A stretch of DNA of 64,000 bases from contig NIVC01000785.1 of assembly GCA_002269645.1 (NCBI GenBank), positions 62,001-126,000 of the forward strand, in the 5' to 3' direction. The position numbers and the translations under genes were made by a program. Shown in pieces: positions 1 to 64,000 of this stretch (positions within the stretch are counted from its first letter, which is position 1; every line of letters begins with the position of its first letter). Source of the DNA: Macrostomum lignano. Its lineage: Eukaryota. The notes below the pieces were generated by a model. The model ran no database searches, had not been told where the DNA came from, and worked only from the letters and a program-made list of their open reading frames with translations.

Positions 1-545
1 CCAATGAGTAGTCTAATTTCAATCCATCTAACTAAGAAGTCCAATCTCACATCATTTAACGAAGAAGTCTAATCTAACCCTATCTCACTGATGAGAAGTC
101 TAATCTCACCCTAACTCACTGAGGAGAAGTCCAATCTCATCCCATCTAACCAATGAGTAGTCTAATTTCAATCCATCTAACTAAGAAGTCCAATCTCACA
201 TCATTTAACGAAGAAGTCTAATCTCACCCCATTTTATTGAGAAGTCCAATCTCACCAAATCTCACTGAGAAGTCCAATCTCACCCCATCTCACTGAGAAG
301 TCCAATCTCACCCCATCTCACTGAGAAGTCCAATCTCACCCCATCTCACTAAGAAGTTTAATCTCATCCCATCTCACTGAGATTTTTAATCTCACTCCAT
401 CTCATTGAGGAGAAGTCCAATCTCACTCTATCTCACTGAGATTTTCAATCTCACCCCATCTCATATAAATCTCTAAATCTTATTGAAGAGAAGCCCAATC
501 TCACCCCAGCTCACTGAGCAGTCTAATCTCATCGCATCCAATCTC
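1..545. repeat. Degenerate ~28-30-bp minisatellite (GAAGTCCAATCTCACCCCATCTCACTGA)
   Basis: Tandem units visible from position 1 (array runs off the window edge); cleanest at 240-350. Confidence 0.85.
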
Positions 546-2198
546 GTCCCCATTAGCGTCAGGCTGCAGCATCGCCAGCCGCAGGCGCAGCTCGGCCACC
601 TCAGACCGCAGGCCGTCTACCAGACCCGGACTCGAGCCGCACGCCTCGCAGACGTCACCACAAACCTTGGCGGCGTCAACATTCTTCTTATTCTCATCAG
701 CCGCCGCCTCATCGAGCAGCTGGCGTCGCAGGCGCAGCAACAGCAGCCTGACTCCGGCCACCTCCTGGCAGAGCTCGCGAACGTCCGGCAGCGTAAGCGG
801 CGACGTCGCCACCGGATCCGCCGTTGCCATGGCGACGTGGGAAGGAGATGTCGAAGCGGAGTGCCGTCGGAGCTCCCAGAGACGCGGAGGCGGCGGCGGC
901 GGCTCCTCATCATCGTTGCTGTCGATTTGACTGGGGAGTAAAATGGGAAGAATGGAGAGGGGATTTTACTGAGCTGAAAAGAAACATGACGGATAAATGA
1001 TAAATACTGAGAGCTGACAATGCCCCTAACACTATACATTTAACCGTAGTGACGACAATTAGTAATGACGCAATGGGATGAGTGCCAGAATAATATTAAT
1101 GGATGGGAAAATGGGAGATGGGGATGGGGAAATGGAATGTGGGGATGGGGAAATGGGAGATGGGGATGGGGAAATAGAATATGGAGATGGGGAAATGGGA
1201 TATGGGGATGGGGAAATGGAATGTGGAGATGGGAAAATGGGAGATGGGGATGGGGAAATTGAATGTGGGGATGGGGAAATGGGAGATGGGGATGGGGAAA
1301 TGGGAGATGGGGATGGGGAAATGGAAGATGGGGATGGGGAAATGGAAGATGGGGATGGGAAAATGGGAGATGGGGATGGGAAAATGGGAGATGGGGATGT
1401 GGAAATTGAATATAGGAATGGAAATTGAATACAGGGATGGGAAAATGGGAGATAGGGATGGGGAAATTGAATATAGGGATGGGGAAATTGAATATAGGGA
1501 TGGGGAAATGGAAGATAGGGATGGGGAAATTGAATATAGGGATGGGGAAATGGAAGATGGGGATGGGGAATGAGAGATGGGGATGGGGAAATTGAATGTG
1601 GGGATGGGAAAATGGGAGATAAGGATGGGGAAATGGGAGATACGAATGGGAAAATGGAAAATGAGGATGGAAAAACAAAAAACGGAGATGAGAAAATAAA
1701 AGATAGGATGAAGAAACAGAAGAAAAAGATGTTTGGAAGACAAGCATGTAAAACATCTCTAAGAAATATACTACCACAGTCAGAGTGAAAGGCATGCACT
1801 GAGCATGCTGGATACTGGTGCGGAGTTTTACATCAGTTTGTGCAAGTGTCTTCTAATAAGAATTCAAAAAAACAAATATTATTGCATGTGCAGATTGAAA
1901 AGATAGCAAAAAACGAAGATAAACAGCCAGTCCCTGTGTTTTAGGCAAGTGACAACATGCCAAATAGCAATAATTTGTTACCTGAATTACTTTTAATGAA
2001 TGTTCCATCTGCGACAGACCCTGTTGTTAAATAATTAATCAAAATACTTAAAATATTATAATAACTTCATCCAGAACTATTTGTTCAATGGATCAGTGAA
2101 CTCGGTAATTTTCTGACAGTTGGAATATTGACACAGACAGATAAACACACCATCGCACACACACAAACAGACAGACAGACAGACAGCCAGCCAGACAC

Positions 2199-2233
<35 letters not shown>

Positions 2234-2294
2234 CACAGACAGTCAGGCAGACAGGCAGACAGACAGACAGACAGACAGACAGCCAGCCAGACAC

Positions 2295-2337
<43 letters not shown>

Positions 2338-2362
2338 CACAGACAGTCAGGCAGACACACAC

Positions 2363-2409
<47 letters not shown>

Positions 2410-2410
2410 C

Positions 2411-2449
<39 letters not shown>

Positions 2450-2478
2450 CACAGACAGACAGTCAGGCAGACACACAC

Positions 2479-2525
<47 letters not shown>

Positions 2526-2554
2526 CACAGACAGACAGTCAGGCAGACACACAC

Positions 2555-2593
<39 letters not shown>

Positions 2594-2622
2594 CACAGAC
2601 AGACAGTCAGGCAGACACACAC

Positions 2623-2669
<47 letters not shown>

Positions 2670-2698
2670 CACAGACAGACAGTCAGGCAGACACACAC

Positions 2699-2737
<39 letters not shown>

Positions 2738-2766
2738 CACAGACAGACAGTCAGGCAGACACACAC

Positions 2767-2825
<59 letters not shown>

Positions 2826-2854
2826 CACAGACAGACAGTCAGGCAGACACACAC

Positions 2855-2893
<39 letters not shown>

Positions 2894-3058
2894 CACAGAC
2901 AGACAGTCAGGCAGACACACACACAGACAGACAGACAGACAGACAGACACACAGACAGACAGACAGACAGACACACACACACACAGACAGACACACAGAC
3001 AGTCAGGCAGACAGGCAGACAGACAGACAGACAGACAGACAGACAGCCAGCCAGACAC

Positions 3059-3093
<35 letters not shown>

Positions 3094-3118
3094 CACAGAC
3101 AGTCAGGCAGACACACAC

Positions 3119-3185
<67 letters not shown>

Positions 3186-6100
3186 CTCTTACGACTGTCT
3201 GTGTGTTTAGCGGGACCTGAGTTATGTTAATGCGTTACGTGGACCACGCAATTCCGGTTAAAAAATAGAGTCTGTTTTGACAACGCGAAAGGCTAGCTAG
3301 GGTTATCTTTTTGTTAACTTGACGGAATAGCCAGTTCGGGGAAACTGTGGTGGTTCACTAACTACGTTTTGGGGACCGGGTTAGGTGGACCGCAAAAAAA
3401 CAGTTGGTTTAGTTAGACCTCTTTCGTTGTAGAAAATTTATTGCTTTAAACTGTTCTTTTGAACTAATTAAAACAGAAATTCTCAAAAAGAACAGATAAA
3501 AGGGTTACGACGTCATTTAATGAAAATATCCCAAGTTCAAACCAATTTATTTAGCATTACTAATCGGGTTAATCGGGTTAAACAAATGTACGATCGCATT
3601 AGTTAGTTGCGTCGCGTGAATACAAGAAGGTGAATGAAAATAAAGCATTTTGAAAATAAATACCGAATCATATCAAATACTAACTGTAAACTCATTAAAA
3701 CTAATTTAGGTCAAAATGTATGCTTCAAATACATGTTAACAAACGTAAGATTCCATTAGTTAAAAAAGGTCATCCGAGTACGAGCCTACAAGAAGTTGAA
3801 GGGCATTTTTAATAACGACAAAAGTTACTGAAACTGAAATTAAATTGATTTGACTACACCAGTCCTATTATACTGAATGAGTTGGTGAGCAATCATATGA
3901 TAAGCCAATCATTTTACCGACTTTCATCTTTTCGTTCACGCAGATGATGGCTTAATCTTCTTATTTTTTCTACGAAATATTCTCCTGGACCTTCCCTGCC
4001 TCCGTGGTCCGGGACCGCTTCTGTTATTGATCTGTCATTGCCTCTCTCACGAATTTCAGCCTACTCGGCCATCAAATCCGCTTTCGTCAGCTCAGCTCTA
4101 TGATGAACCTTTCTATATTTCTCGTCAATTAGTGGTTTGAATCTTCTTTTACAGTTCGTTTTAACCTTCATCTCGGTGAAACGCAGTCAGTCTCGTCGAG
4201 CTCAGGCGAACAAAATCAACCACAGGCTCCTACAAAGGTAGAAAATAAAATTAACTGACAATCAAACAGACACAGAAATCTGTTCCAGTTGTGTCTGTAG
4301 GTTAGGTGGACCACCTTCCGAGAGCAAAAGCCTCAAACAGACTGAGAGAGCTGCTTCAGTTGTGTCTGTAGGTTATGTGGACCACCTAAGAGCCAGAGCC
4401 TCAAACAGACAGAGAAATCTGTTCGAGTTGTGTCTGTAGGTTAGGTGGACCAGCTACTCCACAGCACTTCTAGGCGATAATCTGAGCCAGGAATCTCCGA
4501 GAGCCTCTCGTTACACATCCAGATGTTCTGCCTTGATGCTGGACTAGCTCACTTTCTAGGAATCTGTTCTGATTGCATTCTAACAAACTGAAGCATTTTC
4601 TGCACTAAACTTTCTCGGCGGCTCTGAGAGCCAGAGCCTCAAACAGACAGAGAAATCTGTTCGAGTTGTGTCTGTAGGTTAGGTGGACCAGCTATTCTAC
4701 AGCACTTCCAGGCGATAATCTGAGCCAGGAATCTCCGAGAGCCTCTCGTTACACATCCAGATGTTCTGCCTTGATGCTGGACTAGCTCACTTTCTAGGAA
4801 TCTGTTCTGATTGCATTCTAACAAACTGAAGCATTTTCTGCACTAAACTTTCTCGGCGGCTCTCAGAGCCGGAGCCTAAACAGACAGAGAAATCTGTTCG
4901 AGTTGTGTCTGTAGGTTAGGTGGACCACCTTCTGAGAGACAAAGCCTCAAACAGACTGAGAGAGCTGCTTCAGTTGTGTCTGTAGGTTATGTGGACCAGC
5001 TAAGGGCCAGAGCCTCAAACAGACAGAGAAATCTGTTCGAGTTGTGTCTGTAGGTTAGGTGGACCAGCTACTCCACAGCACTTCTAGGCGATAATCTGAG
5101 CCAGGAATCTCCGAGAGCCTCTCGTTACACATCCAGATGTTCTGCCTTGATGCTGGACTAGCTCACTTTCTAGGAATCTGTTCTGATTGCATTCTAACAA
5201 ACTGAAGCATTTTCTGCACTAAACTTTCTCGGCGGCTCTCAGAGCCGGAGCCTAAACAGACAGAGAAATCTGTTCGAGTTGTGTCTGTAGGTTAGGTGGA
5301 CCACCTTCTGAGAGACAAAGCCTCAAATAGACTGAGAGAGCTACTTCAGTTGTGTCTGTAGGTTATGTGGACCACCTAAGAGCCAGAGCCTCAAACAGAC
5401 AGAGAAATCTGTTCGAGTTGTGTCTGTAGGTTAGGTGGACCAGCTATTCTACAGCACTTCTAGGCGATAATCTGAGCCAGGAATCTCCGAGAGCCTCTCC
5501 TTACACATCCAGATGTTCTGCCTTGATGCTGGACTAGCTCACTTTCTAGGAATCTGTTCTGATTGCATTCTAACAAACTGAAGCATTCTCGGCACTAAAC
5601 TTTCTCGGTGGCTCTAAGGGCCAGAGCCTCAAACAGACAGAGAAATCTGTTCGAGTTGTGTCTGTAGGTTAGGTTGACCAGCTATTCTACAGCACTTCTA
5701 GGCGATAATCTGAGCCAGAAATCTCCAAGAGCCTCTCGTTACACATCAAGATGTTCTGCCTTGATGCTGGACTAGCTCACTTTCTAGGAATCTGTTCTGA
5801 TTGCATTCTAACAAACTGAAGCATTCTCGGCACTAAACTTCCTCGGCGGCTCTGAGAGCCAGAGCCTCAAACAGACAGAGAAATCTGTTCGAGTTGTGTC
5901 TGTAGGTTAGGTGGACCAGCTACTGAGAGCCAAAGCCTCAAACAGACTGAGAGAGCTGCTTCAGTTGTGTCTGTAGGTTATGTGGACCACCTAAGAGCCA
6001 GAGCCCTAAACAGACAGAGAAATCTGTTCGAGTTGTGTCTGTAGGTTAGGTGGACCAGCTACTCCACAGCACTTCTAGGCGATAATCTGAGCCCGGAATC

Positions 6101-8138
6101 TCCGAGAGCCTCTCGTTACACATCCAGATGTTCTGCCTTGATGCTGGACTAGCTCACTTTCTAGGAATCTGTTCTGATTGCATTCTAACAAACTGAAGCA
6201 TTTTCGGCACTAAACTTTCTCGGCGGCTCTGAGAGCCAGAGCCTCAAACAGACAGAGAAATCTGTTCGAGTTGTGTCTGTAGGTTTGGTGGACCACCTTC
6301 TGAGAGCCAAAGCCTCAAACAGACTGAGAGAGCTGATTCAGTTGTGTCTGTAGGTTATGTGGACCAGCTTCTCTACAGCAATTGAGTTGCAGGCCTTGCA
6401 GCTAGCTACTTTGAGATCATCAAACGAAACTCACTTTTCTGGACTCGGTGTCGACGGATCTGCGAGCAGACTGATGATTTTCACCAGGCGATGCGGCTTC
6501 TTCGATTTCGCAGTGGCTTTTTGCGACGGTGTTTTTTTAGTTTTTATCTTAGGCTTGGCGTCCTTTTTTGCGGGTCATCATATCTTGGTTGTAGATTACA
6601 GTTTTTGGCACAATAAATTTATATATGTATGAAACTTGGAGTAAGGATTAACATTAGACCTATTAAGTATAAAAAAACCGTTCTAATCTATACAATTGCA
6701 ATCCTTTAGAGTTGTTTAGTATGGATTATAAGTACTTTCTTTTAAACTGTCTGTGTCTGGTCTCACTACGCCATGGTTTACGTGGACCACCCGCTTAGAC
6801 ATTATATATCCCTCTCTCCACTGTCTTACCTTCAGAACGCTTGCGGGTTTCCTATTGGCTGCGGTCGGTCCCATTGTTGGGGTGGATCTATCCTCCTAAG
6901 TGTTAACCAGCCAATTATAGAAAGGGAGGTCTGTCTGTCTGTCTGTTCCAACCCTATAATCCTGCACATGTGTTTACGTGGACCAAACAGACAGTGAGTG
7001 TTAGGCTGACTGTTAATGCGTTCTTAGTTTTACTGGGACCGCAATCAAGTCGACCTTTTGCTAGAGAGTCAGAGACCCGATCGCTAGCTAAAAGGCCCTT
7101 CTTAATTGCGTCCTCTTGATCAAATCTTTTGCATGTACATGTATGAATTGTCCTTTTCAATTAGGTAAATTGCATCTTCAACTTTGCACTTGAAAGGCTG
7201 CAGCTTAGGATCTTCTTCTTCCAACATTGGAGGAGGATAGAACAGGATATCCCATAGTGTTTAGTATAGAATTGGCAAGCACTTAATTCATGAAGTTGCT
7301 ATTTTCTTCTTGTGTAATGGTAGAACCTCAGAAATTCGCATTTACACAGTGTGGCTATCAAGGACCACTGGGAGTTCTTGAGAAGTCATTGAAGAATACT
7401 ATTTAGGATTCACTTAAATATCTTTCTTGTCTCGGAGTCTTTATCGTTTGATCTGGTTAGCGAATTGGATTTCTTTACGTTGGTGTCTTACTCTGTGAGT
7501 CTGTGCTCAGAGTACGATACCGGAATTGCTGGAACTGAGCTAATTAAATGGAGTTTAAAGTTTACTGTATCAAATTCATTTCGCATACGAGGTTTCAGAA
7601 TTTTTAATTAACCTGCGTACCTACTTGAATGTCAAAGAACTGAACGCATATTGTTTTAAAGCCAGTAGCGGTCATAATATGATGCCAACATACCCCTTTG
7701 TTCGTAAGGTAATGATCTGTAAAAAATTCAGTTTTGCATTGAATCTATGCTTAATAACTGCTATACACAAACAGACACAAACAGACACAAACAGACGATT
7801 TTCGAAAAATTTTCTAAAATTTTTCGGTTTACGTGGACCAGACTCGCTCGGTTTAGGTAGACCAGGCTGGAGGTCCAGCTAAACTGAAATGCAAATAACT
7901 TTGGAAAAAACCATGCTAGACATCCCAAAATTGCTTAAGCCTTTCTTGACCCGCCTGACATTAATGTGAGATCCTCATCAACGTCTTAACCCCACCAGAG
8001 ACAAAATTATTTGGTGGTCCACCTAAGTGGTCTACCTACACCGGGTGGTCCAGCTAACGAGGCTACTGAACTTCCAAAAAGTCCACGTAAACACACAGAC
8101 AGTAGAACACACAGACAGACAGTCAGGCAGACACACAC

Positions 8139-8181
<43 letters not shown>

Positions 8182-8210
8182 CACAGACAGACAGTCAGGC
8201 AGACACACAC

Positions 8211-8257
<47 letters not shown>

Positions 8258-8286
8258 CACAGACAGACAGTCAGGCAGACACACAC

Positions 8287-8325
<39 letters not shown>

Positions 8326-8354
8326 CACAGACAGACAGTCAGGCAGACACACAC

Positions 8355-8393
<39 letters not shown>

Positions 8394-8422
8394 CACAGAC
8401 AGACAGTCAGGCAGACACACAC

Positions 8423-8469
<47 letters not shown>

Positions 8470-8498
8470 CACAGACAGACAGTCAGGCAGACACACAC

Positions 8499-8537
<39 letters not shown>

Positions 8538-8566
8538 CACAGACAGACAGTCAGGCAGACACACAC

Positions 8567-8625
<59 letters not shown>

Positions 8626-8654
8626 CACAGACAGACAGTCAGGCAGACACACAC

Positions 8655-8693
<39 letters not shown>

Positions 8694-11600
8694 CACAGAC
8701 AGACAGTCAGGCAGACACACACACAGACAGACAGACAGACAGACAGACACACAGACAGACAGACAGACAGACACACACACACACAGACAGACACACAGAC
8801 AGACAGACAGACACACAGACAGGCAGACAGAAATGCTCGACTTTCCAAACCTACATGTAGAAGTGCACTCGTATTCGACTACATATTTCAGTCCCTATAT
8901 TAATAATACGCATAAGCTACAATAGAAGCTTCAATAGCTAGACGAAGGTGAAGCTGATAAAAGACCAGAACGCAGTCACACAGAAACGCAGCTAGCCAGC
9001 CAGGAGCAACTGAAACAGAGCTAGTGATGAAACAGCAGTATGATTGATTGTTAATGGCACACTTTGGTAATGAAAAAAGAATTTTACAATATATTTTTAC
9101 ATGCAATCTACTATTCGCCTGAGCTCTGTTCAAATACAAATTGCAACCATTTTGGAGAAAATATAGGAAGAATCCATCGCACAATAACTGTGCGAGTTGT
9201 AGGGGTTGTAGCCTAAGTGGTTAGAGCGTTGGAATCACGACTTGAAGGTCGGTGGTTCGATTTCCAATCCCACTCGGAACAATTTGTGTCCTTGAGCAAG
9301 ACACTCGACTCTGCATTGCTTCAGTTCACCCAGCTGTAAAATGGGTGCCAGCATTAGCTGGAGTAATTGAGGATGTGTGTGGTGACCCCCCAGTCCTTGG
9401 ACTGAACAGCCGTACGCAGTCTCAGATGCGCCGCAGAATAGCTGGGGCTGAGCTGTCGGTTGCACATCTGGCCATTAGGGCACGTGTAATCAATTATTAT
9501 TAATCAGTATTATCGAACAAAAAAGTTAGTCCAAAATTGCAGAAATTGGGAAAATTTGAATGACCAAAATTCTATATAATTTTTGTATATTTGTGCCCTC
9601 AAATCCAGGTTTCTCGTCAGTCGTCCTAGACACTTTTGGATCTCAAAACTCAATTAGGATCTGATATAATGAAATAAAACGAGGCATCTGATAGGCCCAG
9701 GATAGCCTTGAAGCGATTCACTGAAGGCTTCAGTTAGAACAGGTGATTATCGTATTCAAAAGAAATAGGAACTGGAGGCATTGCAATCTTGAAGTTCAAT
9801 CCAAAATGAACGCACGTCTCAGTCCAGTATCGCCCCATTTTTGCACGTCTGTCATCTCAAAAGAGTCGGTTTTTTCTTTTTCTTTTTTTGAGACAGCTGC
9901 TCACACAGAACAGACAGTGCTAGGTACGTACTAGGTCGAATGCACTGTACCCCCGATGAAAACGTCTCGGTACAGTTCGTTAAAAAGTCGCAAGAGTCGG
10001 CCCCAGAGTTGATAGTCACTAGAGAGTTGTTTGTGACTTGACTCTAGCGATTCTAGTCACGGTAACTTTTTCTACGGGTACAATGCAAGATCGAAAATTG
10101 CTTCTGTGGTGCCTATGAAATAGTGTAGAAATAGGATAGAAAAAGCGTAATGTAAAAAATAAAATAAGCTTCATGTCGAAGTTAAGAGATTCATTTGGGA
10201 ATCCCTACGATGTCGAGGCTTGCAGGGAATCGCTATAATGCTGTAGTAGTGCTATAATGACTCTTAGAGAGAATTACTGAAATTTCAATGCTTCAGGGCT
10301 AGGGTTAGGGTTAGGGTTGGGGTTAGGGCTAGGGTTAAGCTAGGGTTAGGGTTAGAAGGTTGACAGATTTCAAGGCTTATGGGGGCATTGCTGAGATGTC
10401 AAGGGGGGAGTTGATATGCTAAGGCTTGTGGGGGGGGGGGAATTGCTGACATGTCAAGGCTTACAAGGGGTTGCTGAGGTATAATGCAAAGAGACGCTTA
10501 CATTTAGTTTATTAAAAAAACTTGTACTGCATTTTTTAGGCTCCCTAACGGGGGGCGCTGATTGCTAGTCCAAACCTAAAGCCGATACAATTTAGATAGG
10601 TGGTGCCGTAAACACGCATTTCTTTGACTGGGAAATCTCGGGATAACGTCTCGTTTTGACGAATCACATTTCTTGGTCTCGGCTGAAGTAGAAGGGCACC
10701 TACGTCTCACTGTTGAACTGGAGTTTCAGCATTGACGATTTCAACACGTACCATCGCTAATTTCTCATATCCCTTTTATTTTTCTCCTCAATATTAATAT
10801 TATTAGCAATAATTGATTACACCTGCCCCAATTGGGCCAGATGTGCAACCGACAGCTCAGCCGACGCTATTGCCAAGCGCATCTGAAGGCTGCGTACGGC
10901 TGTTCAGTCCAAGGACTGGGCGGGGGGGTCGCCACACAACCCTTAATTACCCCAGCTAATGCTGGCACCCATTTTACAGCTGGGTGAACTGAAGCAATGC
11001 AGAGTTAAGTGTCTTGCTCAAGGACACAAATTGTTCCGAGTGGGATTTGGAATCGAACCCCCGACTTTCAAGTCCAACCACTAGGCTACAACTCCTAGTG
11101 AGGGGGGGGGGGTTTATAGCCTAGTTGTAGCCTTGAGTCTCCTTTAAACTCAACTCATTAATTCTAAAACACGCTCACACTCACCTATCAAAAGTGACGG
11201 ACTCAAATAATTTAATAGATCCGTGATCATCGTAAGAAGAGGCGCCAATATCGCTGTAGGTGTGCTCAGCCGATGGCGCAACGGGCACCGAGTTATTGGC
11301 ACTGTTGTCATCGCCACAGTCCCCAGCTTGGAGAGCGTCCTCATCTGAGTTCAGATCGGCGACTCCGTTCTCGCTTAAAAATGTATCTAAATGAGGCACC
11401 TGGCTAAGCGCCCTGGCGTCAGAATTGGCAGCGGGCACACCTGCGGCGGCAGTCGGATCCGATGGAGCCTGGCCATCTTCGCCGCGATCGGAAGTGACAC
11501 TAAAAAAAGCGTTCAAAAATCAGATAAATCAGAGTAGGATGGCAGGCCGAAAAACTACCCCAGAGTCAGTGCAGGTAACACAGGTAAATAGGGAAGAAGG

Positions 11601-13305
11601 CGGCTGACGCCTGCTGCATTTATATATGTTTTAACTCTATTCAGTCTACTTAAGTTAGTAGAAAGTTGAGCAATTTTTCTCAAGCGTCGCGACTCAACAG
11701 TCGCATTACAGTCGCTTAAGTCGTGAGAGTCACAAGAGAGTTGCTTACAATGACTCATTAGCAACTCTTGTCTCAGTTTCAAGTTTTAAAGCTTTAAACT
11801 CGACTTAGCTTTGTTTCTTTACCATAAAGACTTACGCGCTGGTCAAAGTCGCTGCAGCCGGCTCCTCCTGCCCAAAGCATCCGCCGCCACTAATGAGAGC
11901 GGCTGCTGCAGACTCTGCCGCACCGTCTTCCGCAGACACAGTTATTGGCCGGGCCGCGCGCAGGTAGTGGTCGTCTGGGCAACTGCTAGCCTAAGGATGC
12001 GGCAATATAAAGGTAATCAGACTAGCTGCAGGTGCGATCAGAATCCCATTAAGCGCACGGGAATCATAATCCCATCGAAAACATGGGGATCAGAGTCCCA
12101 TTAAACACACTGGAATCAGAATTGTCTTTTTTAACACATTAGGAGGGGATCAAAATCCTATTAAAAACACGGGGATCGAAAACTCATTTGCACGTACGGA
12201 TCAACATCCCATTAAAAACACGGGGAACAAAATCCCATTTACACATGGGGATCAAAATCTCATTAAACACACGGGTAACAAAATCCTAATAAGCACACGG
12301 AGAACAGAATCCCATTAAGCACATGGGGATCAGAGTCCCATTAAGCACACGGAGAACAGAATCCCATTAAGCACATGGGGATCAGAATCCAATTAAGCAC
12401 ACGGAGAACAGAATCCCATTAAGCACATGGGGAACAGAATCCCATTAAGCACACGGGGATCAGAATCCCATTAAGCACACGTAGAACAGAATCCCATTAA
12501 GCACACAGGGAACAGAATCCCATTAAGCACACGGGGATCAGAATCCCATTAAGCACACGGGGAACAGAATTCCATTAAGCACACAGGGATCAGAATCCCA
12601 TTAAGCACACGGGGATCAGAATCCCATTAAGCACACGGGATCAGAATCCCATTAAGCACACGGGATCAGAATCCCATTAAGCACACGGGGATCAGAATCC
12701 CATTAAGCACACAGGGAACAGAATCCCATTAAGCACACGTAGAACAGAATCCCATTAAGCACACGGGGATCAGAATCCCATTAAGCACATGGGGATCAGA
12801 ATCCCATTAAGCACACGGGGATCAGAATCCCATTAAGCACACGTAGAACAGAATCCCATTAAGCACACGGGGATCAGAATCCCATTAAGCACACGGGGAT
12901 CAGAATCCCATTAAGCACACGTAGAACAGAATCCCATTAAGCACACGGGGATCAGAATCCCATTAAGCACACGGGGATCAGAATCCCATTAAGCACACGG
13001 GGATCAGAATCCCATTAAGCACACGGGGATCAGAATCCCATTAAGCACACGGGGATCAGAGTTCCAGCATCCGATACCTGCGATCCCATAGACGGCGAGC
13101 GGCCAACGCCGCCTTTGCGCCGCTTTCGCCGAGACGACGATCGCCGACTGCCAACGTCGGGCCAGGCGAGGCCAAAAAATTTCGACCTCGACGAATTTCC
13201 CGAATTGGCCGACGTTGGCAGCGGCGACTTCGGCGATTTTCGGTCGGCGCTGTCGGAGCGCTGCAGGCTCTTGCGCGAAATGCAGGCGGTCACTAAGCGG
13301 TGCAT
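501..13305 (-). CDS. Four-exon gene, ~375 aa, Ser/Pro-rich N-terminus and C-terminal coiled coils; possibly CCSER/FAM190-like
   Basis: Minus-strand exons 13305-13078 (CAG|gtatcg), 11990-11836 (ttag| ... GC|gtaagt), 11499-11185 (tttag| ... AG|gtgagt), 930-501 (ccccag|). Phases 0/2/2 all match, 1128 nt, no internal stop. The segments [21 protein letters not shown] and [20 protein letters not shown] resemble, from memory, the CCSER coiled-coil region (weak inference). The 3' end is uncertain because it lies in the minisatellite. Confidence 0.7.
1085..1660. repeat. Purine-rich ~21-bp minisatellite (GGGGATGGGGAAATGGGAGAT)
   Basis: Tandem G/A-rich units in the last intron of the minus-strand gene. 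Confidence 0.9.
2140..3186. repeat. Compound (CAGA)n microsatellite with AGTCAGGCAGACACACAC interruptions, left part
   Basis: Directly visible; same higher-order pattern as 8107-8830. Confidence 0.95.
3187..8106. mobile_element. Putative non-autonomous DNA transposon (~4.9 kb) with terminal inverted repeats, inserted in the (CAGA)n array
   Basis: Left end TCT(TACG)ACTGTCTGTGTGTTTAGCGGGAC (3187-3216); the right end read as reverse complement is TCTACTGTCTGTGTGTTTACGTGGAC (8106-8081). ACAC flanks both ends (3183-3186, 8107-8110), and removing the element restores the array unit. About 20 internal TTANGTGGACC motifs. Confidence 0.6.
4260..6370. repeat. Higher-order satellite: ~238-bp units interleaved with ~63-bp subunits
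   Basis: All units begin CCTCAAACAGAC..AGTTGTGTCTGTAGGTTA(G/T)GTGGACC; the long unit continues ...CACAGCACTTCTAGGCGATAATCTGAGCC...CTTTCTCGGCGGCTCT. Confidence 0.9.
8107..8830. repeat. Compound (CAGA)n microsatellite, right part
   Basis: Same pattern and orientation as 2140-3186. Confidence 0.95.
9202..9505 (+). mobile_element. tRNA-derived SINE with CORE/Meta-like central domain
   Basis: A box TAGCCTAAGTGG, B box GGTTCGATTTCC, then TGTGTCCTTGAGCAAGACACT...CATTGCTTCAGTTCACCCAGCTGTAAAATGGG, AT-rich tail; other copies in the window. Confidence 0.85.
9941..10087. mobile_element. Possible small MITE
   Basis: TGCACTGTACCC at 9941 and GGGTACAATGCA ending at 10087 form a 12-bp inverted repeat with one mismatch; no clear TSD. 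Confidence 0.3.
10295..10355 (+). repeat. Interstitial telomeric repeat (TTAGGG)n, degenerate
   Basis: About 10 TTAGGG/CTAGGG/TTGGGG units. Confidence 0.8.
10795..11095 (-). mobile_element. tRNA-derived SINE, same family as 9202-9505, inverted
   Basis: Reverse complement reads GGAGTTGTAGCCTAGTGGTT...GGTTCGATTCC...TGTGTCCTTGAGCAAGACACTTAACTCTGCATTGCTTCAGTTCACCCAGC. Confidence 0.85.
12100..13062. repeat. 26-bp minisatellite (GGGGATCAGAATCCCATTAAGCACAC)
   Basis: Period 26 (e.g. 12901/12927); fills most of intron 1 of the minus-strand gene. Confidence 0.95.
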
Positions 13306-13444
13306 TGCTGCAATGATTGCATGCAGGGGTTTGTACAATTTGTGTGAACTGCCTGACACTAGCAAGGTAGGAGCGACTCAGCGGTGAATGCGCCTGTCTC
13401 TCTCGTCACAGACCCATCGTTTGATTCCATGATCGTTTGCGGCC

Positions 13445-13767
13445 ACATTTTTTCAGCTCTACTTTCTTTTCTTATCTCATAATATCATCTCGTCTTCCAT
13501 CTCTCTCATCTCTGCTCTCGTATCTCGTCTCTCCTCTCTACTCTTTTCTCTCCTATATCCATTCTTCCCTCCTCTCCTCTCTCTTCTTCTCTTTCCTCTC
13601 TCATCTTTACTTTCATCTCGTCTCTATTCTTTCTACTCTCATCTCTCTTAGCTCCTTTCTCTCTGCTTTCTTTTTTTCCTTTTTTCTTAATCTCTTTTCT
13701 CTCTCCCCCCTCCTCTCTATTCCCCCCCCCTCCTCTCACTCCCATCTCTCCTCAGTTCACTATTTTC

Positions 13768-13835
<68 letters not shown>

Positions 13836-14110
13836 CCTTTTTCCTCTCCTCCCAGCCCTCTCCCCTCCCTCTCCTCTCTTCTCTAATCTCTTATCTACCG
13901 TCTCTCCTCTCTCCTCTTTTATCTATTATCGTTTCTCTCAATCTCATCTCTCCTTTCCCCTCTCTTCTCGCTTCTCTCCTCTTTTCTAGCTTCTCTCTCC
14001 CTCTCTACTCGCTTCTCTCACCTCTCTTCTCGCTTCTCTCCCTCCTCTCTTCTCTCTTCTTGCTTCTGTCGCATTTCTCACCCCCTCTCTCTCTCTCTCC
14101 TCACTCCTAT
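13445..14110. repeat. Pyrimidine-rich low-complexity tract with (CT)n core
   Basis: Directly visible. Confidence 0.85.
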
Positions 14111-17100
14111 ATTCAGCATTCAACAGAAATATTTATAATTGGATAATTGTAGATATACTCAATTTCCATAGTCTAGAAAGGGGCCTTTGCTACAAAACTC
14201 CCCACATATTTTGCTCTTACTGAGATCTTGAAAATCAATAAGAGATCTTGGGATACATTTTATACAATTTTAGGTTTTGTATTTATATTGATATAGATTA
14301 AATTTTTATCTAGAAAGCAAATAAAGGTAATAATAAAAAATAAAAATTAACAAAAAAGAATAAAAACCTAAAATTTTAATTGCGATACCTATTAGTCCTA
14401 TGATTTAGACTTACGGGTCAGTTTAATATTGGTAACAAATGTTGTTTATAAATAAGTCAAAAGAGCTATATAAGGCTTAGATTTCACAAAAATATTTTTA
14501 TTACCATTAAGTTGATTTTCTTATACTGAAGTGAAACAAAAGTGCCGTTAGAAAGAGGATGGGAGAAATTAGCCAACACGCGCGTCATGCGTGAACAAGC
14601 ATCTAGCCTTGGTAGCAACTCCCCAGATACACAAGATCTGCATGCCTAAAAATAGCCCTGATGATTAGCAAATGAGAAACCCAGCCATGTGACCCTCGCA
14701 TGATGCATGAATCTCCTCTGGCCAATGGCTCCTATTGGGCCTTCCCATTCCACTCCACTTTCTTCCCCTATTCCTCCTTGCTTACGCATAGTCTATTAAC
14801 TTATAAAATATACCGATTAAAGAGGAAAGATCCTCACCTGAAATTTGAGAATGTGACTCCAGAGATTACACAAAGAAAGTACCATCAAGTCAATTGTTTG
14901 TTGTCTTCTTGAACTGTTGGCAGAAGGAAACAATTATATGGGAAAAATGCATATAAATTGTCTTTTCAATACTAGTATTAGCTAGGATTTAAAGGTACAA
15001 TAGGATACCTTATTGTATTATTATTGCCTAGCTTTACCAATATTTCTCAATCTAACTAACTAGTATTAAGATTAATACTAACTAATAACTTATTAGGCCT
15101 ATTGATTGTAGTTAGAATTTTAAATTAGAATTAGATGTCTAAATAATATAAGAAAGTAGGGCCTAGGCCAGTAGGGCCTAATTTAATATTTTAAAAATAA
15201 AACACACTTAAGTTTAACAATGCTCTAAATTGTTATTAATTTAATTAAGCTGATTGACTGTTTTAGTCTTAGAGTGTCTCTTATTTGTCAGTTTGATTAA
15301 CAAAATGCATTAGCAAATAACATTAACAAAGGCAATAATATACAAAGCAAGCTAAGTAAATGAACAGTGAAGTCTTTCTATTAATTGCAATGATGAGCTA
15401 GTTTTGATCGAAATCACGAATGAAAAAATTATTTTAGTATTTATTTCTCATTGCTCTATTTTTATCCAATTCATAAAATTGATATTAGGCCTACTTTGCA
15501 CACTCCTTGTGTAAAGCTAGGTAGGCCTAGCCTAATGCAATATTTTAATCAGATGTCAGACAGAAGTCAGATGAGACATTTTAAAATTCCAACTAAATAA
15601 TTTAATTAGGTTTGAAAAAAAATAGATGTTTTAGTCTTACTCTTAGACATTTTATCATCAGATCATTCTTTAGACATCACTTCCTCTTTTCCTGGGACAC
15701 AAAAAACCAAATGAGGTACCGACAGCCAGGGCAGGGACCTACCTAAAAAAAGAAAAGCACAGCCACTGGCATCGTAAATCAATGCTCTCCCTAAAGCTAA
15801 CTAAGAGCAGCAAACTGTGCATTGTTTAAAATTAAAACGAATAAAAACTGATTCCTGGAAAGGTTGGGTTTAAAAATTAACCTCTGCTTTTATTTACTAT
15901 TTTAACCTACAAATATAGCAAAAACATTATTTCTAAAATTATATAGAAACTACTAAATGTATTAAAACTGTCACAAAAATATACTTTGTTTTTGTTTTAA
16001 AACATTTTTTAAGAACTTTAAATTGATAGTTAACACACACAACTTAATGTGGACCGAGCCCGACACACGATGCAGCCAAATTATAAATTCCTCACTTTTT
16101 AGAATGGAACAAAAATTGTAATAGGGGTTGATATTTCTCCTAAAAGCTAATACTAAGTTGTTACAATGCTGACTTAATCTTAGCTACCATTACTAAAGTA
16201 AAATAAAAGTATAAAAGTTGATATTCGAAGCCAAGGTGAACAATATCCAAAAAATCAATAGGGCCTAACACATTTTGTGCAGAAAGTAAAAAAATAAATG
16301 CTAACTTTACATGCAAAACTTCATTTTTTTCTTTGGCTCTAAAGAAGCTTTAGTAAATTTATATCTAGGGCCTATACTAGTTTTACCGGTTCCTGGACAC
16401 TTCGTCATCCACTTTTTGTTTGAAAAACTTTGCTATATATGTAACATATGTATACTCGTACATGCAACTACATGTATAAAAATTAAGATTAGACATTATA
16501 CATGTATATGTATCTATATATAGATATAGTCGCCCTCCTCCTTTCACATTCTGGGCTTGGGACCAGACAATGGTGGAGTTACAACCCACAAAGATAGTCA
16601 TTAAATACCATAATTCGTAGCTATAAATGTAGGCACAAAGTCACAAAGATCACAAAGTTTACAAAGCACAAAGAGAATAGCATTAAGACCTACACATTTA
16701 AATTACTGTAGAATTTTTAATAGTGCCAGCTAATATCTAAATGTAGCTAAATGTAGCTAAATTATTCTTAGGTAAATGTAGCTAAGTAAATTTTTGAAGT
16801 TACACAACTGCAAATGTGATTTTGTCCGAATAGAATAATTCCATAGTTGATTTTAAAAATCAAGGAAGAACTTACATACATTAAATATATACTCACTGAT
16901 GACCTTGCATTTGACCGCCAAACCAAGGGATGTGAACCAGGCAAGAGCAGCAAGAGCAGGCGAGAGCAGCACTGTGATTAGTTGGTTGGAGAATTGGCAC
17001 GTTGTACTCATAGACACAAATACATGTATGGCTTAGCACATTTAAGGGGTGAAAATGCTTTTTAGCTCAGACTTTATACGTGTGAAGGGTTGGTTTAGTC

Positions 17101-17289
17101 CCTGCAGGTGGAGCAAGGAGAAATCCATTACAGCATCACTCTAGCTCAGACTGTATGGGGTTATGATTCAAAGGGTTGGTTAAGTCCTTGCAGGTGGAGC
17201 AAGGAGAAATCAATTATGTATAACATCACTCTAGCTCAGATTTTATGGGGCTGTGATTCCTAGACCCTGCCTACTTAAGCTAGCAAACG

Positions 17290-17640
17290 CATTCAATGGA
17301 ACTGCCAAGAACTAAATGGCGAGCACTAGTATTTAATGGCTTGGGTGCAAACAAAGGCTGCGCCACCAGCAGTGTCAGCCAGCAGACAGTTGACATAACA
17401 TCAAGTTCGCGCTTGACCTTGCCAGTAGGGTGCCTACAGCGTGAGCAGCAGCATCTCCTGCACCAGCTGTGGGCAGTACAACTCGGTGCGGATGAGATAG
17501 CCTGCGAGCTGGAGTCGTCGACAGCGCAGTAGATCACTTGGATGTGGCAGGCCAACATGGCGATAGAGTGGATGCCAATTATAGCAACATAGTTGAAGTT
17601 GTAAGATGACGAAGTGTCCAGGAACCATTTTACCATTGCT
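17290..17640 (-). mobile_element. Degenerate 3' fragment of a non-LTR retrotransposon (LINE) ORF
   Basis: Minus strand reads LYRHVGLPHPSDLLRCRRLQLAGYLIRTELYCPQLVQEMLLLTL then stops. This resembles the post-RT C-terminus of RTE-type LINEs (RRLxLAGH motif; recalled similarity). A ~90-bp tandem duplication at 17045-17260 may be its 3' UTR. Confidence 0.5.
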
Positions 17641-18256
17641 ACATTCAAATCCAACAATATGTGCACTTATTTGGCAAAAAATCCATTGTTATGTGCACCT
17701 TGGTAAAAAAAATTTTGTTCTGCATAGCACATGTGATGTATATATAAAGTATACCTTGGTTGATATCTTCTAAAAGCTAGGGCCTAATATGCCTTCTAAG
17801 TTGTCCTAAGGGTTATTTTTGTCTTTTTAAAATATTAGGCCTAATAATAAATACTTTTTGAACTAATCTCTGTAGTCTACTATTATTATATACATGATGG
17901 GTCTTTTACAATGTAATACTTTAATTATATACTTTGAATATTATACATGTATTAGCCCCCCTATATATTAATAGCATATTATATAAAATTTATTGCATAT
18001 GTATTATTGGCCTAAGTGGTTTTGTAGGGCCTATCATAGTATTTTATTATAGGCCTACCTTATGATTATCTTCTATTAAATATTTCTTTTAGTCTAGGCA
18101 ATAGGCATTAATGAAATAAGATAGTCATGGTTTACACTTCAATTGATTTTGTCCTCTAAAGCAAGTTTTTAAATTCTTATTCTAGTTGTTCATACCCTTT
18201 TATATATATTTTGCCTTTAAGCTAATTTCTTAGATTCTAAATCTTAGGGGTCTTAT

Positions 18257-18288
18257 CAAGGACTTCTAGACTAGTCTAGAAGTCCTTG
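18257..18288. mobile_element. 32-bp perfect palindrome with 8-bp TSD: TIR-only hAT-like micro-element
   Basis: CAAGGACTTCTAGACT|AGTCTAGAAGTCCTTG, flanked by GGTCTTAT at 18249-18256 and 18289-18296. Confidence 0.7.
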
Positions 18289-18469
18289 GGTCTTATTTTA
18301 AATGGTTTATTCTCCTAATCTTTAGGATTTTTTCAATATTACTAAATTATTAAAGCCAAAATATTGCTTAATCCTTTTAATTTAGAAGTTTAAAAGAAGA
18401 GAATAAGTTATAAAAACAAGTTTAAATTCATTTTAGTTTTGTTGCTACTCACCCCTAGTTATAATAAAG

Positions 18470-18770
18470 TAAATTGCCTAAGAGCAATTCCCCATCAACA
18501 TTGGAGCCTAAGAGCAATACCCCATATATATATTGGAGCCTACAAGCAATTCCCCGTGGACATTGGAGACTAAGAGCAATTCCCCATGTATTGGAGCCTG
18601 CAAGTAATTCCCCATGGACATTGGAGCCTAAGAGCAATTCCTCATAAACATTGGAGCCCAAGAGCAATTCCCCATGAACATTGGAGCTTAAGAGCAATTC
18701 CCCATGAACATTGGAGCTTAAGAGCAATTCCCCATGGACATTGGAGCCCAAGAGCAATTCCCCATGAACC
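18470..18770. repeat. 30-bp minisatellite (AGAGCAATTCCCCATGAACATTGGAGCCTA)
   Basis: Period 30 (18661/18691); just upstream of eIF3c. Confidence 0.9.
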
Positions 18771-19092
18771 TTGGCGACTGATTGCTTCAGTAGTCAATTT
18801 GCAACTTCCTCTTGTTTTCCTCCCCCTTTTTCCATTGCTTCAACTGTTTTTTTCTATCTCCTATTTTCCCTTCCTGCTTCTCTCCTTGCTTTGCTCCTTC
18901 GTCATCATTTTTGCCTTTTCTCCTTTTGGAACAGGAATCAATTTTGGCCAGCGACCTCTTTTACTGGGGGGTCACATAGATCAGATAGATAATCCTAGAG
19001 GGTGAAACGCAAAAGCCTACATGAGATCACAGTATTTAGTTATTGCTGTATCTTTATGCAGCTGCAGGGCTCACTGATCTCTAAGCAAGACA

Positions 19093-29586
<10,494 letters not shown>

Positions 29587-30078
29587 TTCTTGGACAAAAG
29601 ATAGACATGATGGAAAAGCTTGTTGACAGACTGAGTGTCCTTTGCGGCTTCTGAGCTCCCGTTTCAGAACTATAATGATCGTTTTCTTTGTTCCAGTTGT
29701 TGTCTCTCCCAGTTTCCCAGCTGCTGTTGGCCAAGGTCCATGGCCTCCTTAAACCATTGGCGAGGTCCTTGGTTGTCATCCAGTGAAGATTGAGTCATTC
29801 GCCCGCTCATTGTTAGCGCTGCAGTTGATTGTTAGTTCTCTATTTGGTGAAGGGTGTCTTATCATAGAGCCGAGTTTGTGTGGCCGGCTCTGTGCCGGAA
29901 TCTAAAATGCTAATAAATTGCGTTAAACCGTTTGTAGCCGCTTGCCTGCGCTCGGTTAGTTAATTATTAGTGTGAAAGAAAAGTCTGCTGTTTGCTTAGT
30001 TCGTGTCTTGATGGCTTTTAATTTCAAAGGTCAACTTAAGTATAAATGTAGGCAAATTGATTACCTTGATGGCTTTTT

Positions 30079-30897
30079 TAGCGCCAAGATAAGTGCCTGC
30101 CGGCAGCGCCAAGATGAGTGTCTGGCTGCGGCGCCAAGATGAGTGTCTGGCTGCGGCGCCAAGATGAGTTTCTGGCTGCGGCGCCAAGATAAGTGCCTGC
30201 CGGCGGCGCCAAAATGAGTTCCTGCCTGCGGCGCCAAAATGAGTTCATGGCTGCGGCGCCAAAATGAGTGCCTGCCTGCGGCGCCAAAATGAGTTCCTGC
30301 CTGCGGCGCCAAAATGAGTTCCTGCCTGCGGCGCCAAAATGAGTTCCTGGCTGCGGCGCCAAAATGAGTGCCTGCCTGCGGCGCCAAAATGAGTGCCTGC
30401 CTGCAGCGCCAAAATGAGTTCCTGCCTGCGGCGCCAAAATGAGTTCCTGGCTGCGGCGCCAAAATGAGTTCCTGCCTGCGGCGCCAAAATGAGTTCCTGC
30501 CTGCGGCGCCAAAATGAGTTCCTGCCTGCGGCGCCAAAATGAGTTCCTGCCTGCGGCGCCAAAATGAGTTCCTGCCTGCGGCGCCAAAATGAGTTCCTGG
30601 CTGCGGCGCCAAAATGAGTTCCTGCCTGCGGCGCCAAAATGAGTTCCTAGCTGCGGCGCCAAAATGAGTTCATGGCTGCGGCGCCAAAATGAGTGCCTGC
30701 CTGCGGCGCCAAAATGAGTTCCTGGCTGCGGCGCCAAAATGAGTTCCTGGCTGCGGCGCCAAAATGAGTGCCTGCCTGCAGCGCCAAAATGAGTTCCTGG
30801 CTGCGGCGCCAAAATGAGTGCCTGCCTGCAGCGCCAAAATGAGTTCCTGCCTGCGGCGCCAAAATGAGTTCCTGCCTGCGGCGCCAAAAGGAGTGCC
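30079..30897 (+). repeat. 25-bp minisatellite (GCGGCGCCAAAATGAGTTCCTGCCT)
   Basis: Period 25 (30481/30506); related to the inverted array at 31857-32140. Confidence 0.95.
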
Positions 30898-31300
30898 AAC
30901 AATACGCTCGTACTACATGTAATTCCGAAAATAATGTGTGAATTCAATCCTGTAGAATTCTTGGCTTTATCCCCCCACTCCGCCATAAAAGCCATGGTAA
31001 CGCCCCTGGATACGCGCACAGACACACGACATGCACACACAGGCCTAGGGGTTACAGCGCAGCCCCGAGTCCCGACATTCCCGTTAAACGCCAAACCACT
31101 GGCCCGCGTCGGTGTTCTTTTATGAAACTTGCTGTCAATTTTCCAGCAAAAAACCGGCACATTATACTCGTATTCCTAGTTTCTATCGGAGCTCCTCGAA
31201 AAAAGGAAGATAATATTAGCTCTGTACAGGTATAGCCAGGTACTTCACAACGTGCTCTCAATTGACCATTTAAACTTAACGCTGAAATGTTATATTCGTG

Positions 31301-33322
31301 TCAGAAAGGTCCTCCATAGTGCTCAAGGCAGTTGCCGCGATTCGAGCTCGGGACGTCTCCATCTTGACTTGACGGGCGATCGCAGCAGCGGAGAATCACA
31401 AGGCTGTCTCGGATTCGCTCTGCCGCGCAGATCAGGGCAGTCCGGTAGCGCCGGGTGGCGCAGGCGCAGACGGCGCTGTTCGCGGAGAAGTGCAGCAGGT
31501 AGACCGCTTGGGCGTACCGCCTGGCCAGCAGGGCGCGCAGCACCCAGCCCTGGCTGGCGTCGGCAGGCAGCAGGGCACTGAACAGCATGGCGGCACTGTT
31601 GGGCAGGTTGAGCAGCAGGTAGGCCAAGCAGACGCAGAGCAGCATCCGGGTGACCTGACGGCTCCGCCGCATTCGGTCGACAGCGGCTTCGTTGCAGTTG
31701 CAAACGTCTGCCCCGGCCAGAAGCTGGGGAGCCGAGCAGGAGCGCCTGCGGGTGCATCAAATTAATAAATTTACTTTACAGCTGAAGGCTGCGTATGTGG
31801 CTGTTCAGTCCAAGGACTGGGAGGGGTCGTCACACACAAACCTCAGTTACACCTGAGCAGACTCATTTTAGCGCCACAGGCACTCATTTTAGCGCCACAG
31901 GCACTCATTTTAGCGCCGCAGACAGGCACTCATTTTAGCGCCACAGGCACTCATTTTAGCGCCGCAGACAGGCACTCATTTTAGCGCCGCAGACAGGCAC
32001 TCATTTTAGCGCCACAGGCACTCATTTTAGCGCCGCAGACAGGCACTCATTTTAGCGCCGCAGACAGGCACTCATTTTAGCGCCGCAAGCAGGCACTCAT
32101 TTTAGCGCCGCAGGCAGGCACTTATTTTGGTGCCACAGGCGCTATATTTTGTCACCCTGAAGCAAAATTATTGATTTCCGAATGGGTCACAAGATGACGT
32201 GGGGTATCGGGGGGACAACAAAGCATTGCATGTCCCTCCATAGTTTTTACTGGGGACATGTCCGTCCTGTCCACCCCCGGTGGCGACGCCCCTGGTTGCC
32301 TGTTATTCTTAGTATATAATGGTTGCGTGTGCTGGCGCAACTTGTGGCAATATTTAGGCATGCTTTTTATCCCTAATCACACACTCATGTGACAGTCGAG
32401 GCATGGGAAGCTTAAGTCGAAAGACACATGCAAAGTCGTGAAAACATGTCAGTCACTGTGAGCCGGTTTTGCCGCAAAATGCGAAACGTCTTTAGCAGTA
32501 AATTACTCTGTCTCACGTTATACGGGCTTCGAAATGCAAACCAAGAAACATAGTGACGTTTTTTATATTATTTTGGTTCGCATGTTTCAGGGGATTTTGC
32601 TAACATTAGCATCACACCATGGGGCAACATCGGATTGTTGGCAGTTGGGCAAATTCTTAAATTTTTACTCACCGAGCCTCCGTGCTCTTGGCCAGCAGTC
32701 TCCGGTAGGCGCCTCGCACTCGGCAGCCGATGCAGCAGTTAAGCGCGCAGATCGCGAATCCCGGCACCAGCGCCGTGATGACGCAATCAAGCGTTGAAGC
32801 CGCCAATTCGAAGCCGTCCCGTCTGGCGCAGTGCATCTGCACCGTTGTTCCGTTGCCACCTGGCTCGGCGTGTCCCGGCAGCACGTAGACTGTGGTGAAG
32901 AGCACGTGAGAGTTGACTAGGCCGCAGGCGGCCGCGGCCGACCAGATGACGGCTGGCGAGCCGCCCAGACCGGGCCTGCCGAAGGTGAGCAGCGCTCTGT
33001 CCAGCGACACGCAGACCAGCAGCCAGGGGCTGAGTGTGCTCAGCGTGCCGAATACGAACTGGCTGGCAAAGCAGCCGAAGCCGCTGCGAATGTGCGCGTC
33101 TGTCAGTGCGAAGCAGGCGTAGCACAGCAGTAGCAGCAGGTCGGTGAGCGACAGGGCGCTCAGGTAGGCAGCCAAGTAGTGACGCCAGACTCTGCGCTGT
33201 GAGAAAGCCAGCAGGCTGAGTGTGTTGGCAGCGATGCCGCAGCACAGGATGGCGGGCTCAACCTTGGTGAGGATCTGCAGCATGGAAGCGTAGAGTGCCT
33301 CGGGATCTGTTGAGTTTGTCAT
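31301..33322 (-). CDS. Class A (rhodopsin-like) GPCR, probably a peptide-receptor-like orphan, 364 aa, 2 exons
   Basis: Exons 33322-32673 (CG|gtgagt) and 31745-31301 (ccgcag|), phase 2, 1095 nt. N-glycosylation site NST, TM1 GIAAN, TM2 LSLTD, TM3 SLDRA, TM5 PGFAICALN, TM6 YLLLNLP, TM7 HFSANSAV. Confidence 0.88.
31778..31855 (-). mobile_element. Fragment of the SINE family
   Basis: CTGAAGGCTGCGTA..GGCTGTTCAGTCCAAGGACTGGG matches 10885-10920. Confidence 0.7.
31857..32140 (-). repeat. Minisatellite (GGCACTCATTTTAGCGCCGCAGACA), reverse complement of the 30079-30897 family
   Basis: Reverse complement TGTCTGCGGCGCTAAAATGAGTGCC matches the downstream array unit. Confidence 0.9.
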
Positions 33323-34174
33323 GGCGGACAGGTTCCAGTCTAACAATGTTAGAAAACATGGGATCTGTAAGTTATTCTTCTTTGAATAGCATTATCCTCT
33401 TATTTGCATAAATTGAGAAGTGGTTTGTCATTGGCTGCATTCGAGGGAGGCTCTCATTGGTTCGCAGCATGCGGTCTGCTCGGATTGTACAAGAGGCGGC
33501 CTGGTTTAAGAGCGCGCAAGAGAAAAAAATATGAATATGATATGAATATGATAGGTCATTTAACTATCCTGTTCGTCTTTGAAGTTTCCATAGCTGTCAG
33601 TGTTCTGTCCGACGACATGTCTTAATAATTACAATTTTAAACAAAAAATGGTGATAAGAAACACGACTTTAAAAGCGCTAAAATTGATAGCGATAGATTG
33701 CTACTAAAATTCGAAGGGCCTGCTCTCGAAGTTTTCGATTGAACACTCGTGTCCCCATGAGAATGTTGAATGTGCATGTTTTTATTGCTTTTCCTCAAAA
33801 TTGTCCCCTCTCATTCGATTTGTTTGATAGTTGGTCAAGTTGCGTCTTCGGTTGATCAAGACCGAGAGCTTGTCAAGAAGGATGTTCATTTACGTGTAAC
33901 TAATAATAACGTTGTACTCGCGGGTTGCGATCTCGTCTAGCCCAGTCGTTTTTTTTCCCGGGTAGCGGGTTCGGTGCGGGACTGCCCCGGTGCGCGGCGG
34001 AGGGATAGACAGAGGCCGGATGACGTGGCCACTTTGAGGGGAAGAAGGAGAGATGCGACTCGGGAGCGCACAGACACTCTTCGGTCGCGGAGGACTCGGG
34101 GGACGGCCGCGGTCAGCGGAGCGGATAGCCACTCGGAGCCGGCCCGGGAGTCACCGAGGTGAATAAGGAAGCAA

Positions 34175-34400
34175 GAGGCGAGGTGAGGGATGGGTCGGGG
34201 CGTACAGACACTCCGGACCAACCAAGGGATGCGAGGTGAGGGATGGTTGGGGCATACTCCGGACCAATCAAGAGATGCGAGGTGAGGGATGGTTGGGGCG
34301 TACAGACACTCCGGTCCAATCAAGAAATGCGAGATGAGGGATTGGCTGGGGCATACAGGTCTACACTCCAGACCAATCAAGAGATGCGAGGGGGCCGTAG
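34175..34400. repeat. Degenerate ~50-55-bp tandem repeat (GATGCGAGGTGAGGGATGGTTGGGGCGTACAGACACTCCGGACCAATCAAGA)
   Basis: About 4 copies, with one more partial copy near 34475-34530. Confidence 0.7.
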
Positions 34401-34645
34401 CCCAGCGGTCTAGCGCAGGCTCTGGTGTGCCAGCGACCAAGGGCACACAACCCCCTGCCTCTAATAAAAAAAAAATCAAGAGATGCGAAGTGATGGATTT
34501 GCTTGGGCGTACGGATACTCCAAGACAATCAAAGAGTGCAGGTGAGCTGTAAGGAGGTGAGTAGGTGAGGCGATGAGGCGGCGAGGATGGGTGGGAGACA
34601 CGTGAAGAGGGTCCTAAAGAAACGCGAACGCAACCCGAACAAACG

Positions 34646-35203
34646 TAAAGGGGATGTGAACTTAAGAGTCAGAATGGAGCCTGAAGCATTGGGTCGCGAT
34701 TTCTCTACGCCAATCCCTTCATTTGGAGCCAAATAGCTCCCCTTATGCCGAAAACCCGACAACTTTAGCATTGGGGGGATCTCTGGGGAGAAATGGGATA
34801 AATGGGGATTTCATGTGAACTTAAGGCTCTAGAATGGAGCCTGAAGCATTGGGTCGCGATTTCTCTACGCCAATCCCTTCATTTGGAGCCAAATAGCTCC
34901 CCTTATGCCGAAAACCCGACAACTTTAGCATTGGGGGATCTCTGGGGAGAAATGGGATAAATGGGGATTTCATGTGAACTTAAGGCTCTAGAATGGAGCC
35001 TGAAGCATTGGGTCGCGATTTCTCTACGCCAATCCCTTCATTTGGAGCCAAATAGCTCCCCTTATGCCGAAAACCCGACAACTTTAGCATTGGGGGGATC
35101 TCTGGGGAGAAATGGGATAAATGGGGATTTCATGTGAACTTAAGGCTCTAGAATGGAGCCTGAAGCATTGGGTCGCGATTTCTCTACGCCAAACCCTTCA
35201 TTT
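34646..35203 (+). repeat. ~159-bp unit, 3.4 tandem copies; inverted copy at 37315-37503
   Basis: ATGTGAACTTAAG recurs at 34654, 34813, 34972, 35132; the array starts TAAAGGGGATGTGAAC. Confidence 0.92.
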
Positions 35204-37270
35204 GAAACCAAAGCATCGCCGTCTTTGAATGGCGAGTTGACGGAGATGCAGCCATCTTAGTCACGGGTAATGGACGCGAGAATGCGTCAAGTGAGCTCGT
35301 TGTCTTTGGGGCCATGCTTCCTGCGTCCTTCGCGATGCTGAGAACTTTGAGGAGCCATTGTCGTTGTTAATGTTGAGGCAGGTGTTAGCGATAAGGACCT
35401 GAGAGGCCTGCGAGGACCCGAGGAAGCTGTTTATGCTGCGTCCGTGACACGGCATCCGTGTCAGTGATAGCATTGTTGAGGATGGCTTCGAAGGGCGTCA
35501 AGTAGGCTGTTAGAGTCGGAGCGAGGGCAGGAACGGCAGGGCCGATGAGTAACTGGTTCAGTCACCACCGAGGATGAGGTCGAGAGTACCGTCTGTATCA
35601 TGATCGGGCGGAAGGTTGCAGACGCCGTTGTTGACACTGCTGAGGGTGTTAAGGACATCTTCAGGGAGCTTAACGGCCGGTATATGGATCGGGGCTGCTA
35701 GCTGCTAGTCGGAAGCGAGGGATGTGATTTGTCCAGCGACGGCTGTCTGGGGCCTGGAGGTCGAAACTGACGAGGTCCGCAGTAATCTAACGCGGAAGTA
35801 CGAGTACGAGTGTAAGGTGGAGGTGGCTATCGTGAGTCTCTTAGCGGCTTTGAGACCAAGGTTGTGGGCAACAGTGCCGTCAAGATGTTAGTATGAGCAG
35901 CCAGAGTCGAGAATCGAGAAAACTTGTGCAGTCGATGGAGCGGCCATCTTTCGGGTTGACGGCCTTCGCTTGGAAAGTAGCCATGATGGTCGGCACGAGA
36001 CCTCCGTCGGCTGCGGCAGAGACTTGGGAGTTGGCTTTTTCTTTGGAGTCGGCGTCAGCCTGAATTAACGTGGGCATTTTGGCCTGTCTTAGGCGAGCGA
36101 TGGCTGGAGCGAGCGCTGTCGAAGGTGGCCCCGTGCAGCGAGGTGTGATGTGGGGCGTCGCACACACGACAGTGTCGGGTGTCGCGGCAGGAACGGCAGG
36201 GCGTGGTGTGGTGTGGTGTTGGCGAAAGCAATTGTCGCAAAGGTTTTTGTTCAGAACTATTTTAAGCCGGTCATCGGGCTTGCGGATATTGCAGCAAGAC
36301 ATTGTGGCATGGTCGGAAGTGTCGCAATAGAGGCATGGGCGGCTGGGCTTTTGCTGCTGCTGGTTGGCGGTGGAAGCGAAGCGCCTTTGCGAGGAGTGGT
36401 GGACCTGGAGCTGTGCCATAGTGGGCATGAGAGGCTGCCCGTTTGCAGCACGGCAGTTGCGGATCTCGTTCTGCAGCTCGATCGGGAGGCGGCTCCATAG
36501 GGCTTAGACGTGGCTGTCGAGGGTGCAGTGAGCTCGCCAAGGCCGAGAAGTTGGCCGATAGCGAGTCGGGGGGCGTTAGTGAAGGTCTCAAACTCGTCTA
36601 CGTCGAAAGCGAAGCTGCATAATAGCGCGAGGCGTTGGAAGCAGGCATTCTTCTGCTCCTGGGCGTCGGCGCAGTTAGCCTGGAGGACACGGCAGGCCTC
36701 AGCGTAAGCGATGGGTTGGCAGGCATCGAGGGCGCCCAGCTTTCTGAGAGCGGGGCCGAATAGGAGACCGCGGAGTGGTTCGAACTTGTCGACGTTGAGA
36801 CGGGATTGGTCGACGCGGTAGAGGAAGGCGTCCCAGAACCCAGGGAATGCGGCAGGGTCGATGCCGTTGAATGTCGGGAGACGAACTTTCTGGAGGACAT
36901 TGGAGCGGATGAGAGCGGCCGGATCGCAATCACTCGTAGCGGACGACGACGCTGATGTCGTGGCAGGATAAATATAGCGGCGAGCTGTTCTATGAGCAAC
37001 TGATTCTGCTGCATCATCGCAGTCATGGAGGTGAGGAGGGCGTTAACGTCGATGACAGGTGCAGCAGGTGATGAGGCAGTGTTCGAGGATGACACGGGAG
37101 GATCCATAGTTGGGGGCAGCTGACGTTGCAGGCGGTGGGCCGCTGGGTTCGATTTGCGGCTGCCCCGCGGCAGGGGCCGCTTCAGCAGAGGCTGTGGTGT
37201 GGTCGTCCTGGGATTGATGGATCTGGTCGCCAGATGGGTCAGTCGTTCATCGCGTGATGACCATGCTAAT
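35204..37270 (-). mobile_element. BEL/Pao LTR-retrotransposon remnant: gag (DUF1759-like plus three Zn knuckles) and aspartic protease, frameshifted, truncated before RT
   Basis: Minus-strand translation: KVRLPTFNGIDPAAFPGFWDAF (DUF1759-like), CLYCDTSDHATMSC, LCDNCFRQHH, CRVCDAPHHTSLH, ILDSGCSY (protease), LDLILGGD; several stops and frameshifts. Confidence 0.85.
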
Positions 37271-37314
37271 GCTCAGGTAATCTGTTCACCACGTCATTTA
37301 AGGATTTGAAGCTC

Positions 37315-37503
37315 CTTAAGTCTTAAGTTCACATGGAATCCCCATTTATCCCATTTCTCCCCACAGAGATCCCTAAATGCTAAAGTTGTCGGGTTTTCGG
37401 CATAAGGGGAGCTATTTGGCTCCAAATGAAGGGATTGGCGTAGAGAAATCGCGACCCAATGCTTCAGGCTCCATTCTAGAGCCTTAAGTTCACATCCCCT
37501 TTA
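37315..37503 (-). repeat. Inverted single copy of the ~159-bp unit
   Basis: Reverse complement begins TAAAGGGGATGTGAACTTAAGGCTCTAGAATGGAGCC and matches the 34646-35203 units. Confidence 0.92.
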
Positions 37504-37592
37504 GCTCACCGGGAGGGGTCGAATCGACTCATATGGTGCAGTCTATTTAGCAGTGATGAATGGAGTGGCAGCTCGGAGACGGCGGGTTAGCT

Positions 37593-38028
37593 TGTGGCGA
37601 AGTGTTCCGATAGTTTAATGGGCTCGTGCAGTTTTATTGTACTCTTACTATTCAGTAGCTGGTATAGCCAAAGAAAAACAACGAAGCGTGCCACCGGCCG
37701 GCTCCAAGCCGGTTAATAAATAGGATGCAAAGAAAATGGGGGGGGGGCGGGCCAAACCGGTCACAGAGCGCAAACACACACAAAAAGAACCTCGCGAGCA
37801 CCCCACCCCAGCCCAGCCAATCAAAATACGCGCTGGGTAAGGCTCCACGAGGGGAGGGGGTAGATAAAGAGGGGTCTGCCGGCCCAGCCAGCCAATCCGC
37901 GCACGCGCAGCTGCCCAAAACCAGACCGGTCTGAACCAGTTCGCCAGAGCGGAACCGGCTAGGGCGGCAGACTGGGCGGTTGGCATGCACTAAAAAAGGG
38001 CAAGGAAAAGGTCGTGGCGCAGGCCACA
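37593..38028 (-). mobile_element. Putative 5' LTR of the BEL/Pao element
   Basis: Bounded by TGTGGC...GCCACA; AATAAA on the minus strand ~40 nt from the inner end (37633-37638); lies upstream of gag in the same orientation. No second LTR or canonical PBS seen. Confidence 0.45.
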
Positions 38029-38034
38029 ACCTGC

Positions 38035-38300
38035 CTTAATTACACCTGCCTTAATGGACAGATAGGCAGCCGACAGCTCAGCCGCAGCTATTGCGCGGCG
38101 AATCTGAAGGCTGCGTACGGCTGTTCAATTCAAGGACTGGGGGGTCGCCACACACCCTCAATTACCCCAACTAATGCTGGCACCCATTTTACAGCTGGGT
38201 GAACTGAAGCAATGTAGAGTTAAGTGTCTTGCTCAAGGAGAATCGAACCCCCGACTTTTAAGTAGTGAGTCCGACGCTCTAGCCACAAGACTAGAACCCC
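38035..38300 (-). mobile_element. tRNA-derived SINE, same family, with internal deletion after the B box
   Basis: Reverse complement GGGGTTCTAGTCTTGTGGCTAGAGCG...GGTTCGATTC-TCCTTGAGCAAGACACTTAACTC... Confidence 0.85.
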
Positions 38301-38820
38301 AACGTGTAACAAACAACATTAAATGTAGCATCCCAAAGGCCAACATAATTCACATTGTGTAACCTCCCCCACGATGTGGCCTGCCTGTTACGGGCGCATG
38401 CAACAGGTTGCTTCTTATGTTCAACGGAGTCTGTTAGATTCTGTCGAACTGCTGTCAGTGAGTCAGCAGAATTTGGTCAGCTTTACATTCATTTGGCCGG
38501 ACTTCTGTACGGAAATTGGCCCAGGCGGCTGTCCTGCGATTCACACCCATGTCAGGGCCAACCCCAAGACACAGGAGCGAGCAATGTACATGCCTGCCGA
38601 TCTGAAAGACGGGGTCGCCGTAAGATCAGGCCATATAGTTATAATCAAATAAGACAAGTCGAGGGATAGAGATGAAAAACTTGCTAACAGCCAATCGAAG
38701 CTTTTGAGTCCAATGATGGACAAGATCACTATCACTTCATGCAACAAACTTAAATATGACAGTCTCAGCCTGAGAAATGACAGGCAGAGAGCTCTATTAA
38801 ATCAGCAAATTCCAAAAAAT

Positions 38821-41800
38821 ATGGAGGCCAATTTGCTTGGCAACGTCACCTTCGCTGGCTCCGCTAGCGCTGGGGTGTACATGGTGGCGAGGTCGCTCAC
38901 CATTCCGACTGCAGCTGCCGGTCTTCTGCTTAGCTGCCTCAGCCTGGTCGCGCAAGTCCGAAAGCACCGCGGCTACCCGAAGGCCTCCGACATGGGTCTC
39001 GTCCTGTTGCAGCTGGCGCAGGTGCACTGCTGTCTGGCTGTCGGCTTCTACGTCTCAGTAGACTTGGCGACTCACCAACCGGGCCAGAGTCGCGTGACCA
39101 GCTTGATGGGCAGCACCTTGCATGCTGTGAGCCTGAGAAAGTTTCTCAAAGTTTTAGCTTTGACTTACCTTACCTTTCACCTGCGCTTTAGCATCTTACC
39201 CAGCTGCGCTCAGGAAACTCCAACTGCGTCTCTGTAAATGGACGCTGCGATAAAAGCATCCGGTTAGCAAGCATCCGGTTAGCAAACATCCGGTTAGCAA
39301 ACATCCGGTTAGCAAACATCCGGTTAGCAAACATCCGGTTAGCAAGCATCCGGTTAGCAAACATCCGGTTAGCAAACATCCAGTTAGTAAACATCCGGTT
39401 GGCAAGCATCCGGTTAGCAAACATCCGGATAGCAAGCATCCGGTTAGCAAGCATCCGGTTAGCAAGCATCCGGTTAGCAAACATTCGGATAGCAAGCATC
39501 CGGTTAGCAAGCATCCGGTTAGCAAGAATCCGGTTAGCAAGCATCCGGTTAGCAAACATCCGGATAGCAAGCATCCGGTTAGCAAGCATCCGGTTAGCAA
39601 GCATCCGGTTAGCAAACATTCGGATAGCAAGCATCCGGTTAGCAAGCATCCGGTTAGCAAGCATCCGGTTAGCAAGCATCCGGTTAGCAAGCATCCGGTT
39701 AGCAAGCATCCGGTTAGCAAGCATCCGGTTAGCAAGCATCCGGTTAGCAAGCATCCGGTTAGCAAGCATCCGGTTAGCAAGCATCCGGTTATCAAAAATC
39801 TGGCAGTCGCATGTAGCTGAGCAGGGAAGATTAAGCGGCTTACTGCAGTTGGGACTTAGCACCGACAGCAGCAGGTTAGGTAATAAAATCGCATCGGGCG
39901 TAGGCTCTAAAAGATTTTTTCAATTACTTTTCTGATAAGGGTGAAAACGATTGGCGAGGCCTGCTATTTTTCGACGACGCGATGGCGATAAATCGTTGTT
40001 GAAGCGAGAAGAGAAACAAGAAATGAGTCAACAACGCTGAAGCGAAATTGCTTTCAGAGAATATGGCCTGGGAGGTATTTTTAGTTGCAGCCATCTCACT
40101 CTGGGGGTGGCCCGCATCCCCTGTCCGAGGACGCCTGGGCGCTAAGACATTCGTTATGGGGGCTCAGGGCATAACCAGCATTTTTCATCGGCCATCCAGC
40201 CCTTTGACGGACAGGGGCCTCATGAGGGAATGAGGGACCATCATTGCATTTCAACAGGGTGCGAGTTCAATTGATTGAGCAAATGGCTCTATAATCTGTA
40301 GGTATCACCATCATTTACAAACTGAATTTGTCATGACATAATCCAATACGAGCGTACGACGTACATCCGTAGGTAGCCTACTGCTGGTTCTTGGTCAGCC
40401 TGACAGTGAAGAACCTGTTGACAGCGTACATCGGCATGCTCTGCTGCAAGGCAATCGCCAAGCCGCTGGAGTTCCGCAGCTGGCTGACGCGCCGCATCCA
40501 GCTGTGCAGTTTCGCCGTACTACTGCTGGCCACTGTAGCCATCGTGCTTGGCGTCTTCGCCGTGTGGCGTCTGGCGACCGGCGGCAGCGAGAAAGTGCTG
40601 AAGACTGGTGCTGCCGCTGACTAGGGTGGCTCAGACTTACCTGTCTGTGACAATAATTATTCTGATTGCAGGCAAAACCTCCGACAACCAACCTGAAGCA
40701 GCCACTGCCGTCCCAACTGGAACTGCCAATGAGAGCTCCTTTGAAGCCTCTGCTGCTGCTGCGTCCTCGGCTGCCACTGCCGCTGCTTCTGTTGCAGCTA
40801 TTGCCGCAGCGATTCCGAGACAACTCATAGAAACTCATTCCACGGTTGGTGCGGCCGTTGCCGCTGCTGTTGCCGCAAGTGAAAACGCCACTAGCGCAGT
40901 TTCTGAGGCAGTAATTGCAGCCGCGTCTGCAGCTTCGGCGGCCTCTTCAGCTATTGAAATAGAACTAGAAGAAGGAGACGATTTGGCTCCTGTCAAGGAC
41001 GCTGCAGAAGCTGCGGAAGCTGCCACTGAGCGAGTAGCAGCCGCAGCTTCAATCACCAGGGAACGCACAGAAACGGTCACTAGCATCCTGTCTAGAGCGG
41101 ATGCAAACGCCGCCAGCAGAGTCACAGTAATAGCTGAACAGGCCGCGGCTGCCGCTGCTGATTTGTCAACGGCCGCTGCAGAGTCGGCCGCCGCTGCCGT
41201 TGCTGCTGCAGAACCGAGTGTCATCAAAGTCTGCGAAGGCGATACCATGGACTTTAGGGTGTTCACTGCCGTTAGAGTCGCCGAGGCAAATGCTGAAGCG
41301 GCCAGAGCAGCCGCGGCGACCGCTTCTGCCGCCACCTTTGCCGCTGCTGCGATCGCCAACGCAGCCAAAGCTGTGGCCGATGCGTTGGCGATCGCTAAAG
41401 CCACCAACTCCGGCGCAGTGAACTCTGCCGCTGCCGCAGCCGCCGGAGCTACGGCTGCATTAGCCGCAGTCAATCTCAACATTGCAGGCTCAGCCGCTGC
41501 AACTGCGGCATCCGCTTACGCTGCCAACGCTAAAGCAGCTGCCGCGTACGCAAAGTCGCGAAACCTGCTCAACGCCAGAGTCATCTTGCTTTCGCTGGCC
41601 GCTTGCCTCGCGGTGTTCGACTTGCCGGGAGCCGTCCTGGTGATTCTTGGACAGTTCCACTCGTTCCCGGACTGGTTGGTGCCAATCGACGACCTGCTCG
41701 TGAGCGTCCCGACTGTGGCTCGTTTCGTCATTTTCTACGCATTCAGCGCCAGCTTTCGCGTCCAGATGCGCCGCCTGCTGTGGCGACAGGCTCCGCTACA

Positions 41801-41879
41801 ACGCGGCGGTTCCGGCAGCGACGCGGAGCAGCAGATGCTGCCGCTGGTGACCACTCGCTATGGCAGGTCTGCCCGTTAA
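38821..41879 (+). CDS. Divergent GPCR-like membrane protein with a ~300-aa Ala-rich insert, ~582 aa, 3 exons
   Basis: Exons 38821-39126 (GCT|gtgagc), 40373-40607 (ccgtag| ... G|gtgctg), 40672-41879 (ttgcag|); phases 0/1 match, 1749 nt. Four N-terminal TM segments including [12 protein letters not shown] (like DRYxAIxxPL), C-terminal FDLP (TM6-like) and [12 protein letters not shown] (TM7/helix 8-like). Confidence 0.72.
39255..39795. repeat. 15-bp minisatellite (GCATCCGGTTAGCAA), intron 1 of the GPCR-like gene
   Basis: Period 15 (39661/39676). Confidence 0.95.
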
Positions 41880-44387
41880 GTCTTTCCCCGTTTACGTTTA
41901 GACTGGCGAAAATGACAAAAACGAAAAAGGTACCCTTTTACCTTTGTTTGTGAACGGCAATCAACAATGCTAATTAACAACTCCAATATCCCTTCACCGC
42001 GAGTATAGAAAAACTCGGGATACAATTTATGGGATGCGGTGCGCAACCAACCAGTTTCTCAGAAATAGTGAGGGTCGTAGCTGACATCCTGTATTTCCAT
42101 CGCGGTGGACGTCACCTTATCTTGGCTTACGAGTACTAATAAGTTACCATTCCTCTCCAACTTAAAATTGAAAAACTCTGGTGAACCAATTTTGACTAAG
42201 CACCACTGAAGTCGTCCTTGCATGCTTTCGAATTAATGAAATCTCGACGTTAAGCCACCGACGCCACCGACGTGTTTTGACGAGGTGAAAATTCTCGACG
42301 CTGCGAAACTAGACGTGAACCCCTTAACGTTACATAATTTTTTATTTAATTCGCGCTGTGTTATGCTAGTAGAATGCTTTTTTGCAACTCGCATAATATT
42401 CAAGATTCAACTTCGGAACCCTAAAACCAGTGACGTCACCACTAATTGAACGCCCCTGTGACACTGTAAACAGGAAGATCTTCAGACAAGACTGCTTAAT
42501 TTAAAATTTAAAAAACGTATGGTTGGTTTTGTGTTATTCTAAAAAAATTCCTTTTTTGTTTTTAATGTGACGACTACAGCATCCAGCCGGTGGCTCGACT
42601 AGCTTTGGACATGCTCTGAGCAATAGGACATTTTTTCAAAGTGGATACATAAAATCCGCCCTACTTTTGTGTATTGCGAGAAACTCAACCTAAATTGCTT
42701 TTTCTTGTAATATTTTGTTTTTCTGCAGTTGTTTAACGTTACGCGTCAGATGGTTTTTGAACAATTTAAGTAGAAGGACGCTATATACACTCGATTTTAT
42801 TAGTTCGTATAATAAGCTGGTTGCCGTTAAGGAACGCATGCTTGACGTAGCGCTTGAGCATTTTTTATGTCCTCCAGAAATAAGAATTGTGTATGACGAA
42901 TGGTACGAGCTAGATAAGAAAATCATGTAGAGCAACTTTCTCACTTCTTCAGTTGTCTATATGCGACGATGTTGTGCCTACATTTTAAATTTCTTCTGAT
43001 GGCTATTATAAAACGCGATATTCAAAAAAAACTTTATTTAGGCTTTTTAGCCGCTTGCACGACTTGTGTTGTGGAAAAAAGACAAAAAAGTTCATGGTCT
43101 TGTGCATGAAGCATTTGTTTGTCTTCAACGATTTATTTGACCATAACAACATACAGCGACGATCATGTGACGAATAAAGGCGGGAAGACGTACGGTTTGT
43201 GTAGCGGTTAAATTTGATAATCTAGAGCCAACAGCCGACTTCCCTTAGCGTAAATTGCAGATTTTAGATTTGGTATGTTGAATTGAAGGTTAGGTTTGGA
43301 TTGGTAGCTGCTTAGTTTTAGTGCGACTAAAGCAATTGAATGCGACGGCTAAGGGGCCCGCGAGAAGCGGAGCGAAAACCCAGGAGTGAAGGGACAGAGC
43401 GGCGGCTGACTGCAAGCGTATATTTAATTGTTAGGTAAACAGATAACAAACAACAACACCCCTAATCCAAAATCCAGACAAACCCCCCTCGCGACGAGCA
43501 ATGTACATGTACAAATTAATCGATAAAATAAATCATGCAAGAATAACATACGTCAGTACATCTACATATGTAGAACTACTTTACGAGAAATAATAACGAT
43601 ATGAATGAAATGCAAATAATAGAATAAATACATACGAGGCTACAAAAACAAAGCAATTAAAAAAACATTAGCGCAATAATAATGCGTATAGTTTTAGTAT
43701 TGTTAAAATAAATTAAAGAATACAAGTATGCATGCGAGATAAGGAAATACGATCAGATGATTCTACGAATTACATTGTCACAATCGGATCCATAGACTAT
43801 TGACTTTGTCTATGCAGCACTAGAATATTGATAGTCGATGTCAGAAAAGTACTTTTGTCTTTCTGGCACTTCATAGTGTTCACAATAGTGTTATTAGAAC
43901 GTAAACGTAAACGATTGATCATCTATGCAGCTTTCTTTTTAGTAGCTTCTGGCACACAGCCATCGACAACAGCCATGCATGAGTTCATCTTCTAACATAA
44001 AATGGAAGCGAGGGTTTTCTGGTTTACATGTATGTCGATCAGAAAGATGTATTTGTCTTTCTGGAGAAAAATACTATACCACCCGTTTATTCATTTTTGT
44101 CTATGGCCAAAACGACTTTGATATTGTCTCTCAATCATTCTGACGGTCATAGATAAATAAATAAACAAGAGATATAGTTTGATAAGAAGTGGCTTATCGT
44201 GGCATCTGTCCCGCAAAGCTTTTAATACCATAGAATCTTAGTTTAAAAGAAAACCAGCTCCACATATAATATAACGGCAACTTTGCGTTAAGAAATAAAT
44301 TTGTCAAGTTTTATACTAACTCGAGCAAGCAAACTGGTACTCAACTTTCATCTTGGTCAATAAGTTCGTATTACGTCGGAAACCAGT

Positions 44388-47300
44388 ATGCAAACGGATT
44401 GGTTCCCGAACATTGGCCGAACAGATGAGGACCCAGAAAATTTCGGCCACGATCTGCGAATCACCGCCAGCACTCGGAGAACTCTGCAGCGGCACAGGGA
44501 GCTGCTGAAGGCAAGGACACTGCTGCGGACCCGGGGGGAGAGCTTCCTCTTTGGCGAGGGTGCGTCAGTGACTTCCTGCCATCCTGCTCTCATTCATTCT
44601 GCCATCCTGACATCCTGCCATCCTGCCATCCTGACATCCTGCCATCTTTACATCCTGACATCCTGACATCCTAGCATCCTGACATCCTCACATCCTAGCG
44701 TCCTGACATCCTGCCATCTTTATATCCTGACATCATGACATCATCCTGATATGCTGACATCCTGACATCCTGCCATCTTGACATCCTGCCATCTTTGTAT
44801 CCTGACATCCTGACATCCTGACATCCTGCCATCCTGACATCCTGCCATCCTGACATCCTGCCATCCTGACATCCTGCCATCCTGACATCCTGCCATCCTG
44901 ACATCCTGCCATCCTGACATCCTGCCATCCTGACATCCTGCCATCCTGACATCCTGCCATCCTGACATCCTGCCATCCTGACATCCTGCCATCCTGACAT
45001 CCTGCCATCCTGACATCCTGCCATCCTGACATCCTGCCATCCAGACATGCTGCCATCCTGACATCCTGCCATCCTGACATCCTGCCATCCTGACATCCTG
45101 CCATCCTGACATCCTGCCATCCTGACATCCTGCCATCCTGACATCCTGCCATCCTGACATCCTGCCATCTTTATATCTTGAAATCCTGACATTATACCAT
45201 TCTGACATTCTGACATCCTAACATCCTGACATCCTGCCAACCTGACATTCTGACATCCTGCCAACCTGACATCCTGCCATCCTGCCAACCTGACATCCTG
45301 CCATCCTGCCAACCTGACATCCTGCCATCCTGAAATCTTGACATCCTGCCATTCAACATCCTGAAATCTTGACATCCTGCCATTCAACATCTTGACATTC
45401 AAATGACCCTCCACCAAGCAAGCCGAGCAGTTCCCCAACCCCTATTCCAGACTCCATGGAGACGGAGGAGCCGCCTAATCTGCAGGACGGCAGCAACGCG
45501 GAGAGCGGCCTGTTGCGCTCGGGCTGGGGCAACAGCCAGCTCAACGAATCGCGCTCCGAACTGGCCATCCTCCCTGGCGGAGCCTGCGGCCGGTCGCGCC
45601 AGGGCGCCGAGGACTTGAAAGTGTTCGATTTTGTCGACGCAACGAAGCAGCTGATTCAGAAAGGCTGGAACAGCCGTCTGTTTCGGAAGCACAAGCTGGC
45701 CGCTTACAATTGGTCCTACAGGGCGCCGCAGCCTCTCATGGATGGCAGGTACTTCTGCCGCCTCACCGCCAAGGACATCGCTGAACCGGCTGCGCTGCAG
45801 GCTGCCACCATTAACAGCGGTGAGTCAGGGAGTCAGTCAGTCAGTCAGTCAGTCAGTCAGTCAGTCAGTCAGTCAGCCAGTCAGTCAGTCAGTCACCCAC
45901 TCACTCAAGTCAGTCAGTCAGTCAGTCAGTCAGTCAGTCAGTCAGTCAGTCAGTTAGTCAGTCAGTCAGTCAGTCAGTCAGTCAGTCAGTCAGTCAGTCA
46001 CCCACTCACTAAAGTCAGTCAGTCAGTCAGTCACCCACTCACTAAAGTCAGTCAGTCAGTCAGTCAGTCAGTCAGTCAGTCAGTCAGTCAGTCAGTCAGT
46101 CAGTCAGTCAGTCAGTCAGTCAGTCAGCCAGTCAGTCAGTCAGTCAGTCAGTCAGTCAGTCAGTCAGTCAGTCACCCACTCACTAAAGTCAGTCAGTCAG
46201 TCAGTCAGTCAGTCAGTCACCCACTCACTAAAGTCAGTCAGTCAGTCAGTCAGTCAGTCAGTCAGTCAGCCAGTCAGTCAGTCAGTCACCCACTCACTCA
46301 AGTCAGTCAGTCAGTCAGTCAGTCAGTCAGTCAGTCAGTCAGTCAGTCAGTCACCCACTCACTAAAGTCAGTCAGTCAGTCAGTCAGTCAGTCAGTCAGT
46401 CAGTCAGTCAGTCAGCCAGTCAGTCAGTCAGTCACCCACTCACTCAAGTCAGTCAGTCAGTCAGTCAGTCAGTCAGTCAGTCAGTCAGTCAGTCAGTCAG
46501 TCAGTCAGTCAGTCAGTCAGTCAGTCAGTCCACACCGAACCCTCAGGCTGCAGCATATTCACTCCCAAGTACGGAGTGTCAGCTCGGGACACGCTGCGCG
46601 AGAACTGTGGCATTCTGTTCTTCACGAAGGACATCGATCTTGACTACAACCTGAGCCTACGTCAGATGCGCAACACCCACCCCAAGCTAATGTCTGGTCG
46701 ATACTACGTGCCGTTTCTTGCATTCGTTCGAGCACTGCGACGCAACAGAGTTGAGCGCGGACAGCCAAGGTGGGTGCGCTGGGTTAAGCAAAATTGGTCG
46801 CGGTTAGTACTCTCAGATGAGATGACTTCGAAAAGTTCTCAATGCTGAAAATAGTTTTAAGGCCTTTTGCAAGACCGTACTTTTTCATACGAAACTGAGA
46901 AAACATTTCTCAGTCTATGGCCATGAGTTGCTTAAATGTCTATGGCCACAAGCTGCTTAAATGTCTATGGCCACAAGCTGCTTAAATGTCTATGGCCACA
47001 AGTTGCTTAAATGTCTATGGCCACAAGTTGCTTAAATTTATATGGCCATGAGTTGCTTAAATGTCTATGGCCACAAGTTGCTTAAATTTATATGGCCATG
47101 AGTTGCTTAAATGTCCAAGGCCACAAGTTGCTTAAATTTATATGGCCATGAGTTGCTTAAATGTCTATGGCCACAAGTTGCTTAAATTTATATGGCCATG
47201 AGTTGCTTAAATGTCTATGGCCACAAGTTGCTTAAATTTATATGGCCATGAGTTGCTTAAATGTCTATGGCCACAAGTTGCTTAAATTTATATGGCCATG

Positions 47301-47731
47301 AGTTGCTTAAATGTCTATGGCCATGAGTTGCTTAAATGTCTATGGCCACAAGCTGCTTAAATGTCTATGGCCACAAGTTGCTTAAATGTCTATGGCCACA
47401 AGTTGCTTAAATTTATATGGCCATGAGTTGCTTAAATGTCTATGGCCACAAGTTGCTTAAATTTATATGGCCATGAGTTGCTTAAATGTCTATGGCCACG
47501 AGTTGCTTAAATTTCACCTCAAACAAAATCCGCAGGCGCATCAACAGTCGCGACCTTCTGACGGGCGCTGGCTGGCTGATGCTGCTATTCTTCCTACTGC
47601 TGTTCATCGCGATTATCATGGCCGACCCCCAGGAGGTGTCTGGCAGCGAGACAAAGAAGAAGCAACTGCTGATAGCGATGATCTTGGCGCCGACTCTGGC
47701 GTTCGTCCTTGGATTTGGCAGCGGTGCTTGA
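44388..47731 (+). CDS. Uncharacterised 319-aa protein with two C-terminal transmembrane helices, 4 exons
   Basis: Exons 44388-44559 (G|gtgcgt), 45451-45819 (ttccag| ... G|gtgagt), 46547-46769 (ctcag| ... AG|gtgggt), 47536-47731 (ccgcag|); phases 1/1/2 match, 960 nt, no stop. TMs WLMLLFFLLLFIAIIMA and LLIAMILAPTLAFVLGF. May have further upstream exons. Confidence 0.8.
44570..45400. repeat. 16-bp minisatellite (CATCCTGCCATCCTGA)
   Basis: Period 16 (44881/44897); fills intron 1. Confidence 0.95.
45830..46530. repeat. (AGTC)n microsatellite with ACCCACTCACTAA interruptions
   Basis: Fills intron 2, starting right after GTGAGTCAG. Confidence 0.95.
46910..47512. repeat. 25-bp minisatellite (ATGGCCACAAGTTGCTTAAATGTCT)
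   Basis: Period 25 (46981/47006); fills intron 3. Confidence 0.95.
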
Positions 47732-48299
47732 CTGCAAGAGACTTAGTAGGAGTATTATTCATATTACTCCAACTTCCGTCTCTCTCTCCCCTCTCTCTTC
47801 TACCAGCTCTTTTTAGATTCCAATTAGATTACTGCAAGTACCAATACAAAGAAATTATTATCCGTAGGGTATCAAAACTGATAAACTTACGCTCTTACGA
47901 TGACGCAAAATGGCATTTGACTAGTTTACAATGGATATTAATTTTCAGCTTCAGAGAATTTTCGCCGCAAGGGCCGTTCGTTCTATCGGCCCACGCAGAT
48001 ACGTTTCATATTTTACAGTGCTCAGGGAGAGACAATAAAAAATTATTGCATAGTTGTAAAATTTAGTCGTTATTGCCGTATAATCAGATAACAAACTAAA
48101 CGCTTTTAGGCTCAGAACTTGTTTAAACTACAACAGTTGTTTTATGGGGATGATGCTGTGCCAGATTCTTGCAGGCAGCATCCCTCGTAAACTGAGGAAC
48201 TCATGAACTCTTATAAAATCACTCGATCACGAACGAAATTATGAACTCATTAACTTATAAACTGACGAAGTGAATACTAACATATGAGCTCGAACCATA

Positions 48300-50582
48300 A
48301 CTCATTAACTGAATTATAAACTCATGAACTCACTCATAAACTAATGAACTCACTCATAAACTCATGAACTCACTCATAAACTAATGAACTCACTCATAAA
48401 CTCATGAACTCACTCATAAACTAATGAACTCAATCATAAACTAATGAACTCACTCATAAACTAATGAACTCACTCATAAACTAATAAACTCACTCATAAA
48501 CTAATGAACTCACTCATAAACTAATGAACTCACTCATAAACTAATGAACTCAATCATAAACTAATGAACTCACTCATAAACTAATGAACTCACTCATAAA
48601 CTAATAAACTCACTCATAAACTAATGAACTCACTTTTAAAAATAATGAACTCACTCATAAACTAATTAACTCACTCATAAACTAATGAACTCACTCAAAC
48701 TCATGAACTCACTCATAAACTCATGAACTCACTCATAAACTAATGAACTCAATCATAAACTAATGAACTCAATCATAAATTAATGAACTCACTCATAAAC
48801 TCACTCCTAAACTAATGAACCCACTCATAAACTAATGAACTCACTCATAAACTAATGAACTCACTCATAAACTAATGAACTCACTCATAAACTAATGAAC
48901 TCACTCATAAACTAATGAACTCACTCAGAAACTAATGAACTCACTCATAAACTAATGAACTCACTCATAAACTCATGAACTCACCCATAAACTAATGAAC
49001 TCACTCATAAACTCATGAACTCACTCATAAACTAATGAACTCACTCATAAACTCACTCCTAAACTAATGAACTCAATCATAAACTAATGAACTCACTCAT
49101 AAACTAATGAACTCACTCATAAACTAATGAACTCACTCATAAACTAATGAACTCACTCATAAACTAATGAACTCACTCATAAACTAATGAACTCACTCAT
49201 AAACTAATGAACTCACTCATAAACTAATGAACTCACTCATAAACTAATGAACTCACTCATAAACTAATGAACTCACTCATAAACTAATGAACTCACTCAT
49301 AAACTAATTAACTCACTCATAAACTCATGAACTCACTCAAACTCATGAACTCACTCATAAACTCATGAACTCACTCATAAACTAATGAACTCAATCATAA
49401 ACTAATGAACTCAATCATAAATTAATGAACTCACTCATAAACTCACTCCTAAACTAATGAACTCACTCATAAACTAATGAACTCACTCATAAACTAATGA
49501 ACTCACTCATAAACTAATGAACTCACTCATAAACTAATGAACTCACTCATAAACTAATGAACTCACTCATAAACTCACTCCTAAACTAATGAACTCACTC
49601 ATAAACTAATGAACTCACTCATAAACTAATGAACTCACTCCTAAACTAATGAACTCACTCATAAACTAATGAACTCACTCATAAACTAATGAACTCACTC
49701 AGAAACTAATGAACTCACTCATAAACTAATGAACTCACTCATAAACTCATGAACTCACCCATAAACTAATGAACTCACTCATAAACTCATGAACTCACTC
49801 ATAAACTAATGAACTCACTCATAAACTCACTCCTAAACTAATGAACTCAATCATAAACTAATGAACTCACTCATAAACTAATGAACTCACTCATAAACTC
49901 ACTCCTAAACTAATGAACTCACTCATAAATTAATGAACTCACTCCTAAACTAATGAACTCACTCATAAACTATTGAACTCACTCATAAACTAATGAACTC
50001 ACTCATAAACTAATGAACTCACTCATAAACTAATGAACTCACTCATAAACTAATGAACTCACTCATAAACTAATGAACTCACTCCTAAACTAATGAACTC
50101 ACTCATTAACTATTGAACTCACTCATAAACTAATGAACTCACTCATAAACTAATGAACTCACTCATAAACTCATGAACTCACTCCTAAACTAATGAACTC
50201 ACTCATAAACTAATGAACTCACTCATAAACTAATGAACTCACTCATAAACTAATGAACTCACTCATAAACTAATGAACTCACTCATAAACTAGTGAACTC
50301 ACTCATAAACTAATGAACTCACTCATAAACTCATGAACTCACTCATAATCTCATGAACTCACTCATAAACTCATGAACTCACTCATAAACTCATGAACTC
50401 ACTCATAAACTCATGAAGTCACTCATAAACTAATGAACTCAATCATAAACTAATGAACTCAATCATAAACTAATGAACTCACTCATAAACTAATGAACTC
50501 ACTCATAAACTAATGAACTCAATCATAAACTAATGAACTCAATCATAAACTCATGAACTCAATCATAAACTCATGCACTCAT
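48300..50582. repeat. 20-bp minisatellite (ACTCACTCATAAACTAATGA), ~2.3 kb, intergenic
   Basis: Period 20 (49081/49101). Confidence 0.97.
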
Positions 50583-50624
50583 AAAGTCAATTCCCTCAAC
50601 AGAGTCGGACCCGCAATTAAGTGG

Positions 50625-50638
50625 GTTGCTATGGGAAA
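50625..50638 (+). promoter_or_regulatory. Candidate RFX X-box upstream of tektin
   Basis: GTTGCTATGGGAAA matches GTHNYYATRRNAAC at 13/14 positions, ~610 bp upstream of the tektin ATG; RFX is a known regulator of ciliary genes. Confidence 0.45.
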
Positions 50639-51248
50639 TTTATTACCCGACATGTAGCGATGCTTTATTGCTAAATAATTCACGAAGCCGACATACAGAA
50701 TCAACTTTGGTCATATGGCAAGCGGATTTCAGGAGACTCAACAGTCGGAAAAAACAATACTTTTCCATAGAAAAGACATTGAAGATTGGTTTTCCTCTGT
50801 CAGTACAGCTACGGTGCAACTCGCATTGGCAGAACAGAATGTCCTCTACCAATGGTAGTCTTAGACTAACTGTATATTAAACTTTTTCTCAGTCGCATAA
50901 GATATTAACCTGGCCCAAGTTGTCTTGTTGAGATGCAACGGCGAGAGAGAGAGACAGAGTGAGAGGCGTAGACGAGAGCAAACTTACCTTGACGACAGGT
51001 TTAGCTCTGCACTCTCCCTCTTCCTACTGCAGTCTGTCTCCAGCCTTCCAGAGCACTGCTACCAATTTTCCATTGTCTAACAACGGAGCGCCAGTCTCTC
51101 TATCCAGTTTTTCTACTCTTTATAACCCGATCTGCCCCCGGCCCGGTCCCCTAGCAGTGCAGCAGCTAAAACAGCAGTCTAATCTACAAGATTAATAGCT
51201 CATAACTTGACCAGCAATTTGAGTACTAGGAACCTACATCACCTAGGC

Positions 51249-56836
<5,588 letters not shown>

Positions 56837-57036
56837 GAGTCCTTCAGCGGTCTGAACTCGGCAACACTTTCAAGTGCTCACTTTTAAATATTTTGCTGAG
56901 CAGACTTGTACGAATAGATAAACAAGACGTCAATCACGCTATAGGTTCACTAAAAAGTACATCTAACAGCATACATAGATAGCGTCGAACTGGACAGCCT
57001 GAGTGAGTCATTGCAGAGGCCACAATGTGGCGCTAT

Positions 57037-57730
57037 GAGCCTCACTTCACGCAGTTATGTACAGGGGAGCCTTGGGAATTGATTGTAATCAATCAATGAG
57101 CCTCACTTCACGCAGTGGTGTACAGGGGAGCCTTGGGAATTGATTGTAATCAATCAATGAGCCTCACTTCACGCAGTGGTGTACAGGGGAGCCTTGGGAA
57201 TTGATTGTAATCAATCAATGAGCCTCACTTCACGCAGTGGTGTACAGGGGAGCCTTGGGAATTGATTGTAATCAATCAATGAGCCTCACTTCACGCAGTG
57301 GTGTACAGGGGAGCCTTGGGAATTGATTGAAATCAATCAATGAGCCTCACTTCACGCAGTGGTGTACAGGGGAGCCTTGGGAATTGATTGAAATCAATCA
57401 ATGAGCCTCACTTCACGCAGTGGTGTACAGGGGAGCCTTGGGTAATTGATTGAAATCAATCAATGAGCCTCACTTCACGCAGTTATGTACAGGGGAGCCT
57501 TGGGAATTGATTGTAATCAATCAATGAGCCTCACTTCACGCAGTGGTGTACAGGGGAGCCTTGGGAATTGATTGTAATCAATCAATGAGCCTCACTTCAC
57601 GCAGTGGTGTACAGGGGAGCCTTGGGAATTGATTGAAATCAATCAATGAGCCTCACTTCACGCAGTGGTGTACAGGGGAGCCTTGGGAATTGATTGCAAT
57701 CAATCAATAAGCATCACTTCCCGCGAGGGT
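57037..57730. repeat. 61-bp tandem repeat, ~11 copies, downstream of the tektin stop
   Basis: Period 61 (57037/57098); each unit has an ATTGATTG(T/A)AATCAAT hairpin. Confidence 0.95.
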
Positions 57731-57766
57731 TGTACAGTCGCCCTCGACTTTCTCATCTGCAGGCAT

Positions 57767-58655
<889 letters not shown>

Positions 58656-59884
58656 TGTCCATTAATCCCAGGACAACCTCCCCGTCCAATTTTTGTGAGG
58701 ACTTTGACCCCCCTCCCTGCTACTCAGTTTCCAAGAACCGCTGGATCACCAATGCATAGCCTATTATTAGTGACTGTCGTTATTCATGACCGCTTATCTA
58801 TCGAACGAAGTTTCATTTTGCGCCTTCGATGTACTGGGCAAACTTTTAATTCTAAGAAAAGTTTTTCTTGCTTCACAATTTTTTGGCTTTTAGTTTTCTA
58901 CCATTGTTTCTGTTCAGCCTAGAACTTCGATTTCTTTACCTACTAATATCAAAGAGAAAAATCAACACAAATTGTTTTTCACTTTCTCCAGATGTGTGTA
59001 CCAACGTACGTTACTCATTAGGAGATATCATGTGTCGGCTCTATAGTGTTTTGCCTATTCAAAAGATATATTTTAGAATATTTATATTTATCTAGCACTG
59101 AGCAAGCGAGTTATCGTGACTCTCCAGCCCTTCGAGACGAGCAGAAGACATTTTAGACAGAAGAATTGCAGCCAAAAAATGCTCCTTGTCAGCTCATGAA
59201 GCTCAATTTCAATGTCAAAAAGACGAGAAGATTCAGAGATGAGGCGGGGTTTATCCGCTAGAGCGACCCCTGGCAGACCAAAATTTGGGTCACGCAAGAG
59301 ACGACAGACCGCAAAGCAGTGGCTGAAGGGCGCGCCTCTCAGAGGTCACGTGACCTAGGCTGCTCTGTTGCTACCAGCTGCTCGGTAAAGTGATTTACGA
59401 AAATAATTATCCTTTTTTAACGCTCAATATTTTCTAATTTTGTCTTCTTTTACTTTTCTTGTAAAAGTTCTCTTCTCTTTAATTCAGATGAAGTTATAGT
59501 CTGCAAGCTGCTCAGAAATAAATGATATTCCTATTCTTTTGTAATTGGTTGAAACAGTGCTGAAAATTTTTTTGATTATCTTTGACTAATTGACACGCAA
59601 AGCTAATCCCTTTTGGCTAAATCACCATGGCACTTGCAGTCTCTTCGCTCAACATTTCTGCTAATTATGAAGTCGCCGCACTCGCGCACACAGTGAGGCT
59701 TGCATGAATTTTGAGCAGTGCTCCTGAAATATTCATTGGCCGCGCACAATGACTGAGCTCACTTCCCACTGTACTTGTATCGTAATAGTTAGACAGCTTC
59801 ATTAATCATTAGATAGCGAGAATAGACTATTGTGAGATAAATTGGAGATTAGCTATTCCGAAAGGAAGCGAGGATGAGAGGGGA

Positions 59885-60725
59885 TTGTGGGATCATGGGA
59901 TAGTGAGATCATGGGCTAGTGGGATCATGGGATAGTGGGATCATGGGATCATGGGCTAGTAGGATCATGAGATAGTGGGATCATGAGATCATGAGCTAGT
60001 GGGATCATGGGCTAGTGGGATCATGGGCTAGTGGGATCATGGGCTAGTGGGATCATGGGCTAGTGGGATCATGGGCTAGTGGGATCATGGGCTAGTGGGA
60101 TCATGGGCTAGTGGGATCATGGGCTAGTGGGATCATGGGCTAGTGGGATCATGAGCTAGTGGGATCATGGGCTAGTGGGATCATGGGCTAGTGGGATCAT
60201 GGGCTAGTGGGATCATGGGCTAGTGGGATCATGGGCTAGTGGGATCATGGGCTAGTGGGATAGTGGGATCATGGGATTATGGGTGAGTGGGAGTTAGTGA
60301 GATTATAGGTTAGTGGGATCATGAGATAGTGGGATAGTGGGATCATGGGATAGTGGGATCTTGGGATAGTGGGATCATGGGATAGTGGGATAGTGGCATT
60401 ATGGGTTAGTGGGATCATAGGTTAGTGAGATCATAGGTTAGTGAGATCATAGGTTAGTGGGATCATAGGTTAGTGAGATCATAGGTTAGTGGGATCATGA
60501 GATAGTGGGATAGTGGGATCATGGGATAGTGGGATCTTGGGTTAGTGCGATCTTGGGATAGTGGGATCTCGGGATAGTGGGATCTTGGGATAGTGGGATC
60601 ATGAGTTAGTGGAATCATGGGGTGGTGGGATCATGGGATAGTGGGATAGTGGGATCATGGGTTGGTGGGATCATGGGGTGGTGGAATCATGGGCTAGTGG
60701 GATGGTTGGATCGTGGGATCATGGT
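59885..60725. repeat. 16-bp minisatellite (GGGATCATGGGCTAGT)
   Basis: Period 16 (60001/60017), degenerate at both ends. Confidence 0.93.
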
Positions 60726-60779
60726 TCAATAGGATCGGGTTATAGTGGGGAGCATTGAATCATAGCACCGGTGCGTGTA

Positions 60780-62097
60780 CGCTATCCCAGAAGTAAGTTT
60801 CGCTATTGTATAAAATCTATTAATAGCATCTTGGACAGGAGACACTATAGCCATTTACTAATCTATAGTAGTCTATGGTAAAGAAGAATGACAAGTTTCA
60901 GAGTGCTGTCATGCTCACAAGCTGCAGAGCATCACTTAAATCAAATAGACTTTTGCAAAGATGGCCGTTCGGAACATCATCAAGTTTGGAGTTTTGGCTG
61001 GAAAATCGGCAACTGCAATTCATGAAGAGCTTGGAGACGTTTGAGAGAGGAAGCTCCATCAATTCAGACAGTGCGCAATTGGGTTCGTGAGGTCCAGGGA
61101 GGGAGGCTATGCATGGAAGATAAAGAGCGCTCCGGAAGGCCGAGAACAGCAACAACCGACTCAAATGCCGAGCGTGTGAAGGATGCCGTGACAGAGGACA
61201 GCAGGCTCACTTGCGCTGAGCTCGAGGAACTTCTAGACATCCCCCACAGCACGGTGCATCGCATTCTAACTGAGAACTTGGGCATGCAGAAGATCTTCGC
61301 CAAATGGGTGCCCCACCTGCTGACAGAAGAGCAGATGGAGGAGCGGGTGAGGCTGTCCAGAGAGCACCTTCGTCGATTTCATCGAGAAGGCAACGACTTC
61401 CTCAGCAGGATTGTGACAGGAGATGAGACTTGGGTCTACGAATGGGATCCTGAGCTGAAGCGCCAGTCAGCACAGTGGCTTCCAAGGGGATCAGCAAGCC
61501 CGGAGAAGGTGCAGCGCAAGCAGAGTTCAATGAAGGTGATGCACATCATCTTCTTCGACGTCCATGGCATTCTGGTGGACTGGCCTGTGCCAGTCGGTAC
61601 CAAGGTGAACGCCGAATATTACAAATGGATTCTGCAGGAGAAACTGCGACCGGCGATCAGAAAGAAGCGACCTGGCTTGCTGGAGAGAGGCGTCATCTTT
61701 CATCACGACAATGCGCCTGTGCACCGCGCCAGAAGAGTGGAAGAGCTCCTGGAGTCCTGGGACTGGGAAGTTCTGCCTCAGCCGCGCTATTCGCCTGACT
61801 TGGCTCCGGCGGACTTCTACATTTTCCCAAGGATGAAGGAGAGTCTTCGTGGTCAACTTTGCGCCTCGGTGGAACAGATTAATAACAGTGCTTCATCAGC
61901 TCTCCGGCATCTGGCCATCGGCGGTTGCAGCCCTGCCTTTGAGGCGTGGGTGCGCCGCTGGCAGAAGTGCGTTGACCTCGGCGGCAAATTTGTAGAGTAA
62001 CTATGAGTTCATTTTGCAGTTGCAAAGTTTTGTTGATTGCTGGGTCACTAGTTTGTCTTTTAAAGCATAGCGAAACTTACTTTTGGGATAGCCCTCG
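60780..62097 (+). mobile_element. Full-length mariner (DD34D) DNA transposon
   Basis: TA at 60778-79 and 62098-99. Right TIR 62067-62097 (reverse complement CGAGGGCTATCCCAAAAGTAAGTTTCGCTAT); left TIR C----GCTATCCCAGAAGTAAGTTTCGCTAT lacks 4 nt and has 1 mismatch. Confidence 0.95.
60961..62000 (+). pseudogene. Mariner transposase, ~346 aa if one 1-nt deletion at ~61040 is repaired
   Basis: MAVRNIIKF...ELGDV from 60961 hits TGA at 61042; the reading continues in the -1 frame as LREEAPS. Motifs WVPHLL, GDETW, HHDNAP, YSPDLAPADF; 34 residues between the 2nd and 3rd Asp. Confidence 0.9.
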
Positions 62098-64000
62098 TAT
62101 TTAAATGATCATTGTCTGGTGGGAGTATGTGACCATGAGATACCTGCATTTGGATCTTGAAATAACTAGATCTTGAGGTGAGGAGCATTTGTAAAACATT
62201 TCTCTTCCCAGAAATTGGGAACAAGCAGAACTCCACGGTCTGACCAACGGCTGTAGAGCTGCTTGACTGCAGACCACCCTAGAATTCCAAGCCAATCCAG
62301 ATCGAGCTGGCAGCCGCCTCCCCATCCCCAGACTCCGACTCGGGACTGCAGATTAAAACCCCATCTAGCTCAGCAACGCCTCAGCTTCGCATCCGCTATA
62401 GATCTGGCTAAAATCTGGCCGGCCGAGTCCGAGCAACACTCAGCGAGTAAAAGGTAATTGGCAATTCGGAATTAATTATAAAGTCATATTCGTCTGCGTT
62501 TCCGGTTTTTGTCGGAAAGTCCAGAAAGAAAAAAATTAGTCTACAGTTCGAACGCCTACGCTTAGCGCACTTCCTCCCCTTCGGAACTTTTGTCAACACT
62601 CGCGCCCCGAAGTCTGTCGGCACAGACATTATTTATCTCCTCATCAAGGTTGATACATCCGGCCGTAGGCCGGAAGCTGAGGCTCCTACACCATCTCAGC
62701 GCCTTCTTCTCGGTAATTGTCAGGTGAGGGCATTTCGCAGGCTAAGGCGAGGCAGGCCTGGCGCTGTAAACACGGCCTGCCGTCTCTTATCTGCTAGAGA
62801 GCCATCGACTCTCCCCATCGGATTCTGAGACGGGTTTGGGGGCAGGAGAGGAGAGGAGAGGAGGCGAAGGCCCCCGATACGGTCTCTGGCAGCAGATGGA
62901 CAGCGGGTATTAATAGTCTCACACTGCCTGCGTGCGCATATATGCTATCGCGTATACGTGCATAATTGCATATATGCTGCGGCCAGCCGAGCGAGCAGAA
63001 ACATCTCGCGATAGGTGGCGGCACAGCCTGTCGACAAACTGGCCATTCGGCTCATTCGATCATCTGAAATATTTGCCTAAGCACGACTGTCGTCTCGCAT
63101 CTCTGTCCGGGCTCCTGTTTCTCAGCCGACAGATTTATTCAACACCGATGGGATATTTCTCCCAAATTTCGTGGCCCGTAGTCTCTCCCTTGGGGGCGAC
63201 GGCACCTCAAGCGGCCTGAGGTCTTTAATTTGCACGCCCGCAGCTCAGATGTTTTGATATTCTCTCTGGCGATATGCAAATCGCGGATGCTGCTTCTGCG
63301 GCAGATTTCTTGCAGTGCCCTCCCGTCGACAAAATAAACAAAATAGACACCAATTCTGGCCTGCAGAAGTACACTGCTGCTTTTTTATCCTTTTCGATTT
63401 CACAAGAGATGCGATTTCCTTCGGGATGCACTTCCCAAGTACCCATGCAGTGACCACTTAAAAAAATAAAAATTGCAGGAAGGCTGTGGAAGCCCTGGCG
63501 CAACGCCAGAATAGAACTAGGGGTCGTGTCGCGAGAATCAAATGCGTTCCTTGCCAACCAGACCCTCCAGAGATCCTTGAGACCGTCTAAAGTGAACCCG
63601 GACGACAGTGTGCGGCACTGCTCAACGCTTAATCTGCGAACTAACCTTGGGGGCAACAAGAAAGAATAATTGCAAGAAAGATTAATATTTTAATGGTCTG
63701 GTGTCGATCTGCTGGTGTAAACACAACATCCATGGCGCACTCCTTACCCGAGGCGTCAAGACCCGCTTTCAGGGCGATTAATTTTGTGTTTTTTTTCAAC
63801 GCTGATCGGCTCACACTGAGCAGTAATTAGCGAATTGGTTCCTAATAAGGAATGCGCGCCCGACGGCGGAGGCGGCCTAACAACCCGGATGGAAGTCATG
63901 GAAGCAGACTCAAGAGCTGCAGTTTAAACATGCTTGCTTCCGGCTTTGAGAGATGAAATGCAGCGATGATTTTGAAATTACTTACGGGGGCTGCTTGAGG

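Follow-up and report, generated by a model that had tools for sequence, protein, structure and literature searches.

The locus at 38821-41879 on the plus strand of the 64-kb stretch of Macrostomum lignano DNA analysed here (the window) holds a divergent rhodopsin-like (class A) receptor gene, which belongs to a small Macrostomum family. Sequence comparison makes it very probable that this gene is a fast-evolving member of an orphan class A seven-transmembrane (7TM) family, that it consists of two exons, that it carries an Ala-rich expanded third intracellular loop (ICL3), and that its TM5 is encoded at 40608-40673. The first-pass annotation had proposed instead a 582-aa receptor in which an Ala-rich domain replaces the region ECL2-TM5-ICL3. 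As judged from the homologous sequences, this TM5-less protein is an artefact of a gene model that forces an open frame over a 2-nt break and treats the stretch encoding TM5 as an intron.

Gene architecture and relatives in Macrostomum

The following features were recognized in the gene (a slash inside a sequence marks a junction or a break):

38821-39126, plus strand: exon 1, 102 codons, encoding the N-terminus, TM1, ICL1, TM2, and ECL1, with the donor GCT/GTGAGC at its end
39127-40372, plus strand: intron 1, 1246 nt, with a GTGAG donor and a TAG/G acceptor
40373-40604, plus strand: first part of exon 2, in frame +2, encoding TM3, ICL2, TM4, and the start of ECL2
40603-40607, plus strand: frame break, with 2 nt absent relative to three M. 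lignano paralogues in the DNA alignment
40608-40673, plus strand: segment coding for TM5, in frame +3, from tblastn, protein and DNA alignment, and the M4 profile match
40674-41552, plus strand: Ala-rich expanded ICL3, 293 codons, 42% Ala, in the frame shared with TM5 and TM6
41553-41879, plus strand: TM6 (FDLPG), ECL3 (DWLVP), TM7 (RFVIFYAF), helix 8 (SASFR), C-tail, and stop codon (41877-41879), from profile alignments

The gene would comprise a first exon for TM1 and TM2 and a second exon running from TM3 to the stop codon, including TM5, the ICL3 of ~293 aa, TM6, TM7, and helix 8. The translation of exon 1 was aligned to residues 5-116 of BOX15_Mlig022205g2 (P0001), a hypothetical protein from contig NIVC01001249 of assembly GCA_002269645.1, and to exon 1 of the paralogues in the tandem array of P0001 (L001). 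The position of intron 1, between TM2/ECL1 and TM3, is identical in all four genes (the window gene and three L001 genes), and the homologous intron of P0001 has 697 nt. The first part of exon 2 is 74-77% identical to the M. lignano paralogues in DNA and 58% identical in protein.

Intron 1 of the window gene contains a 15-nt tandem array of 36 copies (39254-39795). The window is extremely rich in repeats, with 47 strong TRF rows; it shares ~200-bp repeats with an M. lignano contig at 86-88% identity and also holds an eIF3c gene, whose identity was confirmed by search.

An exhaustive phmmer search of 1.84 billion representative proteins yielded six true relatives, all from M. lignano, and no schistosome or planarian protein at E<=0.001. 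P0001 has a single intron, and its sequence from TM3 to the stop codon is one ORF of 1572 nt that includes a 306-aa loop with 44% Ala; its annotation was derived from a genome-guided transcriptome (PMC5730564). The tandem paralogues are BOX15_Mlig003474g1 (P0004), BOX15_Mlig024169g1 (P0005), and UniProt A0A1I8JM50 (P0006). Three relatives bear the PROSITE-based UniProt name G_PROTEIN_RECEP_F1_2.

Over the TM core, the window copy is 46-48% identical to P0001 and the tandem paralogues, and it has in common with them the intron position, the TM5 motif LPLTR..QTYL, and the motifs ELPG, DWxVP, and F..F.AFSANFR from TM6 to helix 8. P0001 also carries, at the matching site, an Ala-rich ICL3 of similar length. 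Nevertheless, the window copy differs from P0001 by the 2-nt frame break, by the loss of R3.50 and P5.50, and by an insert that is similar in composition only. Its identity values (48% vs 54%) make it an outgroup to P0001 plus the short-loop paralogues, and therefore it is not clearly the orthologue of P0001. Synonymous sites are saturated at the ~75% DNA identity found between copies.

TM5 and the 2-nt frame break

The 64 nt at 40608-40671, which were spliced out in the first model, encode the TM5 of the family in frame +3. The tblastn matches against the relatives follow frame +2 until 40600 and frame +3 from 40608, and the DNA homology to the paralogues' exon runs on through 40608-40671 with one 2-nt gap only. 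In the relatives, a single exon without interruption codes for everything between TM3 and the C-terminus. The TM5 pattern LPLTR..QTYL.V..I.L is invariant in four family members in the protein alignment, and a profile search aligned the family motif tYLPV to FYLPV (P5.50) in TM5 of the M4 muscarinic receptor. The view that the protein has no conventional TM5 cannot be maintained, since the supposed intron is homologous, in DNA and in protein, to the exonic TM5 of the relatives. The use of a normal TM5 exon, which the first-pass annotation proposed to look for in transcripts, is indicated here by comparative sequence and not at the transcript level.

Compared to all three M. lignano paralogues, the window copy is 2 nt short (CTGAAGA--CTGGTG). 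The aligner placed the gap between 40604 and 40605, in the region coding for ECL2, immediately before TM5, and frame +2 read past the break meets a TAG at 40622-40624. The window gene has no other disruption in its 1.8 kb of open frame. A programmed ribosomal frameshift at this place was weighed and discarded; no slippery motif was noticed, and the relatives are simply in frame. A look-up of the 423-aa ORF for exact matches in public assemblies returned no record.

The sequence leaves about an even chance that the window copy, as assembled, is a recent pseudogene. With a single disruption in a 1.8-kb open frame, such a pseudogene would have to be a young one. R3.50 is lost (CCK vs FRC or FRF in the relatives), as is P5.50, where YLSV replaces the YLPV of the relatives (Pro to Ser). 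There is also a precedent in the family, paralogue C of L001, in which a donor GT is changed to AT and a TGG to TGA.

It is possible, although less probable, that an error in assembly or polishing, or one of haplotype, accounts for the 2-nt deficit, in which case the real gene would be intact, with two exons, ~604 aa, and an Ala-rich ICL3 like that of P0001. Such an error would be consistent with the presence of only one disruption in an otherwise open coding sequence and with the repeat content of the window; the intact homologue P0001 indicates that the architecture is viable, and the M. lignano genome assemblies have been reported to be difficult and redundant (PMC5730564). However, R3.50 and P5.50, both kept by the relatives, are gone too, and pseudogenes are documented in the family. 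Moreover, the gap lies outside a homopolymer (GAAGA/CTGG), whereas long-read indel errors concentrate in homopolymers.

Whether the window copy is a pseudogene or carries an assembly error, TM5 is encoded in its sequence, and it appears highly improbable that the first model is right, with 40608-40671 as a genuine intron and a six-TM, TM5-less protein bearing the Ala-rich domain directly after TM4. The segments 38821-39126, 40373-40607, and 40672-41879 do join into an open 582-aa product, as had been reported. The GT at 40608, created by an ATG to GTG change unique to the window copy, together with a good-looking acceptor (TTATTCTGATTGCAG/GC) and the exact restoration of the frame, speaks for this model, whose acceptor can also be written as TTCTGATTGCAG/G. 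Nevertheless, nothing singles out the proposed junctions: an open frame that reaches the same stop is restored by 152 GT..AG pairs, of which the pair of the first model is one. From donor 40608 alone, 48 AG acceptors can be reached in phase, owing to the abundance of GCAG in DNA that codes for Ala.

The donor of the first model (CTG/GTGCTG) also departs from the GTRAG consensus, which is present in all four clearly read donors that were checked (three eIF3c donors of the window and intron 1 of the window gene) and in the donors of two intact M. lignano family genes; it lacks in particular the A at +4 and the G at +5. In addition, the bona fide introns inspected in the window and in L001 measure 0.6-6 kb, the supposed intron still codes for TM5 in frame +3, and a deletion of TM5 would invert or strand TM6-TM7. 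The suggestion of a six-TM decoy receptor is unsupported and needs a weak cryptic donor to bypass the 2-nt frame break.

The alanine-rich ICL3

By its place in the alignments, the Ala-rich segment is an oversized ICL3 between TM5 and TM6, at the site where P0001 has its 306-aa loop and the paralogues have loops of 20-50 aa. It had also been proposed as a poly-Ala surrogate for TM5, a role that disappears with TM5 being encoded separately. The paralogues flanking P0001 in L001 have the same TM5 and TM6 with only ~20-25 aa between them. Over the family, ICL3 has ~20-25 aa in three members, ~50 aa, rich in Asn and Ser, in P0004, and ~300 aa, rich in Ala, in P0001 and the window copy. Paralogues with and without the insert, for which a search had been suggested, were both found.

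The composition given in the first-pass annotation was accurate. The region 40672-41560 encodes 296 aa, of which 122 are Ala (41%, vs ~13% in the remaining protein), with all four Ala codons in use (GCC 42, GCT 38, GCA 26, GCG 16). It is not a nucleotide tandem repeat, as TRF detects no more than three tiny arrays within it (scores 31-40), and its apparent direct repeats are GCN-periodic matches of <=75% identity, spaced by multiples of 3. The second acceptor that had been pointed out (ATTGCAG/GC) is present at 41481-41489, in phase. No other Ala-rich open stretch occurs in the 64-kb window.

The idea of a captured coiled-coil or antifreeze-like module found no support. Pfam and PDB sequence searches with the insert gave no match, and periodicity analysis detected neither a Thr signal at period 11 nor a robust heptad or hendecad signal. 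A narrow peak at 3.67 residues has p=0.25-0.98 over the whole spectrum and was not replicated in P0001; amphipathic, coiled-coil, and antifreeze patterns in the insert were likewise not significant after correction and not replicated. AlphaFold2 predicts long helices over the insert (pLDDT 50-77), and the Ala-rich ICL3 is, according to this model, probably helical.

The inserts of the window copy and P0001 are alike in composition and have no common sequence, their similarity being no better than that of shuffled sequence (z=0.7). Both show G and C at codon positions 1 and 2 (~60%) and a mixed position 3, with 61% G at position 1 and 58% C at position 2 in the window insert. This pattern would fit translation with selection on composition. 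Since GCN periodicity alone keeps the frame open, the long ORF argues only weakly for selection.

Among the loops of the GPCR fold, ICL3 is the one most tolerant of a change in length, and the Ala-rich stretch is best explained as a compositionally biased expansion of it. A short Ala-rich seed, like one still found in the paralogues (VAASVAPAAAARR), may have been extended through slippage of GCN-rich coding DNA or its unequal exchange, with point mutations later making the sequence diverge. The loop of an intact receptor would be cytoplasmic and would adjoin the G-protein site, where its most plausible role, by analogy with what has been described for long ICL3s, would be that of a bulky gate or spacer. 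The ~300-aa helical ICL3 could even be a selected functional module, and not the product of neutral low-complexity growth; at the G-protein face of a flatworm-specific orphan receptor, it might then serve as a rigid helical spacer, a gate, or a scaffold. Such a module would have been kept for its composition and length in at least two divergent members, possibly via independent expansions at the same site, but we consider it unlikely. Expression of the window copy as a spliced six-TM derivative is less likely than such a module.

It is very unlikely that the Ala-rich stretch is removed wholly or mostly as an intron, giving a mature receptor with a short ICL3 like those of the paralogues. The older M. 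lignano predictions P0002 and P0003 do omit parts of the homologous insert, in-phase GCAG acceptors are numerous, and GCN periodicity holds the frame open without selection. However, the models of P0002 and P0003 are unreliable, with TM segments deleted or neighbouring genes fused, whereas the transcriptome-based NCBI model of P0001 is continuous across the insert. Moreover, a GTRAG-type donor is absent after TM5, both long inserts hold the frame between TM5 and TM6 over ~300 codons, and two independent genes retain G and C at the first two codon positions, with the third randomised.

Class A features and comparison with known receptor groups

With TM5 restored and the Ala-rich stretch read as ICL3, the family shows seven hydrophobic helices in canonical order that can be aligned to solved receptors, the window copy needing the 2-nt correction. 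Nearly all matches of the family profile in the PDB are class A receptors in the right register, including the M4 muscarinic receptor from TM3 to helix 8 with TM5 (E=0.005), the TRH receptor from TM6 to helix 8 (E=0.012), and CCK receptors over TM1-TM4. The segment from TM6 to helix 8 was aligned by profile searches with the TRH, M4, and GRP receptors and, in the relatives, with the C-terminal part of 7TM_GPCR_Srw. The PDB matches, the Srw matches, and the UniProt names of the relatives bear out the earlier description of the protein as GPCR-like. The proposed HMM check against 7tm_1 and Srw had a divided outcome, as two relatives match 7TM_GPCR_Srw, whereas the window product and its three parts have no Pfam GPCR match.

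The classical class A motifs (DRY, CWxP, and NPxxY) are degenerate. In place of E/DRY at the end of TM3, the window copy has CCK, and the relatives (FRC, FRF) keep R3.50 and have lost the acidic residue. In TM5, the window copy has YLSV at the position where the tYLPV of the relatives aligns to M4. In place of CWxP, P6.50 is kept and the W6.48 position is occupied by Asp or Glu (FDLPG, FELPG). NPxxY is replaced by RFVIF in TM7 of the window copy and by SFFVF or HFAIF in the relatives, and the F-R of helix 8 is kept.

The AlphaFold2 models have a mean pLDDT of 45.8 for the full-length, frame-corrected protein (3-sequence alignment) and 39.9 for a construct with the insert removed (5 sequences), a low confidence due to only 3-5 homologues being usable. 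A Foldseek search of the full-length model against the PDB gave generic helical bundles only, with no match at E<=0.001. The 7TM fold of the family is thus supported by sequence only.

7TM_GPCR_Srw (PF10324) comprises serpentine receptors of nematodes that are related to peptide receptors. In two relatives of the window protein, the stretch TM6-TM7-helix 8 matches the C-terminal 80 positions of this model (E=9e-5 and 2.5e-4), with P0004 scoring 22.4 bits for a gathering cut-off of 22.2. These matches are partial and marginal, the window protein has none, and orthology with nematode Srw genes is unsupported.

Class A GPCRs with a long ICL3 (muscarinic M1-M5, alpha2-adrenergic, and others) likewise have their insertion exactly between TM5 and TM6, and such loops are known and functionally tolerated; among these receptors, M4 is the best alignment partner of the family profile, from TM3 to helix 8. 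The usual long ICL3s are disordered and rich in Ser, Thr, and charged residues, whereas those of the window copy and P0001 contain 42-44% Ala and are predicted to be helical. They are also longer, with ~293-306 aa vs 10-240 aa in human class A receptors, in which ICL3 has been described as a gate with an autoregulatory role (Sadler et al. 2023, PMC10033409). We identified no aminergic ligand-binding motifs in the window family, which also lacks DRY and NPxxY.

PROF1 (family 1 of the platyhelminth rhodopsin-like orphan receptors), described in 2011 (PMC3261222), is, like the window family, a lineage-restricted group of flatworm orphan rhodopsin-like receptors with remnants of class A motifs. 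We compared the two by the published motifs, i.e., [LI][AST]..[DEHN] in TM2, D[RK][CM] or DR[LV] in TM3, [FYV]...[SAT].P in TM6, and [NSD][FG]..[YF] in TM7 (PMC3261222). The TM2 pattern is found in the window family (LAQVH, LAHVN, LAFTN), and the TM7 pattern in the paralogues (SFFVF) but not strictly in the window copy (RFVIF). In contrast, the TM3 motif is unmatched (FRC, FRF, CCK, with no Asp), and the variable position of the TM6 pattern is Asp or Glu. Pseudogene-like fragments have been reported for PROF1 too, and PROF1 genes are described as intronless (PMC3261222), whereas the window gene and the three L001 genes have one conserved intron.

These results have a corrective value, as an apparent TM5-less GPCR vanishes on comparison with its relatives, and they illustrate how a small indel combined with a forced open frame can invent an exotic architecture. 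The gene belongs to a Macrostomum-restricted orphan rhodopsin-like family in which ICL3 ranges from ~20 to ~300 residues among close paralogues, its Ala-rich form being longer than any human class A ICL3. This family offers a natural series for examining how coupling is tuned by the length and composition of ICL3, and it exemplifies the low-complexity expansion of coding sequence in a genome very rich in simple repeats.

Transmembrane segment 5 and the frame break

Joining 38821-39126, 40373-40607 and 40672-41879 (+) of the receptor-like gene gives an open product of 582 aa, from which the first-pass annotation concluded that an Ala-rich insert replaces TM5. However, TM5 is encoded in frame +3 within 40608-40671, the very part that was taken out as an intron. 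In tblastn, the M. lignano relative P0001 (BOX15_Mlig022205g2, 640 aa) matches frame +2 of the window until 40600 (GGSEKVL) and frame +3 from 40608, where the window translation aligns to MLPLTRTTQTYLPVPLIVLIS of P0001, so that a conserved hydrophobic segment is encoded by these 64 nt. Four aligned sequences share L-P-L-T-R, Q-T-Y-L, V, I, and L without variation in this segment. In a profile alignment of the family with the M4 muscarinic receptor (E=0.005), the segment falls on TM5, with tYLPV of the family opposite FYLPV of M4, corresponding to Pro5.50.

From TM3 through TM5, the window DNA aligns colinearly with that of three M. lignano paralogues, except for a 2-nt gap between 40604 and 40605 (CTGAAGA--CTGGTG), and the homology continues across the supposed intron. 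P0001, annotated from a genome-guided transcriptome, has a single intron, located at the same place as the window intron 39127-40372, and is encoded by one exon from TM3 to the stop.

Nothing supports the proposed splicing around 40608-40671. An open frame ending at the same stop can be obtained with 152 GT..AG pairs. Since GCAG occurs often in DNA that encodes Ala, donor 40608 by itself could be joined to 48 AG acceptors in phase, one of which is the proposed "second acceptor" at 41487. The proposed donor (CTG|GTGCTG) lacks the GTRAG that is present in the four clearly read window donors (three of eIF3c and that of the gene's own intron 1) and in two intact M. lignano genes of the family, and the real introns inspected measure 0.6-6 kb, versus 64 nt for the proposed one. 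Homology through the "intron", unremarkable junctions, and a weak donor indicate that the TM5-less architecture is most simply an artefact of bridging the 2-nt frame break.

As assembled, exon 2 reads into a TAG at 40622-40624, and the rest of the gene is open. R3.50 is lost in the window copy (CCK versus FRC or FRF), as is P5.50. Judging from these sequences, we consider the chances evenly balanced that the window copy is a young pseudogene; an assembly or haplotype error at the frame break appears less probable, and rescue by a cryptic splice is improbable. On contig NIVC01001249, paralogue C (17135-18977) is a clear pseudogene, with an intron donor changed from GT to AT and the TGG of the conserved YCW changed to TGA. 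P0005 (BOX15_Mlig024169g1), which is near-identical to paralogue C, is nonetheless annotated on another contig.

Neighbouring genes and repeats

Features of the window other than the receptor gene
19093-24305 (+), eukaryotic translation initiation factor 3 subunit C gene (eIF3c), Pfam PF05470 in all matches; exons at about 19093-19605, 21078-21227, 21891-22130, and 23823-24305
32669-33346 (-), second class A GPCR-like ORF, 225 aa, covering TM1-TM5, with DRA ending TM3
61041-62000 (+), mariner/Tc1-type transposase ORF, 319 aa, intact-looking; Pfam Transposase_1, HTH_32, and DDE_3
39254-39795, array of a 15-nt unit, AAGCATCCGGTTAGC, with 36 copies and 93% matches, in the receptor gene's intron 1
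2159-3185, 8091-8831, 28499-29519, 48316-50581, 54710-55117, and 57767-58656, examples of other tandem repeats
9217-9434, 10880-11073, and 38094-38286, with NIVC01001249 10553-10770, dispersed repeat of ~200 bp, 79-88% identity

The eIF3c introns (0.6-1.7 kb) are filled with tandem arrays, and G|GTRAG stands at each of the three donors that could be read clearly; a search with this gene returned no Macrostomum match. The second receptor-like ORF, which is unrelated to the receptor gene and lies ~5.5 kb upstream of it on the opposite strand, matches Pfam 7tm_1 below the cut-off (E=4e-6, 26.9 bits) because it is partial. Tandem repeats occupy roughly a third of the window, including (ACAG)n twice, (TATC)n, a 20-mer in 116 copies, a perfect (AGT)136, and (TC)447, and give rise to numerous spurious long ORFs in several reading frames; simple and tandem repeats reportedly make up 15% of the M. 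lignano genome (PMC5730564). The ~200-bp repeat is common to the window and the P0001 intron, and one copy is found just upstream of the window receptor gene; repeats of this size also match an M. lignano contig at 86-88% identity.

Relatives and receptor affinity

Homology searches recovered relatives in M. lignano only: P0001 and P0002, to which exhaustive scanning of 1.84 billion representative proteins with phmmer added P0003-P0007. The seventh match of that scan, a mycobacterial Ala-rich protein, was a false positive. Nearly all profile matches in the PDB are class A receptors aligned in correct register, two relatives match Pfam 7TM_GPCR_Srw (one at gathering score), and three carry the PROSITE class A profile label in UniProt, whereas the window protein itself matches no Pfam model. 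DRY, CWxP, and NPxxY are degenerate. The sequence evidence for the suspected GPCR identity is thus consistent but weak. The motif remnants resemble published patterns of PROF1 (platyhelminth rhodopsin-like orphan family 1), but the family genes carry an intron and the phmmer scan detected no homologue outside Macrostomum, so PROF1 membership is not established.

An expanded third intracellular loop

The Ala-rich composition was correctly described and is far from chance: 122 of the 296 residues encoded by 40672-41560 are Ala, all four codons are used (GCC 42, GCT 38, GCA 26, GCG 16), and Tandem Repeats Finder reports only three trivial arrays, the apparent direct repeats being GCN-periodic matches of at most 75% identity spaced in multiples of three. 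No second Ala-rich open stretch occurs within the 64-kb window. The antisense strand at 40835-41482 (-) is also Ala-rich and open for 215 codons, which follows from the GCN periodicity and does not point to a gene.

Since the stretch sits between TM5 and TM6, it corresponds to the third intracellular loop (ICL3). The search for paralogues with and without the insert found both. P0001 is one of three family genes arranged in tandem on NIVC01001249, and has a loop of 306 aa (44% Ala), similar in position, length, and composition to that of the window gene (293 aa, 42% Ala), whereas its two neighbours link the same TM5 and TM6 by only ~20-25 residues. P0004 (BOX15_Mlig003474g1) has an Asn/Ser-rich loop of ~50 aa, and P0006 (A0A1I8JM50) another aberrant loop. 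An Ala-rich seed, VAASVAPAAAARR, is already present in the short paralogue loops.

The two long loops show no sequence likeness beyond composition (z=0.7 versus shuffles). TM-core identity is 48% between the window gene and P0001, versus 54% between P0001 and paralogue A of the array, which would make the window gene roughly an outgroup to this pair. The long loops may have a common origin followed by fast turnover, or may have expanded independently. In both loops, codon positions 1 and 2 are ~60% G and C and position 3 is mixed, a pattern expected from translation under compositional constraint, unlike a decaying non-coding microsatellite, as far as codon statistics indicate.

A captured coiled-coil or antifreeze-like module, one of the proposed readings, finds no support: the stretch has no match in Pfam, PDB-sequence, or Foldseek searches, and periodicity analysis gave no robust signal of either type, which indicates an expanded low-complexity loop and not a captured domain. 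Long helices are predicted in it by AlphaFold2 (pLDDT 50-77), in a model of poor overall quality.

In human class A receptors, ICL3 is between 10 and 240 aa long and serves as an autoregulatory gate (PMC10033409), compared to 293 and 306 aa here; by analogy, the Ala-rich ICL3 might play a similar steric role. The window gene appears to be an orphan receptor of class A type whose ICL3 is Ala-rich and unusually long.
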